Positions 1-64,000 of a DNA stretch of 64,000 nt are shown one piece after another; positions within the stretch are counted from its first letter, which is position 1; each line of letters starts with the position of its first letter. Source of the stretch: Anaerolineales bacterium (GTDB taxonomy: Bacteria > Chloroflexota > Anaerolineae > Anaerolineales > UBA6663); NCBI GenBank assembly GCA_020850595.1, contig JADZEK010000023.1, positions 6,222 to 70,221 on the forward strand, given 5' to 3'. Made by a program: the position numbers and the translations under genes. The notes beneath the pieces were generated by a model. The model was not told the origin of the DNA. It did no database searches and worked only from the letters and a program-made list of their open reading frames with translations.

Positions 1-1237
1 CGGGGAAGGGGGCCGCCACGCTGGCGGGGATTTCCGGCGCGCTGACGCTGGGCACCCGCGGCTCGGGTTGGCCCAGGCGGGCGGCCGCCGCCGCGCACAA
101 GCGGCCCGCGGGCGAGTCGGGCGCGAAGCGATCCCACTCGTGGCCGGGCGGCACGCCCCACTGGGCTTGCAGCGCTTCCACCTGCTCGGTGCTCAGCAGC
201 ATGGCGTGGTTAAGCGGGTGCCCGGCGAAGGGCAGCCGCCAGCCCTTGATGGTGTAGGCGAAGAGCACGGTCGGCCGCTCGGGGTGCTGATCGAACTCGT
301 GGAGCGCGGCTTGCAACTCCTCCAGGTCGTGGCCGCCCAGGTCGGCGATGACGCTCGGCAGTTCGGCGTCGGAGACCTCGGCCAGCGCCTTCTGAATGTT
401 CTGGGCGTCCTTCTTCTTCTCGACCTGCAGCAGTTGTTCGCGCAGCTCGGCCCCCGGCAGGCGGATGAGGGCCTGGTATTGCTCGTTCGACATGTCGTCA
501 ATGCGGCGGCGCAGGGCCTCGCCGCCCGGGCGGGCAAAAGCCGCCTGCAAGCGCCGGCCGTACTTCACCTCCAGCACGCGCCAGCCGATCTCAGAGAAGA
601 GTTTGCGCAAACGGCTGACGCGGATGCCGGGCACCACGCGGTCGAGGCTCTGGCGGTTGAGGTCCACGATCCACAACACGTTGCTCAGGCCGGAGAGCGA
701 CTCGTCGAGCAGCGCTTCCCAGACGTTGCCCTCGTCTAGCTCAGCGTCGCCCACCAGGGCGATGAAGCGGCGCGGCTGCGCGCCGGGGGCGCGGCGCGAG
801 AGCAGGTAGTCGTTGGTGAGGGCGGCGAAGGCTGGGGCCACCGCGCCAAAGCCGACCGAGCCGGTGGAGAAATCTACCGGGTCGTGATCTTTGGTGCGGC
901 TGGGGTAGGCTTGCAGGCCGCCGAACTCGCGCAACTGCGTGAGGATCTCTTTATCCGGCAGGCGGCCGAGCAGGTATTGAATGGCGTGAAAGGCGGGCGA
1001 GGCGTGCGGCTTGATGGAGATGCGGTCGCCGGCCTTGAGGAAGCCGAAGTAGAGCGCGGTGAGGATGGAGGCGACCGAGGCCGAAGAGGCCTGGTGGCCG
1101 CCGACCTTCACTCCGTCGGGGTTGGGGCGCACGTGGTTGGCGTGGTGGACGATGAGGGTCGAGAGCCACAAGATGCGCTGCTCGATCTCGACGAGGGCGG
1201 CCATATCGGAGGGCATGGGATTGGGGTGAGTTTCCAT
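1..1237 (-). CDS. aceE: pyruvate dehydrogenase E1 component-like (homodimeric TPP enzyme), N-terminal ~412 codons; 3' end lies beyond the window start
   Basis: Absent from the ORF track because it runs off the window edge. My reverse-strand translation from ATG 1237-1235 gives METHPNPMPSDMAALVEIEQRILWLSTLIVHHANHVRPNPDGVKVGGHQASS...FIALVGDAELDEGNVWEAL...LFAYTIKGW. This is colinear with the AceE TPP-binding region (GD-x-E-x-D-E-x-N type motif). Confidence 0.8.
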   Translation of the reverse strand, partial: METHPNPMPSDMAALVEIEQRILWLSTLIVHHANHVRPNPDGVKVGGHQASSASVASILTALYFGFLKAGDRISIKPHASPAFHAIQYLLGRLPDKEILTQLREFGGLQAYPSRTKDHDPVDFSTGSVGFGAVAPAFAALTNDYLLSRRAPGAQPRRFIALVGDAELDEGNVWEALLDESLSGLSNVLWIVDLNRQSLDRVVPGIRVSRLRKLFSEIGWRVLEVKYGRRLQAAFARPGGEALRRRIDDMSNEQYQALIRLPGAELREQLLQVEKKKDAQNIQKALAEVSDAELPSVIADLGGHDLEELQAALHEFDQHPERPTVLFAYTIKGWRLPFAGHPLNHAMLLSTEQVEALQAQWGVPPGHEWDRFAPDSPAGRLCAAAAARLGQPEPRVPSVSAPEIPASVAAPFP

Positions 1238-1377
1238 CGGGAATAGTGGGTTGCCAGACACCTGTGATTATAAACGCTTCTGGCCCGGCCTGGTGAGGCG
1301 CGGGCTGGGCTAGAAAAAAGGCCCGCTGATAGGCTCACCCCATCAGCGGGCCGCTGCGGCCACAGACCGAGGCGCGC

Positions 1378-2250
1378 CTAGTTGTCGAACGGGATGGGCG
1401 GCGCGCCGCCGCCGAAGGGCGCATCGGGCCGCTCGTAGTCGCCGGCCAGGGCGCGGCGCAGCGGCGTGGTGCGCGCCAGCCAGGCCGGGTCGCTGGCCTC
1501 GCGGTCGGAGCGGCGCAGCCACGGCGGGCTGTAGATAAAGTGCATGTTGTAGCGGTCGTAGTCGAGCCGGCTGGGCATGGGGGAGTGCCAGACACCGTTG
1601 TGGAACATGAGCACCGAGCCACGCTTGGCGCAAATGACGTGCTGGATGGGGCTGGCCCAGACCTGCTTGCGGACGTCTTTGGGCAGCGGCACCGGGCTGC
1701 GGTGGCTGCCGGGGATCATGACCATGTTCCCCATGTCCGGCGCCGACTGGTCGGTGAGGTTGAAGCTGACGCGCAGTTGCAGCAGCGGCAGCGGGTAGGC
1801 GACATCGCGGAACTCGTACATGCTGGAGCCGTCCTGGTGCCAGGAGCTGCGCTCGCCGTGGGCGGGCATGACGGTGCACCAGGCGGCCTGGAGCACAAAG
1901 CGGTCGCCGTAGAGGGCGCGCACCTTGGGCAGCACGGCCGGGTGATCCATCAGGCGCTCAATGGCCGGCTCGGTCTCGAAGCCGCGGCCGATCTGTTTGA
2001 ACTTCTCGGCCGGCTGGTTGCCGTGCAGGCGTTTGGCGGCGGCCAGCACCTCGTCGCACTCCGCCTCGCTGAGCAGGTCGGGGATCAGCAGGTAGCCCCA
2101 GGCCTCGAACATGAAGCGCTCCATCTCGGTCATGGGGCCGGGCTGCGCCAGCGGCGTGAGCTGCAGGTGCTGCGGGTTGGGCGCCGGGCCGGCCGGCTCT
2201 GGCGAGCCGGGCAGAATGGCTTCCATCATCGAACAACCTCCTTCTGGCAA
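1378..2250 (-). CDS. phytanoyl-CoA dioxygenase (PhyH) family Fe(II)/2-oxoglutarate oxygenase
   Basis: 290-aa ORF with a PhyH-like layout (WHQDG...MIPGSH...FHNGVWHS, i.e. an HxD...H facial triad). High GC3. The true start may be an internal Met. Confidence 0.8.
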   Translation of the reverse strand: MPEGGCSMMEAILPGSPEPAGPAPNPQHLQLTPLAQPGPMTEMERFMFEAWGYLLIPDLLSEAECDEVLAAAKRLHGNQPAEKFKQIGRGFETEPAIERLMDHPAVLPKVRALYGDRFVLQAAWCTVMPAHGERSSWHQDGSSMYEFRDVAYPLPLLQLRVSFNLTDQSAPDMGNMVMIPGSHRSPVPLPKDVRKQVWASPIQHVICAKRGSVLMFHNGVWHSPMPSRLDYDRYNMHFIYSPPWLRRSDREASDPAWLARTTPLRRALAGDYERPDAPFGGGAPPIPFDN

Positions 2251-2308
2251 TGGCAGCGATCGCGGCGATCGCGCGGATCAACACTGGCCGCGGTTGGATT
2301 CTAGCACC

Positions 2309-3031
2309 CTACTCCGGCGGCGGCTGGCGAAAGGAGGCCGACTTGGCGTGCGTGGCGGCGAGACGATAGCGCCACTCACGCGGAGTGAAGCCCGAGGCGC
2401 GCAGCCAGCCGAGGGCAGGGCTGGCAGCGCTGGGGGTCGCCCGGAAGGTGTCGGCGGCGGGCAAGAAGTCGTAGCGCTCGCCGGGGCCGGCCAGCCGCGC
2501 GTAGAAGTAATCGCCCAGGCCCTGAGGCGCGGCCACGCGGCGCGGCAGGTGGATCACGCCTTCCCAGGCCTCGTTGGTGGCGGCCACCGGGCGAACGGCC
2601 GACCCGGCCGCGGCCAGCAGCTCGCCCCCGGCTGGGTCGCGTACGGCCCAGCGGGCGGGCGGCGGGTTGGGCAGCTCGATGGCGGCCAGGTAGTAGGGGG
2701 TGCGGAAGAGCAGGCGCTCCATGAAGGCCAGCGCGCGGCGCGAGTTGAAGGCGTGGACGAGATAGACGCCGGCGGGCGTCTCGGGCGCGGCGGCCCGCGC
2801 CACGCTGAGGGCGATGATGCTCTCGTTGAAGCGCCGGCCCGCCCAGGTCAGGTCGGTGGCGCCCAAGGAGAGCGCGGCCGCGCCGTCTACGCGCAGCGGG
2901 GCCAGGCCCGTGCCCGCCAGGTGCGCCGCCCAGAAGCCATAGTCGGCCGTGCCGAGGAGGTTCAGCTCACGGACAGACTGGATGACGGTGGCGTATTTGA
3001 TCGGGCGGGCGGCGGCCCCGCGGCTAGACAT
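2309..3031 (-). CDS. hypothetical protein (240 aa), translationally coupled to the upstream PhyH gene
   Basis: The track ORF 2309..3346 overlaps the upstream gene. The internal ATG at 3031 overlaps the stop of 3024..3782 in the sequence ATGTCTAG (8-nt overlap). No family recognised with confidence. Confidence 0.6.
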   Translation of the reverse strand: MSSRGAAARPIKYATVIQSVRELNLLGTADYGFWAAHLAGTGLAPLRVDGAAALSLGATDLTWAGRRFNESIIALSVARAAAPETPAGVYLVHAFNSRRALAFMERLLFRTPYYLAAIELPNPPPARWAVRDPAGGELLAAAGSAVRPVAATNEAWEGVIHLPRRVAAPQGLGDYFYARLAGPGERYDFLPAADTFRATPSAASPALGWLRASGFTPREWRYRLAATHAKSASFRQPPPE

Positions 3032-3782
3032 CCAGGATGAAGCGCGCGGCGGGGCTGAGGCGCGCATAGGTTTCGGGCCGCAGGTAGGCTTTCTGGTCAA
3101 GCTGTTGCGGCTGATCGCGCCGCGTGAAGTAGGAGTGCAGGCCGCGGCGGGGCCGGTCGGTGCGGTTGAGCGTGCCGCCGTGCCAGGTGTGCGAGTTGAA
3201 GATGACGACCGTGCCGGCGGGCGCGGTGAGGATGACCTCGCTGGGGTGCGGCTGGGCCGGGTCGGGCATGACGTCTTTGGGCAGTTGGCCGCTGCGGTTG
3301 GAGCCGGGCACAACGCGGGTGGCGCCGTTGAAGGCGGTGAAGTCATCTAGCAGCCAAATAGAGTTGCAGACATAGTAATCGCCGGGCGCGACGGCCCCGC
3401 CCCAGTCGGCGTGCAGGCCTTGCAGGCCGGAACCGGGCAGCGCGGCGCGGTAGTTGAGGGACGAGAGCTTGAGGTCGCCGCGGAGCACGTGGCTGATGGC
3501 GGCCAGTACGCGCGGGTGGGTGAAGCAGACCTCGAAGACGGGGTCTTTGTTTACCAGGTCGCTCAGGCGGGTGGTGCCGGCCTCCTGGTGGACTTCCTTG
3601 CCGGCGTCGGCGCCTTCGAGGGCGGCCAGTTCGTCGGTGCGCCGGCCGAGGTAGGCGACCTGCTCGGCGCTGAGAATGTTGGGCAGGGGCAGATAGCCGT
3701 TCTGATCGAGGCAGGTCTTTTCGTCAGGGCTAAGCGTTTGGTCAGTGACGCCCAGGGCGGTGAGGGCAGCGCGCGCGTCCAT
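3024..3782 (-). CDS. phytanoyl-CoA dioxygenase (PhyH) family oxygenase
   Basis: 252-aa ORF with LHADWGG...VVPGSN...NSHTWHGG, a typical PhyH HxD...H arrangement. Confidence 0.85.
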   Translation of the reverse strand: MDARAALTALGVTDQTLSPDEKTCLDQNGYLPLPNILSAEQVAYLGRRTDELAALEGADAGKEVHQEAGTTRLSDLVNKDPVFEVCFTHPRVLAAISHVLRGDLKLSSLNYRAALPGSGLQGLHADWGGAVAPGDYYVCNSIWLLDDFTAFNGATRVVPGSNRSGQLPKDVMPDPAQPHPSEVILTAPAGTVVIFNSHTWHGGTLNRTDRPRRGLHSYFTRRDQPQQLDQKAYLRPETYARLSPAARFILDV

Positions 3783-3963
3783 GGTAAGAACTCCTGTGGC
3801 AGGCTACAAATAACCCCCTGCGGCCTGGCAAGGGGAGGGCCGAATTATAGGCCGTGGGGCCGGAGGGCTGCAAGCGCGAGGTTGGCAGGGAACGGCGCGG
3901 GCCGCTTGGGGGGAGGCCAACAAGCGGGCCGGCTTGCGCAGAGCGATTCGCGGCGGTCCGTTT

Positions 3964-4287
3964 TCAGTCGGTGTGGAAGATCTCTCGCATGTTGGCCCAC
4001 CACTCGCCTGCGGCGCGGGTGGGCAGCGGGCTTTGCAGCGGGTTGTTGATGGCCCACCAGGCTTGCGTCTGCGGGTCAGCGGCCATCTTCGCCATGTCGG
4101 CGGCGAAGTCGTCGCCGTGATACTCGAAGTAGGCAAAGAGCAGATTGTCTTTGACGAAGATGGTGTAGTTGCGAATGTGGCAGGCGGTGATCATCGCGAG
4201 CACGCTGGGCCAGACGGCAGCGTGCAGGCGGGTGTATTCGGGGATGTTCTCGGTGGCGATACCCAGCACTTGTCCAAAGCGGCGCAT
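3964..4287 (-). CDS. rhaM: L-rhamnose mutarotase (RhaM/YiiL family)
   Basis: MRRFGQVLGIATENIPEYTRLHAAVWPSVLAMITACHIRNYTIF...EYHGDDFAADMAKMAADPQTQAWW matches the RhaM signature. GGGAGG lies 7 nt upstream of ATG 4287. Confidence 0.85.
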   Translation of the reverse strand: MRRFGQVLGIATENIPEYTRLHAAVWPSVLAMITACHIRNYTIFVKDNLLFAYFEYHGDDFAADMAKMAADPQTQAWWAINNPLQSPLPTRAAGEWWANMREIFHTD

Positions 4288-4317
4288 GGTGAAACCTCCC
4301 AAGGGGATCGGGGCGGG

Positions 4318-5175
4318 TTAGGGGACGGGCGCGGCCAGCCGGTAAACGCGGGCGGCCGTGCCGCCGAAGACGGCCTCGCGTTCGGCTTCGGTGCGCGGGG
4401 CCAGCGCCTGCTGGAGCGCAGCGAGGGTCATGGCATAGTCGGCGGCCAGGGTGCACACCGGCCAATCGCTGCCGAACATGAGGCGGTCGGCGCCGAAGTG
4501 CTCCAGCGCGAAGTCCACGTAGGGCACCAGGTCGGCCACGGTCCACTGCTGGTGGTCGGCGCAGGTGACCAGGCCGGAAAGCTTGGCGTAGACGTTGGGG
4601 CAGCGCGCGGCGGCGGCCAGTTGGTCGGCCCAGGCGCCCAACTCGTGTGTCTTGATGGGCGGTGCGCCCAGGTGGTCAAGGATGATGGTCAGTTCGGGCA
4701 GGGCCTGGGCCACGGCGGGCACATGCTGAAGGTGGTGGGGATAGACGGCGCTGAAGTCGAAGCTCAGGCCAAACTCGGCCAGCAGGCGCAGGTTCTTGCG
4801 CACGGCCGAGCGCAGAATCCAGGCCGGGTCGTTTTCCAGGTGCAGCAGGTGGCGCACGCCGCGGAACTTGGGGTGATGGCGGAAGCGCGCCAGGGCCAGG
4901 CGCGCGCCGGCCGGGTCGTCGAGCGGGACCCAGCCCATCACGCCGCCGATCCAGGGGTAGTCTTCGGCCTGGGTCAGCATGGCGACGGTGTCTTCCAGCG
5001 AGTTCATGGCCTGCACCAGGAGGGTCAGGTCAATGCCGGCGGCGCGGCGCAGCGGGTCGAGGTGGCGCGGCTCGTAGTTGGCGTAGAGCGCGCCCTGGTC
5101 GGGCGTGAGCCAGGGATAGGCGACCTTGTTGAGGTTCCAGAAGTGCTGGTGAGCGTCAATGCGCAGGGCGGGCAA
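4318..5175 (-). CDS. amidohydrolase 2 family, L-fucono/rhamnono-lactonase-like
   Basis: RIDAHQHFWN...WPVC metal-dependent hydrolase motifs. The track ORF extends to 5235. AAGGAGG followed 4 nt later by TTG at 5175 gives the usual M-x-x-x-R-I-D-A-H-Q-H N-terminus. Confidence 0.8.
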   Translation of the reverse strand: MPALRIDAHQHFWNLNKVAYPWLTPDQGALYANYEPRHLDPLRRAAGIDLTLLVQAMNSLEDTVAMLTQAEDYPWIGGVMGWVPLDDPAGARLALARFRHHPKFRGVRHLLHLENDPAWILRSAVRKNLRLLAEFGLSFDFSAVYPHHLQHVPAVAQALPELTIILDHLGAPPIKTHELGAWADQLAAAARCPNVYAKLSGLVTCADHQQWTVADLVPYVDFALEHFGADRLMFGSDWPVCTLAADYAMTLAALQQALAPRTEAEREAVFGGTAARVYRLAAPVP

Positions 5176-5271
5176 GAGGCCTCCTTGGCTGTGGCCGGCA
5201 AAACCGCCCACAAGAGCAGGAGCACGGCAGCCCATGCTCCTGCTCTTGGTTTAGGCAGGCGGCCGCTCGGC

Positions 5272-7551
<2,280 letters not shown>

Positions 7552-7676
7552 TTACAAAAAGAATCGCCAGGTTGCAAGGAAAGGGGGCGGCGGGGTGGGT
7601 TAACGCCGCTGGCGCGGCCCGGCCGGTGGAAGGACCGTGCGATGGCTGGTGCTAATACAACGTCAGATGATAGTGA

Positions 7677-8444
7677 TCTTATCTTAACCGGTGGACGCAA
7701 CCCGACACGATCATACCAGAGCCTGGCAACCCCCAATCCCTAAATCGGTACACCTACTCGAACAATAACCCGATCCGTTTCATCGACCCGTCTGGGCATG
7801 ATGGAATTGATGCATTGTCCTATCTCTTTGGAATCGCGTACGGGTGGACACATGCAAATCTTCAAGCGCTTGGTCCGCTAGTAGCTCCACCCGCCATGCA
7901 GCAATTCGAGGCCTTGGCCATTGACTCCAACGCGTTTAACGCTGGTCGTGTAGTTGGAGGTATGGCGGCAATGGCACAAGGTGTGGGCGAAGTCGGTGGT
8001 GGCAGTACCATAGCAGGAGGAGGTGTCGCCGCATGTGCTACTGGCGTGCTCTGCCTCGCTGGCGCTCCTGCAATAGTAGAAGGGCTGGCCATCGCAGGTC
8101 ACGGGGCTGCGGTAGGAGTATACGGTGCAGCAGAAGCTGGCCAGGCGACGGCGATGCTGATGGCGGGAGGCCGTAACTCAAAGGGGCCGTTTAGGCAAAA
8201 CGGAGTTCGGACGACTGATCACTTTTGGGAGGCATTAGAAGACAAGGACATCACTGAGCAACAGGCTTGGAATGCGTACTCAAATGGTAGAACTTATACC
8301 AATCGATATGGACAGAAAGTCATGTACGATCCCAAGACTGGCGTAACCATAGTGATTAATGAGGATGGGGCCATCATCACAACCTGGACCCAAGAGGGTC
8401 CAGGGTCGGATTGGACGCCCGGTTATAATCCTGATGGAGATTAG
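7677..8444 (+). pseudogene. orphan (5'-truncated) RHS/YD-repeat toxin C-terminal cassette: RHS core end, Gly/Ala-rich pre-toxin segment, small C-terminal toxin domain
   Basis: The frame is open from 7677, just after a TGA. It reads SYLNRWTQPDTIIPEPGNPQSLNRYTYSNNNPIRFIDPSGH, the conserved end of RHS cores (NP-x4-DP-x-G). No RHS repeats lie upstream. The track calls only 7815..8444 (TTG start). G+C is lower than in the flanks. Confidence 0.7.
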
Positions 8445-8495
8445 AATGTTGTCGAACGAGGGCGGGTACGAAAGCAACGGCTTTTTGCATTGTGT

Positions 8496-8957
8496 ATGAA
8501 CCTTCCACAAGTAACACTACATGTTGCTACCAACCAGGGTCGCTTGTACTTATTTCCAGATCCTGAGGTAGCTGAAGACTTATTGGATCTGCGAGCTGTT
8601 CCGAAGCGGGCAGGCGCGTTTGGGTTCAACATTTCAGGCATTGTGCTATTCGCCATTGACCGAGACAGATTGCCAGTACATGTGGAGATCGTAGTTCCGC
8701 GAAGAGCGTGGATCCAAACATCGCTAGGTGCCAGGCCAACCGCAGATCAAGTTGCTGACATTAGGTTCACTGATGAAACCATTGAGAAGAAATACGTAGA
8801 AGCGCCTACAACTGTCTTCACGGACGCTGACTATTCTTGTGCTCAAGTGCTATTTGGCGATACTACGGAAGGTCAGACCTGGGTTAGTTTGTCAGAAAAA
8901 TGCCTTGCTCTGGTTAGTGGGGATTCGCTCATGGGCTTCTTTGTGGACTTTAAGTAA
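8496..8957 (+). CDS. hypothetical protein, candidate cognate immunity protein of the orphan RHS toxin
   Basis: 153-aa ORF 50 nt downstream of the toxin tip, on the same strand and in the same lower-G+C islet. No family recognised. Confidence 0.55.
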   Translation: MNLPQVTLHVATNQGRLYLFPDPEVAEDLLDLRAVPKRAGAFGFNISGIVLFAIDRDRLPVHVEIVVPRRAWIQTSLGARPTADQVADIRFTDETIEKKYVEAPTTVFTDADYSCAQVLFGDTTEGQTWVSLSEKCLALVSGDSLMGFFVDFK

Positions 8958-9020
8958 TGCTGCCAATGGTTGAAGGCTGAGTTTATCGCTTTGCAGACAG
9001 CGCAACGGTTGTGCCGCCTC

Positions 9021-9061
9021 ATAAAACAACAGCGGGCAGGGCCTCGTGGTAAGCCCTGCCC
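9021..9061 (-). terminator. intrinsic terminator of the aldo/keto reductase gene
   Basis: 9-bp GC stem (GGGCAGGGC 9034-9042 / GCCCTGCCC 9053-9061), followed on the minus strand by TGTTGTTTTAT. Confidence 0.6.
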
Positions 9062-9210
9062 GGTCGCGCTGTCGCCGTGCGGTGCTCGGGTCGCGCTTGA
9101 AAGCAGGTGGCGCGGAGTGGCATCCACCATTCTACTTTCCAGGAGGCCCGCTTCACCCGCCTGGCAAGTCACTCAAACTGGTTAAGATAAGTGATCCGCG
9201 CTGGCCCGCT

Positions 9211-10188
9211 TCACGCTTGCGGCGGGAAGGGCGGCGGCGGGTAAATGGCCTCGATGGCGGCGATAAGGCCGGGGTCGAGCTTCAGGTCGGCGGCGTGCAG
9301 GTTATCGTCGAGCTGGGACAGGGTGCGCACGCCCAGGATGACGCTGCTGACGGCGGCGGGCCGCATGGCCCAGGCCAGCGCCAGGCGGGCGGCGGTCGTG
9401 CCGTGGGCGGCGGCCAACTCGGCCAGTTGCCGCCCGCGGCGCTGGTTCTCCTCGGTCCAATACATGCGCAGCATGACGGCGTTCTGGTCGGGGTCGGCGG
9501 CGCGGGTGCCGGCCGGGGCGGGCGCGCCGGGGGCATATTTGCCGGTGAGCAGGCCGTGGGCCAGCGGCGAGAAGACCACGTTGCCCACGCCTTCCTGCCG
9601 AGTCACGGGGAAGGTCTCAAACTCCGGGTAGCGGTAGAGCAGGCTGTAGCGCGGCTGGTTGACGATGAGGGGCCGCAGGCGCAGCTCGCGGGCCAGCGCC
9701 TGGGCCTTGACGATGAGCCAGGCCGGCCACTCGCTGACGCCCCAGTAGAGGATGTCGCCGGCGCGGGCCAGGTCGTCCAGGGCGCGCAGGGTCTCCTCCA
9801 GCGGCGTCTGCGGGTCGGGCCGGTGGCACATATACACATCCACGTAGTCGAGGCCCAGCCGCTTGAGCGAGGCGCGGCACTGCTCGCGGATGTGCTTGGC
9901 CGACAGGCCGCGGTCGTTCGGCCCCGGCCCCATGGGCGCCCACACCTTGGTAATAAGCACATAGTCGCTGCGCGGGAACTCGGCCAGGCAGCGGCCGAGC
10001 ACCTCTTCCGCGCCGCCGCGGTTGTAGGCGTTGGCGGTGTCGAAGAAATTGACGCCGGCCTCGAAGGCGCGGCGCACGATGGCGCGTGATTCGGCCTCAT
10101 TCGTCTTCAGGCCCAGCGTGAGGTACGAGCCGACGCCCAACACGCTGACTTTGGGGCCCCATTGGCCGAGTTGGCGATATTCCATCAC
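9211..10188 (-). CDS. aldo/keto reductase
   Basis: MEYRQLG...GVNFFDTANAYNRGGAEEVLG...DYVDVYMCHRPD, a typical AKR (Kv-beta-like subgroup). Confidence 0.9.
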   Translation of the reverse strand: MMEYRQLGQWGPKVSVLGVGSYLTLGLKTNEAESRAIVRRAFEAGVNFFDTANAYNRGGAEEVLGRCLAEFPRSDYVLITKVWAPMGPGPNDRGLSAKHIREQCRASLKRLGLDYVDVYMCHRPDPQTPLEETLRALDDLARAGDILYWGVSEWPAWLIVKAQALARELRLRPLIVNQPRYSLLYRYPEFETFPVTRQEGVGNVVFSPLAHGLLTGKYAPGAPAPAGTRAADPDQNAVMLRMYWTEENQRRGRQLAELAAAHGTTAARLALAWAMRPAAVSSVILGVRTLSQLDDNLHAADLKLDPGLIAAIEAIYPPPPFPPQA

Positions 10189-10249
10189 ATGCCTCCTAAA
10201 GGCGAGCAGTAGATAAAGAGATTATAGCCAAGCGGCGCAAGCGCGGGCC

Positions 10250-12616
10250 TCACCGGCCTCCGGGCAAGCGCTCGGGCGCGGGGCGCAGCGTGAGGGTGTA
10301 TTGCCCCGGCCCCGGCAGCAGCACGCGCACGGCGGCGCCGCCGTCCACGGCTTCGGGCAGGCGGATGTCGTTAAGATAAACGCGCGCCACCGGCCAGGGC
10401 AGCGTGAGCGTCACGCTGGCGCGGCGGGACGTGTCGAGGCGGGCGGCGGCCCCCAGGGGCGTGGGCCACAGGTGCGCGGCGGTGAGGGGCGCGGTGGCCA
10501 AGAAGAGCGCCTCGCCCGCCCGCTCCAGGCGGCGCGCGGCGTGCAGCGCCCAGCAGCCGGGCGCGCGGAGCCAGGCGGCTTGCGCGTCGGCGCGCCAGCC
10601 GCCCGCCCGCGCCACGCCCACGGCTGAGGCGAGGAACACATCCGCCCCCTGCCCCGTGACCAAGCGCGCCGCTTCGCCCGTCCCTTCGTCGAGCGGCAGC
10701 GGCTCGGCGCTGACGACCTGAGCCTCGGCGGCGGCGCGCGCCGGATAGAGCAGGTGCAGGTAGACGGCCCGCGCCGCGTTGGTCTGCTGGCGGTGGCTCA
10801 GCCCCGGCACATCGCGCATGGTGATCGTGCCTTCGTAGGCGCGCGGCCCCGGCACCACGGCGAACCCGCCGACGGCCTGCCAGCGGCCCTGCGCCGGGAA
10901 GACCGGCGCGACTACCAGGCCGGGGTACCGCGTGGGCAGCCAGCGCCCGGCCGCGTATTCGAGCGGGTGCGGCGTGAACAGCCGCCAATCCAACTCCGGC
11001 GCGCCGGTTTGGTCGAGCGCGTCGTGGATCAGCCAATACTCGCCCTTCACGAACAGGATCAGCCGGCGGTGCGCGCGCACTCCCTGCGCGGCGTAGCCCG
11101 TGTGCGCGGCGGCGAACACATCCGCCAGCGGCGACGAGTCCCAGGCGAGCAGCGCGCCGTCCTTGGCGGCCTCGTCCGGGTCCTGGTCGTTGACGCTGAC
11201 CATGTTGTGGGCCGCGGCGCGGCGCAGCCAGGTCTTGTAGCGCGGGCTGTCGTAGGTGTCGAGGGCCAGGCCGGCCTCCAGCGCCAGCGGCGCGCCCCGG
11301 CCGGCGGCGACGAAGGCCAGCGCGTCGAGGTGGCTGTGCGACTCATACTCGTGGCCGATGAGCGGGCCATAGTTAACGGCCAGGAACAGGTCGTCTGGCG
11401 CGAGGCCGTCGCGCAGCAGCGCAAACTTGGAGTCCGGCTGGAGCGCGCCGGCGGCGGCAGGCGCTGGGGCGGGCAGGCGCGCATAGGCCTCGGCCGCCGT
11501 CTCGCCGCCCGCGCGGTCGGGCAGGCCCGCCAGCGTCCAGGCCACGTCGCCGGGCGCGGCGAAGTGCTCGGCCAGGCCCTTGAGCAAAGGATCGGCTAGC
11601 AGCACCGCGCCGGGCACGGCCCACTCGCCGACCCAGATCACCTGCGAGTCGTTGAAGTTGGTGGACGCGCCGAGTGGGTTGAGGTGCTCGGCCAGCCAGC
11701 GGTGCAGGCCGGCGAAGCGCGGGTGCGCTTGCAGCGGCGGCCGGCCGTTCTGCTCGGCCACGGCCGCCACGCGCCGGTAGACCGCCAGCACGTGCGCGTG
11801 GTACGAGGGCGCGCGCTCGCTGTGGCCGCCGTCGGCGTAGACATCCAGGTCGAGGTGCTCGATCAGCCGCGCCCAGCCCTGCGCCTGCCACGCGGCGGCC
11901 TCGCGGAACTCCGGCAGGCACACGCCCAGCTCGTAGAGCGTGGCCGCGCCGTGAATCTGCCAGTTGCCATAGCGAAAGCCGGCGTGCTCCTCAGCCAGCC
12001 AGCGGGCCGCGCCCAGCCAACTCTTAAGCAGCCCGGCGTGCAGCGCGGGCGGCAGCGCGAGCGAGGCGTGAAAGGCCGCGTAGGCATCGAGGAAGGCGCG
12101 CGAGCGGATGGCCAGGCCGAGCGTGTACCAGATCACATCCAGGCTGGGGATCGTGCCCGCCACCTGGTCGCGCACGGCGTCCCACGCGGCGAAGTGGCGG
12201 GCGAAGGCGGCGGCGTGCGCCGGGTCGCCGTCGAGGGTGTGGGCGGTCACCAGCGGCGCAAGCCAGGTGAAGTAGTGCAGGCCGTAAAGCTGGGCCTGGC
12301 CCTGGCGCGCGCCCAGGTAGTCGGCTGTCTCGGTGTGCAGGACGCGCGCCCGTTCCAGGATCGGCGCGCCGCGTGTGGCCCGCAGTTCGGCGGGCAGCGC
12401 CGCATAGCCGCGCAGGTTGATCACCAGCCGGGGCGCGACACGGTGCGCAAAGTAGGCGGCCCAGGCCGCGTAGGCGGCGGGCCAATCCTCCGCGGCCGCG
12501 GCGGCGCGCACGGCGGCCAGCGCGGGCGGCGTGAGGTCGAGCGCGGCGAACAAGTCGGCGTCGCCGATGCGGCGCATGCGCGTGGGGTGAACGTGGGCGG
12601 GCAGCTCGATGGGCAT
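10250..12616 (-). CDS. heparinase II/III-like (polysaccharide lyase-like) protein
   Basis: 788-aa ORF with GHEYESHSHLDALAFV...ALEAG...AAAHN, characteristic of the heparinase II/III C-terminal domain. No SD upstream of the called start, so the start is uncertain. Confidence 0.75.
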   Translation of the reverse strand: MPIELPAHVHPTRMRRIGDADLFAALDLTPPALAAVRAAAAAEDWPAAYAAWAAYFAHRVAPRLVINLRGYAALPAELRATRGAPILERARVLHTETADYLGARQGQAQLYGLHYFTWLAPLVTAHTLDGDPAHAAAFARHFAAWDAVRDQVAGTIPSLDVIWYTLGLAIRSRAFLDAYAAFHASLALPPALHAGLLKSWLGAARWLAEEHAGFRYGNWQIHGAATLYELGVCLPEFREAAAWQAQGWARLIEHLDLDVYADGGHSERAPSYHAHVLAVYRRVAAVAEQNGRPPLQAHPRFAGLHRWLAEHLNPLGASTNFNDSQVIWVGEWAVPGAVLLADPLLKGLAEHFAAPGDVAWTLAGLPDRAGGETAAEAYARLPAPAPAAAGALQPDSKFALLRDGLAPDDLFLAVNYGPLIGHEYESHSHLDALAFVAAGRGAPLALEAGLALDTYDSPRYKTWLRRAAAHNMVSVNDQDPDEAAKDGALLAWDSSPLADVFAAAHTGYAAQGVRAHRRLILFVKGEYWLIHDALDQTGAPELDWRLFTPHPLEYAAGRWLPTRYPGLVVAPVFPAQGRWQAVGGFAVVPGPRAYEGTITMRDVPGLSHRQQTNAARAVYLHLLYPARAAAEAQVVSAEPLPLDEGTGEAARLVTGQGADVFLASAVGVARAGGWRADAQAAWLRAPGCWALHAARRLERAGEALFLATAPLTAAHLWPTPLGAAARLDTSRRASVTLTLPWPVARVYLNDIRLPEAVDGGAAVRVLLPGPGQYTLTLRPAPERLPGGR

Positions 12617-12651
12617 GAGAGTGGAGGTCGGAGGTCAGAGGGCGGATAGTA
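12617..12651 (+). repeat. tandem heptamer array, about 5 units of GAGGTNN (degenerate)
   Basis: gagagtg gaggtcg gaggtca gagggcg gatagta, read directly. Confidence 0.7.
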
Positions 12652-12724
12652 CGGCGGAGGGTCGTGATAGGCAAACGGTGAGGCGCGCTACAATCGGGCG
12701 CGGAGGGGGTGAAGAGGAGAGGCG

Positions 12725-13267
12725 ATGGAACTGCTGACGGCGCGGCTGCGGCTGCGCGAGTTTGTGGCCGAGGACTGGCGCGCAGTGCTGGCCTACCAGC
12801 AGGAGCCGCTGTATCTGCGCTACTACGCCTGGACCGAGCGCACGCCGGAGGCCGTGCAGGCGTTCGTCGGTTGGTTCCTGGCGCAGCAGGCGGCCACGCC
12901 GCGCGATAAGTATCAGTTCGCAGTGACGCTGAAGGACACGGGTGAACTGATCGGCAACTGCGGCGTGCGGCGCACGGCCCCCGGCGCGCTGGAAGCAGAC
13001 CTGGGCTACGAGCTGGCCCCGGCGTACTGGGGTAAAGGCTACGCTACCGAGGCGGCGCGCGCGGTGCTGGCCTTTGGCTTCGCCGCGCTGGGCGCGCACC
13101 GCCTCGAGGCGCAGTGCGTGGCCGACAACATCGCCTCGGCGCGCGTGTTGGAAAAGATCGGGATGCGGCTGGAGGGCCGCCTGCGCGACAAGGAGTATTT
13201 CAAGGGCTGCTGGTGGGACCGGCTGATCTACGCGGCGCTGGCGGGGGAGGGAGAGGTGGGAGGTTAG
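12725..13267 (+). CDS. GNAT family N-acetyltransferase (RimJ/RimL-like)
   Basis: LRLREF...D...GNCG...LGY.L.P.YWGKGYATEAARAVL.FGF...H R L.A....DN..S.RVLEK.GM..EG. The last codons (GEGEVGG) are encoded by the heptamer array. Confidence 0.9.
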   Translation: MELLTARLRLREFVAEDWRAVLAYQQEPLYLRYYAWTERTPEAVQAFVGWFLAQQAATPRDKYQFAVTLKDTGELIGNCGVRRTAPGALEADLGYELAPAYWGKGYATEAARAVLAFGFAALGAHRLEAQCVADNIASARVLEKIGMRLEGRLRDKEYFKGCWWDRLIYAALAGEGEVGG

Positions 13268-13301
13268 AGGTTAGAGGTGGGAGGAGAGAGGTTGGAAGGC
13301 G
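13246..13301 (+). repeat. tandem heptamer array, about 8 units of GAGGTNN
   Basis: gaggtgg gaggtta gaggtta gaggtgg gaggaga gaggttg gaaggcg. It spans the GNAT stop codon and ends 14 nt before the methyltransferase ATG. Confidence 0.8.
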
Positions 13302-13314
13302 TGACGCGCGCAGG

Positions 13315-14166
13315 ATGAATATGGAGCCGAAAGATGACTACGCTAGAGCCATCAACGCCCACTACGACCACGCGGGCGGCCTGGAGGCGGCGATTGACCG
13401 CGGGCTGCGCGTGGCGGGCCACGACCTGGCGACCCTCAGGCCGGAAGACCTGGCGGCCGTGGATCAGTTCCACCTTGGCGGGCCGGGCAGCACGCGGGCG
13501 CTGCTGGCGCGGGCGGGCCTGCCGCAGGGCGCGGCGGTGCTCGACGTGGGCGGCGGGCTGGGCGGCGCGGCGCGCGCGCTGGCATTGGAGGCCGAGTGCC
13601 GCGTGACGGTGCTCGACCTGACGGCGGCGTTCGTGCGCGTGGGCGTAAACCTGACGGCCCGCACCGGCCTGAGCAGCCGTGTGCGTTTCGGGCAGGGCGA
13701 CGCCACCCGCCTGCCGTTTGGCGCGGCGAGTTTTGACGCCGTGTGGGCACAGCACAGCGCCATGAACATCCCCGACAAGGGGGCGCTGTACGGCGAGTGT
13801 TGCCGCGTGCTGCGGCCGGGCGGGCGGCTGGCGCTGCACGAGGTGCTGGCTGGGCCGGCGGGGGCGGTGCGCTACCCCGTGCCGTGGGCGCGCACGGCGG
13901 CGCTCAGTGACCTGGCGGCGCCGGACATGCTGCGCGGGCTGCTCGGCGCGGCGGGGTTGCGGGAGGCAGCCTGGGAAGACGTGACGGCCGAGGCGCGGCG
14001 GAGCGCGGAGCGGTTGCTCGGCCGCCTCGCCGCGCCGGAGGGGCCGCCGCCGCTCGGGCCGCATTTGTTCCTCGGGCCGGGCACGGTGGAGCTGATGCAG
14101 AACCTGGCGCTCAACTTGGCGGAGGGGCGGGTGACGGTGGCGCAGGGCGTGTTCCTGAAGGAATAG
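13315..14166 (+). CDS. class I SAM-dependent methyltransferase
   Basis: VLDVGGGLGGAARALA motif I and RVLRPGGRLAL post-motif. I chose the internal ATG (MNMEPKDDY) because the track ORF start at 13114 overlaps the GNAT gene. Confidence 0.85.
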   Translation: MNMEPKDDYARAINAHYDHAGGLEAAIDRGLRVAGHDLATLRPEDLAAVDQFHLGGPGSTRALLARAGLPQGAAVLDVGGGLGGAARALALEAECRVTVLDLTAAFVRVGVNLTARTGLSSRVRFGQGDATRLPFGAASFDAVWAQHSAMNIPDKGALYGECCRVLRPGGRLALHEVLAGPAGAVRYPVPWARTAALSDLAAPDMLRGLLGAAGLREAAWEDVTAEARRSAERLLGRLAAPEGPPPLGPHLFLGPGTVELMQNLALNLAEGRVTVAQGVFLKE

Positions 14167-14200
14167 AGGTGGGAGGTGGGAGGTGAGAGGTGGGAGGGGG
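14166..14200 (+). repeat. tandem heptamer array, 5 units of GAGGTNN
   Basis: gaggtgg gaggtgg gaggtga gaggtgg gaggggg, starting at the last base of the methyltransferase stop codon. Confidence 0.8.
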
Positions 14201-14308
14201 TGTTAAGGCAGGAGCAGTGCAGTCCGCGAAACGCGCGCATGCGCCGTGGCCCTGACGCCAGTAACGGAGAACTGCCCAGGTTCAGCACCCCGGTTGGATG
14301 CGGATTAC

Positions 14309-14510
14309 TGAGCTTTCACTTGATTACTTGACACTGGGAAATAGGAGCCAGCCTAATGCGCGCCTGGTCATTTGGCTGAACCCGAACCTGGTCTCGTTAA
14401 TCCCGCCGGGTCGCTGGCTCTTTGGCGGTCCACCGCTCAAAGCCACGGTCACGGTTGCGAGTGGATTTGACGATCTCACTCACATCGTCAAGCAAGTTTG
14501 TGAAAGCTCA
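14309..14510. repeat. ~200-bp lower-G+C segment bounded by imperfect 24-bp inverted repeats (MITE-like or structured element)
   Basis: 14309-14332 tgagctttcacttgattacttgac versus the reverse complement of 14487-14510 (tgagctttcacaaacttgcttgac). 20 of 24 positions match, including an 11-nt perfect core. Confidence 0.5.
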
Positions 14511-14520
14511 ATAGATCGGC

Positions 14521-16542
14521 TTAGCCCGGCGTCAGCCGCACGTGGCCGTGGGCGTCCACGCGGCCCGACCAGCCGGGGGGCAGCACGGTGGTGGCGTCAA
14601 GCTGGGTCAGCAGCGCGGGGCCGGCCAGGACGTCGCCGGGGCAGAGCGCCGCGCGGTCGTAGACGGGCGTGGGGCGCGCCGCCAGCCGCCCGGCCTGCTC
14701 AAACCACGCGGCGCGCTCGGCGGCGGGGGTGAGGGCCTGGCCCAGGGGGCGCGCGGGCAGCGGCTCGAAGGCCACGCGCGCCGCGGGGGCGGCGGCGCGC
14801 AGCCGCAGGGTGACCACCTCCACCGGAGCGCCGGGGTGGCTGTGGCCATAGCGCTGGGCGTGCAGCGCGTGAAAAGCCGCCAGCCAAAGCGCCGCCGCAT
14901 CGTCGCCGGCGTTGGGCGGCAGGGGCACGCTCAACTCAAACGACTGGCCCTGATAGCGCGTGTCGAGCAGACGCTCGAGCGTGAGGCCGGTGACGCCCTC
15001 AGCCGCCAGCTCGGCCCGGGCGCGCGCCTCCAGCGGGGCGAACCAGGCCTCCAGCGCGGCGGCGGAGAGCGCGGCGGCCGGGCGCAGCACCGTCAGCGAG
15101 TAGTCTTTCACGCGGTCGGCCAGCACCATGCCCAGGGCCGAGAGCACCCCCGGCGCGCGCGGCAGTAGCACCTGCGCCAGGCCCAACTGCGCCGCCAGCC
15201 CGCAGGCGTGCAGCGGCCCCGCGCCGCCAAAGGCCACGAGGGTGAAGGCGCGCGGGTCGTGGCCGCGCTCGATGGAGATGCGGCGCACGGCGCGCTCGAC
15301 GGCGGCGTCGGCCACGCGCAGCACGTCCCAGGCGGCAGCTTCGGGCGAGGCCGCGTTCAGGTCGCGCGCCAGATCAGTCAGCGCCCGGCGCGCGGCGGCT
15401 TCATTCAGCGCCAGGCCGCCGCCCAGGAAGCGCGCCGGGTCGAGCCGGCCCAGCACCAGGTGCGCATCGGTAAGGGTGGGCTGCGTGCCACCACGCCCAT
15501 AGCAGGCCGGGCCGGGCACCGCGCCCGCGCTGTGCGGCCCCACTTGCAGCGCGCCGCCGGAGTCCACGCGCGCCAGGCTGCCGCCGCCCGCGCCGAGGGT
15601 GTGCACGTCCATGTGGGGCAGGCGCAGCGGCAGGCCGGCGATCTCGCCCTCGGTGGTGAGCGGCAGGCGGCCGGGGCAGAGCGCCACGTCAGTGGAGGTG
15701 CCACCCATGTCAAACGTAATCACCTGGGGCGCCTCCGCGCCCAACCCCTGGCGCGCGGCGGCGAACGCGCCGACCACGCCGCCCGCCGGGCCGCTGAGGG
15801 CCAGCCGCGCCGCCTGCGCCCGCGCGCGCCCGGCCGCCAGCGTGCCGCCGTTAGACTGCATGATGCGCAGCGGGCGCGCGCCCAGGCTCGCCTCCAGCCG
15901 CGCCAGGTAGCGGTCAATCAGCGGGGCGACGTAGGCGTTGATGACGGTGGTGGCGGTGCGCTCGTACTCGCGGTACTCCGGCAGCAGATCGGAGGAGAGC
16001 GAGAGGGAGAGGCCCGGCGCAGCCTCGGCCAGCCCGGCGCGCACGGCCTGCTCATGCGCGGGGCGCAGGAACGAGAACAGCAGGCAGACCGCGACCGACT
16101 CAATCCCCTCAGCTTGCAACTGGGCGGTCAGCGCCGTGACTTCGGCCGGGTCGAGCGGGGTGAGCACCGCGCCGGCGGCGGTGACGCGCTCGTTCAGCTC
16201 AAAGCGCCAGGCGCGCGGGACGAGCGGGGCGGGTTTGGCGGGCACGAGCGCATACAGGTCGGGCCGGTGCTGGCGGCCGATCTCCAGCACGTCGGCGAAG
16301 CCGCGGGTGGTGACGAGGGCCGTGCGCGCGCCGCGCTGTTCGAGCAGGGCGTTGGTGGCGATGGTCGAGCCGTGAACGACCTCGGCCGCGGCGTCCACGC
16401 TCAGCGCGGCCACGCCCTCGAGGAAGGCGCGCGCCGGGTCGTCGGGCGAGGTGGGCCGCTTGTGGACGCGCACGCGCCCGGCTGCGTCTACCAGCACAAA
16501 ATCGGTAAAGGTGCCGCCGATGTCCACGCCGAGGACGGTCAT
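14521..16542 (-). CDS. hyuA: hydantoinase/oxoprolinase family, A (beta) subunit
   Basis: 673-aa ORF with N-terminal GVDIGGTFTDFV and central FDMGGTSTD ASKHA-fold ATPase motifs. Confidence 0.9.
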   Translation of the reverse strand: MTVLGVDIGGTFTDFVLVDAAGRVRVHKRPTSPDDPARAFLEGVAALSVDAAAEVVHGSTIATNALLEQRGARTALVTTRGFADVLEIGRQHRPDLYALVPAKPAPLVPRAWRFELNERVTAAGAVLTPLDPAEVTALTAQLQAEGIESVAVCLLFSFLRPAHEQAVRAGLAEAAPGLSLSLSSDLLPEYREYERTATTVINAYVAPLIDRYLARLEASLGARPLRIMQSNGGTLAAGRARAQAARLALSGPAGGVVGAFAAARQGLGAEAPQVITFDMGGTSTDVALCPGRLPLTTEGEIAGLPLRLPHMDVHTLGAGGGSLARVDSGGALQVGPHSAGAVPGPACYGRGGTQPTLTDAHLVLGRLDPARFLGGGLALNEAAARRALTDLARDLNAASPEAAAWDVLRVADAAVERAVRRISIERGHDPRAFTLVAFGGAGPLHACGLAAQLGLAQVLLPRAPGVLSALGMVLADRVKDYSLTVLRPAAALSAAALEAWFAPLEARARAELAAEGVTGLTLERLLDTRYQGQSFELSVPLPPNAGDDAAALWLAAFHALHAQRYGHSHPGAPVEVVTLRLRAAAPAARVAFEPLPARPLGQALTPAAERAAWFEQAGRLAARPTPVYDRAALCPGDVLAGPALLTQLDATTVLPPGWSGRVDAHGHVRLTPG

Positions 16543-18176
16543 GCGGTTTCGACCTCGGCCGGCCCCGGTGCGTGTTCTTCGCGCTGCAAGGCGTGCTCTT
16601 TACGCCCCCAGCCGCCGCCGCCGGGCGAGCGCACGCTGAGGAGCGCCCCGGCGGGCAGGTCGAGCGTAAATTTCGCGGGCAGCGCCGTGGCCGTGTTGTC
16701 AATCTCCACTACGTTCTCGCCCGGCGCGCCGGGGCCGCCGCCCTGCAAGCCCCACGGCGCGAGCCGCCGCCGCTCCGCAAGGACGGTGACGCGCACGGGC
16801 GCGAGGAAGCGCAGGTCGCGCTGGAGGCCCTCGCCGCCGCGGTGGAGGCCCTGCCCCCCCGACCCGGCGCGCAAGGCGTAGCGCTCCACGCGCAGCGGGT
16901 AGGCGTATTCCAGCGCCTCCACCGGCGTGTTGCGCGTGTTGCTCATGTGCACATGCACGCCCGAAGCGCCCGGCCTGCCCGGCCCCGCGCCCGCGCCGCC
17001 GCCCATGGTCTCGTAATAGGCGAAGGGCCGGCCGGTGGCCGGGTCGCGGCCGCCAAAGGTGACGTTGTTCATGGTGCCCTGCCCGGCGGCCGGGACGAGG
17101 CCCGGCAGCGCGGGGGCCAGCGCGCGGAAGAGCACATCCACCAGGCGCTGCGAGGTCTCGACGTTGCCGGCGGCCACGGCGCTGGGGCGGCGCGCATCGA
17201 GCAGGCTGCCGGGCGTGAGCGTGACGGCCAGCGGCGCGAAGGCCCCGGCGTTGAGGGGCAGGCCCGGCCCCGCCAGGCAGCGCAGCACGTAGCCCAGCGC
17301 CGACTCGACGATGGCGCGCACGGCGTTGAGGTTGCCGCCGTCTGCCGGGGCCGTGCCGGTGAAGTCGGCGGTCAGGGTGTCGTCGCTGACGCTGACCGTC
17401 ACGCGCAGCGGAATGAGCTCGGCCTGCGGGTCGGCCGGCTCCAGGTAATCCTCGGCGCTGTAGCGGCCCGGCGGGATAGCGGCGATGACGCGCCGCGCAA
17501 CGTGCTCGGCGTAGCCCAGCAGCGCGGCGGCGTGAGCCTGCACCGCCTTCCAGCCGTAGCGTTCCACGATCTCGAGCGCGCGCCGCGCCCCGACGGCGTG
17601 GGCGGCCAACTGCGCGGCCAGGTCGCCGCTGCGCTCGTCGGGGGTGCGCACGTTGTTGAGGATGAGCGCCCAGACGGCCTCGTTGCGCCGAGCGGCCTCC
17701 ACCAGCTTGATGGGCGGGATGATGAGGCCTTCCTGGTAAATCTCGGTGGAGAGCGGCATGGAGCCGGGGGCCATGCCACCGATGTCGGCGTGGTGGGCGC
17801 GCGAGGCGACAAAGAACAGCGGCAAGCTGCCCGGCGGCGCGTCGGGCGCAAAGACGGGCGAGACGAGGGTGAGGTCGGGCAGGTGCGTGCCGCCGAGATA
17901 CGGGTCGTTGAGGGCCACCACGTCGCCGGGGGTGAAGGGCGCGCAGCGGGCCAACGCAGCCTGCACCGAGGCGGGCATGGCGCCCAGGTGCACGGGGATG
18001 TGCAGGGCCTGCGCCAGCAGTTGCCCCGCGCCGGTGAAGACCGCGCAGGAGAAGTCGAGGCGCTCTTTGATGTTGGGCGAGAAGGCGGTGCGGCCGAGGG
18101 TGACGCCCATCTCCTCGGCGATGGAGGCAAAGAGGTGCTTGAAGATTTCGAGCGAGGCGGGGGAAGGGGTGCTCAT
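16539..18176 (-). CDS. hyuB: hydantoinase B/oxoprolinase family subunit
   Basis: 545-aa ORF with FSPNIKERLDFSCA...NDPY.GGTHLPD, diagnostic of HyuB. 4-nt overlap with hyuA (operon). Confidence 0.9.
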   Translation of the reverse strand: MSTPSPASLEIFKHLFASIAEEMGVTLGRTAFSPNIKERLDFSCAVFTGAGQLLAQALHIPVHLGAMPASVQAALARCAPFTPGDVVALNDPYLGGTHLPDLTLVSPVFAPDAPPGSLPLFFVASRAHHADIGGMAPGSMPLSTEIYQEGLIIPPIKLVEAARRNEAVWALILNNVRTPDERSGDLAAQLAAHAVGARRALEIVERYGWKAVQAHAAALLGYAEHVARRVIAAIPPGRYSAEDYLEPADPQAELIPLRVTVSVSDDTLTADFTGTAPADGGNLNAVRAIVESALGYVLRCLAGPGLPLNAGAFAPLAVTLTPGSLLDARRPSAVAAGNVETSQRLVDVLFRALAPALPGLVPAAGQGTMNNVTFGGRDPATGRPFAYYETMGGGAGAGPGRPGASGVHVHMSNTRNTPVEALEYAYPLRVERYALRAGSGGQGLHRGGEGLQRDLRFLAPVRVTVLAERRRLAPWGLQGGGPGAPGENVVEIDNTATALPAKFTLDLPAGALLSVRSPGGGGWGRKEHALQREEHAPGPAEVETA

Positions 18177-18210
18177 GGGCAGGCGGGATTATGCCACAGG
18201 GAGGATTTTT

Positions 18211-18305
18211 GCCACGAATGAGCACGAATGGAGGGCGACGAATGGGCACGAATGAGGCGGGGAAGGAAAAACCCTAGCCACGAATTATCGCGAATTACAC
18301 GAAGG
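18211..18305 (-). repeat. array of 7 ATTCGTG-type direct repeats (read on the minus strand), mostly in 10-bp phase
   Basis: CACGAAT-type units start at 18213, 18223, 18237, 18247, 18279, 18289 and 18298. The array lies in the divergent hyuB / S10-peptidase intergenic region. Confidence 0.75.
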
Positions 18306-18364
18306 GGTGCTCAAAAGAAACGATGGGCAAATTAGTCAGGGCGTTCAAAGAAACCGGGGCTTAT

Positions 18365-18392
18365 TTTTCAACCCGGCGTCTGATCGTATAAT
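18365..18392 (+). promoter_or_regulatory. candidate sigma-70-type promoter of the S10 peptidase gene
   Basis: TTTTCA (18365-70), 16-nt spacer, TATAAT (18387-92). Followed by a 7-bp hairpin AATCCGG-cct-CCGGATT and an AAGGAG SD before GTG 18422. Confidence 0.45.
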
Positions 18393-18421
18393 CCGGCCTC
18401 CGGATTCGCCAAGGAGACGCC

Positions 18422-19939
18422 GTGTCCGCCACCGACCAACCCACCACCGACAAGCCCACCGCAGACAGGCAGGCTGAGAAGCCAGCCGAGCCGCAGGACA
18501 ACCTTTCCATTACGCAGCACACTGTGACCCTGGGCGGCCAGACCATCCGCTACACGGTGACCACCGGCACGCTGGTGCTCAAGGAAGAGGTCGAGGGCAA
18601 GGGCGAGAAAGAGGGGGCCAGTGAGGGCCACAAGCCCAAGGCCACCTTCTTCTTCGCGGCCTACACCCGCGACGACGTAAACGACTTGGCGCGCCGCCCG
18701 GTGACGTTCTCGTTCAACGGCGGCCCCGGCTCATCCTCGGTGTGGCTGCACCTGGGGCTGCTCGGCCCGCGCCGGGTGTGGCTGGACGAGGTGGGCAACC
18801 TGCCCCAGCCGCCCTATCGCCTGGTGGAGAACGAGCACTCGCTGCTCGACCTGACCGACCTGGTGTTCATTGACCCGGTCTCTACCGGCTACAGCCGCCC
18901 GGTGGTGGGCGAGAAGGCGCGCGAGTTCCACGGCTTCAGGAAAGACATCGAGTCGGTGGGCGACTTCATCCGGCTGTACTGCTCACGCTACCGGCGCTGG
19001 ACCTCGCCCAAGTTTCTGATCGGCGAGAGCTATGGCACCACGCGCGCCGCCGGGCTGTCGGGCTACCTGCAAGAGCGGCACGGGCTGTTTCTGAACGGCC
19101 TGATGCTCGTGTCGGTGATCCTCAACGTCCAAACGGCGCGCTTCGACGCGGGCAACGACCTGCCGTATATCCTGTTCCTGCCCACCTACACCGCCACGGC
19201 CTGGTATCACCAGCGCCTGCCGCCAGACTTGCAGGCCGACCTGCGCGCGGCGGTGCGCGCGGCGGAGGATTTTGCCCTCGGCCCCTACGCCACGGCGCTG
19301 CTGCACGGCGCGGCGCTGACGGGCGAGGCGCGCCGCGCGGTGGCCGAGCAACTGGCGCGGCTGACCGGGCTGTCGGTGGACTACGTGGAGCGCACCGATC
19401 TGCGCATCAACATCATGCGCTTCGTCAAGGAATTGCTGCGCGACCAGGGCCGCACGGTGGGCCGGCTAGACAGCCGCTTTAAGGGTTTCGACCGCGACGC
19501 GGCGGGGGAGAGCTTTGAGTACGACCCCAGCCTGGTGAACGTGCTCGGCCCGTACACGGCGGCCTTCAACGACTACGTGCGCGGCGAGCTGAAGTTCGAG
19601 AGCGACCTGCCCTACGAAATTTTGACCGAGCGCGTCTGGCCCTGGCGCTCGGACCACGACGGGCAGTACCTGAACGTGGCCGACACGCTACGGCAGGCCC
19701 TCAGCCAGAACCCGCACCTGCGGGTGTTCGTGGCCAACGGCTACTATGACCTGGCGACGCCGCACTTCGCCACCGAGTACACCCTCAACCACCTGGGCCT
19801 CGCCCCGAGCCTGCAGGGCAACCTGAGCCTGCGCTACTACGAGGCCGGGCACATGATGTACATCCACCAGCCGTCGCTGGCGCAGTTGCGCACCGACCTG
19901 GCCGCTTTTGTGCAGGGGGCCGTGCCGCCGGCAGACTAA
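18422..19939 (+). CDS. serine carboxypeptidase-like peptidase (S10 family)
   Basis: FNGGPGSSS and GESYG(T) catalytic-serine motifs. Confidence 0.85.
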   Translation: MSATDQPTTDKPTADRQAEKPAEPQDNLSITQHTVTLGGQTIRYTVTTGTLVLKEEVEGKGEKEGASEGHKPKATFFFAAYTRDDVNDLARRPVTFSFNGGPGSSSVWLHLGLLGPRRVWLDEVGNLPQPPYRLVENEHSLLDLTDLVFIDPVSTGYSRPVVGEKAREFHGFRKDIESVGDFIRLYCSRYRRWTSPKFLIGESYGTTRAAGLSGYLQERHGLFLNGLMLVSVILNVQTARFDAGNDLPYILFLPTYTATAWYHQRLPPDLQADLRAAVRAAEDFALGPYATALLHGAALTGEARRAVAEQLARLTGLSVDYVERTDLRINIMRFVKELLRDQGRTVGRLDSRFKGFDRDAAGESFEYDPSLVNVLGPYTAAFNDYVRGELKFESDLPYEILTERVWPWRSDHDGQYLNVADTLRQALSQNPHLRVFVANGYYDLATPHFATEYTLNHLGLAPSLQGNLSLRYYEAGHMMYIHQPSLAQLRTDLAAFVQGAVPPAD

Positions 19940-19958
19940 GCCAGCCGCGGGCGCCGCC

Positions 19959-20921
19959 CTAAACACCCCCCGGCAGGCCGCGCAGCAGGCGGCACGCGCC
20001 CAGCGGCTGGATGGTGTAGGCCCCCGCGCCCGCCGCCACGATGACGCTGGCGTAGCGGTTAAGCGTGACCGCCTCGCCGCCGCTGTGCACCTCGGCCGCG
20101 CCCTCGATCACGGTGAGCGCGTGGAAGGCCGCTCCCTCGGTATTGGCAACCCGCTCGGCCCGCGCGGCGGTGATCACGTCTAGCGCGAAGAACGGCGTAG
20201 CCAGCACGCGCTGGAGGTCATCCTCGGCCAGGCGCGGGGCGGGGTGCGCCTCGCCCGCCAGCGCCGGGTTCACGGCAATGACCGACTCCTCCAGGTGCAA
20301 GGCGCGGCCCTGGCTGGCCGGGCGGTTCCAGTCGTAGATGCGGTAGGTGATGTCCGAAGTCTGCTGAATCTCATACAAGAACAGCCCCGGCCCCAGCGCG
20401 TGCAGCGTGCCGGCCGGGATGTAAACGGTGTCGCCCGCGTGCACGGGGTGATACTGCACAAAGTCGAGCACCGTGCCGTTGCGGATGGCGGCCGGCAGCG
20501 CGGCCGGGTCGGCCCCCGGTTGCACGCCCGCGATGAGGCGCGCGCCGGGAGCGGCCTCCAGGATGTGCCAGGCTTCGGTCTTGCCCAGGTGGCCCGGCCC
20601 GGCCAACTGCGCGGCCTGCGCGTCGGTGGGGTGCACCTGCACCGAGAGCCAGTCGGCGCAGTCGAGCAGCTTGAGCAGCAGCGGAAAGCGCCCACCGGCA
20701 GCCGCCGCGACGGCCGGGCCGAGCAGCGCCTCCGGCTCGGTGGCGGTCACCTCGGCCAGGGTGCGCCCGGCATACGGGCCGCCCGGCACGCGGTTGTGCT
20801 CGTAGACCAGCCAGGCCTCGCCGACGGGGCCGCCGCCGCCGGCCGCCGGCCCTAAGCGCTTGCCGCCCCAGGCGCGCGCCCGGTACTCAGCCGTCACTTG
20901 CAGCAAATTCACCATGCTCAA
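19959..20921 (-). CDS. manA: mannose-6-phosphate isomerase, class I
   Basis: LSVQVHP...KTEAWHILEA...H AGD.VYIPAGT.HA cupin motifs typical of type I PMI. Confidence 0.85.
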   Translation of the reverse strand: MSMVNLLQVTAEYRARAWGGKRLGPAAGGGGPVGEAWLVYEHNRVPGGPYAGRTLAEVTATEPEALLGPAVAAAAGGRFPLLLKLLDCADWLSVQVHPTDAQAAQLAGPGHLGKTEAWHILEAAPGARLIAGVQPGADPAALPAAIRNGTVLDFVQYHPVHAGDTVYIPAGTLHALGPGLFLYEIQQTSDITYRIYDWNRPASQGRALHLEESVIAVNPALAGEAHPAPRLAEDDLQRVLATPFFALDVITAARAERVANTEGAAFHALTVIEGAAEVHSGGEAVTLNRYASVIVAAGAGAYTIQPLGACRLLRGLPGGV

Positions 20922-20932
20922 AACTCCTTGAG

Positions 20933-22102
20933 TCAGTCTTCGGGTGGAGGCGGCGGGGCGGCCACCGGTGGCGGCGAGGAGGCCTCGGGCAAGAAGCGCT
21001 GCCGGTAGGCGGCCAGGCCAAACAGCAGCGCCAACTGAACGAGGGCCGAGACGATGCTGCCGAACTGGTCATAATAGAAGACCAGCAGGTTCACGGCCGT
21101 GAGGGCCAGCAGCAGCCCGGCCCAGCCCAGGTTGGTGCCAGACCGCTCGCGCCCGGTGCCGAGCAAGACCGCACTCGCCAGCAGCATCACGCTCACCGCG
21201 CCCTCCAGGGCCAGGTCGGTGTAGCGCAGCAGCCCCTGTTGCAGCGTCAGGCCAGACGGCACGAACACGTCGTGCAGATAGGCCAGCATGGTGCCTGCCT
21301 CCAGCCCGCGCGGCGCGGCGGCCAGGTTCGCCAGCGCCAAGGCCATGACGGCCAGGCCGCTCTTGGCCAGTGTGACCACGCCCAGCGCGGCCAGCCCGCC
21401 GATGAGCAGCAGCCGCCAGCGCCGCCGGGGTAGCCAGCGCTGCTCGGCCGCGCGCCAGCGCCGCCGCGAGCGTTCCATCAGGCCGGGGCGGTGCGGGGTC
21501 AGGGTCAGCGCCTCGTGCCGCAGAAACTCCAGCAGGTCTTGCGCCAGCTGGCGCAGGTCGGGCCGCTCGCCATGCTCCACCACGAAGCGCAGCCGGGCTT
21601 CCAGGGCTTCGCGCTCCACCGGGTCGAGGTCTTGCTCCAGCACTTCTTCCAGCGCGTCGAGGGCGCTGAACAGCTCGGTGCGGGCGCTGCGCGCGGGCGG
21701 CCGGCGCACGCGCAGGTAGAGCACCACGGTGAGCAGGAAGAAGGCGTAGACGATGGGCGCGGCCAGCGGGTAGAAGTAGTCGTTGCTTTGGGTGATGAAC
21801 TTGCCCACTTCGTCAATGAACAGGCCGACGCCGATGCCGGCCAGGGCCGCGCCGGCCGCGTAGGCCCAGCGGTTGGCGATGGTGAGCGGCAGCAGCGAGG
21901 CGATGTAGAGCAGCAGCCCGCCCCACAGCGCGTGCGCGATGTGAAAGTCGCCGCCGGCGATTTGCGGGTAGCCGGTCAGCGCCAGGAACAGCCGCGTGAC
22001 GGTGACCGAGGCCGCGAAGCTGAACAGCGAGAGCAGCAGATACTGCTCGGCGCCCTGCCGCTTGACCGGGCGGCGGATATGGCTGGTGAGTCTGGGGAAC
22101 AT
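20933..22102 (-). CDS. integral membrane protein, function unknown
   Basis: Multi-TM sequence from MFPRLTSHIRRPVKRQG onward. The upstream 228 codons of the track ORF are Arg/Gly/Pro-rich nonsense and overlap a better plus-strand ORF. Confidence 0.7.
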   Translation of the reverse strand: MFPRLTSHIRRPVKRQGAEQYLLLSLFSFAASVTVTRLFLALTGYPQIAGGDFHIAHALWGGLLLYIASLLPLTIANRWAYAAGAALAGIGVGLFIDEVGKFITQSNDYFYPLAAPIVYAFFLLTVVLYLRVRRPPARSARTELFSALDALEEVLEQDLDPVEREALEARLRFVVEHGERPDLRQLAQDLLEFLRHEALTLTPHRPGLMERSRRRWRAAEQRWLPRRRWRLLLIGGLAALGVVTLAKSGLAVMALALANLAAAPRGLEAGTMLAYLHDVFVPSGLTLQQGLLRYTDLALEGAVSVMLLASAVLLGTGRERSGTNLGWAGLLLALTAVNLLVFYYDQFGSIVSALVQLALLFGLAAYRQRFLPEASSPPPVAAPPPPPED

Positions 22103-22231
22103 GCCGGCCTCCTGCCGTGGGCCGCGAACGCGCGGCGGCGTGTGCCCTTGTTCTACCACGCCTCGGCGCGGTTGGCGAGGCCGGCCGGGCGGGCCGCTAT
22201 GATAAAATGCCCCGACTTGACCCAGAATCTC

Positions 22232-22672
22232 ATGGCCACTGCCGCGCCGTTGCGCCTCTCCGTTGCCTGGTGGATCGTCCTGCTCGGGTTGAGCGCCACG
22301 CTCAGCCTGAATGGCGTGCTGCCGCTGCTGCGCGCCGGCGTGGGCGAGTTCACCCCGTTCCACACGCACCGGCTGGTGGGCGGCACGCCCGCCGCCCGCG
22401 CCTGGCTGCTGACGTATCACACCCACAACCCAACGCCGGCCCCTGCGCCCGCCGCGCCCAACGCCGCCAGCGCCGCGCCCACGCTGACCAACGTTAGCAA
22501 CAGCCTGGCCGATTTGCTCAGCCTGGCGGCGGGCGGCCCGGCGCTGCTGGGCGCCGGCGATTGGCCGCCGCCGTGGCTGCCGCCGGCGCTGTGGGCGCTG
22601 CTCCTCCCCGCCACGCTGTTCCGGCTGGGCCGCGCTGCCCCCCGGCCCGAACGCCCGCCGCGCCCGGCCTGA
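22232..22672 (+). CDS. hypothetical secreted/membrane protein with His-rich motifs (FHTH, YHTHNP)
   Basis: High-GC3 frame with an N-terminal hydrophobic segment, lying directly upstream of the copper cluster. It is the tail portion of track ORF 21491..22672. Confidence 0.5.
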   Translation: MATAAPLRLSVAWWIVLLGLSATLSLNGVLPLLRAGVGEFTPFHTHRLVGGTPAARAWLLTYHTHNPTPAPAPAAPNAASAAPTLTNVSNSLADLLSLAAGGPALLGAGDWPPPWLPPALWALLLPATLFRLGRAAPRPERPPRPA

Positions 22673-22822
22673 CGGCGCGGGCGACTGCTGTTCCTCACCG
22701 CGCCCAGCCTGACACCGGCCGGCCGGGGCCATTTCCCGGTCGTGGGCTGCGGCCGCGCTTGCGCCGCAGCGCGTGTTACCCTTCACCTCTACTGAGTTGC
22801 CTTATTCTTCAGGAGATTGGAC

Positions 22823-23308
22823 ATGCGCAAAGTCATTGTGATCGGGCTGCTGGCGGCGAGCGCGTTGGTTGCCTGCGCCCCGGCCGCCGGCAACACCGCC
22901 GAACTGCAAAGCCAGGTCACCGCGCTGCAAACGCAGGTGGCCGCTTTAGAAAGCGAACACACCGCCGCCTCGGCCTTCGAGGTGGCCGTGGCACAATACG
23001 TCATGGACGCCGCCGGCTTCCACGCCATGGCTGAGGCCCTCGCCGAAACCCAGACGATTGACCCGGCCTATGGCGGCGCGGTGGCGCAGGTGAAGACGAT
23101 CTTGGCCGCGACCACCTGGCCGGAGGAGCTGCGCGAGCAAGCGACGGACTTCGCGGCGCTGCTGGATGAGTACTCGGCTAAGATTGACGCCGACGACGGC
23201 GCGGGCGCGGTGGCGCTCAGCGAGCAGGTGCACGAGGCCCAACATGACTTTTCGCACGCCATCGGTGAATGGCTGGACACGGCGGCTGAGCACGGCCATG
23301 AGGACTAG
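22823..23308 (+). CDS. lipoprotein, helical, function unknown (first gene of the cop cluster)
   Basis: AGGAG lies 7 nt before ATG 22823. Lipobox LVAC after a signal peptide. Overlaps the copC start by 11 nt. Confidence 0.75.
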   Translation: MRKVIVIGLLAASALVACAPAAGNTAELQSQVTALQTQVAALESEHTAASAFEVAVAQYVMDAAGFHAMAEALAETQTIDPAYGGAVAQVKTILAATTWPEELREQATDFAALLDEYSAKIDADDGAGAVALSEQVHEAQHDFSHAIGEWLDTAAEHGHED

Positions 23309-23870
23309 CCGCGCGCTGGCGTTGGGGCTGGTGGGCGCGCTGGCGCTAACGAGCGCCGGGCCGGCCCTGGCCCACTCCGGCTACGTGCGCTCGGAACCAG
23401 GCGCGGGGGCGGTGATCGCCGCGCCCCCCGCCCAGGTGGTAATCTGGTTCGAGCAAGACATGTTCCGGCGCGCCGGCGAGAACCGCCTCGAAGTGCTCGG
23501 GCCAGACGGCGCGGCCGTGACCACCGGCGAGGCAGTCATCAACGACGACGACCGGCGTATGCTCAGCGCGCCGCTGGCGGCGGACCTGCCCCCCGGCGAA
23601 TACACCGTCAACTGGCGCACGCTCTCGGCCGAAGACGGTGACGACGCCGAGGGCAGCTTCACCTTCACGCTCGACCCGGCGGCAGCGGTGACCAGCACAC
23701 CGATGGCGGCCCCGGCCACGCCGACCGACCTGCCGCCGACCGCCGCACCGGCCGCGCCCACGCCGACCCCGGCTCCGGCAGGCGGGCTGGGCTGCGGCGG
23801 GGCGCTGGCCCCGGTGTTTGGGCTGGCAGCCCTGGGATTGGGCGCGCGCCGCAAGGAGCGCCGCGCTTGA
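23298..23870 (+). CDS. copC: CopC-domain copper-binding protein with a C-terminal hydrophobic anchor
   Basis: Signal peptide, then a mature N-terminus HSGYVRSEPG..., and EYTVNWRTLSAEDGD (CopC fold signature). The C-terminus GGLGCGGALAPVFGLAALGLGARRKERRA resembles a sorting/anchor tail. Confidence 0.8.
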   Translation: MRTSRALALGLVGALALTSAGPALAHSGYVRSEPGAGAVIAAPPAQVVIWFEQDMFRRAGENRLEVLGPDGAAVTTGEAVINDDDRRMLSAPLAADLPPGEYTVNWRTLSAEDGDDAEGSFTFTLDPAAAVTSTPMAAPATPTDLPPTAAPAAPTPTPAPAGGLGCGGALAPVFGLAALGLGARRKERRA

Positions 23871-26341
23871 ACGCGCGCCGGCTGTGGCGCTGGGCCTCCG
23901 CGCTGGCCGCGCTGCTGTTGTTGGGGGCGCTGGCCGGGCGCGCGCAGGCGCACGCCATCCTGCTGCGCTCGAACCCGGCCGCCAACGCCGACCTGACCGC
24001 GCCGCCCGCCTTCATTGACCTGTGGTTCACCGAGGCGCTGGAGACGGACTTTAGCACGGCGCGGCTGGTGGACACGACCGGGGCCCAGGTGGACGCTAGC
24101 GCGGGCGCGCCGGTGTTCGACGCCGCCGATCCCACGCACCTCTCGCTGCCGGTGGGCCGGCTGGAGCCGGGCGTGTATACCGTCGTCTGGCAAACGCTCT
24201 CGCAGGTGGACGGGCACGAGTGGTACGGCTCGTTCCCGTTCACAGTGCTCAACGCGGACGGCTCACGCCCGAGCGGCACAGCGGCGGGCGGCAACGAAAA
24301 CGGCCGCAGTGAGCTGCCCTCCCCGCCGGAGGCGTTCTTCCGCTGGCTGGCGCTGCTGGGCGCGGCCCTGCTGTGGGGCGCGCCGCTGTTCCGGCTGCTG
24401 GCCGGGAGCGAGGCCGCGCCCGCCAAGCCGAGCAAGCGCCCGCCGGCCGAGGCCGCGCTGGCGACGCGCCTGACGCCGCTGGCGCGCTGGGCAGTTTGGG
24501 CGGCGGTTGGGCTGCTGCTGGTAGGCGGGCTGGGGCAGGTGGTGGTGCAGTCACTGCGGCTAGGCAGCCTGACCAACCTGCCCAAGGTGCTGCTCGACAC
24601 GCGTGGCGGGCTGCTGGCCCTAGTGCGGATGACGCCCGCGCTGGCGGCGCTGGCCCTTACGCTCACGGGGCCGGGCCGCGCCCGTGCGATCATGCGGCCG
24701 GCCTGGGTGGCGGCCGCCTTCTGCGGCTTGCTGCTGTTGTGGTCGGCGGCGCAGGGCGGCTACTGGCTGACGGCCGGGTGGGCGGCGCTGACCGTGGGGC
24801 TGGGGCTACTGCTGGCGTGGCGTGAGCGGACAACCACCGTGGGGTGGCTGGGCTGGCTCGCCTTGCTGCTGCTGGCGCTGGGCAGTTTGGGCGGCTACAG
24901 CGCGGCCAGCCACGCCGCCGCCGTGCAGGGGCGCGGCTGGGCGGTGCTGAGCGACTACGCGCACCTGCTGGCGGCCGGAACCTGGCTGGGCGGGCTGCTG
25001 CTGCTGCCCTGGCTGCTGTGGCGCGAGCGCGCCGTGAGCGACCCGGCCGCGCGCCCGGCCGCCTGGAAGCTGGCGCGGCGCTATTCCTACCTGGCGAGCT
25101 TGTCCGTCTTCGTGCTGGCGCTCACCGGGCTGGTGAACAGCCTGGTGCAATTGCCCGACCTGGCGAGCCTGTGGGGCACGGCCTATGGGCGCGTGCTGCT
25201 GCTCAAGTTGGGCGTGCTGGGCGCGGCCATGCTGCTGGCGCTGCTGAACAACCGCCTGCTGCACGGCAGGCGCAAGCCCGCTGCCGAGGCGGCGGCGCTG
25301 AACCAGCTCCGGCGGCAAGCGTGGGTCGAGGCGGGCGTGGCGCTGGGGCTGATGCTGATGGTGGCGGTGCTGGTGCAGACCTCCACGCCGCGCTTCCTGG
25401 CGCCGGCCACGGCCTACACGCCGCAACTGCCGTTCACCACCACGCTCGTCGCCGACGACCTGAACCTGCATGTGCAAATCACGCCCAACGTGGTGGGCGA
25501 CAACAAGTTCTGGCTGCACCTGTACCACGGCGACAGCACGTCGGTGGGCGAGGTGCAGTTGGTGCAACTGCGCTTCAACTACCTCAATGCGCAGTTGGGG
25601 CAGGCCAGCGTGGACCTAAACGCCCTGGGCCGCGCCACGTTCGAGGCCGGCGGCGCGTACCTGAGCCAGAGCGGCCCGTGGGCGCTCTCGGTCTACATCC
25701 GCCGCCGCGGGCTGGATGATGTACTGACGACGTTTAACGTGACGGTGCCCGCGCCAACGAATGTGGCGGGCGGCAGCCAATGGTGGGCCAACCCCGTGCC
25801 GGGCGTGCCCGGGCTGGTGATCGCGGCGCTGGTGCTGCTGGGTCTAGGGCTGGCGCCCATCATCTGGCGGCGGCCGCTGGCGGGGTTGGGGGCGCGCGCG
25901 CGCTCGACTGCCACCATCGCCGGGTTCCTCAGCCTGACGGTGGCGCTAGGTTTCAGCGTGGCCGGCGCGCCCGCCTGGCGCGACCAAATCCTGGCGCAGC
26001 AGGCGGCCAACCGCACGAACCCCATCCCGGCCAGCGCTGAGTCGCTGGCGGCGGGCAAGCAGTTGTTCGCCGAGAACTGCGCGCCGTGCCACGGGCCGCT
26101 GGGCCTGGGCGACGGCCCGGTGGGCCTGACGCTGCGGCCCGCGCCCGCCAACCTGCAAGTGCACATGGTGCCGGGCGTGCACACCGATGCGCAAATCTTC
26201 GACTGGATCAGCAACGGCTTCCCAGACTCGCAGATGCCGGCCTTCGCCACGGTGCTGACCGAGGACGAGCGCTGGCATATCCTCAACTACATCCGCACGC
26301 TCGTGCCGCCAGACTCGGTGGTGACGCCGCCGGCGCAGTAG
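23867..26341 (+). CDS. CopC-CopD fusion protein with an extra periplasmic beta domain and a C-terminal class I cytochrome c
   Basis: 824 aa. N-terminal HAILLRSNPA...VYTVVWQTLSQVDGHE (CopC), then about 8 TM helices (CopD), a YtkA/FixH-like segment, a TM helix, then CAPCHG...QMPAF (heme c site). 4-nt overlap with copC. Confidence 0.85.
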   Translation: MNARRLWRWASALAALLLLGALAGRAQAHAILLRSNPAANADLTAPPAFIDLWFTEALETDFSTARLVDTTGAQVDASAGAPVFDAADPTHLSLPVGRLEPGVYTVVWQTLSQVDGHEWYGSFPFTVLNADGSRPSGTAAGGNENGRSELPSPPEAFFRWLALLGAALLWGAPLFRLLAGSEAAPAKPSKRPPAEAALATRLTPLARWAVWAAVGLLLVGGLGQVVVQSLRLGSLTNLPKVLLDTRGGLLALVRMTPALAALALTLTGPGRARAIMRPAWVAAAFCGLLLLWSAAQGGYWLTAGWAALTVGLGLLLAWRERTTTVGWLGWLALLLLALGSLGGYSAASHAAAVQGRGWAVLSDYAHLLAAGTWLGGLLLLPWLLWRERAVSDPAARPAAWKLARRYSYLASLSVFVLALTGLVNSLVQLPDLASLWGTAYGRVLLLKLGVLGAAMLLALLNNRLLHGRRKPAAEAAALNQLRRQAWVEAGVALGLMLMVAVLVQTSTPRFLAPATAYTPQLPFTTTLVADDLNLHVQITPNVVGDNKFWLHLYHGDSTSVGEVQLVQLRFNYLNAQLGQASVDLNALGRATFEAGGAYLSQSGPWALSVYIRRRGLDDVLTTFNVTVPAPTNVAGGSQWWANPVPGVPGLVIAALVLLGLGLAPIIWRRPLAGLGARARSTATIAGFLSLTVALGFSVAGAPAWRDQILAQQAANRTNPIPASAESLAAGKQLFAENCAPCHGPLGLGDGPVGLTLRPAPANLQVHMVPGVHTDAQIFDWISNGFPDSQMPAFATVLTEDERWHILNYIRTLVPPDSVVTPPAQ

Positions 26342-26416
26342 CTCACGCCCCAAGCAACACCGGGCCGGTCGGGGAGGTGTCTCTGACCGACCCGATGTGT
26401 TTGACCAGCGGCGCGC

Positions 26417-26545
26417 TTAGAAGCCCCCTGGCAGGATGAGAAGAGGCAGCGCTTGCAGCGCGAACAGCGCCAGCACGCCGGCCAGCATCCCCAGCATGAA
26501 GCGCCGCCGCGGCCCCGCCTCGTGATCGTCGTTGTGATTGACCAT
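26417..26545 (-). CDS. possible 42-aa single-TM micropeptide
   Basis: My translation: MVNHNDDHEAGPRRRFMLGMLAGVLALFALQALPLLILPGGF. Too short for the track, and supported only by ORF shape. Confidence 0.25.
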   Translation of the reverse strand: MVNHNDDHEAGPRRRFMLGMLAGVLALFALQALPLLILPGGF

Positions 26546-26735
26546 CTCACCCGCTCCCCGCGCCGCGCGCTGCTAACGCCTTCACGTAGTTCATGTTCTG
26601 GTTATAACGGGTTGCGCGCCGCGCCGCATCGGCCCGCGGACGGAAGTTGCCTCCGCCCTGAGGCGGAGACCGGCGCCTTAACGCAAACGCGCCGCCTTGG
26701 TCAGAGGCGGCGCGGGGGAGCAGGCCGTGGACGGG

Positions 26736-28127
26736 TTAGCCGCGGGCCGTAGCCGGGCGGCGGCGGCGGCGCTGAGGCGCGCCGTTCGCGCCGTTGCCGC
26801 TGCGCGGCCGGGCGCTCGGCTGGCCGCCGCCGGCGGGCTGGCTGGGCGCGGCGGCCGGGCGGCGATGGTGGCCGTTGCCCTGGGCGCCCTGCGCCGGGGC
26901 GGCGGGTTGGCGGGGGGCGGGCCGCTCCCGGCGCTCACGCTCCACGCGCGCGTGAATGCGGTCCTGGCTGGAGGGGCGGCCGCCGGCGTGCGGGTCGGCG
27001 GGCTTGGCGTTGTAATCAAAGTTGGGCAGCGTGCGGCGCTCCAGCCGCTGGCCCATGACCTTCTCGATGGCGCGCACCATCTCGTGATCTTCGGTGGTGG
27101 TGAGCGTGAAGGCGTCGCCGGTGCGCGCGGCGCGCCCGGTGCGGCCGATGCGGTGCGTGTAGGCTTCGGGCGTGTCGGGCATATCGTAGTTGATGACGTG
27201 CGTGATCTGCGACACATCTATCCCACGCGCGGCGATGTCGGTGGCGACCATGATCTGGTACGAGCCGTCGCGGAAGCCGGCCATGGCCGCCAACCGCCGG
27301 TTCTGCGAGAGGTTGCCCTGGAGCGAGGTGGCCTTGAAGCCGGCGCGCTCCAACTGCTGGCCGACGCGCTTGGCGCGGTGCTTGGTGCGGGTGAAGACCA
27401 GCACCGCCTCGGTGTCGGTGTTATAGAGCAGCGCCAGCAGCATCTCGGTCTTGAGGTGCGCGGCCACCGGGTAGAGCGCGTGGGTGATGGTGGCGAGCGG
27501 CTGGTCGTGGTTGGCCTTCACCGTCACCGGCTGGCGCAGGAACTCGCGCGCCAGCTTGCCCACGTCGTCGGGCATGGTGGCCGAGTAGAGCAGCGTTTGG
27601 CGTTGGGCGGGCAGCGCCTTGAGGATGCGGCGCACATCGGGCAGGAAGCCCATGTCAAACATGCGGTCGGCCTCGTCCAGCACCAGCACTTCGAGCTGGT
27701 TGAGCTTGACCGTGCCTTGATTCATGTGGTCGAGCAGGCGGCCGGGGCAGGCCACCACGATCTCCACGCCGGCGCGCAGCTTGCTCACCTGCGGCTGGAA
27801 GCCCACGCCGCCGTAGAGCGTCACGCTGCGCAGGCGGGTTTGGGCGCCGAGCTGGAGGATCGTGTCGTTGATCTGCTCGGCCAGCTCGCGGGTGGGGGCG
27901 ATGATGAGCGCGCGCACGCGACCGCGCGGGCCGGTGAGCAGGCGCTGGAGGATCGGCAGCACGAAGGCGGCCGTCTTGCCGGTGCCGGTCTGCGCCAGGC
28001 CGATGATGTCTTGCCCGGCGAGCACCGGCGGGATGCCCTTGAGTTGGATGGGGGTGGGTTCGGTGTAGCCGGCGGCGGTGACACCAGCGGCCACGGCCGG
28101 GTGAAACGCAAACTGCTGGAAGCTCAC
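26736..28127 (-). CDS. DEAD-box ATP-dependent RNA helicase (RhlE-like) with an Arg/Gly/Pro-rich C-terminal tail
   Basis: Q-motif, [24 protein letters not shown] and HRIGRTGR motifs. GTG start. Confidence 0.95.
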
Positions 28128-28240
28128 TGAAGGTTCCTTCTTGGCTAGAACGTAGAGCCAAGTCGCACCCTCAGCCCAAACCGTTATTGATGAAGTAGTC
28201 TATTATAGCATAGCTCGACGGGAACCTTAACAAAAAAACG

Positions 28241-28610
28241 AGGGCAATTGCATCTAAATTCCGTTCGCTGAGAGAGTGCCGGAAGTGGCTCAGAAACAGG
28301 CCACCCGGTACTACCGGGCGAGACGCTGCGCGTCACCGGCCATAATGCTACGCTAGGACGACCGACCTGAGGCCGGGTTGCTCAGAAACTAAACCCGGTA
28401 CGATCAAAGGGTCAGCCTGATCCTGGGTTGAGATTCCTCACCCCCCACAATACCGAAGGATGGCCGGCAACCGGAGGGGGGCTTCGGAATGACATGGTCC
28501 GCCGAGTGTTTCGCCACTGGGGGGCTGGCGCAGGGCGCCATGGGTACTTCGGAATGACAGGCAAAATCGGGCTGATCAGTCCCATGCGCAGTTTAGATGC
28601 AATTGCCCTG
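28241..28610. mobile_element. MITE-like non-autonomous element (~370 bp) with perfect 18-bp terminal inverted repeats
   Basis: AGGGCAATTGCATCTAAA (28241-58) and its exact reverse complement (28592-28609). Flanked by imperfect direct repeats cttaacaaaaaaac (28226-39) and cttaacgaaaaaac (28611-24). No ORF, lower G+C, and internal direct repeats. Confidence 0.6.
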
Positions 28611-28636
28611 CTTAACGAAAAAACAGGGAGGGCGCG

Positions 28637-28903
28637 ATGCTGTTGGGTGTCCCGCTGTGGGCGATTGGGGCGGCGTGCTGGGCGCTGGCGGTGGTGTGGG
28701 CGCTGGTTTGGCCGCGCCGGGCGGGCGCGCGCGGCGGGCGCTTGGCGATCTTGCGCTGGGCGCACGCGCTGGTCTGGGCGCTGCTGGGGGCCGCGGCCTT
28801 CGTGGGCGCGGCGGGCGGCCCGGCCCAACTGGTGGCGCTGGCGGCGCTGGCGGTCTACCTGGTCTTCGTGGCGGCGCTGCTGACCACGCCGCGCGCGCCT
28901 TAG
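28637..28903 (+). CDS. small membrane protein (88 aa, about 3 TM)
   Basis: AGGGAGG SD before the ATG, hydrophobic sequence, high GC3. Confidence 0.55.
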   Translation: MLLGVPLWAIGAACWALAVVWALVWPRRAGARGGRLAILRWAHALVWALLGAAAFVGAAGGPAQLVALAALAVYLVFVAALLTTPRAP

Positions 28904-29901
28904 GCGAAGAACGGCAGCCAGCGCAGCGCCCACACGCCCAGCGCGCCGAGCGCTACCGTCGCGGGCACGGTCAGCACCCAGGCCCACACGATTTCGGCCG
29001 CCACGCCCCAGCGCACCATGTTGAGGCGCTGGGCCGCGCCCGCGCCCAGGATGGTGGTGCTGACCACCTGCGTGGTGCTCACCGGCGCGCCCACGGCCGT
29101 GGCCGCGAACGATACGCCCGCCGCCGCGAGCTGCGCCGCCAACCCGTGGATGGGCCGGATGCGGTAGAACTTGCCGCCCAACTTGCGGATCAGGCGCGAG
29201 CCACCAGTGAGGCCGCCCAGGGCCGTGGCGCCCATGGCCGCGACACTGACCCACAGCGGAATGTCAAAGCTCGCGCCGGTGACAGCGGCGACGCCCAGCG
29301 CCAGCAGCCCGATGGCCTTCTGCGCGTCGTTGGCCCCCCAGCTCAGCGCCAGCACCAGCGCGGTGAAGACCTGGCTCAGGCGGAACAGGTTGTTGATGCG
29401 CGGCGTGGCGCGCTCGGCCAGCGCGTAGAGCAGGCCGGTGATGATGAAACCCGCCAGCAGTCCGGCCAGCGGCGAGACGAACAGCGCCAGCAGCACGCGC
29501 CCCAGCCCTTCCAGGTTCACGGCTGGCAGGCCGCCCGCCGCCAGGCCCGCGCCCACCAGCCCGCCCACCACCCCGTGGGACGAGCTGGCCGGTACGTTCC
29601 ACCACCAGGTGATCAGGCGCCAGAGCGTCGCGCTGAAGGTGGCGGCCAGCACCGTGTGGGGGCCGGCGGCGGCGGGCAGCAGCACACCCACGCCGAAGGT
29701 CCGCGCTACCGCCACGCCGAACAGCAGCGGCGCCGCCAGCGCCGCCCCGGCCGCCAGCAGCACCGCGAACTGCGGGCGGATGGCGCGCGAGGAGATCACC
29801 GGCGCGACGATGTTGGCGGTGTCGGCGATGCCGCTGAAGTAGGCGAAGATGAGATTAAGCAGCACTAAGACGAGCAGCGCAGGGGTCAGCGGCGCCGGCA
29901 T
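28900..29901 (-). CDS. pit: inorganic phosphate transporter, PiT family
   Basis: 333 aa, polytopic, with paired PiT signatures (FSGIADTAN... and WGANDAQKAIG). Confidence 0.9.
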   Translation of the reverse strand: MPAPLTPALLVLVLLNLIFAYFSGIADTANIVAPVISSRAIRPQFAVLLAAGAALAAPLLFGVAVARTFGVGVLLPAAAGPHTVLAATFSATLWRLITWWWNVPASSSHGVVGGLVGAGLAAGGLPAVNLEGLGRVLLALFVSPLAGLLAGFIITGLLYALAERATPRINNLFRLSQVFTALVLALSWGANDAQKAIGLLALGVAAVTGASFDIPLWVSVAAMGATALGGLTGGSRLIRKLGGKFYRIRPIHGLAAQLAAAGVSFAATAVGAPVSTTQVVSTTILGAGAAQRLNMVRWGVAAEIVWAWVLTVPATVALGALGVWALRWLPFFA

Positions 29902-29997
29902 AGGTCACGCACACGTGTGTTCCCTTGTGTTTTAGGTGTATCTATAGTATATCCGTTTTCAGCGACGAATCGAACTGGAATGAAACGAGCAGCGGTC

Positions 29998-30630
29998 ATG
30001 TTCTTGCGACGATTGTTCGGCCGAGATAAGCGCCCGGACAGCTTTCTACGCCTGATCTGCGAGCAGGCGGCGCACACTCAGCGCGGGCTGGAGGGGCTGC
30101 ACGCCTATGTCAAGGACCCGAGCGATGGGCATGCCAAGGAAATTCACGCCGCCGAAAAGGACGCCGACGAGGTGCGGCGCATCCTGATTGACGAACTGAA
30201 CAAATCGTTTGTCACGCCCATAGACCGCGAAGACCTGTTCTCGCTCTCGCGCGCCATTGACGACGTGCTCGACTACGCCGACAGCACCGTGGAAGAGATG
30301 GTGATGCTGGGCGTCAAGCCCAACTCCTACCTGATCCGCATGGTCTCGCTGCTGCGTGACGCGGCCGAGGAGATCAACCGCGGGGTGCAGCGGCTAGAGG
30401 ACCGGCCCAACGTGGCCAACGACCATGCGGTGCGGGCGAAAGCCTTGGAGAACCGCGTGGAAGGCGTGTACCGCGAGGCCATCGGCGCGCTGTTCAACGG
30501 CCCGCGCGACGTGGAGCATGTGGTTGAAATGCTCAAGCTGCGCGAGATTTACCGCCACCTCTCCAACGCCGCCGACCGCGGCGACGAGGCCGCCAACCTG
30601 ATCGGCGACATCGTCGTCAAGCAGATGTAA
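29998..30630 (+). CDS. DUF47/PhoU-like phosphate-transport accessory protein
   Basis: MFLRRLFGRDK...EKDADEVRR...TPIDREDL...LSRAIDDV.D matches the DUF47 (YkaA-like) consensus as I recall it. Divergent from pit. The track start at 29917 is probably too far upstream. Confidence 0.8.
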   Translation: MFLRRLFGRDKRPDSFLRLICEQAAHTQRGLEGLHAYVKDPSDGHAKEIHAAEKDADEVRRILIDELNKSFVTPIDREDLFSLSRAIDDVLDYADSTVEEMVMLGVKPNSYLIRMVSLLRDAAEEINRGVQRLEDRPNVANDHAVRAKALENRVEGVYREAIGALFNGPRDVEHVVEMLKLREIYRHLSNAADRGDEAANLIGDIVVKQM

Positions 30631-30655
30631 GCGCGGCGCAGGAGAACCTTAAAGC

Positions 30656-30690
30656 AACGGGCGGCTCACGCAGGGCCGCCCGTTTTGTTT
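30656..30690 (+). terminator. intrinsic terminator
   Basis: AACGGGCGGC / GCCGCCCGTT 10-bp stem followed by TTTTGTTT. Confidence 0.65.
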
Positions 30691-30703
30691 GCCGCGGGGC
30701 GCG

Positions 30704-31324
30704 CTAGAGCAGGTCTTCGAGCGGCGGGGCGCCGGGCAGCAGCGCGTGCTGGACAAACGGGGCCAGCGCCCGCTCGCCGACAGCCACATAGCCGGCGCGC
30801 AGCCGGTCGGCCAGCGAACGCAGGCAGGCCTGGTAGAGTGTCGCCGGGTCGAGGGCGGCCAGGCGCGCCTCCAACTGGCGCGGCTCGCCGGCCATGTCGT
30901 GCGCGGCGCGGCGCTGGGCCAGCAGGCCCTCGATGGCGGCGGCCAGGTGGTCGGAGACGCTGGCCGGAAATTGCAGCGCCAGGATGGGCGCGGGCGAGTC
31001 GAGTTGCAGCACTACGTAGTCAGGCTCTGCGTCCAGGGTGATCCGGCCGCCGAGGGTAAAGGCCTCGACCTTCTTGCCTACGCGGTCTTGCAGGATCACG
31101 CGCCCGGCCGCGGCGGTGTAGTCGTGGTCGGCGGGCCAAGGATGGAACACGCGCAGCGGCTCGATTTCGCCCAGGCGGGTAACGACCGGCAGGGTGACGT
31201 GCTCAGGGTCGTAGTGGGCGTGGGTGGGGCGGGCGCGCAGCACCACGCGCAGCCGCGAGTGCGCGGGCGCGTCCGGCGAGCAGTCAGGCTCAAAGGCGTA
31301 GCCGAAGTCGGGGTGGTTGGTCAT
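30704..31324 (-). CDS. hypothetical protein (206 aa)
   Basis: Clean high-GC3 ORF. No family recognised. Confidence 0.6.
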   Translation of the reverse strand: MTNHPDFGYAFEPDCSPDAPAHSRLRVVLRARPTHAHYDPEHVTLPVVTRLGEIEPLRVFHPWPADHDYTAAAGRVILQDRVGKKVEAFTLGGRITLDAEPDYVVLQLDSPAPILALQFPASVSDHLAAAIEGLLAQRRAAHDMAGEPRQLEARLAALDPATLYQACLRSLADRLRAGYVAVGERALAPFVQHALLPGAPPLEDLL

Positions 31325-31408
31325 GCCTTAATTTTAGCGGCCGAGGCCGTCGCCGTCCGGTGATCTTCGTCCTGACCTGCCCCCTGGCCTCCGTGGGTAT
31401 TTTGCGCC

Positions 31409-31438
31409 TTGACACGCATAGACAAACTTCTATATAAT
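31409..31438 (+). promoter_or_regulatory. near-consensus sigma-70-type promoter
   Basis: TTGACA (31409-14), 18-nt spacer, TATAAT (31433-38). Confidence 0.6.
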
Positions 31439-31625
31439 CGCAACACATAGACGATCATCAATGTAACAGGCTGGGTCAGACGGCTGGCGATCATGCCCCA
31501 GGGTGTGCCGTTCTCGGCCATGATCACGGCTCAGCGTAGCTGGGCTGACAGTACGGCCCACCAAGCGCAGCCGGCCAACCGGCGGCGCAGACAACACTGC
31601 CCGTGGGAGGAAGGAGGTGACAACC

Positions 31626-31706
31626 ATGACCAAGCCTGTGTGGCGCGACCCCGAAACGTGCGAGGACGAGGGGTGCTGCGGCGGGGGCGGGTGCTGCGGC
31701 GGCTAA
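31626..31706 (+). CDS. 26-aa Cys/Gly-rich micropeptide MTKPVWRDPETCEDEGCCGGGGCCGG
   Basis: My translation (below the track length cutoff). A strong SD (GGGAGGAAGGAGGTGA) ends 5-6 nt before the ATG. A consensus promoter lies about 190 nt upstream, and a perfect terminator lies about 70 nt downstream. Confidence 0.5.
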   Translation: MTKPVWRDPETCEDEGCCGGGGCCGG

Positions 31707-31773
31707 GCCGCCCGCGCCGGGGAGGGCCGCGGCCTCTCCGGCCCGACGGCCATCCAAAGCATTACAGCTTGTT

Positions 31774-31809
31774 AGCGGACGGTGAGGCCTCACCGTCCGC
31801 TTGCGTTTT
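31774..31809 (+). terminator. intrinsic terminator
   Basis: AGCGGACGGTGAGG / CCTCACCGTCCGCT perfect 14-nt arms, then TGCGTTTT. Confidence 0.8.
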
Positions 31810-31828
31810 GCCGCCGTGAGCCGGGCGT

Positions 31829-32443
31829 CTACGCCCCGCGTCGCTTGCGCCGCGTGAGGGCGTAGACGCCCATGACGACGGCGCCCGCCAGCAGCAGGGC
31901 CGGCGCGGGCCACCACCGGGTCGGCCCAGGCGGCGCGGGGATGACGGCGCGCTCGGCGGCGCTGCGGCTGTGGCGGCGGGCCAGTTCCAGCAGCAGGCTG
32001 CGCTCGCCCTGGCGCATGGCCCAGTGGTGGTTGGCCGAGAAGAGGGGCTTCATAATAAAGGACAGGTCGCGCAGCAGCGGCTTGTCGGCCCGCACCCACC
32101 AGTCGTAGGTGACGACGACCTCGGGGCCGTCTTGCGTGAGGGTCCAGATGCCGCGGCCGTTGAAGTCGCCGCGCGCGTCGAGGCGGAAACTGCCGGGGCG
32201 CACGTCGGTGACGGTGAACTGCCAGCGCAGGGTGTAGGGCAGCCAGCCCTTGGTGAACAGGCCGACCTCGCGGCCCAGGCCGGTGGCCGGGTCGCCGGGG
32301 GCCAGCTCGGTAACTTCCAGGTAGACCGACGGCCACCAGCGCGCCAGGTCGGGCGCGTTGCCCAGGATGGCGGTGATCTCTTCGACGGTGCTGGGCACGC
32401 GCCAGGTGGTGATGAAGTGGTAGTCGTTGTCGGCGAGGTTCAT
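31829..32443 (-). CDS. SRPBCC (START/polyketide-cyclase-like) domain protein with a C-terminal TM anchor
   Basis: 204 aa. The YHFITTWRV...ARWWP... pattern is typical of the SRPBCC superfamily. C-terminal WWPAPALLLAGAVVMGVYAL TM segment. Confidence 0.7.
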   Translation of the reverse strand: MNLADNDYHFITTWRVPSTVEEITAILGNAPDLARWWPSVYLEVTELAPGDPATGLGREVGLFTKGWLPYTLRWQFTVTDVRPGSFRLDARGDFNGRGIWTLTQDGPEVVVTYDWWVRADKPLLRDLSFIMKPLFSANHHWAMRQGERSLLLELARRHSRSAAERAVIPAPPGPTRWWPAPALLLAGAVVMGVYALTRRKRRGA

Positions 32444-32526
32444 GGGCGGGTCTCCAGTTGCGCTGGCGGGCTATTGTAGTGCACCTCTTCAATCAACTGG
32501 TAAGCCCTGGACGATAACAACAGGCA

Positions 32527-32559
32527 GAAAAACCCTTGCCACGAATTACCACGAATTGG
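32527..32559 (-). repeat. ATTCGTG direct-repeat motif, second locus (2 units, 10-bp phase, with a conserved GGCAAGGGTTTTT tail)
   Basis: The minus strand reads ccAATTCGTGgtAATTCGTGGCAAGGGTTTTTc, about 85 percent identical to 18305-18268. Confidence 0.7.
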
Positions 32560-32667
32560 ACTAGGCAGGGGAAGCGGGCGGAGAGAAGTCGTAGGGATCC
32601 TCAAACAGAGGGCCAGGAACTTCGTCGCCTATCGCGGCGGCGCGGCGCTCTCTATAATCAAGGGGTG

Positions 32668-33048
32668 ATGCGCACCTACCGTTCCCCTCGCGCTTTAGTG
32701 CCGGCCCTGCTGGGGCTGTGCCTGCCGGCACTGCCCGCCGTCGTGGCCCCCAGCCAGTCCGCGGGCGGTTATACCCTGTTCCTGCCTCTGGTTCAGCGCT
32801 CCGAAGCGCCGGCCAACCCCGTCCACAGCGGCGTCGCCACGTACTACGACGCCACCGGCAACGGCGCCTGCCTGTTCGGCGAGGCGCCGGACGATTTGAT
32901 GGTGACGGCGCTGAACGCCGTGGAGTACGACACGGCGGCGTGGTGCGGCGCGGACGCGCGCGCGGCGCTGCGTGGGCCAATCGAACGCGCGCATCAGGCC
33001 GTGCCTCGCTTCACCAGCGAAATCTTAGGCCGCCAACAAGCCGGATAG
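32668..33048 (+). pseudogene. expansin/RlpA-like DPBB-domain protein, apparently 3'-truncated
   Basis: Signal peptide, then HSGVATYYDATGNGACLFG...DLMVTALNAVEYDTAAWCGA, matching the N-terminal half of DPBB/expansin domain 1. After about 32950 the sequence loses all similarity and stops at 33048. Confidence 0.55.
32992..33019. repeat. 28-nt direct repeat, copy A
   Basis: catcaggccgTGcctcgcttcaccagcg. Copy B at 33744-33771 differs at 2 positions. Confidence 0.85.
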
Positions 33049-33396
33049 TTCTAGCACCCGATCAGACCACTGGCGGGCCTGTTCTCCCAAGGCCGCCCGC
33101 CGCGCCGGGTCGGGCCAGATGGCCGGCCACTGGGTCTGCCAGCGAGCCAACTGCCCTTGCAGCGCAACCAACTCGGCGGCCGTCTCCAGTTCCGCCTCGC
33201 GCGCCGTCCACTCGATGAAGTGTTTGCTTTCATCGAGCAGGCTCGCCACGATCTCGCGCCCGGACTCCTGGCGCGTAAACGCCTGAATCCGGCGCAGGTT
33301 GGCGGCCAGGCCCCCAAGCCGCGTGGGCACACCGTCGCGCAGGTATCGTTCGCGAATCAGCTCAGGATTTTCCATATGCACCGAAGAGGGTTTCAA
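33025..33396 (-). CDS. hypothetical helical protein (123 aa, or 116 aa from ATG 33375)
   Basis: High-GC3 ORF. No family recognised. Confidence 0.55.
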   Translation of the reverse strand: MKPSSVHMENPELIRERYLRDGVPTRLGGLAANLRRIQAFTRQESGREIVASLLDESKHFIEWTAREAELETAAELVALQGQLARWQTQWPAIWPDPARRAALGEQARQWSDRVLELSGLLAA

Positions 33397-33430
33397 TCAC
33401 TTGTGCGACCTGTGCGCGCCGACTAGCGTC

Positions 33431-33703
33431 TTAAATGACCAAAGCGCGGTTGTTTTGGCGCGGGCGAATATTGATCAGCGCCTCAAACGTAATCTGTCCG
33501 CTGGCCGGGTCCCAATCCGCGCCCCAAATGTCTTCTTGAGCGCTGCCGTCTTCCAGCAACATCGTCTCGCAATCGACATGCATGACGCCGCCAGCCAGGA
33601 CGCCGCGTTGGATGTCCACGGCCACCTTGATATAGGTGCCGAGCGCCCGGAGCATTTCAGTGACTTCTGGGGTCGTAACAGGTGTGCGAACGATGAGCAC
33701 CAT
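33431..33703 (-). CDS. DUF5674-like small protein (90 aa)
   Basis: IVRTPVTTPEV.EM.......IKVAVDIQRGVLAGG...H.D.E..LLEDGS.QEDIWGA resembles the DUF5674 consensus as I recall it. Confidence 0.6.
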   Translation of the reverse strand: MVLIVRTPVTTPEVTEMLRALGTYIKVAVDIQRGVLAGGVMHVDCETMLLEDGSAQEDIWGADWDPASGQITFEALINIRPRQNNRALVI

Positions 33704-33743
33704 GGCGATTTGACCTTATGCCCTAATCATAGCGCAGACGCGG

Positions 33744-33771
33744 CATCAGGCCGCACCTCGCTTCACCAGCG
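33744..33771. repeat. 28-nt direct repeat, copy B (covers the last codons and stop of the nuclease gene)
   Basis: catcaggccgCAcctcgcttcaccagcg. Confidence 0.85.
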
Positions 33772-34729
33772 CCGCCAGCTCGCCAATCGGCCGCAGCTGC
33801 GCTACCGCTACCGCGCGGTTGTCGGTCTGCGTCTTGGGGTACTGCCATACCGCCGCCCCGCGCGGCAGGCGGCGGCTGCGCTCACGGAACTCGGCCTTCG
33901 TCAGCCACCCGGCGATGAAGACCTCCAGCCCGTAGACCCAAATGTTCACCCAGTCCTTGGGCGCGATCAGCTGTGTCTGGCGCAGGGCGGCGCTACGCAC
34001 GCCGATTTGGCCCGCGGGCAGCTCGGCCGCGTGCAGGTAGAGCAGCGTGTAATACTCGGCCGCCGTCACCGTGCGGGCGCGCGGCGCGAGCATCAGCCTC
34101 TCGGCGCGGGCGGCGCGGGCGGCGTCTTGCCCGCCCACCTCCAGCCGCAGCGGCCGCGGGCCGTCGCTCTTCAAGATCAGCCGGCCCAGCGAGCGCCAGG
34201 CCGCCTCGCCCCCGCGCCACTCGGGTCGCTCCAGCACGTGCAGCAGGTACACCGGCTGCTCGGCGCGCAGCGCGCGGTCCAGCGCGTCGGCCCCGCGCGT
34301 CTCCAGCCCAGCCAGGAAGCCGAACACATACACATCGGCCTCGTCCAGACGGTCACTGTGGAACTGGTCTTCGGGCACCAGCGCCTCGGCCGCGTAGAGC
34401 AGCGTGGGGTCGCGCCGCAGCGCGCTGATCTGCGCCTTGTCGCTCACCAAAAAGCTCTTCAGGTCGCAGCGCCGGCCGCCCAGGCGCAGGTCGTAGCGGT
34501 CGGGCGCGGTGAAGGGCGTAGCGCCCAGGCGCTCGTAGCGCGCGCCCTGCGTGTCGAGCCAACGCTGAAAAGCCAGCTCGACCGCCACGCCGGCCACGAT
34601 CTTGCGCAGGCGCGCGCCGGCCCCCAGGCGCATGCGGTTGTAGGTGTAGTGCAGGCTGCGCTTGGCGTACTCGATCCCGGCCCGCGTCAGCGTGGCGTCA
34701 TAAGGCAGGCGCAGCAGGGCGGGCGGCAT
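33746..34729 (-). CDS. putative type II restriction endonuclease (PD-(D/E)xK fold candidate)
   Basis: 327-aa ORF, 6 nt downstream of the methyltransferase gene. Contains APDRYDLRLGGRRCDLKS (PD-x11-D-L-K), preceded by a helix with a conserved Glu (VAVELAFQRW). Confidence 0.55.
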   Translation of the reverse strand: MPPALLRLPYDATLTRAGIEYAKRSLHYTYNRMRLGAGARLRKIVAGVAVELAFQRWLDTQGARYERLGATPFTAPDRYDLRLGGRRCDLKSFLVSDKAQISALRRDPTLLYAAEALVPEDQFHSDRLDEADVYVFGFLAGLETRGADALDRALRAEQPVYLLHVLERPEWRGGEAAWRSLGRLILKSDGPRPLRLEVGGQDAARAARAERLMLAPRARTVTAAEYYTLLYLHAAELPAGQIGVRSAALRQTQLIAPKDWVNIWVYGLEVFIAGWLTKAEFRERSRRLPRGAAVWQYPKTQTDNRAVAVAQLRPIGELAALVKRGAA

Positions 34730-34735
34730 GGCGGC

Positions 34736-35584
34736 TCAGACGGCGGGGTCAGTCAGCTCGTTCCGGAACTGCAAGCAGTAGTGATGGAAGGTGTTGCTGA
34801 CCCAGGCGTTGCCCAGGCCGTAGGGCGCGAGGCGCTGGTTGTCCTGCGCCCAGATGCGCTCGTCCTTGAGGGCGTAGGTGCGGCTTAGCTCGCGCGCCAA
34901 ATCCCAGGCCAGCGGGTAGATGCGCCCGCCCTTCTTCACGTTTTTCACGATGATGGTCAGGTAGGCGCGCGGCTTGAGCACCGGCTGGAGCGCGGCGTAG
35001 ATAGCCGTGAGTTGCCGCACGAAGGCCTCGTAATCGGCCACGTTGCCCAGGTCGCGCGGGTCGTCGGAGTAGAACACATCCAGCCCGGGCGTGGCGCGGC
35101 GCAGCTTCTGCGTGGCGGCCCCGCGCGCCCGCAGCATGTCCCAATAGGGCGGCGAGGTCAGCACGTAATCTATTTTGGGCAGCTTCAGCGCGCCCGCCTG
35201 CGCGGCGTCGGCGTTGAAGAGCAGCGGCACGCGGGTCTTAGGCACCCGGCCCAGCGCGGCGATCTCATCGGCCACCACCTGCTGCGCCACCCCAAAGTAG
35301 CGCTCGTTCAGCTCAATGCCCACGCTCCGGCGCTTGGCGCGCAGCGCCGCCACTAGCGTCGAGCCGGTGCCCACCATCGGGTCGAGCACGGTTTGCCCGC
35401 GCTTGGTGAAGAAACGGATGAACTCCTCCGCCAGCGTCTCGGGGAACTTGGCCGGGTGCAGGCGCACGTCTGCCCGGCGCGGCGGCGGGTTGTGGATGAA
35501 CCACGACTTCTGAAACTTGAGCCAGGTCTTGCCGTCGAGGTCGTTGAGTTTGTTGCGGGTTTTTGGGGGGGCGGCGGCGGGCAT
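34736..35584 (-). CDS. site-specific DNA methyltransferase (N4-C/N6-A family), motif I placed before motif IV
   Basis: HPAKFPETLAEEFIRFFTKRGQTVLDPMVGTGST (motif X/I), followed about 100 aa later by DYVLTSPPYWDM (motif IV, SPPY). Confidence 0.8.
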   Translation of the reverse strand: MPAAAPPKTRNKLNDLDGKTWLKFQKSWFIHNPPPRRADVRLHPAKFPETLAEEFIRFFTKRGQTVLDPMVGTGSTLVAALRAKRRSVGIELNERYFGVAQQVVADEIAALGRVPKTRVPLLFNADAAQAGALKLPKIDYVLTSPPYWDMLRARGAATQKLRRATPGLDVFYSDDPRDLGNVADYEAFVRQLTAIYAALQPVLKPRAYLTIIVKNVKKGGRIYPLAWDLARELSRTYALKDERIWAQDNQRLAPYGLGNAWVSNTFHHYCLQFRNELTDPAV

Positions 35585-35596
35585 AGGGGCGGACGG

Positions 35597-36577
35597 CTAG
35601 TTGGGCTTCAGGCGGCGGAAGGTGTCGAACACGCTCTGCATCAGGCTGCCATACTTGGCGGCCTGACCCGGCCCGTTGTAGAGCGAGGCAAAGGTGGTGA
35701 AGTCGCCGGCTTGCAGCGCCAGCACGCGGCGCGAGTCGCGGCCGGCCCCTTGCACGAAGTCGAAGAAGCCGATGATCTGCTGGCGCTCGCCGGACGAGAA
35801 GGCGTCGAACATTTGATGCACCGATTCGTAGCCCAGCGTGGGATAGTTGAAGCCGACGATCTGCGGCCCGCCCATGCTGATCGAGAGCTTGGCGGCCGTG
35901 TCGTCGAGGGAGCGCGCGAAGCTGAAGACCTGCCACTCGCCGTCTTGCGTGCCGTGGAACGCGGCGAAGGGCCGGTTGGTGAACTGCCGCCAGCGGTGGT
36001 CGAGCCAGTTCTTCTCCGGGTTGAAGCTGAAGTGCCGGTTGAAGACCGCGGCGTGCTGCCGGCCCCACTGCCGGAAGAACAGGTGGTTCTCAAAGCGAAT
36101 AATCAGGCGCCCATCGGCCGCGAAGCCGCGCCCGCCGCTCTCAATGGCCAGCACCGTCACCGCCGCGCCGGGGTCAATGCGCAGCTTGCCCGAAAGCTCG
36201 GCCAGCAGCCCGCCATATTTGTTCCAGATGTTGGCGGCCTGGCGCTCGGCGCTGGAGGCGTTCGCGCCCAGGGTTATCGCCTGGGCCGCGGGCGGGGCCA
36301 GCGGGCCGGGCGGCGCGATAGAACTGCGCTGGGCGTCGTCGGGGCGCGCTCGCAGCAGGCCCGGGTCGGTGCCCTGGCTCTCCAGCCGCACGAAGGCGCG
36401 GTGCACAAAGCCCGCCTGTCCCACCGCCGTCGTCACTTGCAGCCAATCGCCCTGCTCGGCCAGCACCTGCACGGCCGTCTGCGGCGGCAGCACCGCCAGC
36501 ACGGCGAATTGCGTGCCCGGCCCGGTGCGCAGGTTCAGGTCAACGGTGGTAACGCCAGTGCCAGTCGCCATCCCCAC
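35597..36577 (-). CDS. SH3b-domain + N-acetylmuramidase (DUF3380-like) peptidoglycan hydrolase
   Basis: N-terminal VDLNLRTGPGTQFAVLAVLPPQTAVQVL..GDWLQV (bacterial SH3). The C-terminal part resembles endolysin-type DUF3380 muramidases (AIESGG.GF...RFENH.F). Confidence 0.65.
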   Translation of the reverse strand: MGMATGTGVTTVDLNLRTGPGTQFAVLAVLPPQTAVQVLAEQGDWLQVTTAVGQAGFVHRAFVRLESQGTDPGLLRARPDDAQRSSIAPPGPLAPPAAQAITLGANASSAERQAANIWNKYGGLLAELSGKLRIDPGAAVTVLAIESGGRGFAADGRLIIRFENHLFFRQWGRQHAAVFNRHFSFNPEKNWLDHRWRQFTNRPFAAFHGTQDGEWQVFSFARSLDDTAAKLSISMGGPQIVGFNYPTLGYESVHQMFDAFSSGERQQIIGFFDFVQGAGRDSRRVLALQAGDFTTFASLYNGPGQAAKYGSLMQSVFDTFRRLKPN

Positions 36578-36583
36578 CTCCGC

Positions 36584-37489
36584 TTAGCGGTTCACGGCGC
36601 GGGCGATCAGGTCTTCGTAATAGATCGTTTCGCCGCCCGCCGTGCGGTCGTAGAGGTACAGACCGTAGAAGCCCTCGGTCAGGGCGCTATCGCGGGCGGT
36701 AAACAGGTATTGGTCGTTGGCGTAGAAGCGGAACTCGTCGCCGGCCATCCACACCAGCAGCGTGTTGTCGGCGGGCGCGCCGGGGTGCAGCGCGGGCGCG
36801 GCAGTCCAATCGGCCAGCACGGTGGTCTCGGCGCCACGGATGAGCAGGAAGCGCGCCTGCCCGCCACAGCGCACCGTGAACAGGTACAGGCTGTAGTTGA
36901 ACTCGGCGTCCACGCTGCCGCGGAACATCAGGCCGTACTCGTCGTTCTCGGCGCAGGCCCCGGTGTGCATGGTCACGCGCACCTGTTGGTCGCCCACCCG
37001 CAGCGTGTCGGGGCTGACGGTGAAGCGCCAGCCGTTGCCGGCCTTGAGCATGGTGCCTTTAAGCTGCTGGGTCTGCGCGTCAATACCGAACACCGCGGTG
37101 TCATCGGCGAAGGTCCAAAACCAGGTGCCGGTGCCGTCCAGAGGGTCTTGGTAGACGATGTCGCCGACGACCTCGTTCGGGTCAGGCGTGGCAGCGACCG
37201 GAGTACCGGTCGTAGGCGTGACGCTGGCCTCCACGCCGATGGGCGAGGGCGTGACGCTCGGCTCGCTGGTCGCGCTAGCGGCCACGGTGGCGCTGGCGGC
37301 GGGCGGCGCGGTCGGTAAAGGCGTGTTGGTAGTGCCGGCTTGCGCTAAGGCCGTGGCCGTCCCCGCGGCGGCATCGGCCAGGGCGGTGGCGGGCGACACG
37401 GTGGGAGCGGCGCTGGTGTCGCAGGCCAGGGCCAGCGCCAGCAGCGCGAGCCCAAAGACGAACAAGCGAAGGCGAGGCAAAGCGGTCAT
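36584..37489 (-). CDS. lipoprotein, function unknown
   Basis: MTALPRLRLFVFGLALLALALAC lipobox, a Thr/Pro/Ala-rich linker, then a beta-rich domain. The track ORF start at 37573 overlaps vapC. Confidence 0.7.
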   Translation of the reverse strand: MTALPRLRLFVFGLALLALALACDTSAAPTVSPATALADAAAGTATALAQAGTTNTPLPTAPPAASATVAASATSEPSVTPSPIGVEASVTPTTGTPVAATPDPNEVVGDIVYQDPLDGTGTWFWTFADDTAVFGIDAQTQQLKGTMLKAGNGWRFTVSPDTLRVGDQQVRVTMHTGACAENDEYGLMFRGSVDAEFNYSLYLFTVRCGGQARFLLIRGAETTVLADWTAAPALHPGAPADNTLLVWMAGDEFRFYANDQYLFTARDSALTEGFYGLYLYDRTAGGETIYYEDLIARAVNR

Positions 37490-37556
37490 GTGAGGCTCAA
37501 AGGGCAACGAGTGGGTGATCCGGCCCAGATGATAGCACAGGGCGGAGCGGGCGAAA

Positions 37557-37976
37557 TCACTTGGCCCAGTCAACCAGCTTTAGCTCAGCGAAATCGCGAT
37601 AGTCCGCGAGATTGAGGGTCACCAGGGCCAGTTCGTTGGTCACGGCCACGGCCGCGATTTGCGCGTCAACAAAGCCGGGGGGCTTGCCCAGGGTGGTCAG
37701 CCGCGCCCGTTCGCGGGCCTGCCACACGGCGGCCCGGTCATCATAGGGCAAGATGGGCATGGCCGCGCCAATCGCGGTCGTTAAATAGAAGTCGAGGGAA
37801 GCCCGCCTGGCTGAGAGGGGCAGGCGGTAACAGCCATACCAGAGCTCGTGCCAGGTGGGGGCGGCAATGGCCACTTCCGCTTCGTACTCCACCAGGCGCG
37901 CGACGAGTTTGGCGTTGGGCCGCGGGCGGCGCGGCTCGGAGACGACGTTGGTATCTAGCAGGAAGCGCAGGCTCAC
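37557..37976 (-). CDS. vapC: type II toxin VapC (PIN-domain ribonuclease)
   Basis: LLDTNV...E...VDAQIAA...TLN acidic PIN residues. 4-nt overlap with the upstream antitoxin gene. Confidence 0.9.
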   Translation of the reverse strand: MSLRFLLDTNVVSEPRRPRPNAKLVARLVEYEAEVAIAAPTWHELWYGCYRLPLSARRASLDFYLTTAIGAAMPILPYDDRAAVWQARERARLTTLGKPPGFVDAQIAAVAVTNELALVTLNLADYRDFAELKLVDWAK

Positions 37977-38248
37977 ACATCCACCTCGCGCCCCGGCGTG
38001 CGATCCCGAACATCTGCGAGCAAATCCGGCTCACCGTCCAACTCGGTCACGGGCTGCGACGCCAGATACGCTTTATAGGCGGCCCCAAACTTCTTCGGCG
38101 GCGCGGTCAGCCGGCGGTAGGCGTCCACCGAGAGCAGCACCGCCACCGGCTCGCCGCGGCGGGTCAGCTCAATCTGCCCTTTGGCTTCCGCCTCATGCAC
38201 AATGGCCGCCAAATTGTGGCGCGCCTCCGCGATGGTGTATTTGGTCAT
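37973..38248 (-). CDS. type II antitoxin, Phd/YefM family
   Basis: MTKYTIAEARHNLAAIVHEAE..G.IELTRRGEPVAVLLSVDAYRRL is typical Phd/YefM. Confidence 0.9.
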   Translation of the reverse strand: MTKYTIAEARHNLAAIVHEAEAKGQIELTRRGEPVAVLLSVDAYRRLTAPPKKFGAAYKAYLASQPVTELDGEPDLLADVRDRTPGREVDV

Positions 38249-38262
38249 CTTGCACCTCTAAC

Positions 38263-38285
38263 AGATAGCCATATAGATAGCTATT
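38263..38285 (-). promoter_or_regulatory. candidate antitoxin operator (AGATAGC direct repeat plus ATAGCTAT palindrome)
   Basis: agatagccatatagatagctatt lies immediately upstream of the antitoxin SD (AGAGGTG). Confidence 0.35.
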
Positions 38286-38354
38286 TTAGCAGAGAGATCC
38301 GGGCTGTCAACACGGCCACCCCGGCGCCGCGCCGCCGGTCGGCAAGCGGCTATA

Positions 38355-39083
38355 ATGTCCCCCATGCCCAGCCCCGCCGCCCAGGCCCTCAGCGCCGCCG
38401 AGCGCCGCAGTATTACACGCCGCTTCATGCAGGTCTACAAAATCCTGCTGGCCGCCTATGGCGAACCGGTGTGGCGCAACCCCTTGCCCGCGCTGGATGA
38501 GCTGATCAGCACCATCCTCTCGCAGAACACCAACGACCGGAACCGCGACCGGGCCTTCGCGGCGCTGCGGGCGCGCTTCCCCACCTGGGAAGCGGTGCGC
38601 GACGCGCCGGCCGCCGCCGTGATGGACGCCATCCGCCCGGCCGGGCTGGCTAACCAAAAAGGCCCGCGCCTCCAGGCCGTGCTGCGCGCCATCAGCGCCG
38701 AACGTGGCGCGCTGGATTTGGAGTTTCTGCGTGACTGGCCGCCCGCCGAGGCCCGCGCCTGGCTCACGCGCTTTAAGGGCGTCGGCCCCAAGACCGCCGC
38801 CATCGTGCTGCTGTTCTCGCTGGGGCTGCCCGCCTTCCCCGTGGACACGCACGTTCATCGCGTCACCGGGCGGCTGGGGCTGCGGCCGGCGGCGCTCTCG
38901 GCCGACGACAGCCACGCCTTCTTTGAGGCGCTGCTGCCGCCCGAGACCTTCTACGCCGCGCACCTGAACATTATTCGCCACGGTCGCGAGGTGTGCCACG
39001 CGCGCGGACCCGCCTGCGAGCAGTGCGTGCTGCTCAAGCGCTGCCCCACCGGGCAAGCGCTGCTCGGCCTGGTGACCCCCTAA
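38355..39083 (+). CDS. nth: endonuclease III-like HhH-GPD base-excision repair glycosylase with a 4Fe-4S cluster loop
   Basis: ILSQNTND, GVGPKTA (HhH), VDTHV.RV and C-x6-C-x2-C-x5-C (CHARGPACEQCVLLKRC). TATAAT at 38351-56 overlaps the first ATG, so the real start may be ATG 38364 (leaderless). Confidence 0.9.
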   Translation: MSPMPSPAAQALSAAERRSITRRFMQVYKILLAAYGEPVWRNPLPALDELISTILSQNTNDRNRDRAFAALRARFPTWEAVRDAPAAAVMDAIRPAGLANQKGPRLQAVLRAISAERGALDLEFLRDWPPAEARAWLTRFKGVGPKTAAIVLLFSLGLPAFPVDTHVHRVTGRLGLRPAALSADDSHAFFEALLPPETFYAAHLNIIRHGREVCHARGPACEQCVLLKRCPTGQALLGLVTP

Positions 39084-39269
39084 GCCGGTCCAGCAGACGC
39101 AGCGCGCCGCCGCGTGGCTTGGCCCGCTCGCCTATGGCGCGGTCTTCCCGACGAGGGTGGCGTTTACCCAGAAATGTTATAAAATAGTTAGACTGCGGAC
39201 CGGCGAGGCGGCTGAGCCGGCCCTATAGATCATGGCGTCTGAACGACTAACCCAATCGAGGTGTGCGTG

Positions 39270-40154
39270 ATGGTGCGTTGGAAGAAACCCGCCCTAGCGC
39301 TGGCGAGCGTCGGACTGGCCCTGGCCCTGGGCCTGAGCGGGGCCGCGCCCGAGGCCGCCGCCGCCGCGCAGACCTACAAGGTATTCGCGCCGCTGGCCTT
39401 TAAGCCTGCCGCGCCCCCCACCTGCCCCGCCAGCTCGGGCAACAGCTACGCGGCGGGCGGCGCCGCCCAGTGGGACATAGTAGACAACCCGGTGCGGCCC
39501 GCCCACCTGCACGCCGACAAGAACCTGGCCCTGCGCGGCTACAACAGCACCAGCGCCGCCAAGGGCCTGGTGAACTACGGCTCCGACGACCCCACCCAGC
39601 CGCCGCAACTCGCCACGCTCTTCAACCCCAACCGGCTGCCCGCGTTCAGCGGCGTCTACCGCGCCAACCAGTGGAACTGGGCGACCTCGCCCGCGCCGGG
39701 CAGCGCCGGCGGCCCGATCCTCGATTGGCCCGTGACGGTGCTGGGCCTGGCCACCACCCCCGGCGAGGCGCTGCGCGTGCCCGCCTCCGGCTACGACATC
39801 GGCGGCGGCATGGAAGTGCTGGTGCTCTTCGCCGACGCCGACTCGATCGCCTTCAAGTACACGCGTGAGGACTCGGTCGCGCCCAACGGCTACCTGGTGC
39901 ACGTGGACAACATTTGCACCGATGTGAACCTGCTGGCGCTGTACAACAGCCTGAACCAGGGCGCGCGCTATGTCTACCTGGGTGTTCAGGATCACAACGT
40001 GGACTACAACCTGCCCAACCTGCCGGCCGGGCAAGTCTTCGGCACGGCGCGCGGCGGCGAGGTGCGCGTGGCCGTGGTGGACTCGGGCACGTTCCTCGAC
40101 CCACGCTCGTGCAACGAGTGGTGGCAGATTCGGCCGGGGCACCCCGGCTGCTGA
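39270..40154 (+). CDS. secreted hypothetical protein
   Basis: Signal peptide MVRWKKPALALASVGLALALGLSGA. No family recognised. Confidence 0.65.
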   Translation: MVRWKKPALALASVGLALALGLSGAAPEAAAAAQTYKVFAPLAFKPAAPPTCPASSGNSYAAGGAAQWDIVDNPVRPAHLHADKNLALRGYNSTSAAKGLVNYGSDDPTQPPQLATLFNPNRLPAFSGVYRANQWNWATSPAPGSAGGPILDWPVTVLGLATTPGEALRVPASGYDIGGGMEVLVLFADADSIAFKYTREDSVAPNGYLVHVDNICTDVNLLALYNSLNQGARYVYLGVQDHNVDYNLPNLPAGQVFGTARGGEVRVAVVDSGTFLDPRSCNEWWQIRPGHPGC

Positions 40155-40165
40155 GGATAAGGGCA

Positions 40166-40246
40166 GAGGTCAGAGGTTGGAGGTTGGAGGGCTGCGCGGA
40201 GCACAGATTTCTCTTCCGATCTCTGACCTCCAGCCTCCGATCTCTC
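40166..40246. repeat. two GAGGTNN heptamer arrays in inverted orientation (potential long hairpin)
   Basis: Plus strand: gaggtca gaggttg gaggttg gagggct (40166-93). Minus strand of 40212-46: gagatcg gaggctg gaggtca gagatcg. Confidence 0.75.
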
Positions 40247-40296
40247 TGTTTCCCTGACTCGCGCAAAAGCCATTCTGTTGTAAACTGCCAGCGCTC

Positions 40297-42051
40297 ATGA
40301 CAAAAACGCGCCCACTGGTCTCCTCCGCCGAGCACGCTCGCCTGGCCGCGCTCTACCAGGTCTCGCATGCGCTGGGCGCCTCGCTCAACCTGGACGAGAC
40401 GCTGCGCATCGTGATGGACTCGGCCATCCGTCTGACGCGCGCCGAGCGCGGCTTTCTCATGCTCTTCGACCCCACCGGCGCGCTGGTCTTCCGCGTGGCG
40501 CGGGACGCGCACGGCGAGCCGCTCGAAGAGCGCCAGTTCGAGATCAGCCGCACCGTCGTCAACCAGGTCGCCCAGACCGGCACGCCGGTCGTCACCACCG
40601 ACGCCCGCAACGACCCGCGTTTCGCCAAGCACGACTCGATCATCACCTTCGCCCTGCGCTCCATCCTGGCCGTGCCGCTCAAGGCGCGCGGGCAGATCAC
40701 CGGCGTGCTCTACGTGGATAACAAGGCCCGCAACGCGCTCTTCGGGCAAGAAGACCTCGACCTGCTGGGCGCGTTCGCCGGGCAGGCCGCCGTGGCCATT
40801 GAGAACGCCCGCCTGTACACCCAAACCGATCAGGCCCTGGCGGCGCGGCTGGCCGAATTGCAAACCATGCAGACGATTGACCGCGAGCTAAACACCGCGC
40901 TGGAGACGGCGCAGGTGGCGGGCGTGATGCTGGGCTGGGCGCTGCGCCGCGCCCAGGCCGAGGGCGGCTGGGTGGGCGTCATGGAAGACGGCCCCGAGCC
41001 GCAGTTGCGCGTGGTGGCCGGCAGCGGCCCGGCCGTCAGCGACCAGTTTGCCCTGGGCGCGCTGGTCTCGCCCTACCACCCGCGCCTGCAAATGGCCTTC
41101 ACCACCGGCAGCTCGCAGAAATTCGGCCCCGGCACCGCGCCGCTGGGACTGGCGGGCCGCGCCGCCCCGGCCGCCGTGGTCGCGCCGCTGCTGCGCGAGG
41201 GCCGCCCGCTGGCCGTCATCGTCGTCGAGCGCCAGCGCCGCCCGTTCGACCAGGCCGCCGCCGACTTCCTCATGCGGCTGGCCGACCATGCCGCCATCGC
41301 GCTGGAGAACGCCCGGCTCTACGCGGCGCTCAAGCAGGCCAACGACACCAAGAGCGAGTTCGTGCGCACGGTGTCGCACGAGCTAAAAATCCCCATGACG
41401 TCCATCAAGGGCTACACCGATCTGCTCAAGATGGTCGGGCCGCTCAACGAGCAGCAAGAGCAGTTCATCGGCACCATTCGCAACAATGTGGAACGCATGT
41501 CGCTGCTGGTCTCCGACCTGGCCGATATCTCGCGCATGGAGAGCGGGCGGCTCAAGATTGACCTGCGCGCGCTCGACCTGCGCGCCGTGCTGCCCGAGGC
41601 CCTCAACCAGAGCCAGCTGCGCTCGGCCATGGCCGCCAAGCAGCAATCGCTGGCGCTGGAGCTGCCGCCCGACCTGCCGCTGGTGCTGGCCGACGAGGCG
41701 CGCCTGGGCCAGATCATCACCAACCTCATCAGCAACGCCTACAAGTACTCGCCGCCCGGCGCGCCGGTGACGGTGGCCGCGCAGGCCGAGGGCGGCCTGG
41801 TGCGCCTGAGCGTCATTGACCACGGCTACGGCATCGCGCCCGCCGATCAGGCCAAGCTCTTCACCCAGTTCTTCCGTTCAGAGGAACCCAACATCCGCGA
41901 GCAAACGGGTTGGGGCCTGGGCCTGCACATCACCAAGCGCCTGGTCGAGCTGCAAGGCGGGCAGATCAATGTGCAGAGCGCCCCCGGCCAGGGCAGCACC
42001 TTCGCCTTCACCGTGCCCATCGCCCCCAGCGCCCTCACGCCTGGCGACTAG
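40297..42051 (+). CDS. sensor histidine kinase with two GAF domains (cytoplasmic)
   Basis: 2x GAF, then the HisKA H-box SHELKIPMTSI, then HATPase_c (N, G1, G2 boxes: NLISNAYKY, DHGYGI, GWGLGL). Confidence 0.9.
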   Translation: MTKTRPLVSSAEHARLAALYQVSHALGASLNLDETLRIVMDSAIRLTRAERGFLMLFDPTGALVFRVARDAHGEPLEERQFEISRTVVNQVAQTGTPVVTTDARNDPRFAKHDSIITFALRSILAVPLKARGQITGVLYVDNKARNALFGQEDLDLLGAFAGQAAVAIENARLYTQTDQALAARLAELQTMQTIDRELNTALETAQVAGVMLGWALRRAQAEGGWVGVMEDGPEPQLRVVAGSGPAVSDQFALGALVSPYHPRLQMAFTTGSSQKFGPGTAPLGLAGRAAPAAVVAPLLREGRPLAVIVVERQRRPFDQAAADFLMRLADHAAIALENARLYAALKQANDTKSEFVRTVSHELKIPMTSIKGYTDLLKMVGPLNEQQEQFIGTIRNNVERMSLLVSDLADISRMESGRLKIDLRALDLRAVLPEALNQSQLRSAMAAKQQSLALELPPDLPLVLADEARLGQIITNLISNAYKYSPPGAPVTVAAQAEGGLVRLSVIDHGYGIAPADQAKLFTQFFRSEEPNIREQTGWGLGLHITKRLVELQGGQINVQSAPGQGSTFAFTVPIAPSALTPGD

Positions 42052-43025
42052 TGGTCCATGTCCGACCGCAAAACATGGTCCATGGATAGCCGCTGCGGCC
42101 GCCAGGCCCGCCGCAGCCGGCGCAGCCCCGCCCACAAAGGCGTCACATACAGCGCATCCACTACACCCCGGCACAGTTGCTGCCAGCCGCGCCGGTAGCT
42201 CGGGGTCGGGCGCAGCCAGCGGCGCAGGTCGGCCTGCCAGGCCGGCGGCAGCCCCGCCTGATACCCATCGAGCAGCCACTCGCCGTAGCTCTTCTTGCCC
42301 AGCAAACCCGCCAGCAGCACGTGCTTGGCTAACGTCCGGGGGTCGGCCCCGTCTGGGCGCGCGCGCACCGTCTCGGGCGTCCGCATGAAGAGCGCATCGG
42401 CCCAAGCCACCACCCCGTCGAGATGCTGGGCCTGGCGCGCGCTCGCCGGGCGCCACAACTCCTGCCGCCACCCCACCAGGCTAAAGCCGCGCGCGTACAG
42501 GTAGCGCGCCACCTCGAAGAAAAGCGGCTCGCCTTGAAACAACGGCTCGGTGCGCAGCTCGCATTGAACGGCGAGCAGGCCGAGCTGATCTGGTCCGAGG
42601 CTCTCCAGCACTTCAAAATCCACGCCTTCCAGGTCGGTCTTGAGATAATCCAGGTGATCAAGCCCAAGCGTCGGCAATAGCTCCGGCAGCGTCACCGGCT
42701 CGACCGGGTTCACGGCCTCCACCTGCAGCAGGCGGCCCAGGTTGTATTTCTCCACCATGCCCGGCGCGAGATCGAACAGGGATGAACTGCCCCAATACGT
42801 GCGCTGCTTGAACTCGCGCGGCCGCACGCTGCCCGCCACAATTTGGCGCAGCCGATGCCGCGTGTGATAGCGCCGCTGCTCGCCCACCGGCGACGTGGCC
42901 CCATCTACCTCGATCAGCGTCACCGCGGGCAGCACCTCTGTGGGCCAAACGTAATCCCCATCACCGCCCGCGCCCAAATTGGCGACCACGAAATTGCCTG
43001 CTAAAGCTTCGATCAATGACGGCAT
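42048..43025 (-). CDS. FkbM family methyltransferase
   Basis: The ...LDYLKTDLEGVDFEVLES... motif is typical of FkbM-type methyltransferases. Confidence 0.7.
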   Translation of the reverse strand: MPSLIEALAGNFVVANLGAGGDGDYVWPTEVLPAVTLIEVDGATSPVGEQRRYHTRHRLRQIVAGSVRPREFKQRTYWGSSSLFDLAPGMVEKYNLGRLLQVEAVNPVEPVTLPELLPTLGLDHLDYLKTDLEGVDFEVLESLGPDQLGLLAVQCELRTEPLFQGEPLFFEVARYLYARGFSLVGWRQELWRPASARQAQHLDGVVAWADALFMRTPETVRARPDGADPRTLAKHVLLAGLLGKKSYGEWLLDGYQAGLPPAWQADLRRWLRPTPSYRRGWQQLCRGVVDALYVTPLWAGLRRLRRAWRPQRLSMDHVLRSDMDH

Positions 43026-43080
43026 AGCCCAGCTTTCTAGAAGTCAGTGAACGGGCAGAGTATAGGGGCAGACAGATCAG

Positions 43081-43109
43081 TTGCCATTAGAACAAAATTT
43101 CTGTATCAT
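43081..43109 (+). promoter_or_regulatory. candidate promoter
   Basis: TTGCCA, 17-nt spacer, TATCAT. Confidence 0.45.
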
Positions 43110-43215
43110 GGGACCAGTGTCGCGTATTGTTTGAATCGCCGCCGCACCGTAGCCAATCGCATACATTTGGGTTAAACTTGGTGACTGTTACGGTATTTGC
43201 TTGAGGTAAACGCCA

Positions 43216-44298
43216 ATGACCAACTCTCGCGATGAGGCCCGCCGCCAGGCGCTGGCCGCCGACTTCCCCTCCGAGCGCCGCCGCTTCCTGCTCAAGCTGA
43301 TCGGCCTGGGCGCGGCCGGCCTGGCCGTGGGCGGCGGCGGGGCATGGGCCAAAACCGAGTGGGACGCGGCCACCAACACCGCCGCCTCGCTCGGCGACCT
43401 GCGCGTGCAGCTCGACAGTGTCACCGCTGCTAAGGCTGCGCTCGAGCTTTCATACACCGCGCTGCAAACGCAGGCCGGCGAGTGGCAGAGCCAGCTCAAC
43501 AGCGCCACCGCGCAGAACGCGCAGCTAGCCGCCTCGCTCAGCGCCGCGCAGCAAGACAACGCCACGCTGCAAACCCAGGTGACGGCGCTACAAGGCGCGC
43601 TCGAGGCCGCCAACGGCCGCCTGACCGACTCGGCCGCGCTGGTCAGCCTGTACGACCAACTCGACGCCGTCGGCCTGGACGGCGTGGTGGATAACGGCCT
43701 GAGCCTGGTCACCGGGGCGCTCGCGGCGCTGGCCGGCCCAGTCGCCACCCTGCGCGGCGGCGTGGACGGCGCGCGCGGCCTGCTCGCCAACTTCGAGGCG
43801 GTTCTGCCCGACTTCAAGGACGCCATGGCCTGGCTGGGTGAGCAGGTCGTCAAGCTTAAGGTGGGGCTGTGGTCGGTGGAGAGCAGCGCGCAGTCCACCG
43901 CCAAGACGGCCGTCAGCGGCATGGCCGCCGTGTTCGGCGGGTTCGCCGGCTTCGTGCTCGACCACCTGCCCTTTAACATCGGCGAGCAGGTGCGCAACAC
44001 CCTCAGCGCCGTAGAGGGCGTGCTGACCGGCGCCACCGACATGACCGACCGGGCCGCCGATAAGGTGCTGCTCAAGATCTCTAAGCACGTGGACGACGGC
44101 CCGCAGAACTGGGGCGCTACGCTCGTCACCCCGCTGCGCGATCAGACCCTGGCCCCGGCCGACGAAGTGCTCACCGCCGTCGCCGGCGCGGGCAGCACCT
44201 ACACCGCCGGCCTCAAGGACCCGGCCACCACCGCGCTGGCCCAGCGCCGCGCCCTGCGCGAGCAGATTGCCGCCTTCCGCGCCGCCAAAAGCCTGTAG
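43216..44298 (+). CDS. Tat-signal coiled-coil protein, function unknown
   Basis: SERRRFLLKLIGLGAAGLAVGGGGAWA twin-arginine signal, then Ala/Leu/Gln-rich heptad-like repeats. Confidence 0.7.
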   Translation: MTNSRDEARRQALAADFPSERRRFLLKLIGLGAAGLAVGGGGAWAKTEWDAATNTAASLGDLRVQLDSVTAAKAALELSYTALQTQAGEWQSQLNSATAQNAQLAASLSAAQQDNATLQTQVTALQGALEAANGRLTDSAALVSLYDQLDAVGLDGVVDNGLSLVTGALAALAGPVATLRGGVDGARGLLANFEAVLPDFKDAMAWLGEQVVKLKVGLWSVESSAQSTAKTAVSGMAAVFGGFAGFVLDHLPFNIGEQVRNTLSAVEGVLTGATDMTDRAADKVLLKISKHVDDGPQNWGATLVTPLRDQTLAPADEVLTAVAGAGSTYTAGLKDPATTALAQRRALREQIAAFRAAKSL

Positions 44299-44316
44299 CC
44301 GCTCAGCCCTGAACCC

Positions 44317-44354
44317 AAACCGGGCCGCTGTTGCAGCGGCCCGGTTTCTTTGTC
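44317..44354 (+). terminator. intrinsic (probably bidirectional) terminator
   Basis: AAACCGGGCCGCT / AGCGGCCCGGTTT 13-bp stem plus TCTTTGTCTT. Confidence 0.7.
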
Positions 44355-44372
44355 TTGGCCTGCCCGCGCCCG

Positions 44373-46481
44373 CTAGCGCGTCAGCAGCGGCAGAAACAGG
44401 CCCGACAACTCGAACGCGCCGATGTCGCACGTCACCCCAAACGGCCGCCCCACATCGCGCTGATCTTGGGGAAGGCAGAAGTCCCAGTATGGGTCGCCGG
44501 TGTCGCGCGCCGGGCTGGTGAATGTCAGCGCGTGGCTGAAGGTGCCGCCGCCGTTGTCGGCCAGCGGCAAAATCCCCGCCGCCACGTTGAACTGATCGCC
44601 CGTCGTCGCGGTGATCGGGCAGCCCGCCGTCACGTCCACCAGGTTGTAGCCGATGGAGTTGGCCGTGCCCGCGCAGGTGACCGCCTGCCCGCCCAGGTCC
44701 GTGTTGAGCGCCAGCAGCGTGCTGTGCAGCGTGATAGACAGCCCCGGCGCGGCGAACAACCCGCCGCCGTCGCCGCTGCCGTTGTTGTCAGCGTCGGCCG
44801 TGTTGTTCGCGACGGTCACCAGCAGCAGGCTGGCCGTGCTGGGCGGCGGGGCCTGGCCGCTTGCCAGCGACACCGGCACGGGCGCCAGCCGCAGGCCGCC
44901 GCCGTCACGCTTGGCGCGGTTGCCGCTGAGGGTGGTGTTCACCACCGCCAGCACCCCGCTGCTGTTGATGCCCGCGCCCAGCGTGCCGGTGTTGCTGATG
45001 ATGGCCGAGTTGTAGATCTCCGCGTCGCCGCCGGCCAGGTACACCCCCCCGCCCTGGTCGCTGAGGACCTGCGGCTCGAGGCTCAGCCCCTGCGCCACGG
45101 GCAGCGCGTGGCCGCTGGCGTTGCCTTGTATCTGGCTGTAGCCGATGTAGACCTCGGCGGCCGACGCGTAAAAGCCGCCGCCGTCGCCGAGGGCGTTGTT
45201 GTCCACGATTAGCGTCTGGTGGAGCGAGGCGTAGCCGTCGCCGGCATATACGCCGCCGGCGAGGCCGGTTACAGCCCAGTTGTCGCGCACGACAACGTCC
45301 GAGAAATATCCGTTGCCGCTGACAATCACCACGCCGCCGCCGCTGTCGGCGCGGTTCTGCGCCACCAGAGCGGTCTGCAGGACGATCTGGCCCCCCTTCA
45401 GGTACAGCCCGCCGCCGGACGCGGCGGTATTGCTCAACACTTGCGAGTCGGTCAGGTTGAGGCCGCTCGTGTAGGCAAAGACTCCGCCGCCCTGGCCGTA
45501 GAACTCCGGCCCCACACCCGCCGGGCTGGCGCTCAGCAGCGGCGGCACCGGGCAACTGATGCAGGCCACGCCCGCATTCCCGGCGATGACGCTGTCGGTG
45601 ATGAGGGCAAAGGAGTCATAGACGTAAATCCCCGCGCCCAACGCGCCGCCCGACGCGGCCGGCCCGAACGCCGCCGCGCCGAGGGGCGCCACGGCCCCGG
45701 CGGCGGTGTTGCTCAGCACCAGGCTGTTCGTCATGGCCAGCCCGCCGCCGATAAACAGCCCGCCGCCGCCCTGCCCCAGGCTGCCCTGCGCCGTCACCGA
45801 ACCAGTCGGCTGCACCGCGTTTTCCTCCACGCGGGTGTTAATCAGTTCAAGCAAGCTAAGGGCATGCAGGCCGCCGCCCAACTCGGTCGCCTGGTTGTGG
45901 CTGATCAGGCTGTCCACGATGGTGGTGGGGCTGTTGATATTCAGCCCGCCGCCCAGCACGGCCAGGTTGCCGGTGATGACCACGTTGGTCACGATCACCG
46001 GCGCCAGCCCGTTGAAGCGCGCCGCGCCGCCCTCCTCGCCCAGGCCGCCAGTCACCGTCAACCCGGAGATATTCACCGGCCCCACGGGGTCGTCGGCGCT
46101 GACCAGCAGCACCGGGCCGTGGCCGTTGCCGTCTAGCGTCAGCAGCGCCGGGCCGGGGCCGGTGAGATTCAGGGTGTGGGTGATCGGGGGCAAGCCCGCC
46201 GTCAACTCGATCGTGCCGGTGACGCTGAACGTGATGGTATCGAACTCGTCGGTATTGCCGGCCTGCTGCAGCGCGGCGCGCAGGGTGCACTTGCCGTTGG
46301 AGGCCAGGCAGGCCGGGTTGCCCAGGTCGGCATCCGGCAGGTCGGCCAGACTGTCCACGACGAAGGCCGCCCCCGGCGCGGGCGCGGGCTGGGCCAGCGC
46401 GGTCCGCGGGCCGGCGCTCAGCGCGGCCAGGATGATCAGCGCGGCGGTCAAGCGAGAAACAAGGCCAAGGGGTCGCAGCAT
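44373..46481 (-). CDS. secreted right-handed beta-helix protein (CSLREA N-terminal motif, Pmp-like GGG repeats, choice-of-anchor-Q-type C-terminus)
   Basis: Signal peptide, then CTLRAALQQAGN (CSLREA-type). Many GGG(L/V)(Y/F/H) repeats. The C-terminal RP.GVTCDIGAFE motif is typical of choice-of-anchor Q. Confidence 0.8.
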   Translation of the reverse strand: MLRPLGLVSRLTAALIILAALSAGPRTALAQPAPAPGAAFVVDSLADLPDADLGNPACLASNGKCTLRAALQQAGNTDEFDTITFSVTGTIELTAGLPPITHTLNLTGPGPALLTLDGNGHGPVLLVSADDPVGPVNISGLTVTGGLGEEGGAARFNGLAPVIVTNVVITGNLAVLGGGLNINSPTTIVDSLISHNQATELGGGLHALSLLELINTRVEENAVQPTGSVTAQGSLGQGGGGLFIGGGLAMTNSLVLSNTAAGAVAPLGAAAFGPAASGGALGAGIYVYDSFALITDSVIAGNAGVACISCPVPPLLSASPAGVGPEFYGQGGGVFAYTSGLNLTDSQVLSNTAASGGGLYLKGGQIVLQTALVAQNRADSGGGVVIVSGNGYFSDVVVRDNWAVTGLAGGVYAGDGYASLHQTLIVDNNALGDGGGFYASAAEVYIGYSQIQGNASGHALPVAQGLSLEPQVLSDQGGGVYLAGGDAEIYNSAIISNTGTLGAGINSSGVLAVVNTTLSGNRAKRDGGGLRLAPVPVSLASGQAPPPSTASLLLVTVANNTADADNNGSGDGGGLFAAPGLSITLHSTLLALNTDLGGQAVTCAGTANSIGYNLVDVTAGCPITATTGDQFNVAAGILPLADNGGGTFSHALTFTSPARDTGDPYWDFCLPQDQRDVGRPFGVTCDIGAFELSGLFLPLLTR

Positions 46482-46622
46482 CGGTCTTCTCCTGAGGGCG
46501 GCGGCCCGCGCGTATCTGGCCGCCGCTGACGCTCAAGAGCAGGGTACGGGAAACCCGGCCCGGCGTCCACGGCCCAAAGACAGCCTTTTCCGCCCGTCCC
46601 ACGAGGGGTATCTTTCGATAGA

Positions 46623-46662
46623 GGCGCCCGCGGCGCATAGCGTATAATGCGCCGCGGGCGCC
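46623..46662. promoter_or_regulatory. perfect 16-bp-arm palindrome with TATAAT in its 8-nt centre
   Basis: GGCGCCCGCGGCGCAT agcgtata ATGCGCCGCGGGCGCC, lying 42 nt upstream of the oxidoreductase ATG. Confidence 0.5.
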
Positions 46663-46703
46663 GCCCGGCGCCGTGCCTCACCTGCCGCGGAGAACGGATA
46701 CAC

Positions 46704-47672
46704 ATGTCTGCCACCTTCAACTGGGGCCTGCTCAGCACCGCCAAGATCAATCTAAAAATCCTCCAGGCCGCGCCGCACTCCATCCGCGGCCAGATCCTGG
46801 GCGTAGCCTCGCGCGACGCCGAGCGCGCCCGCGCCTACGCCGCCGAACACGGCCTGGCCCGCCACTACGGCAGCTACGCGGCCATGCTGGCCGACCCCGA
46901 CATCCACATCATCTACAACGGCCTGCCTAACAGCCTGCACGCGGAGTGGACCATCAAGGCACTGGAAGCGGGCAAGCACGTGCTGTGCGAAAAGCCCTTC
47001 GCTGTGACGCTGGCCGAGGTGGACGCCATGCACGCGGCGGCCCAGCGCGCCGGCCGCGTGGTGACGGAGGCCTTCATGTACCGCCACCACCCGCGCACGT
47101 TTAAGGTCAAGGAACTGATCGAGAGCGGCGCCCTCGGTCCGGTGCGGCTGCTGCGCTCCGGCTTCAGCTTCAACATGAGCGGTTCACCCGCCAACGTGCG
47201 CTGGAACAAGGAGCTGGCCGGCGGCTCGATCTGGGACGTGGGCTGCTACCCGATCAGCCTGGCGCGCTACCTGTTCGGCGCGCCCAGCCGCGTGCACGGC
47301 TGGAAGGTGCTGAGCGCTTCGGGCGTAGACGAGACCTTCGTCGGCACGCTGGAATTTCCCGGCGGGCAGGTGGCCCAGTTCGACTCGTCGTTCAACTTCC
47401 CGCACCGGGTGTATGCCGAGATCGTGGGCAGCGCCGGCAGCCTGTACATTGAAAGGCCTTTCCAGCCCAGCCAACCCGAGCACCGCCTGACGCTGCGCCG
47501 CGACGGCCGGCCGGAGGAGGTGATCGAGATCGAGAACCCAGATATGTACTGGCTGGAGATGGAAGACCTGCACGACGCCATCCTCGGCGGGCAGCCGCGC
47601 ATCAGCGCCGCCGAAACGCGCGGCCACATCGAGACCATCCTGGCCCTGCTGGCCGCGGCCGACCAGGCCTAG
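46704..47672 (+). CDS. Gfo/Idh/MocA family oxidoreductase
   Basis: N-terminal Rossmann fold (WGLLSTAKI) and the EKP motif (VLCEKPFA). Confidence 0.9.
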   Translation: MSATFNWGLLSTAKINLKILQAAPHSIRGQILGVASRDAERARAYAAEHGLARHYGSYAAMLADPDIHIIYNGLPNSLHAEWTIKALEAGKHVLCEKPFAVTLAEVDAMHAAAQRAGRVVTEAFMYRHHPRTFKVKELIESGALGPVRLLRSGFSFNMSGSPANVRWNKELAGGSIWDVGCYPISLARYLFGAPSRVHGWKVLSASGVDETFVGTLEFPGGQVAQFDSSFNFPHRVYAEIVGSAGSLYIERPFQPSQPEHRLTLRRDGRPEEVIEIENPDMYWLEMEDLHDAILGGQPRISAAETRGHIETILALLAAADQA

Positions 47673-47694
47673 CGCGGCGGCTCTGCTCATTAAC

Positions 47695-47734
47695 AACCCG
47701 CCGGGCGGCTGATGGTTCAGCCGCCCGCCGGGTT
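47695..47734. terminator. bidirectional terminator hairpin between convergent genes
   Basis: AACCCGCCGGGCGGCTGA tggt TCAGCCGCCCGCCGGGTT, with 18-bp perfect arms. Confidence 0.65.
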
Positions 47735-47770
47735 TGCCTCGCACTTCGCGCCCCGGCCTCAGCTTCGCCC

Positions 47771-50700
47771 CTAATCGTCAGCCTCGAACGGCAGCGTAAA
47801 GCTGAACACGGCCCCCCACCCCGGCTCGCTCACCGCCCAAATTTTGCCGCCGTGCGCTTCTACCGCCAGGCGGCAATAGGCCAGCCCCAAGCCGCTGCCG
47901 CGCTCGCGGTGCCGCCCGGTGACAAACTTTTGGAACAGGTTGGCGCGGATTTCGGGCGGCAGGCCCGGCCCGGTGTCGGCCACGGTGACGACCACGTGTT
48001 CTCCGCCGGGGTCTAGCGCGCCGCTGACGCGCACCAACCCGCCGGCGGGCGTGAACTTGATGGCGTTGCCCACCAGGTTTTGCAGCACGCGCCGCATCAG
48101 CCCGCCGTCGGCGCTGGGCACGGGCAGGTTGGCGGGCACCTGGTTCTCCAGGCGCAGTTGTTTTTCCAGCGCCAGCGGCATCTGCGTCAGCAGCACTTCG
48201 GTCGTCACGTCGTGGAGCGGCAGCGGCTCGCGCACCAGCGGCATCTGCCCGCTCTCCAGCCGGTTGACGTCGAGGATGGCGTTCACCAGACCCAGCATGC
48301 GCTGGGTGCTGTTGAGCGCAATCGCCAGCACCTCGCGCTGCTGGGTCTCGCCGGCCGCGCCGCCGCTCGGCCCAGCCATGCCCACCTGGTTGAGCAGCTC
48401 CAGCGCCATGCGGATGTTCGTCAGCGGGTTGCGCAGGTCGTGCACCATAGTGTGCGTCAGGTTGTCGCGCAGCTTCTGCACGTCGCGCTCTTCGGTCACG
48501 TCGCGCAGCACCACCAGGCGGCCCAGCGGCCGGGCGTCACTCAGCACGGGCAGGCTCAGCCAGGCCACGGTGCGCGGCGGCACTTCGGCCTCGGCTTCAT
48601 AGGCCGGCTCGTCGCCATGCGCGGCGCGCTTGACCTCGGCCAACGCCGCGCGCGCCAGTCCTGGGGCGCGGCGGCGCAGGTCTAGCAGCAAGCCGCTCAG
48701 CGGGCGACCCAGCCAGTCGGCCGGCGTGCCCGGCAGCCCCAGCAGCGTCAGCACCGGCGCGTTGAGCACCAGCAGCCGCAGGTCCATGCTGAGCATGAAG
48801 ATGCCGTCGCGGCTGGCCTCGATCAGCGCCTGCAGACGGCTGCGTTCGCCGGCGATGGTCTGGTAGAGCAGCGCGTTGTCGAGCACCAGCGCCACGGCGT
48901 CGGCCAGCGACTCGGCTAGTTGCACGTCATCGGCGTCAAAGGCTTCGGGGCGGTCGCTTTCCAGGCACAGCACGCCGAGCACGCGCGTCCCGCGCCGCAG
49001 CGGCACAGCCAGTTCGCTGCGGCGCGGCGCCACCAGCCGCGCGTCGGCCGGGTCGCTGGGCACATGCATGTCGGTCTGCGTCCGGCCGGTCAGCAGCGCC
49101 TGGCCGATCACTTCCAGGTCGCGCAGCGGCTGGCCGCCCACATGCCCCGCCAACGACCCACCGCCCGCTGCCAGCACCCAGCTCTGGCCGTCGCGGCCGG
49201 GCAGGGCAATGCCCACCCCCGGCCAGCTGGCCTCGCCGTTCACCAGCCGCACAATCGCCGCCACGGCCTCGGTCGCTACGGCCTGCGGGTTGAGCTGCTC
49301 GCCCACCGCGCGCATGACGCCATACAGCGCCGCCTGGCGCCGCGCGCTCAGCCGCTGCTCCTCGAAAATCTGGGCGTTGCGCAGGGCCAGCGCCAGTTGG
49401 TCGGCCGCGGCCTGCATCAGATGCAGGTGTTCCTCGGTAAAGCGGCCCAGCTGCGCGTGCGTCAGGGTCAGCACGCCCACCAGCGCCGCGCCGCTGATGA
49501 TGGGCACGCCCAGCGCCGAGCCGGCCACCGGCGCGGCGTCGCTGCTGCTGGCCAGCCAGCGATCGTCTTGGGAGGTGTCGCTGATCAGGGCCGCCGCGCG
49601 ATGACGCACCACCCAGCCCGACAGACCGCGATCCATCACCCGCCGCACCACGCCCTGCTGCTGGTCGGGCGTCATGCCGCGAAAGGTGAGCAGGCTGTGC
49701 GTGACCACGCCCACCGAGTTGAGCAAGAACAGGCTGCCGCGCTCGGCCCCAGTGAGGCCGGCCGCCACGTTCAAGGCGTTTTGCAACGTGGCTTCCAGGC
49801 TAGGGCGCTCGGCCGTGGCTCGCGCCACCGACACCAGGTTTTCAAACAACTGCTTCTGCTCGCGCAGCGCGGCTTGGGCTTCTTTTTGCGCGCTGATGTC
49901 GCGCAGCGCGATGAGTTGGCCGGTCAACTCGCCTGGCCGGTTTTGCAGCGGTGTCACCGAGAGATCGTAGACGCGCGCCGGGCTGCCCAGCAGCACCTCG
50001 GTGCGCGTGGGCGCGGCCGCGGGGCGCAGCAGCTCCGGCCGGTCGGGCAGCACCACGCGCACCGACTGGCCAATGGCCGCGCGCGGCCCGGCAATCTGCT
50101 GGGCGGCCGCGTTCAGGTCCACCACGCGGCCGAGCGCGTCGAGCACGATCAGGCCGTCGGCGCTGGCGTCGACCAGCGTATCACGCGGCACGGGCTGCAG
50201 TTCCAGCAGTTGGTAGCGCCACGCGCCCCAGGCAATCGCCACCGCGCTTAGCAGGAACCCGGCGGGCGTCAAATCCCAATGAGGCAGGCTGCTCTGGCCG
50301 GAGAGGTAGATAAAGTTCGCCAGCCAGGGTAGCGCCACGCCCAGCAGCAGCATGGCCACCTGGCCCTGATACACGGCCGGGGCGCGCACCATCGTCAGCA
50401 GCACCAGCACGATGCCCACGAAGTTCAGGCCGTAGCTATAGATGGCGAAGACCCAGAACCACAGGCCGTGCGCCACGGCCAGCGCCGTGAACGGCCCGCT
50501 GGTGTCGAGGCCGGCCTCGGCCCAGATCAGGTGATGGGCTTCGTTGGAGACGACCAGCGCCAGGGTGATGAGGGGAATGATGAGCAGCACCAGCAGCGCG
50601 CGGCGGTTGAGTAGCCGGTCGCGGCCGGTGAACTGGAGGGCAAAGGCCATCCAGGCCACCGGCGCGAGGGCGATGCCGGCATAGGCGAGCTTGGCCCACA

Positions 50701-50893
50701 GCAGCTTAGCGGCCAACCCGGCGCTGTTCAGCTCGAGGGTATACGTCAGCCCCCAGATGGCGGCGCACACGGCAAACAACGCAAACAGCCGGCCGACGCG
50801 ATTGCGCCGTGTCCAGCCGTAGAGCGCCATGGCCGCTGCGCTCAGCGCCCCTGCCAGCGCCGGCAGGCTATACACCGTGAATGCAAACCCCAC
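47771..50893 (-). CDS. membrane sensor histidine kinase (N-terminal ~7TM module, PAS, GAF x2, PAS, HisKA, HATPase_c)
   Basis: 1040 aa. 6-7 N-terminal TM helices, H-box HDLRNPLTNI, and the C-terminal ATPase boxes NLVGNAIKF, DTGPGL, GSGLGL. Confidence 0.9.
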   Translation of the reverse strand: MGFAFTVYSLPALAGALSAAAMALYGWTRRNRVGRLFALFAVCAAIWGLTYTLELNSAGLAAKLLWAKLAYAGIALAPVAWMAFALQFTGRDRLLNRRALLVLLIIPLITLALVVSNEAHHLIWAEAGLDTSGPFTALAVAHGLWFWVFAIYSYGLNFVGIVLVLLTMVRAPAVYQGQVAMLLLGVALPWLANFIYLSGQSSLPHWDLTPAGFLLSAVAIAWGAWRYQLLELQPVPRDTLVDASADGLIVLDALGRVVDLNAAAQQIAGPRAAIGQSVRVVLPDRPELLRPAAAPTRTEVLLGSPARVYDLSVTPLQNRPGELTGQLIALRDISAQKEAQAALREQKQLFENLVSVARATAERPSLEATLQNALNVAAGLTGAERGSLFLLNSVGVVTHSLLTFRGMTPDQQQGVVRRVMDRGLSGWVVRHRAAALISDTSQDDRWLASSSDAAPVAGSALGVPIISGAALVGVLTLTHAQLGRFTEEHLHLMQAAADQLALALRNAQIFEEQRLSARRQAALYGVMRAVGEQLNPQAVATEAVAAIVRLVNGEASWPGVGIALPGRDGQSWVLAAGGGSLAGHVGGQPLRDLEVIGQALLTGRTQTDMHVPSDPADARLVAPRRSELAVPLRRGTRVLGVLCLESDRPEAFDADDVQLAESLADAVALVLDNALLYQTIAGERSRLQALIEASRDGIFMLSMDLRLLVLNAPVLTLLGLPGTPADWLGRPLSGLLLDLRRRAPGLARAALAEVKRAAHGDEPAYEAEAEVPPRTVAWLSLPVLSDARPLGRLVVLRDVTEERDVQKLRDNLTHTMVHDLRNPLTNIRMALELLNQVGMAGPSGGAAGETQQREVLAIALNSTQRMLGLVNAILDVNRLESGQMPLVREPLPLHDVTTEVLLTQMPLALEKQLRLENQVPANLPVPSADGGLMRRVLQNLVGNAIKFTPAGGLVRVSGALDPGGEHVVVTVADTGPGLPPEIRANLFQKFVTGRHRERGSGLGLAYCRLAVEAHGGKIWAVSEPGWGAVFSFTLPFEADD

Positions 50894-50988
50894 GCCTTGT
50901 ATCCCTTGCTCTCGGCGGGTGAGACCCGTTGCTCAGCTATTATACTCAGCCCCCCGCCCGCGCCCCTGGGCCGCACGCGCTCCCACTC

Positions 50989-51345
50989 TTAGCACACCGG
51001 GGCCGCGCAAGTGGGCGGCCCCGGTGTGTTGTCTGCGTCCTCTTTCTTGGCTTGGTCCTGCAAACGTTTGGCCAGCCGTCTCCACATGCCCGCATACGTG
51101 AGTTGCACATACGTGCCGGTCGCTACCATAAAGAAGAACGGCGTAGCGCAACACACTAAAGATATACCGATCTCGAGTGCATCACTCAAGGACCGTTGTG
51201 CGGGCGCGTCGGGGTTGAACAAAATCAAGAGCGCCAGAACCACTATGATGCCGCCCGAGAACAGACACCCCGCGCCGAGCCCGTAGCGCAGCCGCTCGCG
51301 CCGTGTCGTCTCGCGATGCCAAATATCAATCAGGTCTCTGCCCAT
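50989..51345 (-). CDS. small membrane protein (118 aa)
   Basis: Two TM segments. The last ~12 codons are encoded by a strong hairpin (CACACCGGGGCCGC...GCGGCCCCGGTGTG), so the 3' end is uncertain. Confidence 0.5.
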   Translation of the reverse strand: MGRDLIDIWHRETTRRERLRYGLGAGCLFSGGIIVVLALLILFNPDAPAQRSLSDALEIGISLVCCATPFFFMVATGTYVQLTYAGMWRRLAKRLQDQAKKEDADNTPGPPTCAAPVC

Positions 51346-51363
51346 GCGCCCCTCCCGCTTGGC

Positions 51364-52491
51364 TTACTCTCCCGTCAGCCCCTGCGCCACGCGCCGGTCG
51401 GTCTTGCCCATGGCGCAGTCGCCCAACTCGCTCACCTTCACCCAGCGCCGCGCCGCCTGGCCCGCCGCCAGCCGCCCCGCCCGCCAGCGCCCTTCATATA
51501 CATGCAGCACCAAGCGAAAGTGCGTGAACGTGTGCCGCAGCACCGGCCCCGGCGTCTCGCCCAGCGTCACCGTCAGCCCGTACTCTTTGCGCAGCAATTC
51601 GCTCAGCGCCGCCGCCTGCTCATCCGCGCTCGCCTCGGCCGGCACGTCCACCGCCGGGAAAGCCCACAGCCCGCCCAACAGCCCGTCGGCCGGGCGCTGG
51701 GCCAGCAGCACCCGTCCGCCCTTGCGGATCACCCCCGCCGCCTGGCGGCGCTCTGGCTGGGCGCGCCGCGCCGGCAGCACCGGCCGCAGGTGTTGCGTGC
51801 CGTTCGCAAACGCCGCGCACAACTCGCGTAACGGGCACAATAAGCACAGCGGCGCGCGCGGCAGGCACAGCGTCGCGCCCAGGTCCATCAGCGCCTGGTT
51901 GTAATCGCCCGCGCGCCCCGGCGGCAGGAGGCGCTCGGCCAGCGCCCACAGTTGTTTTTCACCCGCCGGCGACTTCACGTCCACCGTCAGATCGAAGACG
52001 CGCGCCAGCACGCGCTTCACGTTGCCGTCCAGCACGGCCGCGTCCACGCCGAACGCCATCGAGGCAATCGCCCCGGCCGTGTAGCGGCCGATGCCCGGCA
52101 GCGCCCGCAGCCCGGCCACGGTGCGCGGCAGCGCCCCACCGTGCTCCGCGGCCACCTGTTGCGCGGCGCGGTGCAGGTTGCGCGCCCGCGAGTAGTAGCC
52201 CAGCCCTTCCCACACGGCCAGCACCGCCGCCGGCGGGGCCGCCGCCAGCGCCGCCAGCGTGGGGAAGGCGGCCAGCCAGCGCGCATAGTAGGGCCGCACC
52301 GTCTCCACCTGCGTCTGCTGGAGCATGATCTCCGAGACCCAGATGGCGTAGGGATCGCGCGCGCCGCGCCAAGGCAGGTGGCGCTGGTGGCGGGCGTACC
52401 AGGCCAGCAGCGGCGCGGCCAGGTCGGGTAGCAGATCGGAGGGCGCGACGGCGCGGCGGCCGGCCCCAGTTCGCTTGAGATCGCGGGACAT
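51364..52491 (-). CDS. mutY: A/G-specific adenine DNA glycosylase
   Basis: LPWR...DPY.IWVSEIMLQQT, HhH GIG.YTA, a Cys cluster (C-x6-C-x2-C-x5-C) and a C-terminal NUDIX-like domain. Confidence 0.92.
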   Translation of the reverse strand: MSRDLKRTGAGRRAVAPSDLLPDLAAPLLAWYARHQRHLPWRGARDPYAIWVSEIMLQQTQVETVRPYYARWLAAFPTLAALAAAPPAAVLAVWEGLGYYSRARNLHRAAQQVAAEHGGALPRTVAGLRALPGIGRYTAGAIASMAFGVDAAVLDGNVKRVLARVFDLTVDVKSPAGEKQLWALAERLLPPGRAGDYNQALMDLGATLCLPRAPLCLLCPLRELCAAFANGTQHLRPVLPARRAQPERRQAAGVIRKGGRVLLAQRPADGLLGGLWAFPAVDVPAEASADEQAAALSELLRKEYGLTVTLGETPGPVLRHTFTHFRLVLHVYEGRWRAGRLAAGQAARRWVKVSELGDCAMGKTDRRVAQGLTGE

Positions 52492-52560
52492 GGCGAGGAT
52501 TATAGCGGTTTTAGCCTAGTTTCCCCGGCGATACGGCCTCAATCCCGGCCCACGGCCTCC

Positions 52561-52643
52561 TGTGGATAACTCCGCGTTTTTGGGGGATAACTGGCCCGCG
52601 CTGTGGAGAAATGTGTGGAAGTTGGAGCCTAATCTTGGGATAA
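52561..52643. promoter_or_regulatory. DnaA-box cluster upstream of dnaA
   Basis: TGTGGATAA (52561-69, a perfect complement of TTATCCACA). Relaxed boxes at 52582-90, 52602-10, 52614-22 and 52635-43. Confidence 0.7.
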
Positions 52644-52837
52644 CCGTCAACCGCGCTTGGGCATTGCATCGGCGGCGCGAGTCGCAGCCCCGCCGGCGGC
52701 TCAACCGCCTTAGAAACCTAGTTCGACCCAACACGAACCTTCAGAGTCACCGCTTAGGACGCAGGCGCGCACCGCGGCCAACACGCGCCCCGATAGCCGG
52801 CTTGGCCCCTCTGTACTGGCGGTCGTTTGTTCCATTA

Positions 52838-52884
52838 CCGCCAGGGCTAGCCGACTCTATAGCTGAGTCGGCCAGCCCTGGCGG
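52838..52884. repeat. 20-bp-arm inverted repeat (19/20) with a 7-nt loop
   Basis: CCGCCAGGGCTAGCCGACTC tatagct GAGTCGGCCAGCCCTGGCGG. Confidence 0.8.
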
Positions 52885-52985
52885 CCGATGCTGGGCCGCT
52901 GAGCGACGGCCGCGGGGGCGCAATTTCTTAACATAGCCATCATCTTAAAAGAATCAAATCTTTTACACTCCAGCGCCGATTCAGC

Positions 52986-53014
52986 TTGAATGACTCTGGC
53001 GCGTCTGCTAGAAT
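52986..53014 (+). promoter_or_regulatory. candidate dnaA promoter
   Basis: TTGAAT, 17-nt spacer, TAGAAT. Preceded by an AT-rich tract at 52921-52970. Confidence 0.5.
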
Positions 53015-53225
53015 GCCGGTCGCTGTCAGAGAAATCGCCCACGCGCCATCCGGCGTCTGCTACAACCGGTGAAGCTATGAGCTGACCCTGGGCATGACCG
53101 CGAACAGCGCTTGCGCCGCCGGCCTGAGCTTGGGCCCGGGTGGCGGGCGCCGCGCGGCCGGCCGCTTTGGCGTCGCTCGGCTCAGGCGGGGTGAAACCTA
53201 TTTCTGATGACAGGGGAGCGTCTGT

Positions 53226-54584
53226 ATGCAGCCGGAACAGCTCTGGCAAGCCGCCCTCGGGCAACTGCAACTGGAAATCCCTAAGAGCACGTTCGACACC
53301 TGGGTGCGCGGCAGTGCGCTGGTGTCGCAAGAAGAAGGAGCCTACGTCGTCGGCGTCAACAACGCCTACGCCAAAGACTGGCTCGAAAACCGCCTGCACG
53401 GCACCGTCAAGCGCACGCTGAGCGGGCTGGCCGGGCGCGCGGTGGACGTGCGCTTCGTGGTCGCGCCCACCAACGGCAACGGCCACGCCGCGCCCGAGCC
53501 GGTGTCGGCGGCGCCGCCGGTGGCCGAAGCAGAGTTCTCGGCCATGAACGCGCCGGCCTCCACCCTCAACCCCAAATACAAATTTGAAACGTTCGTGGTC
53601 GGCTCGAGCAACCGGCTGGCGCACGCCGCCACGCTGGCCGCCGCCGAGAATCCGGCTAAAGCCTACAACCCGCTCTTCATTTACGGCGGCGTGGGGCTGG
53701 GCAAGACCCACCTGCTGCAAGCCGTGGGCAACGCCTGCCGCGCGCGCGGCCTGACCGTGCTCTACGTGTCGTCGGAAGAATTCACCAACGACCTGATCAA
53801 CGCCATCCGCAACCACACTACCGAGAGCTTCCGCGACAAATATCGCAGCATAGATGTGCTGCTGATTGACGACATTCAGTTCATCGCCGGCAAAGAGTCT
53901 ACCCAGGAAGAGTTTTTCCACACCTTCAACACCCTGCACGGCCAGGACAAGCAGTTGGTCATGACCTCCGACCGGCCGCCCAAGGCCATGGTCACGCTGG
54001 AGGAGCGCCTGCGCTCGCGCTTCGAGTGGGGTCTGACCGTTGACATCCAGCCGCCGGACCTGGAAACCCGCCAGGCCATTCTGCGCTCGAAAGCCGAGCG
54101 CGCCGGCCGGCAGGTCGAAGACGCCGTGATCGAACTGATCGCCCGCCGTGTGCAGAGCAACATCCGCGAGCTGGAAGGTGCGCTGACCCGCGTGCTGGCC
54201 TACGCCGAACTGATCGGCCAGCCGCTGACCATGGACCTGGCCGCCTCGGCCCTGGCCGACCTGCTGCCGCGCACTCGCACCCTCACGCCCCAACAGATCG
54301 TTGACACGGTCGCCGATTTTTACAACCTCACCAGCGAAGCGCTGCTCGGCCCCGACCGCACCAAGGAAGTCGCCCTGGCCCGCCAGGTGGCGATGTACCT
54401 CATTCGCGAAGAGACCGACGCGTCGCTGCCGGCCGTGGGCGACCTGCTCGGCGGCCGCGATCACACCACCATCATGTACGGCTATAAAAAAGTCGCCGAC
54501 ATGATCGAGCGCGACGACCACCTGCGCCGCCAGCTCATCGCCCTGCGCGAGCGCCTCTACTCGCAGGTGGGCGCCCCCAACTAG
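53226..54584 (+). CDS. dnaA: chromosomal replication initiator protein DnaA
   Basis: 452 aa with LWQ..L..L, NP.Y.F..FV.G.SN..A, the Walker A motif GGVGLGKTHLL, and the C-terminal DNA-binding helix motif (DHTT). Confidence 0.98.
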   Translation: MQPEQLWQAALGQLQLEIPKSTFDTWVRGSALVSQEEGAYVVGVNNAYAKDWLENRLHGTVKRTLSGLAGRAVDVRFVVAPTNGNGHAAPEPVSAAPPVAEAEFSAMNAPASTLNPKYKFETFVVGSSNRLAHAATLAAAENPAKAYNPLFIYGGVGLGKTHLLQAVGNACRARGLTVLYVSSEEFTNDLINAIRNHTTESFRDKYRSIDVLLIDDIQFIAGKESTQEEFFHTFNTLHGQDKQLVMTSDRPPKAMVTLEERLRSRFEWGLTVDIQPPDLETRQAILRSKAERAGRQVEDAVIELIARRVQSNIRELEGALTRVLAYAELIGQPLTMDLAASALADLLPRTRTLTPQQIVDTVADFYNLTSEALLGPDRTKEVALARQVAMYLIREETDASLPAVGDLLGGRDHTTIMYGYKKVADMIERDDHLRRQLIALRERLYSQVGAPN

Positions 54585-54610
54585 CGCCCGCCCCCCTGCC
54601 CAGTTACCTG

Positions 54611-54640
54611 AACGCCGGAGCTATGTTTCCGGCGTTTTTT
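54611..54640 (+). terminator. intrinsic terminator of dnaA
   Basis: AACGCCGGA gctatgtt TCCGGCGTT followed by TTTT. Confidence 0.75.
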
Positions 54641-54660
54641 GCGCCATCGCCCTGGAACAT

Positions 54661-54689
54661 TTGACCTAGCCCATCCTTCCGGCCATAAT
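54661..54689 (+). promoter_or_regulatory. candidate promoter of the uvrA paralog
   Basis: TTGACC, 17-nt spacer, CATAAT. Confidence 0.5.
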
Positions 54690-54821
54690 GGGCCATCTAC
54701 CGCCCCGCCGCTTACCAATCAACCCGCCCGCCTCAGACCGCCTGTAACCCTTGGGCGCGCTCGGCCCTGAGTCCTTATTGGTATTGATTGCGCCGGCGTG
54801 GTCGTCAATAAGGAGCAGCCC

Positions 54822-57083
54822 GTGTCTCAGGAATACATCGTCATCCGCGGTGCGCGCGAGAACAACCTCAAGGATGTGTCGCTGCGCATCCCCAAGCGCC
54901 AAATCACCCTCTTCACCGGCGTCTCCGGCTCGGGCAAATCCTCCATCGTCTTCGACACCATCGCCGCCGAAGCCCGCCGCCAGCTCAACGAAACTTTCAG
55001 CACTTTCGTCCGCAACTTCCTGCCGCGCTACGCCCAGCCCGAAGCCGACGCCATTGAGAACTTGAGCATGGCCATCGTGGTAGACCAGAAGCACCTGGGC
55101 GGCGGCTCACACTCCACCGTCGGCACCATCACCGACATCTACTCAGTGCTGCGCCTGCTCTACTCGCGCCTCGGCCGGCCCGCCCTCGGCGGGGCCAATG
55201 TTTTCTCCTTTAACGACCCCGCCGGCATGTGCCCGGAGTGCAACGGCCTGGGCCGCAAGATCGGCGCGGACCTGGAGAAATTCATTGACCCCTCCAAGTC
55301 GCTCAACGAGGGCGCGGTGTTGTTCCCCGAATACGCCGTCAAGAGCTGGGGCTGGGACCTGCTCATCAACTCGCGCCTGTTTGACCCCGATAAAAAGCTG
55401 TCCAAATACACCGAGAAAGAAATGGACACGCTGCTCTACAGCGACCCGCTGAAGGTCAAGACCAAGTTCGGCGCGCGCGAGATCAACCTGACCTTTGAGG
55501 GCCTCGTCGCCAAGTTCAACCGCAAGTATGTGTCACGCGATCTGAAAAGCTACTCCGCGCGCACCCAAAAGTCCGTCGCGCCCTACATAAGCTACGGCCC
55601 CTGCGCCCTATGCAAGGGCGCGCGCCTCAGCCCGGCCGTGCTAGGCTGCCGGATCAACGGCCGCAACATCGCCGAGCTGGCCGCGCTGGAAGTGGCCGAC
55701 CTGATCAACGTCATCCGCGCCCTGGACGACCCCGCCGCCGCGCCCATGGTGGCCGCGCTGGTTGAGCGCCTGCAGCACATGCTTGATATTGGGCTGGAAT
55801 ACCTCAGCCTCAGCCGCGAAACTGACACCCTCTCCGGCGGCGAGTCGCAGCGCATTAAGATGGTCAAGCACCTCAGCAGCAGCCTGGTAGATGTGCTCTA
55901 CATCTTCGATGAGCCGAGCATCGGCATGCACCCGCGCGACGTGCACCGCCTGAACGAACTGCTGCAAAAGCTGCGCGATAAGGGCAACACCGTCCTGGTC
56001 GTCGAGCACGACCCCGACGTCATCAAGGTGGCCGACCATGTGGTGGATGTCGGCCCCTTCGCCGGCAAGCGCGGCGGCGCGATCGTCTTCGAGGGCAGCT
56101 ACGCGGATCTGCTGAAGGCCGAGACCCTTACCAGCCGCGCCTTGCGGCAGAAAATCTCCCTCAAGCCTAGCTTCCGCCCGGCGCAGGGCAAGTTCGCCAT
56201 CAAGCATGCCCGCGCCAACAACCTGCAAAACGTCAGCGTGGATATCCCCCAGGGCATCCTCACCGTCATCACCGGCGTGGCCGGCTCCGGCAAAAGCTCG
56301 CTCATCCACCAGACTTTCCTGCGCAAGCACCCGGAGGCCATCGTCATTGACCAGTCGCCGGTGGGCATTTCCAGCCGCTCCACCCCGGCCACCTACACCG
56401 GCATCTTAGATGAGGTCCGCAAGTCCTTCGCTAAGGCCAACAAGGTCAACGCCGCCCTGTTTAGCTTCAACTCTCAGGGCGCCTGCGAGAACTGCCAGGG
56501 TCTGGGCGTGGTCTACACCGACCTGGCCTATCTAGTTGAGGTCAAGATCCCCTGCGAGATTTGCGGCGGCCAGCGCTTCAAGGACGAAGTGCTGGCCTAT
56601 AAGTTCCACGGCTTATCTATCTCCGACGTGCTGAACCTGCCCGTGCGCGAGGCCCTGGAGTTTTTCGGCGCCACCGAGGTTGCCAAGGAAGTGCTGCGCA
56701 TCCTGCAATCCCTCAGCGACGTCGGGCTGGACTACCTGACTCTCGGCCAGCCGCTCAGCACGCTCTCCGGCGGCGAGTGCCAGCGCATCAAGCTCGCCGG
56801 AGAACTGCACAAGCAGGGCAGCCTGTACGTCATGGACGAGCCGACCACCGGCCTGCACCTCTCGGATATCGGCCACCTGCTCGCCATCATCAACCGTCTG
56901 GTAGACGCCGGCAACACCGTCATCGTCATCGAGCACAACCTGGCCGTCATCAAGAACGCCGACTGGATTATTGATATGGGGCCGGAGGGCGGCCACAAGG
57001 GCGGGCGCGTCATCTTCGAGGGCACCCCTCGCCAGTTGCTCGACTGCCGGGAATCGCTCACCAGCGCCTACCTGCGCGCCTGA
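54822..57083 (+). CDS. UvrA-like ABC ATPase, short paralog (~750 aa, appears to lack the UvrB-binding insertion)
   Basis: VIRGARENNLKDVSL.IPK....FTGVSGSGKSS, the zinc module CPECNGLG, the signature LSGGE.QRIK twice, and a second Walker A GVAGSGKSS. AAGGAG lies 6 nt before GTG 54822. Confidence 0.9.
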   Translation: MSQEYIVIRGARENNLKDVSLRIPKRQITLFTGVSGSGKSSIVFDTIAAEARRQLNETFSTFVRNFLPRYAQPEADAIENLSMAIVVDQKHLGGGSHSTVGTITDIYSVLRLLYSRLGRPALGGANVFSFNDPAGMCPECNGLGRKIGADLEKFIDPSKSLNEGAVLFPEYAVKSWGWDLLINSRLFDPDKKLSKYTEKEMDTLLYSDPLKVKTKFGAREINLTFEGLVAKFNRKYVSRDLKSYSARTQKSVAPYISYGPCALCKGARLSPAVLGCRINGRNIAELAALEVADLINVIRALDDPAAAPMVAALVERLQHMLDIGLEYLSLSRETDTLSGGESQRIKMVKHLSSSLVDVLYIFDEPSIGMHPRDVHRLNELLQKLRDKGNTVLVVEHDPDVIKVADHVVDVGPFAGKRGGAIVFEGSYADLLKAETLTSRALRQKISLKPSFRPAQGKFAIKHARANNLQNVSVDIPQGILTVITGVAGSGKSSLIHQTFLRKHPEAIVIDQSPVGISSRSTPATYTGILDEVRKSFAKANKVNAALFSFNSQGACENCQGLGVVYTDLAYLVEVKIPCEICGGQRFKDEVLAYKFHGLSISDVLNLPVREALEFFGATEVAKEVLRILQSLSDVGLDYLTLGQPLSTLSGGECQRIKLAGELHKQGSLYVMDEPTTGLHLSDIGHLLAIINRLVDAGNTVIVIEHNLAVIKNADWIIDMGPEGGHKGGRVIFEGTPRQLLDCRESLTSAYLRA

Positions 57084-57223
57084 CCCCGGGACGGCCTCCC
57101 CGCCTGCTCGCATGCCGGCTTTCCCTCGCAGATTCCCGGCCAGGGCTGCAAATCATGGGCATTTTGCCCAGTACAATCGCCACGGCCCTACTCTGCGCGT
57201 TATGTCAAGCTACAGGCTGCTTC

Positions 57224-57600
57224 TGTGGATAAGTCCCCCTGAAACTGTGGAAAAGGGGTCTCTTTTGGGGACAGTTTTTTCCTCGAGCGCACCCCGAACC
57301 ATCGGCCGCAGGCGGACTCACCCCTAGATATGGGAGCGAGACCCCTGGCATCGGACACATATGCGGATTGCGCGTCCCAACCGGCCTGGGCAGATTGTGG
57401 CGGCCTCCACAATCTCCACAAAACCCTCCACTCCCTGCTGGGGAAGCGCTGTTCCCGATTGATGGTCGGTCACCCGCCACCGGCACGGGCAGCGAGAGAT
57501 GTCGCTCCACATATACCGGCTGCGCGGCGGCGCTCAACCACTCTCCACATATCCCCAACGGCTACTACGGCTACGGTATATATATTTACTTATTAACAAC
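57224..57600. promoter_or_regulatory. second DnaA-box cluster plus AT-rich tract: candidate oriC / DNA unwinding element
   Basis: TGTGGATAA (57224-32, perfect) and TGTGGAAAA (57246-54). xxxTCCACA boxes at 57403-11, 57412-20, 57503-11 and 57541-49. AT-rich gtatatatatttacttattaacaac at 57576-57600. No convincing ORF. Confidence 0.6.
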
Positions 57601-57712
57601 TCTTCCTCTCACCTCACAGAAGACCCCCTCAGCCACGCCCTGCCCCAAAACGACCAACGCCGGCGCCCTGTGACAGAGCGCCGGCGCGCGGCCGGTGCGA
57701 CACACCCGCCCC

Positions 57713-57943
57713 TTAGTTGGCCGGCGGCGTCACCGTCAGCAATTGAAACATAAACGTCAGCGTGCGCGCCTGTCCCGCCGTGTCGGCCCCGCTGATGACA
57801 ATGCGGTCTACCAACTGCGGCTGGTCGAGCCGCAGGCAGGCCTGGAACAGCTCAGCGAGCGAGCGAAACGTCGTCGTCGACTCGGCCAAGCCGGCGCCCG
57901 GCTCGAATTGGCGCAGCACGATGTGTCCGGTGAAGTCGCTCAT
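57713..57943 (-). CDS. hypothetical small protein (76 aa)
   Basis: Compact high-GC3 ORF, 15 nt downstream of the preceding gene. Confidence 0.5.
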   Translation of the reverse strand: MSDFTGHIVLRQFEPGAGLAESTTTFRSLAELFQACLRLDQPQLVDRIVISGADTAGQARTLTFMFQLLTVTPPAN

Positions 57944-57958
57944 GCTTGCCTGTGCGCC

Positions 57959-58555
57959 TCATGGCCGGCGCGGCGTCATGCTATACACCCCGGGGCGCGT
58001 CTTGGCTTGCTGGCGCGCGCCCCACTCGGCGCGCTGCCCCTCGATGTCGCGGCTTAGGGCCATCCAGTCGGCCACCACGAACTGCAAGCCCAAGAAGGTG
58101 CGCGGCAGCAGGTAGGCCATCAGAAAGAATCGCAGCCAGCGCACGTTGATCGGGTAGTGGTTGAGGTCCACCGCCAGTTGCGTGCGCCCGCGGAACGGAT
58201 CCACGATGCGGCCGTCGGCCCAGCCCACCTGCCCTGGGTCGAACGGAACCGGCCGCGTGGTGCGGATGCGGCTGTAGGCGATGCTTAGCCGGAAGAACGG
58301 CGTGCTCAGCAGCAGGTAGTTGGGGCGGGCCTGCACGTAAGCCTGCCGGGGCGCGAACACGGCGTAGATGTAGAGCAACAGCGCCAGCGCGGCCATGGCC
58401 GCCAGCGCCACGCGGATTTGCAGGGTATCCAGCGGCCCCGGCGCAAACAGCGATAGCCCGGCGGTCAGCAGCGTAAGCAGCAGAGCGGGGCCGCGCCACA
58501 GGGTGTACAGGCGCTCGTACAACAGCAGGCGGTGGGGGCGCGAAGGGGCGGGCAT
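57959..58555 (-). CDS. membrane protein (2 TM plus a PH-like soluble domain?), 198 aa
   Basis: I chose the internal ATG at 58555 (MPAPSRPHRLLLYERLY...). The upstream part of the track ORF looks non-coding. Confidence 0.55.
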   Translation of the reverse strand: MPAPSRPHRLLLYERLYTLWRGPALLLTLLTAGLSLFAPGPLDTLQIRVALAAMAALALLLYIYAVFAPRQAYVQARPNYLLLSTPFFRLSIAYSRIRTTRPVPFDPGQVGWADGRIVDPFRGRTQLAVDLNHYPINVRWLRFFLMAYLLPRTFLGLQFVVADWMALSRDIEGQRAEWGARQQAKTRPGVYSMTPRRP

Positions 58556-58809
58556 AGCGCGGCAGTATAGCACCGCCTGCCCAACGCCCTTGCTGGCCTC
58601 ATTCGCACGCCACGCCGGCGACGAGGCACGGATAGTTTCTTCGCCAGTTGACCTGCCTCTGCCCGCTGTTAGCCAGGCCTGGCGTTCCCCGCTCAGGCCT
58701 CTGGCCGTACATAGACTCTCCTCCCTGTGCGCTCCCGCCAGGGCTGGCGGGAGCACGATTCAGAGCACCCCAAAACGCCACGGATTTCCCGAAAAATCGG
58801 CGAGAGCAC

Positions 58810-58839
58810 TTGACATTAGTACGCTTGTTCTGGTACAGT
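58810..58839 (+). promoter_or_regulatory. candidate promoter
   Basis: TTGACA, 18-nt spacer, TACAGT. The -10 region is embedded in GTTCT-n8-AGAAC. Confidence 0.45.
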
Positions 58840-58923
58840 AGAACAGAAATTCTAATTCTGCCGGCGCGCCTTTGCCGCACCTAGATTGTGCCCGGAACAT
58901 CGCCGATCACAGGAGCCACCGCT

Positions 58924-59301
58924 ATGTCTGGTCACGCCATCGTCCACGTCGAGGTTCCGTCGGTAGACCCAGCGGCGGCCGCCAAGTTCTATAGCGACCT
59001 GTTCGGCTGGAAGCTGAACCCTTGGCCGGAGTTCAACGACTTCACCTTCGACACCGGCGGCGGCCTGCCTGTCATCGAGCCGGAGAAAGGCGTCACAGCC
59101 GGCGAAGTGCTGGTCTACGTCAACACCAACGACCTGGACGCCTCGCTGGCGCGCGTGCGTGAATTGGGCGGCCGGGTAGACGGCCCCCAGGTGGAAGTGT
59201 CTGGAATGCGGTGGGCCTTCTTTAATGACCCCAGCGGCAATCGCGTGGGCCTGTACACCGGCGCGCCCGCCGCCCAACAGCCAAGCCCGGCGAGCGCCTA
59301 G
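58924..59301 (+). CDS. VOC (glyoxalase/bleomycin-resistance) family protein
   Basis: HVEVPS.D...A.KFY..LFGW......F.DP.GN..GL. Confidence 0.8.
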   Translation: MSGHAIVHVEVPSVDPAAAAKFYSDLFGWKLNPWPEFNDFTFDTGGGLPVIEPEKGVTAGEVLVYVNTNDLDASLARVRELGGRVDGPQVEVSGMRWAFFNDPSGNRVGLYTGAPAAQQPSPASA

Positions 59302-59328
59302 GGAGCGCGCGGCGAGATCAGCCGACCG

Positions 59329-60339
59329 ATGGGTAAGCCCTCGCCCGACATGATGAACTTTCAGGCCGACCGCATCGAGCGGGTGCTGGCCTCGCATCGC
59401 GTGCCGGTGCGCGTTCACGGCGGCGCCATCTTGCCGCGCTGGATTCGATTCCTGCTCACCCCGGCCATGGGGGCCAAGGTGTCCGCCGTGCGCAGCCTGT
59501 CCGAAGAATTGGCGCTGGCCCTGGGCGCGCCGGACGTGCGCGTGGCGCGCGACGGCGAATCTATCACGGTCGAGGTGCCGCGCGACGACGCCGAGCCGGT
59601 GCTGCTTTCCAATTTGCTGCGCGCGGCGCCGAACTGTCCACCGGTCACTGCCAGCCTGGGCCTCACCGACGACGGCCGCCCGCTGCTGCTGCGGCTGCCC
59701 TCGCCCGACGTGGCGCACGTGCTCATCGCCGGGGCCACCGGCTCGGGCAAAACCGAGTTGATGCGCAGCCTGGTGGTCTCGCTGGCGCGGCGCAACCGGC
59801 AAAGCAAATTGCAGTTCGCGCTGATTGACCCCAAGCGCCGGGGCTTTCTGCCGCTGGGCGGCCTGCCGCACCTGCTGGCCGATATCGCCGCCGACCCCGC
59901 CGCCGCGCTGCACCTGCTGGAGCGCCTGCTGGTCGAGATGGAGCGCCGCGACCGCGAGCAGGTCTCCTCGCCGCGCATCGTCATCGTGATTGATGAGCTG
60001 CTCGACCTGCTGGCGACCGGCGGCAAGCCGGTGGAGCTGGCGCTGACGCGCCTGGCCCAGCGCGGGCGCGAGGCCGGGCTGCATGTGGTGGCCGGGGCGC
60101 AGAAGCCCGCCGCCACTGTGCTCGGCCCGATGCTCAAGGCCAACTTCCCGGTGCGCCTCATCGGCCGGGTGGGCAGCGCGGAAGATGCGCGCGTGGCCGC
60201 GGGCCTGCCCGGCACCAACGCCGAGCGGCTGTTGGGCCGCGGCGATTTTTTGCTGGTGGCGGCCGGGCACACGGTGCGCTTTCAGGCGGCCTGGATCCCG
60301 GCCGCGGAGTGGCCCGGCTTGCTGGCCGGGCTGAGTTAG
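59329..60339 (+). CDS. FtsK/SpoIIIE-family motor-domain ATPase, soluble; no TM, linker or gamma domain
   Basis: 336 aa. The alpha-domain-like N-terminus (ILPRWIRFLLTPAMGAKVS.V..L.EELALAL) is followed by Walker A HVLIAGATGSGKTE, Walker B IVIVIDELLDLL, and QKP...L....KANFP.RL.GRV.S..D.R (FtsK beta domain). Confidence 0.85.
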   Translation: MGKPSPDMMNFQADRIERVLASHRVPVRVHGGAILPRWIRFLLTPAMGAKVSAVRSLSEELALALGAPDVRVARDGESITVEVPRDDAEPVLLSNLLRAAPNCPPVTASLGLTDDGRPLLLRLPSPDVAHVLIAGATGSGKTELMRSLVVSLARRNRQSKLQFALIDPKRRGFLPLGGLPHLLADIAADPAAALHLLERLLVEMERRDREQVSSPRIVIVIDELLDLLATGGKPVELALTRLAQRGREAGLHVVAGAQKPAATVLGPMLKANFPVRLIGRVGSAEDARVAAGLPGTNAERLLGRGDFLLVAAGHTVRFQAAWIPAAEWPGLLAGLS

Positions 60340-60370
60340 TTACGACCAAGTGAGTCAGGAGCGAACGGCC

Positions 60371-60646
60371 ATGGATATCGGCATGTTGTGGTATGACGAC
60401 GATGCGAAGCGCAAGCTCGACGAGAAGGTGGCCCGCGCGGTGGAGTTTTACCGGGCCAAGTACGGCGTGCAGCCCACGGAGTGCTACGTGCACCCCGGTA
60501 TGCTGGCCGCCGATCAGCCGACCACCGCGGCCGGCGTGCGGCTGCGGCCCAACCGCACCATCATCAAGAACCACTTCTGGCTGGGCGTGGCCCAGACCGA
60601 GACTCCCCCGGCCCTCGCCGCCGCGAAACGGCGCGGCCGGGCCTAG
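60371..60646 (+). CDS. hypothetical protein (91 aa)
   Basis: AGGAG lies 9 nt before ATG 60371 (the track start GTG 60350 is less likely). No family recognised. Confidence 0.6.
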   Translation: MDIGMLWYDDDAKRKLDEKVARAVEFYRAKYGVQPTECYVHPGMLAADQPTTAAGVRLRPNRTIIKNHFWLGVAQTETPPALAAAKRRGRA

Positions 60647-60670
60647 CGCCGCCGTGAAAGCGAGGCAGCT

Positions 60671-61138
60671 ATGCGCGGCCGCACCCTCCTCATTTGGGTT
60701 CTAGGACTGGCCTTTGCCGTCACGCTGGCGGTGGTCGTCGGCCAGCGCCTCTCGGCGCAGGCCATGGCCATCGTCATCGGCATCATCGCCGGGGTGGCGG
60801 CCAGCATCCCCACCAGCCTGCTGGTGGTGTGGGCCACGGCCCGCCTCAGCCTGCCGCGCGCGGGCTACGCCGTGCCGCGGCCCGCGCCACGCGAGCGCCC
60901 CATTGTGGTCATGCAGGCGCCGCCCGCTCCGGCCTATAGCCCGCCGAGCGGCTACGCGCCCAATGGCGAAGCCGGCGCGCCGGGAGTCTCCGCCGGCGGG
61001 GGCTACGCTCCGGCGGGCTATGCCCAGGCCGGCTATGGCCCGCTGCCGCCGCGGCGCTTCACGGTGGTAGGCGGCGGACGCGTGCTAGACGCCGACGAGA
61101 TTGAAGCGCAGGAGGAGGACGAGGCATGGATGCCCTAA
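60671..61138 (+). CDS. membrane protein with 2 TM helices and a Pro/Gly/Tyr/Ala-rich tail (155 aa)
   Basis: GCGAGG SD. N-terminal TM pair, then a low-complexity PAPAYSPPSGYAPNGEAGAPGVSAGGGYAPAGYAQAGYGP region and an acidic C-terminus. Confidence 0.65.
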   Translation: MRGRTLLIWVLGLAFAVTLAVVVGQRLSAQAMAIVIGIIAGVAASIPTSLLVVWATARLSLPRAGYAVPRPAPRERPIVVMQAPPAPAYSPPSGYAPNGEAGAPGVSAGGGYAPAGYAQAGYGPLPPRRFTVVGGGRVLDADEIEAQEEDEAWMP

Positions 61139-61425
61139 AGCCGGGTGGCCCCCAGGCCGCCCGCCGCCGCGGCCCCAGCCGCATAGATGAGCCGGTGGCC
61201 GTGCCTACCCTGCGCCACGGGTTCTTCCCGGCGGCGTTCGTGTGGCGCGGGCGGCGGCATGCCGTGAGCGCCGTGGAAGATTGCCGCACCGAAGTCCACC
61301 ACAATTGGCGCGGCGCGGCCGAGCGCCACCACTTTCGCGTGCGCGCCGAAGGCGCGGTGTACGAGTTGACGCAGGACCTGGCGCGCGACGTTTGGCAGTT
61401 GGAGCGCATGTGGGAGCTGAACTGA
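61126..61425 (+). CDS. hypothetical small beta-rich protein (99 aa)
   Basis: GAGGAGGA SD. 13-nt overlap with the previous gene. FVWRGRRHAVSAVEDC...HHFRVRAEGAVYELTQD...WQLERMWE pattern. Confidence 0.6.
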   Translation: MDALKPGGPQAARRRGPSRIDEPVAVPTLRHGFFPAAFVWRGRRHAVSAVEDCRTEVHHNWRGAAERHHFRVRAEGAVYELTQDLARDVWQLERMWELN

Positions 61426-61564
61426 CCCCCGCGCTTGGCTGAGTATCGGTATACGGATCGGTGAACGTTTGACAGCCGGGGCGCATGCCGCGGCTGTCGG
61501 CGTTATAGGGGCGGTATACTATCCGTGAACAAGCGCGGGCCGCCTGCCCGCCAGGACGTGCGCC

Positions 61565-61918
61565 ATGCACCTCAGCGCCATCTGGTTTCCGGTGAGTGAT
61601 TGGGAGCGCGCTAAGGCGTTTTACGGCCAGGCGCTCGGCCTGCCGCTGCGCCAACTCAACGACGCCGACGGCTGGGCGGCCTACGCCACGGGCGGCGCGC
61701 CGCTGTTCATCGTGCGCCGCCCCGGGCTGCCGGCCAACCCCGGCGGCCCGGTCGTCACCTTCGCCAGCGACGACCTGGAAGCCTTGCGCGACCGGCTGGA
61801 GACCGCCGGCGCGCGGGTGAACAACGACCTGGCGCACAGCGGCGACCTGCTCATCATGACGTTCTACGACCCGGACGGCCATCGCCTCGAGGCCGCGCAG
61901 GTGCTGGCGCGCGAGTAG
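61565..61918 (+). CDS. VOC (glyoxalase) family protein
   Basis: W.PV.D.ERAKAFY...LGL......FYDPDGH.LE. Confidence 0.8.
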   Translation: MHLSAIWFPVSDWERAKAFYGQALGLPLRQLNDADGWAAYATGGAPLFIVRRPGLPANPGGPVVTFASDDLEALRDRLETAGARVNNDLAHSGDLLIMTFYDPDGHRLEAAQVLARE

Positions 61919-61947
61919 CCGACGCCGCTCCCGCGCTCGTTAACCAC

Positions 61948-61984
61948 ACAGCGGGCCGGCTGAAACTCTCAGCCGGCCCGCTGT
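61948..61984. terminator. bidirectional terminator hairpin
   Basis: ACAGCGGGCCGGCTGA aactc TCAGCCGGCCCGCTGT, with 16-bp perfect arms between convergent genes. Confidence 0.65.
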
Positions 61985-62043
61985 CCTTCTATCCGGTTAT
62001 GCGCGAGATGGTTCCCGCCTACTCTGTCTATTCCCCCATCCTC

Positions 62044-62070
62044 AATTCGTGATATTTCGTGGCTAAAGCT
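62044..62070 (+). repeat. ATTCGTG direct-repeat motif, third locus (plus orientation)
   Basis: AATTCGTGatATTTCGTGGCTAAAGCTTTC. Same 10-bp phase and GTGGC-W-A-R-R tail as at 18.2 kb and 32.5 kb. Confidence 0.6.
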
Positions 62071-62078
62071 TTCCGGCG

Positions 62079-62480
62079 CTAAGTCGGCTCGGTGATCACC
62101 TCGACCACCAAATCCGTCAGCGAGACGATGCCGATGAGCTTGTGGTTCTCCAGCACCGGCGCGTGGCCGATGCGGTGGTTGGCGAACAGCCGCGCCACCA
62201 GTTCCACGCGCAGCGAGGGGTTGACCACGATCAGCGGCTTGGTCATGATCTCGTCCACGCGCACCTCGGCCGGGTCGAAGCCGAAGGCCAGCACCTTGGT
62301 CACGATATCGGCGAAGGTCACCAGCCCATAGGCGTCTTCCTCGTATTCCTTCTCGACGATCAGGCTGCGCACCCCGTGATGGCGCATGAGTGCGGCGGCG
62401 TCTTGCACGGTGTGCTCCGCCAGGATGGTGGCGACCTCGGTCTGCATGATATCGCGCGCCGTTAGTTTGTAGTTGGCCAT
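62079..62480 (-). CDS. CBS-pair domain protein
   Basis: 133 aa with two CBS repeats (ARDIM....V......V.DAA.LM..H.V.SL.V ... H.P.. GI.S..D). Confidence 0.85.
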   Translation of the reverse strand: MANYKLTARDIMQTEVATILAEHTVQDAAALMRHHGVRSLIVEKEYEEDAYGLVTFADIVTKVLAFGFDPAEVRVDEIMTKPLIVVNPSLRVELVARLFANHRIGHAPVLENHKLIGIVSLTDLVVEVITEPT

Positions 62481-62499
62481 AAGCTCCTCGCCGCCAGCA

Positions 62500-63555
62500 T
62501 CAGGCCGTCGTCAGCGACGCCACCAGGGTGTCCAGCGCGGCCGCGGCCTCCAGCTGCCCTGTTTTAATCCCGGTGTCGTAATCAAGCAAGCGGCGGTAAA
62601 TGCCCTCTAGCTGCGGCAGCGAGAAGTTGCGGGCTTGGGCGCAGAGCTTGCCGGTCGGATACGGCTTCAGCCCCAGGGCGGCAGCCACTTCATGCTCACC
62701 GGCGCGCCCGTCGAGCAACTCGCGCGCCTGGAGGATCAGCCGGTATTGCCGGATGATCATGGTCAGCACGTAGAACGGGTCTTGGGTGGCGAGCAGCTTG
62801 TGCAGTTCGCGCATGGCCTGTGGGCCGCGCCGCTGGCCCATGGCGTCTACCAGATCGAAGATCACCGCCTCGCCGCCGGCGGGCGTGAGGGTCTGCACGT
62901 CGTCTAGCTCCACGGCGCGAGCGAAGTTCACATAGGTGAGCAGCTTGGCGATCTCCTGCTCCAGCGCGCGCGGGTCGTTCTCCACCTCGCCCAGCGCCTC
63001 GGCCGCCGCGTGGCTGAACTCGCCGCCGGCAGTCTTGGCCCGGCTGCGAATCCAGCGCGTCAGCTCTTCGCCTTTCTTCAGATCAAAGTGCCGCACCAGC
63101 GCCCACTCGGCGCCGGTGGCCGCCTTGAGCACCACGTTCTTGACCGGCAGGTCGCGCTGCTCCATCAGCACCAGCTTGGTGCTGGGCGGCAGTTGCGGCA
63201 GGTAGGCGGCCAGGGCGGCCATCGTTTCCTTGGGGCCGAGGCCGCCGGCGGCCGTGCTCAGCGTCTCGGGCGCTTCGTCCCCGTCTGCGGCGGCGTCGCC
63301 GGCGACCGCCTCCACCCGGCTGAGCAGGCGGGTGAGCCAACCTTCAATCAGCACCAAGCGGTAGTCGGACAGGAAGGGCAGCGTGTCACACGCGGCGCGC
63401 ACCTCGGCCAGCGTCAGCCCGCCGCCGCCGCCGTTGAGCACGGTGGTGTTGAGCGCGGCGTAGGCCGGGTCGCCCATCTTCGCCCGCAAACCCTCCATGA
63501 ATTCGGCCTGGCCGAACTCGTTGGGGCCGTGGAGCAGGTAGAAGCTGGGCGGCAT
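62500..63555 (-). CDS. holA: DNA polymerase III subunit delta
   Basis: 351 aa. FYLLHGPNEF N-terminus and the typical delta-subunit layout. Confidence 0.8.
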   Translation of the reverse strand: MPPSFYLLHGPNEFGQAEFMEGLRAKMGDPAYAALNTTVLNGGGGGLTLAEVRAACDTLPFLSDYRLVLIEGWLTRLLSRVEAVAGDAAADGDEAPETLSTAAGGLGPKETMAALAAYLPQLPPSTKLVLMEQRDLPVKNVVLKAATGAEWALVRHFDLKKGEELTRWIRSRAKTAGGEFSHAAAEALGEVENDPRALEQEIAKLLTYVNFARAVELDDVQTLTPAGGEAVIFDLVDAMGQRRGPQAMRELHKLLATQDPFYVLTMIIRQYRLILQARELLDGRAGEHEVAAALGLKPYPTGKLCAQARNFSLPQLEGIYRRLLDYDTGIKTGQLEAAAALDTLVASLTTA

Positions 63556-63585
63556 GGGCGCAGACGCGGCGGCAGATTGCCGCGC

Positions 63586-63984
63586 TCAGCCGACCGTGGC
63601 GACGAAGTGCGCGATCACCGCGCCGCGGTCGCGGCGTTCGATGTGGTCAATCCGCAGGTTGCGCATCTCGCCGGAGGTGGTCACCTGGCGCTGGAACGCC
63701 AGGCCGACCGGCTGGGCGAAGATGAGCGCGCCGGTGGCGAGCAGGATGACGATGGGCAGGCGCGCCCGGCGCGCGCCGCCGCTGTTAGCGCCCAGGAAGC
63801 CCAGGTAGGCGGCCAACCCGGCGGCGATGCCGGCAGTGACGAAGTTGGTGCCGCAGTTGGGGTGGACGGCCAGGCCGACCTCGCCGCCCTTCATGCGGCG
63901 CAGCGCTTCTTCGGCCGCGTCGCGCAGGGCCTCGGTGGTGACGTTGCCGTAAAGGTGGAAGCCGTTGGGGGTCGAGCGCCCCAC
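63586..63984 (-). CDS. conserved hypothetical membrane-associated protein (HPNCGTN motif); the 5' end may lie beyond the window
   Basis: The frame stays open upstream of the GTG called at 63984, up to the window edge. Confidence 0.5.
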   Translation of the reverse strand: MGRSTPNGFHLYGNVTTEALRDAAEEALRRMKGGEVGLAVHPNCGTNFVTAGIAAGLAAYLGFLGANSGGARRARLPIVILLATGALIFAQPVGLAFQRQVTTSGEMRNLRIDHIERRDRGAVIAHFVATVG

Positions 63985-64000
63985 CAGGCTCAGGCCGCGC

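Follow-up and report, generated by a model that had tools for sequence, protein, structure and literature searches.

Results

A self-contained micro-gene with consensus expression signals

The window, a stretch of 64,000 nucleotides (64 kb) from an Anaerolineales genome, contains near its middle a compact transcription unit that ends against a convergent gene. The features discussed here are as follows.

23867..26341: CopC/CopD-cytochrome c gene, 5 kb from the micro-gene
31409..31438, plus strand: sigma-70 promoter, TTGACA-18-TATAAT, 12/12 consensus match
31418..31433: operator 1, ATAGACAAACTTCTAT, perfect palindrome between -35 and -10, putative site of an ArsR-subfamily repressor
31447..31462: operator 2, ATAGACGATCATCAAT, palindrome with one mismatch, covering the predicted transcription start
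31472..31540, plus strand: arsM 3'-end remnant, stop TGA changed to TGG, translating to ...GVPFSAMITAQRSW
31612..31619, plus strand: Shine-Dalgarno (SD) sequence AGGAGGTG, 6 nt 5' of the ATG, as read from the sequence
31626..31706, plus strand: micro-gene, 26-aa peptide MTKPVWRDPETCEDEGCCGGGGCCGG with 5 Cys, ATG at 31626, frame conserved
31717..31741 (about), plus strand: stem-loop, beginning ~11 nt 3' of the stop codon
31774..31809, plus strand: intrinsic terminator, 12-bp stem and 4-nt loop (stem-loop 31774-31801), then TGCGTTTTG
31829..32443, minus strand: next gene, convergent on the micro-gene

The promoter, the strong SD sequence, the ATG at 31626, the 26-codon ORF and the terminator that the first-pass annotation had proposed are all present where it placed them, as is the next gene, which converges from the other strand; the GC palindrome it noticed downstream corresponds to the stem-loop behind the stop codon. 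The terminator had been called perfect, with 14-nt arms; it is good rather than perfect, its stem being 12 bp long and its T-tract interrupted. Because the opposite strand lacks a T-run, this terminator serves the micro-gene, and it is kept in the related locus L001. The promoter is the sole promoter-like site in the 2.1 kb between 30500 and 32600, where 0.1 are expected from shuffled sequences, and its -35, spacer and -10 are all kept in L001, L002, L003 and L009. From the predicted transcription start, the leader measures ~180 nt. With a terminator and a convergent gene downstream, the unit is indeed a monocistronic, self-contained micro-gene that ORF tracks miss. Gene callers skip it or place a wrong-frame ORF on top of it.

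The sequence (A)GGAGGT lies at equal spacing to the ATG in 23/23 loci regardless of GC content. An alternative in-frame start, GTG at 31617, falls within the SD sequence; the ATG at 31626 with its SD spacing is the start kept across all relatives. Behind the stop codon every family member also has a stable hairpin, which begins at a distance of ~6-25 nt; stem sequences vary, a G-C pair of the window being replaced by A-T in L001.

A conserved family of short cysteine-rich peptides

The 26-codon ORF is a genuine conserved protein-coding micro-gene. The family comprises 23 loci and 18 distinct peptides of 23-29 aa, encoded in DNA of 44-69% GC. All 18 end in C-x(0,1)-C-GGGG(G)-C-[CG] and carry 5-7 Cys, equal to 19-26% of their residues, and several contain C-E-D-C-E, C-E-E-C-E or C-G-C-E-E; in the window peptide the middle is acidic and the tail reads CC-GGGG-CC. 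The ORF lies far outside chance expectation, and we consider it coding because relatives located without recourse to the peptide preserve its frame, showing synonymous changes and indels that are in frame. L001-L003 were located by synteny via a neighbouring 206-aa gene. In the C-terminal half of the synteny-found loci pS is 0.35-0.69 and pN is 0-0.12, all three indels among these loci are in frame, and the window shows 0 non-synonymous differences from L001 and L003 at a pS of ~0.6. Likewise, an independent set reached through the ArsR neighbour yields a pN/pS of about 0.2-0.3; nine loci beyond L001-L003, reached solely via ArsR, repeat the pattern of frame conservation. Codon usage follows GC content while the residues stay constant, and Gly and acidic residues are retained at the amino-acid level through synonymous change. 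The check for purifying selection that had been advised thus came out in favour of the frame, with pN far below pS. The selection tests rest on loci found by synteny or through the ArsR neighbour, as members found by pattern are circular evidence for the pattern; in genome and metagenome collections the peptide pattern matched 20 times, 14 of these being chance matches inside longer frames.

The peptide lies outside any described family, as had been suspected: Pfam and NCBIfam scans of two representative peptides (E <= 1) returned no match, and no peptide like it turned up in the literature searched. Four family peptides joined into a 105-aa query returned nothing at E <= 10 from a large protein database, a search in which low-complexity scoring may hide matches; with this caveat, the result suggests that the micro-gene is absent from the database as a called protein. 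A plasmid collection gave no match for the locus, the ArsR subfamily or the spacer between arsR and the micro-ORF.

The leader carries the end of a deleted arsM

The leader had been thought to be a riboswitch or a small RNA, making the transcript a dual-function RNA. We find instead that it is composed of the operator and of what is left of a deleted arsM, its final 23 codons, and the riboswitch reading fails. The intact ArsM of L001 ends in ...GVPFSAMITAQRS*, the counterpart of the window remnant; over the last 23 residues the two share 69.6% identity (tblastn), and the nucleotide alignment A2 shows the homology of the leader to the 3' end of L001 arsM. About 130 nt of the window leader are missing from its closest relatives, L002, L003 and L009. 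The leader alone folds at z = -0.99, no better than shuffled sequence, and the whole transcript at z = -2.7. The Rfam scan that had been advised detected no known RNA family: there were 0 matches across the entire window at the gathering threshold, and only chance-level small RNA matches (E 5-8) in 31300-31850 at E <= 10. The ancestral order was promoter/operator-arsM-micro-gene, as in L001. Some 750 bp of arsM have since gone from the window, and the micro-gene now stands alone behind a leader that is a scar.

Operator palindromes shared with a four-cysteine ArsR subfamily

Operators 1 and 2 are the only two matches to their motif in the 64-kb window, where 0.15 are expected, and both lie at the micro-gene promoter. 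Their spacing of 29-30 bp is kept in L002, L003 and L009, where the second site is a perfect palindrome. The motif, an 18-bp palindrome ATAGAC-N4-GTCTAT (class AT[AC]GA-N6-TC[TG]AT), precedes every micro-ORF, and lies 35-110 nt 5' of the ATG in loci whose micro-gene has its own promoter. ArsR loci contain 2-4 palindromes each, in tandem before arsR, one before the micro-ORF and one before arsP; where a 107-aa X gene is present, the tandem precedes X-arsR, and in related loci the palindrome also precedes arsP-arsM. In L036/L037 the exact sequence of operator 1 precedes both arsR and the micro-ORF. In 14 unrelated loci the palindrome was sought and occurred 0 times.

The micro-ORF adjoins arsR in 17 loci, and the neighbouring ArsR subfamily is marked by two invariant Cys-Cys pairs. 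This pairing is not a selection artefact, because the micro-ORF directly followed arsR in 4/5 look-ups of the ArsR subfamily, none of which had been picked on the presence of the micro-ORF. The lineage is common in metagenomes (at least 6,498 ArsR clusters at E <= 1e-20). From the shared operator we infer that the micro-gene belongs to an ArsR regulon, the binding repressor probably being of this subfamily. The control proposed for the window copy is deduced from the operator alone, because the 64-kb window was searched for arsR or other intact ars genes and contained none. A four-Cys ArsR site could also favour Cd, Zn, Pb or Hg, which counts against an arsenic reading.

Arsenic genes accompany the micro-gene

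The micro-gene clusters with ars operons, as judged by ArsM and ACR3 above curated cut-offs, by ArsP_1 permeases and by the arsM remnant of the window itself. ArsM exceeds the NCBIfam cut-off (model NF008823, 263 bits) in L001 (290.6 bits), L023 (283), L028 (308.6) and L038 (314.6), and ACR3 exceeds its cut-off of 282.8 bits in L001 (454) and L038 (466). ArsP_1 permeases are present in L028-L035 and L038, and the L038 island also encodes an MTH895/ArsE thioredoxin-like protein. Methyltransferase genes adjoin the micro-gene in L001, L006 and L023; in L001 the micro-ORF follows arsM and is followed by the terminator. In low-GC loci arsP-arsM lies downstream on the strand of the micro-ORF, arsP having its own operator-bearing promoter. 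Five of the 23 loci (the window, L002, L003, L009 and L018) are without an intact ars structural gene in the DNA examined. P-type ATPases, CDF transporters and Mer pumps were sought in the micro-gene-bearing loci and none was found. The permease scores best against Cu/Zn efflux models, yet far below their cut-offs.

The initial suggestion that the peptide chelates a soft metal (Cu, Zn, Cd or As) therefore survives in part: binding of a soft metal or metalloid by thiolates is its best reading and the context points to As, whereas the link to Cu is unsupported. The copper cluster 5 kb upstream had been offered as a partner, and it is rejected, as the CopC/CopD-cytochrome c gene has no operator and no locus examined ties a copper gene to the micro-gene; its conserved companions are instead ArsR operators and ars genes. 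The divergent 206-aa gene was likewise considered as a functional partner and dismissed, as neither a micro-ORF nor ars context accompanies its distant homologues, those of L024-L027 and the P0017 contig. Its protein is modelled with a pLDDT of 92.8, and the only resemblance is a weak one to ATP-synthase epsilon (TM 0.33/0.48).

Discussion

A candidate arsenic-binding peptide under proposed ArsR control

Most likely, these loci define a never-annotated family of tiny Cys-rich peptides that lies behind ArsR operators in the arsenic-resistance clusters of uncultured bacteria and whose role would be to bind arsenic. We favour, with modest confidence, the view that the micro-gene is part of an arsenic regulon, repressed by ArsR and induced by arsenite, and that its product is a thiol peptide acting as chelator or chaperone of As(III) and methyl-As(III) (MAs(III)). 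When metalloid is absent, a dimeric four-Cys ArsR-family repressor, encoded elsewhere in the genome, would occupy both palindromes, and its presence on the -35/-10 spacer site and on the transcription-start site would shut the consensus promoter. Binding of As(III) or methyl-As(III) to the thiols of the repressor would release it from the DNA, and the strong promoter together with the strong SD sequence would yield a burst of the 26-residue peptide. The thiols of the peptide (5 here, 5-7 in relatives) could then bind the trivalent metalloid and keep it off cellular dithiols, and the peptide may pass it on to ArsM or efflux permeases (ACR3, ArsP-type), with whose genes the micro-gene clusters elsewhere. 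As(III) is bound by three thiolates and MAs(III) by two. The peptide would in effect be a gene-encoded, phytochelatin-like or mini-metallothionein part of ars operons. Acidic residues, it should be said, are unnecessary for As(III) binding, and this counts against reading the peptide as an arsenic chelator.

More tentatively, and with somewhat more doubt than belief, we propose that a widespread ribosomal phytochelatin-like peptide fills a gap in the ars operons of uncultured anaerobes (the Anaerolineae, for example), that of the missing intracellular component for binding or chaperoning As. Its induction would run through the four-Cys ArsR, and its task would be the delivery of As(III)/MAs(III) to ArsM and ArsP/ACR3; in lineages without glutathione it may take the place of that thiol as carrier of arsenic.

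Relation to known metal-binding peptides and chaperones

The closest parallel in design is SmtB/SmtA of Synechococcus, a self-contained unit in which a metal sensor of the ArsR/SmtB type represses through palindromic operators at the promoter, as the repressor of the micro-gene would, and in which the product under control is a small, Cys-rich peptide with a presumed sequestering role. The micro-peptide shares the small size and high Cys content of bacterial metallothioneins (SmtA/BmtA) and shows no profile similarity to them; it has no sequence similarity to SmtA (no Pfam match), is 23-29 aa long as against about 56 aa, has neither His ligands nor a zinc-finger-like fold, and its Cys residues form vicinal pairs around a Gly4 linker. 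The context of SmtA is zinc, whereas that of the micro-gene is arsenic (ArsM, ACR3, ArsP). MymT is a very small, metal-induced, Cys-rich copper metallothionein of mycobacteria that was long missed by annotation; it is about 53 aa long and specific for Cu(I), and unlike the micro-peptide it is under different regulation and bears no sequence relation to it.

ArsD is also encoded in ars operons, and its vicinal Cys pairs bind As(III) and deliver it to a resistance protein (PMC2440759, PMC4562236); the micro-peptide is likewise Cys-paired, and vicinal Cys pairs form the As(III) sites of several ArsR types as well (same sources). ArsD, however, has ~120 aa, a thioredoxin fold and the ArsA ATPase as its partner, whereas the micro-peptide is too short to fold independently; arsA and arsD were sought in all loci and none was called. 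Phytochelatins and the artificial EC20 are short, acidic, Cys-rich peptides built from Glu-Cys repeats and act as chelators of As(III) and Cd. In nature, enzymes rather than ribosomes assemble phytochelatins, through gamma-Glu bonds, and the CC-GGGG-CC tail is without counterpart in either; engineered gene-encoded (Glu-Cys)n peptides increase arsenic binding in bacteria (PMC4611968). AntC, a small protein of the Comamonas testosteroni ant operon, a metalloid-resistance operon under a metalloid-sensing repressor, sequesters antimony and delivers it to the exporter (PMC12641948). Its partner is the P-type ATPase AntA, whereas no P-type ATPase lies beside the micro-gene; here the comparison is by description.

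Alternative explanations

We think it unlikely that the ligand is instead Cd, Zn, Cu, Hg, Pb or Sb, the peptide serving as a mini-metallothionein whose four-Cys ArsR/SmtB sensor responds to the same metal and the ars genes belonging to mixed metal-resistance islands. Such a ligand would suit a sensor with two CC pairs, as four-thiolate sites often hold Cd, Zn or Pb (the preference caveat, extending to Hg, is raised in 10.1101/2022.10.17.512643), and a CC-G4-CC tail, which could make an S4 site. The nearest solved ArsR-family structures, SrnR, HlyU and CzrA, are Ni/Zn sensors and HlyU, none of them an arsenic sensor, and the weak resemblance of the permease to Cu/Zn efflux families points the same way. 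Against these stand the genes that share the operator, which in several independent lineages are ArsM and ACR3 as judged by curated cut-offs, the lack of a Cd, Zn, Cu or Hg pump in the micro-gene-bearing loci examined, and the distance of the operator-free CopC/CopD gene. Quite unlikely is a role as a thiol redox helper, a small reductant or disulfide shuttle that would, for example, regenerate ArsM once its catalytic disulfide has formed or reduce As(V)/MAs(V), rather than chelate. ArsM requires a thiol reductant, the micro-gene is co-transcribed or clustered with ArsM, and the L038 island holds its thioredoxin-like protein; but stand-alone copies survive the loss of arsM (the window) or have no arsM nearby (L002, L003, L009), vicinal disulfides close strained eight-membered rings that seldom serve as redox couples, and 5-7 Cys are more chelator-like.

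The first-pass annotation had also considered the core of a RiPP precursor, a view that fares poorly, since no maturase of the radical-SAM/SPASM, YcaO, MNIO, LanM or similar kinds is conserved alongside the peptide. We regard modification, be it thioether formation by a radical-SAM/SPASM enzyme or S-methylation by the adjacent methyltransferase, as very unlikely. Short Cys-rich peptides are typical radical-SAM substrates, and a radical-SAM/SPASM gene does lie 1.5-2.8 kb upstream in L038 and L039; these are 2 of the 23 loci, however, the window lacks a homologue, and the enzyme, which resembles metalloenzyme maturases, scores below every family cut-off (288 bits, where 380 are required). The methyltransferases are bona fide ArsM by the curated cut-off, genes for a protease, a transporter or leader recognition are not conserved, and nothing but the ArsR operator and the hairpin accompanies the peptide universally. 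That hairpin, with the folding of the whole transcript and the same-strand arsP-arsM of low-GC loci, would suit a cis-regulatory element, either a leader peptide or attenuator (for example, stalling at Cys codons that controls the hairpin) or a riboswitch or small RNA with an incidental ORF. We give this little credence, as the window, L001 and L018 have no same-strand gene downstream and the ORF of L001 comes after arsM, arsP has an operator-bearing promoter of its own, and the Gly and acidic residues kept through synonymous change are unneeded for attenuation; moreover, the leader has no Rfam match, folds no better than chance and consists in its middle of an arsM fragment that L002, L003 and L009 lack. 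Least probable of all, we think, is decay of the window copy, which would then be left over from a broken ars operon and be neither regulated nor expressed any more, even if the family functions elsewhere. Its arsM is deleted and the stop codon of the remnant mutated, operator 2 has a mismatch, and no ars gene or arsR lies inside the 64 kb; but the promoter matches at 12/12 positions, the SD sequence, ORF, hairpin and terminator are intact, the C-terminal half has gained no non-synonymous difference from L001 or L003 despite a pS of ~0.6, and the stand-alone layout recurs in L002, L003 and L009.

Implications for arsenic resistance

According to a 2025 paper, ars operons have no known genes for sequestration inside the cell (PMC12093948). 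The micro-gene would be one, should its peptide bind arsenic. To our knowledge, there is in that case no smaller natural gene-encoded metal(loid) chelator than these 23-29 residues. Being below the length limits of gene callers, the peptide would, on the arsenic reading, have been invisible to every arsenic-gene survey so far. The loci further define a candidate regulon (a four-Cys ArsR, an 18-bp operator, three promoters), and this is relevant to how arsenic is methylated in paddy soils and sediments. The peptide and its consensus promoter, for which tight repression is proposed, are possible parts for arsenic biosensing and bioaccumulation.

Conservation and coding capacity of the micro-gene

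Inspection of the sequence, ~69% GC across the window, finds the unit at 31409-31809 as the first-pass annotation described it:

31409-31438 (+): promoter TTGACA-18-TATAAT, 12/12 consensus match
31612-31619 (+): SD AGGAGGTG, upstream of the ATG at 31626
31626-31706 (+): micro-ORF, frame translation MTKPVWRDPETCEDEGCCGGGGCCGG
31774-31801 (+): stem-loop of the terminator (12-bp stem, 4-nt loop, then TGCGTTTTG), from a terminator scan
31829-32443 (-): SRPBCC/polyketide-cyclase-like gene, converging on the unit

The promoter is the single promoter-like site in 30500-32600, where shuffles predict 0.1. The micro-gene was rightly called monocistronic, as the terminator is followed by the convergent minus-strand gene.

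Three contigs (L001-L003) found without using the peptide, each carrying a close homologue of the divergent 206-aa neighbour, all have the micro-ORF in the same position. In a hand codon alignment of the window, L001-L003 and L009, an Anaerolineales MAG locus, each of the three indels is a multiple of three. The C-terminal half gives pS of 0.35-0.69 and pN of 0-0.12, excepting the closest pair (L002/L009), in which both are ~0.11-0.12; pN is 0 for the window against L001 and against L003. A lost frame with conserved nucleotides had been named as the mark of a pure RNA; the frame is kept while the nucleotides drift, so the element is a coding gene, not a pure RNA, which bears out the claim that the micro-gene is real.

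A degenerate DNA pattern encoding C-[DE]-[DE]-x-G-C-C-G-G-G(-G), run against species-representative genomes and metagenomes, yielded two real members in the genomes (L009 and L006) and three further peptides in the metagenomes (L018, L020 and the one common to L021 and L023). The remaining 14 matches fall within longer frames by chance. An ArsR/SmtB regulator gene lies directly 5' of the micro-ORF in L006, L018, L020 and L023, and the four ArsRs have two vicinal Cys pairs in common, both invariant (~residues 29/30 and 83/84). At least 6,498 protein clusters match a profile of these four ArsRs (E <= 1e-20); of five examined, selected solely for long contigs, four have an unannotated micro-ORF directly 3' of arsR. 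In this set, obtained without any peptide pattern, divergent pairs give pN/pS of ~0.2-0.3 with indels in frame, and variable columns number 10/10/20 by codon position. The family totals 23 loci (44-69% GC) and 18 distinct peptides, which are 23-29 aa long and contain 5-7 Cys.

Micro-peptides of relatives
L001: MTKPVWRDPDNCEDEGCCGGGGGCCGG
L003: MTKPVWMQAPDDCEDEGCCGGGGCCG
L002: MTNQLWQRNPDECEDAGCCGGGGCGC
L009, Anaerolineales MAG: MTNQLWQRNPDDCEDEGCCGGGGCCAH
L006, Anaerolineaceae MAG: MTTFYHDSDCDCDDSGCCGGGGGCGC
L018: MLIRRTDPGCCDDSGCCGGGGCC
L020: MNKLHYKNDCGCDEGGCCGGGGCC
L021 and L023 (identical): MTDFFWNDPTGGDCCDDEGCCGGGGCCGG
ArsR-found form: MNELIV(L/W)N..GCEDC..GCCGGGGCC
ArsR-found form: M(K/N)ELYLQNDCGCGEGECGCGGGGCC
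ArsR-found form: MTELTVLNTNCGCEEGSCSCGGGGCC
ArsR-found form: M(LE/ID)L(T/V)V(I/V)NNNCGCEECEGSCSCGGGGCC

As first claimed, the micro-gene is unannotated: it is absent from the gene calls in every family locus, and the concatenated peptides have no match among 5.8 billion proteins. An overlapping wrong-frame 81-aa gene is called over it in L036, a wrong-frame call is probable in the related P0004 contig too, and a related contig has a 110-aa gene called at the position equivalent to window 31493-31819. Public gene calls therefore hide the real micro-gene. The window itself has a 108-aa ORF (31493-31819, +) overlapping the micro-gene in another frame, a spurious artefact of the mutated or lost arsM stop codon. 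A Polyangia MAG locus (L015, ~1665-1740, -) has CCSCCGGGGGGCGGGAGCEDPGCCGGGGGGCC, recalling the micro-peptide tail, within a 289-codon open frame of doubtful coding status; very high GC may have produced it by chance.

The leader as a scar of arsM deletion

In L001 a 252-aa same-strand gene separates the promoter/operator from the micro-ORF. It encodes an arsenite methyltransferase, ArsM (290.6 bits on NF008823, cut-off 263), and an ACR3 arsenite pump gene (454 bits, cut-off 282.8) converges on it. Alignment A2 shows the window leader to be three L001 segments joined together: the promoter/operator, the 3' end of arsM and the spacer between arsM and the micro-ORF. The translation of window 31472-31540 ends ...GVPFSAMITAQRSW and L001 ArsM ends ...GVPFSAMITAQRS*, with 69.6% identity across the last 23 residues (tblastn). 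This alignment, the translated ArsM end and the identity show that the leader derives from an L001-type arsM operon as a deletion scar. In L002, L003 and L009 the leader is ~130 nt shorter and bears no trace of arsM. Taken by itself, the leader is no more stably folded than shuffled sequence (z = -0.99), the whole transcript reaching z = -2.7 through its 3' hairpins. Across the whole window Rfam gives no match at gathering score, and around the unit only chance-level ones. The proposal that the leader is a riboswitch or sRNA is therefore not supported.

An ArsR-type operator and the ars neighbourhood

In all loci where the micro-gene is served by a promoter of its own, an 18-bp palindrome (consensus TATmGAC-N4-GTCkATA) lies 35-110 nt 5' of the ATG; for L001 and the window its position is at the operon promoter, farther from the ATG. 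The window holds two sites, both at this promoter (0.15 expected):

promoter spacer: operator 1 ATAGACAAACTTCTAT, perfect palindrome
over the predicted transcription start: operator 2 ATAGACGATCATCAAT, one mismatch

The ArsR loci have 2-4 copies each: a tandem pair, 26 bp apart, 5' of arsR (or of X-arsR where gene X is present), a single one before the micro-ORF and another before arsP. Fourteen unrelated loci have none. The tandem arrangement is consistent with autoregulation. L036/L037 have sites identical to the perfect window one, ahead of both arsR and the micro-ORF. We infer that the ArsR subfamily with two Cys-Cys pairs binds this palindrome. The window promoter would be one of its targets, and the regulator would be encoded beyond the window, as tblastn detects no arsR within it. 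A stable hairpin also follows the ORF in every family member, beginning ~6-25 nt past the stop codon; its stem varies in sequence, some changes being compensatory. Promoter/operator, SD, ORF and hairpin thus make each micro-gene a compact module.

The typical layout (L028-L035, L038) is X - arsR - micro-ORF - ArsP_1 permease - 41-43-aa membrane peptide - arsM, X (107 aa) being confined to L028-L035 and the arsM genes scoring 308.6 and 314.6 bits. The L038 cluster has further genes ahead of it: ArsP_1, an MTH895/ArsE thioredoxin-like gene, a radical-SAM/SPASM gene and ACR3 (466 bits). Two tandem arsM genes follow the micro-ORF in L023 (1888-2355 and 1058-1855, -), the first truncated to 155 aa shortly past the SAM-binding motifs and the second full length (283 bits). 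Two other conserved small proteins are encoded here:

L028 2681-3004, L029-L031, L033-L035, shorter in L032 (2777-3004), L020 11-304: X, 75-107 aa, with vicinal Cys motif ERLCCPFLKF, just 5' of arsR with a 4-nt start overlap
L028 4615-4746, L033 4691-4816, L038 5161-5286: hydrophobic mini-protein M..ILLVLIGAILFGLVRSTETILDIRQS..., 41-43 aa, between ArsP_1 and arsM

X, which has no Pfam or NCBIfam match, is a second uncharacterised member of the ArsR regulon; the mini-protein has no family match. The thioredoxin-like and radical-SAM/SPASM genes lie 5' of ACR3-arsR (L038 816-2354; L039 439-1986), and the radical-SAM product, AbrB/MazE-like at its N-terminus, comes nearest to a tungsten-cofactor maturase model (288 bits, cut-off 380).

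A proposed role in arsenic handling

The evidence shows an apparently translated micro-gene under selection in a putative ArsR-type regulon, physically linked to ArsM, ACR3 and ArsP in several lineages, and in the window an arsM remnant beside a micro-gene that has persisted after arsM loss. From these together we infer that As(III) or MAs(III) would de-repress the micro-gene, leading to high-level peptide synthesis. The flexible Gly4 linker would bring the vicinal thiol pairs together to bind the metalloid, which would then be buffered and possibly handed to ArsM or exporters. As(III)-thiolate coordination is the established chemistry behind such binding. Further basis comes from the vicinal cysteines of ArsD (PMC2440759, PMC4562236) and engineered (Glu-Cys)n peptides (PMC4611968).

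The soft-metal(loid) role first suggested is the best reading, and we consider, with moderate confidence, that the micro-peptide is an arsenic chelator or chaperone. The remaining weight falls on a peptide for another metal, a redox helper, a RiPP precursor, a regulatory element or a relic. The main caveat to the arsenic reading is the four-Cys site of the ArsR subfamily, since a comparable site of a different ArsR was considered to suit Cd, Zn or Pb besides As (10.1101/2022.10.17.512643); the nearest solved structures are likewise not arsenic sensors. A RiPP precursor, also raised at first, finds its sole hook in the radical-SAM/SPASM gene of L038/L039 and is not supported.

In logic the system would resemble SmtB/SmtA, an ArsR-family repressor controlling a Cys-rich sequestering peptide, and in proposed chemistry ArsD or phytochelatins. 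The micro-peptide is a member of none of these families: it has no profile match, is small (the smallest bacterial metallothioneins are twice its size), lacks the ArsA partner with which ArsD works and, unlike phytochelatins, is predicted to be ribosome-made. Our literature search found no description of it, and the family appears undescribed; according to a 2025 paper, ars operons contain no known genes for sequestration (PMC12093948).

Other genes of the window

The divergent 206-aa orphan gene (30704-31324, -) has no Pfam or NCBIfam match and just 45 homologues, nearly all metagenomic, the distant ones not linked to micro-ORFs or ars genes. Its promoter must overlap the micro-gene operator region. 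Its confident AlphaFold model (pLDDT 92.8) is a beta-sandwich plus helical bundle, weakly resembling only ATP-synthase epsilon (TM 0.33/0.48). The "copper cluster" of the first-pass annotation is an 824-aa fusion of CopC, CopD and C-terminal cytochrome c domains (23867-26341, +); this gene has no ArsR-type operator, and the proposed link to the micro-gene was mistaken. At 33431-35584 (-) lie genes for a DUF5674 protein (90 aa), an unannotated 327-aa protein and an N6/N4 DNA methyltransferase (282 aa). The latter two recur beside the locus in the P0004 contig, which suggests a restriction-modification-like module.

Follow-up and report, generated by a model that had tools for sequence, protein, structure and literature searches.

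A conserved Anaerolineae operon encoding a motor-only FtsK paralog and a stand-alone ImuB-C domain under predicted LexA control

Gene content of the locus

The locus lies in a 64 kb stretch of DNA (the whole stretch analysed, hereafter the window) from an Anaerolineales (Chloroflexota) genome, which is a MAG. All four ORFs that an earlier note on this DNA had described as a module are present on the same strand in the ORF list of the window, with a 13-nt overlap between the third and the fourth. They are preceded by a VOC gene and followed by a convergent holA gene:

58924-59301, + strand: VOC (glyoxalase / bleomycin-resistance family) gene, first of the predicted operon
59329-60339, + strand: gene 1, 336 aa, FtsK alpha/beta motor core (profile searches, alignment to PDB 2IUU, ortholog alignment)
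60371-60646, + strand: gene 2, 91 aa, unnamed Chloroflexota family
60671-61138, + strand: gene 3, 155 aa, two TM helices (family alignment, co-occurrence with genes 1 and 4)
61126-61425, + strand: gene 4, 99 aa, assigned as a stand-alone ImuB-C domain (Pfam DUF6504), all-beta
62500-63555, - strand: holA (DNA polymerase III delta subunit), convergent neighbour outside the operon

The VOC gene, overlooked in the earlier note, matches Pfam Glyoxalase (E 1.8e-11) and has an ortholog at the equivalent position in one other genome (G003, locus L023); its ORF opens with a GTG at 58888, and the probable start is the ATG at 58924, which has AGGAG in front. The gene 2 ORF is listed as 60350-60646 from a GTG, and conservation points to the ATG at 60371 as its start, in agreement with the length of 91 aa given earlier. 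As a minor correction, gene 1 has a weak SD site.

Gene 1 is a motor-only FtsK paralog

Gene 1 encodes an alpha domain and a RecA-like beta domain, matching Pfam FtsK_alpha (E 1.7e-10) and FtsK_SpoIIIE (E 1.4e-30) and aligning to PDB 2IUU (E 7e-40), and both its Walker A motif (GATGSGKT) and its Walker B motif (VIVIDE) are invariant in 22 orthologs. Pfam and TM searches over its 336 aa revealed no TM segment, linker or gamma domain. Canonical FtsK additionally carries an N-terminal membrane domain, a linker and a gamma (KOPS/XerD) domain, whereas this protein consists of the motor alone, much as the earlier note had concluded. The genome has two full-length FtsK genes at other sites, both including TM and gamma regions, so gene 1 is not one part of a split ftsK, an alternative that had been left to be checked and is now ruled out.

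The arginine finger (R620) and the basic pore residues R632, K643, K657 and R661 have been described for Pseudomonas aeruginosa FtsK (PMC7321959), and we mapped the residues of gene 1 onto that protein through the alignment to PDB 2IUU together with this description. The arginine finger is kept as R247, and three of the four pore residues remain basic (R632 as K259, K643 as K270, R661 as R288). The fourth, K657, is lost (A284), its position being occupied by Ala or Pro throughout the gene 1 family. Because K657 is replaced and Arg632 is a Lys, translocase activity of gene 1 is not assured.

The FtsK ATPase domain of gene 1 also matches PADLOC SspH (E 1.8e-33) and mad8 (E 2.8e-25), as well as NCBIfam EccC and EssC, which could be taken to indicate an anti-phage defence system of the Ssp/Dnd, HerA or mads type (the earlier note had mentioned FtsK/HerA-type defence modules) or else an ATPase of type VII-like secretion whose substrates are small. 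We consider this extremely improbable. The matches reflect the ATPase domain shared with far larger proteins and fall far below the cutoffs; only the C-terminal ATPase part of the SspH profiles (1,561-1,766 positions) is aligned, the similarity to SspH and mad8 being confined to the FtsK domain, and the neighbouring genes yield no matches, the partner genes of those systems being absent from the locus. Against the multi-ATPase EccC and WXG100 substrates of type VII secretion, gene 1 has a single ATPase domain, and the model of gene 2 is beta-alpha-beta-beta-beta rather than a WXG100 hairpin. Predicted LexA control and vertical conservation across the class (see below) are likewise unlike a defence island.

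The operon promoter is overlapped by predicted LexA operators

Positions 58500-61700 contain a single sigma-70-type promoter, located upstream of the VOC gene and accompanied by two predicted operators:

58810-58839, + strand: sigma-70-type promoter, TTGACA-18-TACAGT with TG extension (motif scan and orthologous layout)
58819-58830, unstranded: predicted LexA operator 1 (Cheo-type), GTACGCTTGTTC, in the promoter spacer (orthologous boxes)
58841-58852, unstranded: predicted LexA operator 2, GAACAGAAATTC, immediately 3' of the -10 hexamer (one mismatch)

Operator 1 (GTACGCTTGTTC) departs by one mismatch from GAAC-N4-GTTC, as does operator 2 by its own mismatch, and the two straddle the -10 hexamer of this near-consensus promoter; the 64 kb window holds 15 one-mismatch boxes, and two of them overlap the only promoter of the operon. 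The arrangement is conserved in orthologous promoters: perfect boxes occupy the sites orthologous to operator 1 in four loci (L024, L025, L038, L052), the layout -35 / box / -10 / box is retained in orthologous loci, and box pairs lie upstream of the module in 20 of 25 loci, as against 15 of 538 control windows. Moreover, lexA is located immediately upstream of the module in L043, L044, L045, L050, L053, L054, L061 and L062, and is itself the lead gene of the operon in many lineages.

The Cheo-type operator was validated on the source genome's own lexA, recA2 and imuB genes: GAACGTCCGTTC lies just upstream of lexA, AGTACACTTGTTCG follows the -10 of the recA2 promoter, where the GTAC variant of operator 1 also occurs, and AAACATTTGTTC lies upstream of imuB. 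A perfect box additionally precedes a tag glycosylase gene. Genome-wide there are 36 perfect GAAC-N4-GTTC sites, most of them inside genes and probably due to chance, and LexA boxes are absent from both housekeeping ftsK genes. As judged from sequence, SOS (LexA) control of the operon is well supported, and DNA damage very probably switches the operon on. Our literature search found no relevant paper linking LexA, FtsK and Chloroflexi.

A TGTTC-N10-GAACA palindrome in the promoter was also considered as a separate operator and rejected; only three occur in the genome, and the pair of LexA boxes, through their inner halves, accounts better for this one. LexA/SOS regulation had been overlooked in the earlier note.

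The module is conserved across the Anaerolineae

The module was found again in about 22 loci across the class, which answers the question of co-conservation of the four genes raised by the earlier note: the operon is real, undescribed and conserved across filamentous Anaerolineae. Among the loci compared, genes 1, 3 and 4 travel together, with gene 3 strictly accompanying the well-conserved form of gene 1, and gene 2 is the sole component retained in every variant. The ATPase beside gene 2 is clearly decayed in other lineages, so the role of gene 2 does not require the motor. Of 64 loci outside the division and cell wall (dcw) cluster, 35 have holA in convergent orientation no more than 3 kb downstream of gene 2, and this synteny, at a single chromosomal locus, is conserved across the class.

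A small FtsK-like motor combined with small membrane or uncharacterised proteins is reminiscent of Streptomyces TraB/Spd, where the genes for small membrane proteins accompany that of a small hexameric pump resembling FtsK. The earlier note had drawn this likeness, and the module might accordingly be a TraB/Spd-like or mobile-element-derived dsDNA pump, perhaps acting between filament cells after damage. A weak TraB model match (E 6e-6) and the few gene 2 relatives on IMG/VR viral contigs would fit such an origin, which we nevertheless hold to be very improbable. The match to the NCBIfam TraB equivalog (NF041214) reaches 25 bits, its cutoff being 800; a wHTH or clt-reading domain, an integrase and a relaxase are all absent, as is any plasmid or ICE context. 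Searches for gene 2 among GenBank phages and PLSDB plasmids gave no match, and the viral-contig copies of gene 2 lack both the ATPase and the boxes. In contrast to TraB/Spd, the locus is chromosomal, syntenic and predicted to be LexA-controlled, without a clt-binding wHTH. The same negative phage and plasmid records, together with the preserved holA synteny, agree with the earlier observation that no integrase, relaxase or capsid gene is close by; the locus bears no mobile-element signature.

Gene 3 is a membrane protein and gene 4 a stand-alone ImuB-C domain

The family alignment of gene 3 confirmed a conserved pair of hydrophobic helices with a Pro/Gly/Tyr-rich tail behind them, as first described from the single sequence, and further revealed a Pro-rich linker, a conserved C-terminal P..R.F.V[IV]G (R-x-F-x-V-I-G) motif and an acidic end. 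We infer a topology in which the tail is probably cytoplasmic. That gene 3 supplies gene 1 with a membrane anchor in trans, as suggested in the earlier note, is plausible in view of its strict association with the well-conserved gene 1.

Gene 4 matches Pfam DUF6504 at 34.2 bits (cutoff 24.2) and aligns with the C-terminus of the source genome's own ImuB (hhalign E 2.4e-6). Its AF2 model is all-beta (pLDDT 89), as anticipated from sequence, and W90, the conserved C-terminal Trp expected of this beta-rich domain of about 80 aa, is invariant in the family alignment; upstream of the module there are LexA boxes or lexA itself. On this profile and context evidence, gene 4 is assigned as a stand-alone ImuB-C domain, known from SOS mutagenesis operons. 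The domain has been described in PMC3765255 and PMC6511836, according to which stand-alone copies occur almost exclusively in SOS polymerase/repair operons, often with lexA. The statement that the three partners belong to no family thus holds for genes 2 and 3 and fails for gene 4, whose ImuB-C identity had been overlooked. A Foldseek search of the PDB with the gene 4 model gave nothing significant and a profile search of PDB sequences gave nothing, so that the model appears to be without informative structural neighbours; no paper mentioning DUF6504 was found in the literature.

The near-confinement of stand-alone ImuB-C to SOS polymerase/repair operons (PMC3765255, PMC6511836), the homology of gene 4 to the ImuB C-terminus of the same genome and the predicted LexA control all invite the reading that the module is a translesion or mutagenesis accessory modelled on the split ImuA-ImuB-DnaE2 variants, with gene 1 as an ImuA-like ATPase of RecA fold and gene 4 recruiting DnaE2 or DinB to lesions. 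This appears improbable, given that none of the loci examined has a polymerase gene in or beside the module, that the genome has a complete imuB at another site, under a box of its own, and that gene 1, with its pore residues, is genuinely an alpha/beta core of FtsK and does not belong to the RecA/ImuA type; nor would a mutasome be expected to have a membrane partner. The Geobacter operon lexA-imuB-C-polY and the iPolY-ImuB-C-DnaE2 variants are SOS operons with stand-alone ImuB-C (PMC3765255, PMC6511836), and they resemble the operon studied here in placing stand-alone ImuB-C/DUF6504 in a LexA-led, LexA-box-controlled operon. They differ in that our operon lacks a Y-family/DnaE2 polymerase, Ku, ligase and SRAP, with an ATPase of FtsK type and a membrane protein as partners; the term FtsK does not appear in the text of the defining ImuB-C paper (PMC3765255).

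Gene 2 defines an unnamed family with a paralog in the dcw cluster

The family of gene 2 has no name and comprises about 2,300 clusters at 50% identity; its core follows the pattern MLW[YF]D[DN]D ... KYG ... C ... NHFWLG and has, in the source lineage, a basic tail at the end of the protein. Genes 2 and 3 had no usable match in Pfam, NCBIfam, PHROGs or PADLOC, including the SulA fold and LysM of known SOS division inhibitors, and the longer relatives of gene 2 (126-421 aa) contain no Pfam domains. The predicted structure is beta-alpha-beta-beta-beta. Foldseek searches with this model returned nothing below E 0.1 from the PDB and one unnamed 146-aa viral protein from BFVD (E 7.5e-4), leaving gene 2, on its model, apparently without informative structural neighbours. 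Copies outside the dcw cluster have LexA boxes upstream, even when they stand alone. The source genome also carries a box-less paralog of gene 2 in the dcw cluster, between mraY and murD, where a paralog of this kind (56% identical) is found in at least three lineages. This paralog had been overlooked in the earlier note.

Gram-positive SOS division inhibitors classically adjoin lexA. The finding that lexA leads the operon in many lineages, together with the small membrane protein encoded by gene 3, the retention of gene 2 alone in all variants, with LexA boxes even when solitary, and its box-less paralog between mraY and murD, is what would be expected of an SOS cell-division checkpoint in which gene 2 or gene 3 is a division inhibitor acting on the dcw machinery, a counterpart of SulA, YneA, ChiZ, DivS or SidA, with the ATPase as accessory or target. 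We regard this as possible, though on balance unlikely. Gene 2 is cytoplasmic and matches no known inhibitor in family or fold; gene 3 has no LysM and is found only where the motor is intact, some SOS copies of gene 2 being without it; and the histone-H1-like Lys/Ala tails of some gene 2 relatives point to DNA rather than the divisome. YneA, ChiZ, DivS and SosA of monoderm bacteria are likewise small or membrane proteins encoded beside lexA and induced by damage, but the genes described here lack LysM and share no sequence or family similarity with them, gene 3 having two TM helices and a probably cytoplasmic tail, and gene 2 being soluble.

A proposed damage-induced module coupling DNA handling to division

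The reading that we favour, with a probability of roughly 55% for the explanation as a whole, is that the VOC gene and genes 1 to 4 form one five-gene, LexA-repressed (SOS) operon that encodes a damage-induced, membrane-tethered DNA-handling and division-coupling module. DNA damage would lead to RecA-stimulated cleavage of LexA and thereby to transcription of the operon. Gene 1 would form an FtsK-type hexameric ring on double-stranded DNA, and could neither read KOPS nor activate XerCD because it has no gamma domain. Gene 3 may tether this anchorless motor to the membrane or septum, through its cytoplasmic Pro-rich linker and conserved R-x-F-x-V-I-G docking motif, while gene 4 (ImuB-C) may be an adaptor, without catalysis of its own, to damaged DNA or to a partner in repair or at the replisome. 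Gene 2 would be the core SOS effector class-wide, and its constitutive paralog in the mraY-murD operon suggests a probable link, through gene 2, between the response and division or FtsK-type motors. The biochemical role that we infer from this arrangement is that damaged or unsegregated chromosomes would be spared septal trapping or cutting in these filamentous bacteria.

The FtsK-type translocase under SOS control has a parallel in E. coli, where ftsK is transcribed from the LexA-controlled dinH promoter. That ftsK is single, full-length and membrane-anchored and has a gamma domain, whereas the operon described here has an additional, dedicated alpha/beta-only paralog beside its own membrane protein, ImuB-C and gene 2, and leaves the two housekeeping ftsK genes without a LexA box. 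SftA and SpoIIIE of B. subtilis are comparable as extra FtsK-family motors that clear the chromosome from septa. Both keep the gamma domain, which gene 1 lacks, and SpoIIIE has its own TM segments; to our knowledge, neither lies in a LexA operon with such partners.

A further scenario, to which we give very little credence, is that the gamma-less motor, anchored by gene 3, pumps chromosomal dsDNA across the septa between filament cells after damage. Such SOS-induced, TraB-like transfer would supply intact templates for recombinational repair, with gene 4 selecting damaged DNA and gene 2 gating the housekeeping divisome or FtsK.

Little work has so far been done on the SOS response of Chloroflexota, and we found no paper on FtsZ-less division in Anaerolineae. 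In the operon, predicted LexA control extends over a dedicated FtsK-type motor, its membrane partner, the ImuB-C adaptor protein and gene 2. If the favoured reading is true, it would show how chromosome integrity is coupled to septation in filamentous monoderm bacteria, give ImuB-C a partner outside translesion synthesis and allow two new protein families to be named.

The proximity to the origin pointed out in the earlier note is real in the source genome, with dnaA 4.7 kb upstream, but it is not kept in other lineages, and the nearness of the operon to the origin is incidental.

Organization and regulation of the module

The features of the operon and its surroundings in the window are as follows.

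58810-58839, sigma-70-like promoter (TTGACA-18-TACAGT), the only one between 58500 and 61700
58819, candidate LexA box GTACGCTTGTTC, overlapping the promoter
58841, candidate LexA box GAACAGAAATTC, overlapping the promoter
58924-59301, glyoxalase-family (VOC) gene, the first gene driven by the promoter
59329-60339, gene 1, FtsK-like motor, 336 aa
60371-60646, gene 2, unnamed small protein, 91 aa
60671-61138, gene 3, protein with two TM helices, 155 aa
61126-61425, gene 4, DUF6504 protein, 99 aa
62500-63555, minus strand, holA (DNA polymerase III delta subunit), convergent, downstream of the gene 2 locus

All four co-directional ORFs claimed in the earlier note (genes 1-4) are thus present at their coordinates and lengths. 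The mechanical ORF of gene 2 opens at a GTG codon (60350), and the conserved start is the ATG at 60371, preceded by AGGAG. Gaps within the run measure 24-31 nt, genes 3 and 4 overlap by 13 nt, and no credible terminator was found inside the run. The promoter first drives the VOC gene, and 27 nt separate this gene from gene 1, so the operon in the window comprises five genes. This VOC-led variant is unlinked to lexA, which lies on contig C133 of the same genome, a bin from an uncultured Anaerolineales organism with 9.6% contamination. Divergent from the promoter region, a membrane protein without family matches is encoded at 57959-58756 (minus strand, probable start near 58570); its homolog sits directly upstream of the module in a distant locus (L106).

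The two boxes at the promoter follow the GAAC-N4-GTTC operator pattern and are two of the 15 one-mismatch matches in the whole 64 kb. Elsewhere in the genome, GAACGTCCGTTC lies directly upstream of lexA, the second recA carries TTGACA...TATACT followed by AGTACACTTGTTCG, imuB has its own one-mismatch box (AAACATTTGTTC) upstream, and a perfect box precedes the tag glycosylase gene; no LexA box was found at the housekeeping ftsK genes. The boxes at lexA, the second recA, imuB and tag indicate the Gram-positive Cheo box as the predicted operator of LexA in this genome. Aligned orthologous promoters share one layout, with a -35 element, box 1 in the spacer, a -10 element and box 2, and the boxes are perfect in several relatives. 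A box pair occurs within 1.3 kb upstream at 20 of 25 module loci, compared with 15 of 538 control windows, and in at least eight lineages gene 1 directly follows lexA. Gene 2 copies in an SOS context retain the box even when solitary. SOS (LexA) control of the operon is therefore a prediction well supported by phylogenetic footprinting.

Several further observations concern LexA-type boxes and their surroundings. The genome has two recA genes (C34, C105). The protein from C105 is extended at its N-terminus by a long basic stretch, and its gene has a consensus promoter with LexA-like boxes; none were seen at the C34 copy. A perfect box at C105:77798 precedes a gene (77940-78686) whose product, a candidate for another SOS membrane effector, combines an FHA domain, a Pro-rich region and a membrane segment at the C-terminus. 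Another, at C155:37388, lies ahead of a second VOC-superfamily gene (37460-37966; PhnB-like, PF06983), which suggests that VOC proteins recur among the SOS genes of this organism. In four related loci (L049, L051, L055, L106), a Cys-rich protein of 140-200 aa, with the pattern C.HRSV..DGR[IV].C ... C..CP ... C.HLRF, separates lexA from the gene 1 ortholog; it has no Pfam match and is absent from the genome studied here.

Gene 1 resembles a DNA motor

The proposal of a motor core devoid of anchor and gamma domain agrees with the Pfam search, in which gene 1 matches FtsK_alpha (E 1.7e-10) and FtsK_SpoIIIE (E 1.4e-30) alone, with neither a gamma-domain nor a membrane-segment match. Its residues were mapped by alignment to the Pseudomonas aeruginosa FtsK (PaFtsK) alpha/beta crystal construct (E 7e-40) and by the cryo-EM account of translocating FtsK (PMC7321959), which assigns R620 as arginine finger, R632 and K643 to pore loop II, and K657 and R661 to pore loop I. 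R620 (gene 1 R247), K643 (K270) and R661 (R288) are kept, R632 is still basic (K259), and K657 is lost (A284). The mapped residues and both Walker motifs are conserved across 22 orthologs, so gene 1 appears to be altered but still competent as a double-stranded-DNA motor. Elsewhere in the genome, two FtsK frames are full-length (824 and 898 aa) and have both membrane and gamma-type ends, which rules out that gene 1 is a fragment of a split ftsK; two further FtsK-like genes are also present. Many orthologs outside the window's family carry a C-terminal extension of 40-60 aa ending in a conserved R-x-[VL]-K (alignment A3), which the window's protein lacks.

Gene 3 and gene 4

In an alignment of 20 gene 3 orthologs, both hydrophobic helices are conserved and the Pro-rich linker is variable. 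The C-terminal motif P..R.F.V[IV]G is conserved as well, with acidic residues behind it; the positive-inside rule predicts that the tail is cytoplasmic. Gene 3 is seen only alongside gene 4 and a well-conserved form of gene 1.

The three partners had been considered unassignable, which holds for gene 2 and not for gene 4, which scores above the Pfam DUF6504 cutoff. A 507-aa frame in the genome also matches DUF6504; it is read from its C-terminus as a putative ImuB and is the imuB with the one-mismatch box. When 27 gene 4 orthologs are combined in a profile, this aligns to the same C-terminus (E 2.4e-6). The ImuB-C domain is beta-rich with a conserved C-terminal Trp, and stand-alone ImuB-C proteins are known in SOS operons with DinB, DnaE2, LexA, SRAP or Ku (Aravind et al., 2013, PMC3765255; Timinskas and Venclovas, 2019, PMC6511836); the term FtsK does not occur in PMC3765255. 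These shared features suggest that DUF6504 corresponds to ImuB-C. AF2 models gene 4 as an all-beta domain of six strands (pLDDT 89) with no significant neighbor in the PDB.

Gene 2 belongs to a large family with a division-cluster paralog

Gene 2 has no match in family libraries. Its invariant residues are W7, D9, D11, K30, Y31, P35, C38, P42, H68, W70 and G72, and its AF2 model (beta-alpha-beta-beta-beta, pLDDT 80.6) has no PDB neighbor and a single structural neighbor, an unnamed viral protein. Searching 1.84 billion representatives with its profile returned 2,335 clusters at E <= 1e-3, and the unnamed family is therefore large; all named relatives are Anaerolineae or Chloroflexota MAGs. Among three relatives without Pfam domains (P0205, P0261, P0267), some have a histone-H1-like Lys/Ala-rich tail and others, of 376-421 aa, end in a second gene 2-like segment that has diverged; these tails and extensions hint at DNA association.

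Four settings are found for gene 2: in the module, immediately downstream of an FtsK-like P-loop protein that is diverged or decayed, alone, and between mraY and murD. In the same genome, a 56% identical paralog (C162:12730-13068, minus strand; locus L022 5731-6069) lies in the division/cell-wall (dcw) cluster, 15 nt past mraY and just ahead of murD, in the order ftsI-murF-mraY-X-murD-ftsW-murG, where X is the paralog. Three lineages or more have a copy in this slot; it is filled in G003, G034, G038 and several Anaerolineales MAGs. No LexA box was found at the dcw copies. In the window's family, the gene 2 tree joins the dcw copies and the module copies as sister groups (support 91/88), and the remaining dcw copies are placed elsewhere, with poor resolution. 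The dcw cluster begins with mraZ, whose ATG is directly adjoined by a perfect LexA-type box (GAACGCATGTTC, C162:19229-19240) that may be a chance match.

We infer that DNA damage would induce, through SOS, the gamma-less FtsK motor of gene 1, which gene 3 would tether and the ImuB-C protein of gene 4 would join as an adaptor, with gene 2 as a further partner that links to division. The leading alternative is that the operon acts as a division checkpoint and nothing more, with gene 2 or gene 3 in that role. Two suggestions of the earlier note, TraB/Spd-type transfer and phage defence, each fail their specific tests, as do mutasome and type VII readings. A literature search found no publication describing the module.

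Conservation and chromosomal setting

Co-conservation of the module is borne out by about 22 distinct loci with all four genes, and five more with genes 1, 3 and 4; gene order is 1, 2, 3, 4 in the window's own family and 1, 3, 4, 2 in many other families of the class. Proximity to the origin applies to the window and does not extend further, dnaA being near the module here only. Gene 2 has no match in GenBank phages or PLSDB plasmids, and its three IMG/VR matches all lack the ATPase and the boxes. Of 64 non-dcw loci, 35 have a convergent holA downstream of gene 2, in many cases less than 100 bp away. These results point to a chromosomal locus and not a mobile one. The recurrence of holA across the class suggests an arrangement, lexA > ATPase ... 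gene 2 > < holA, that looks ancestral. SOS-driven read-through into holA could cause transcriptional collision.
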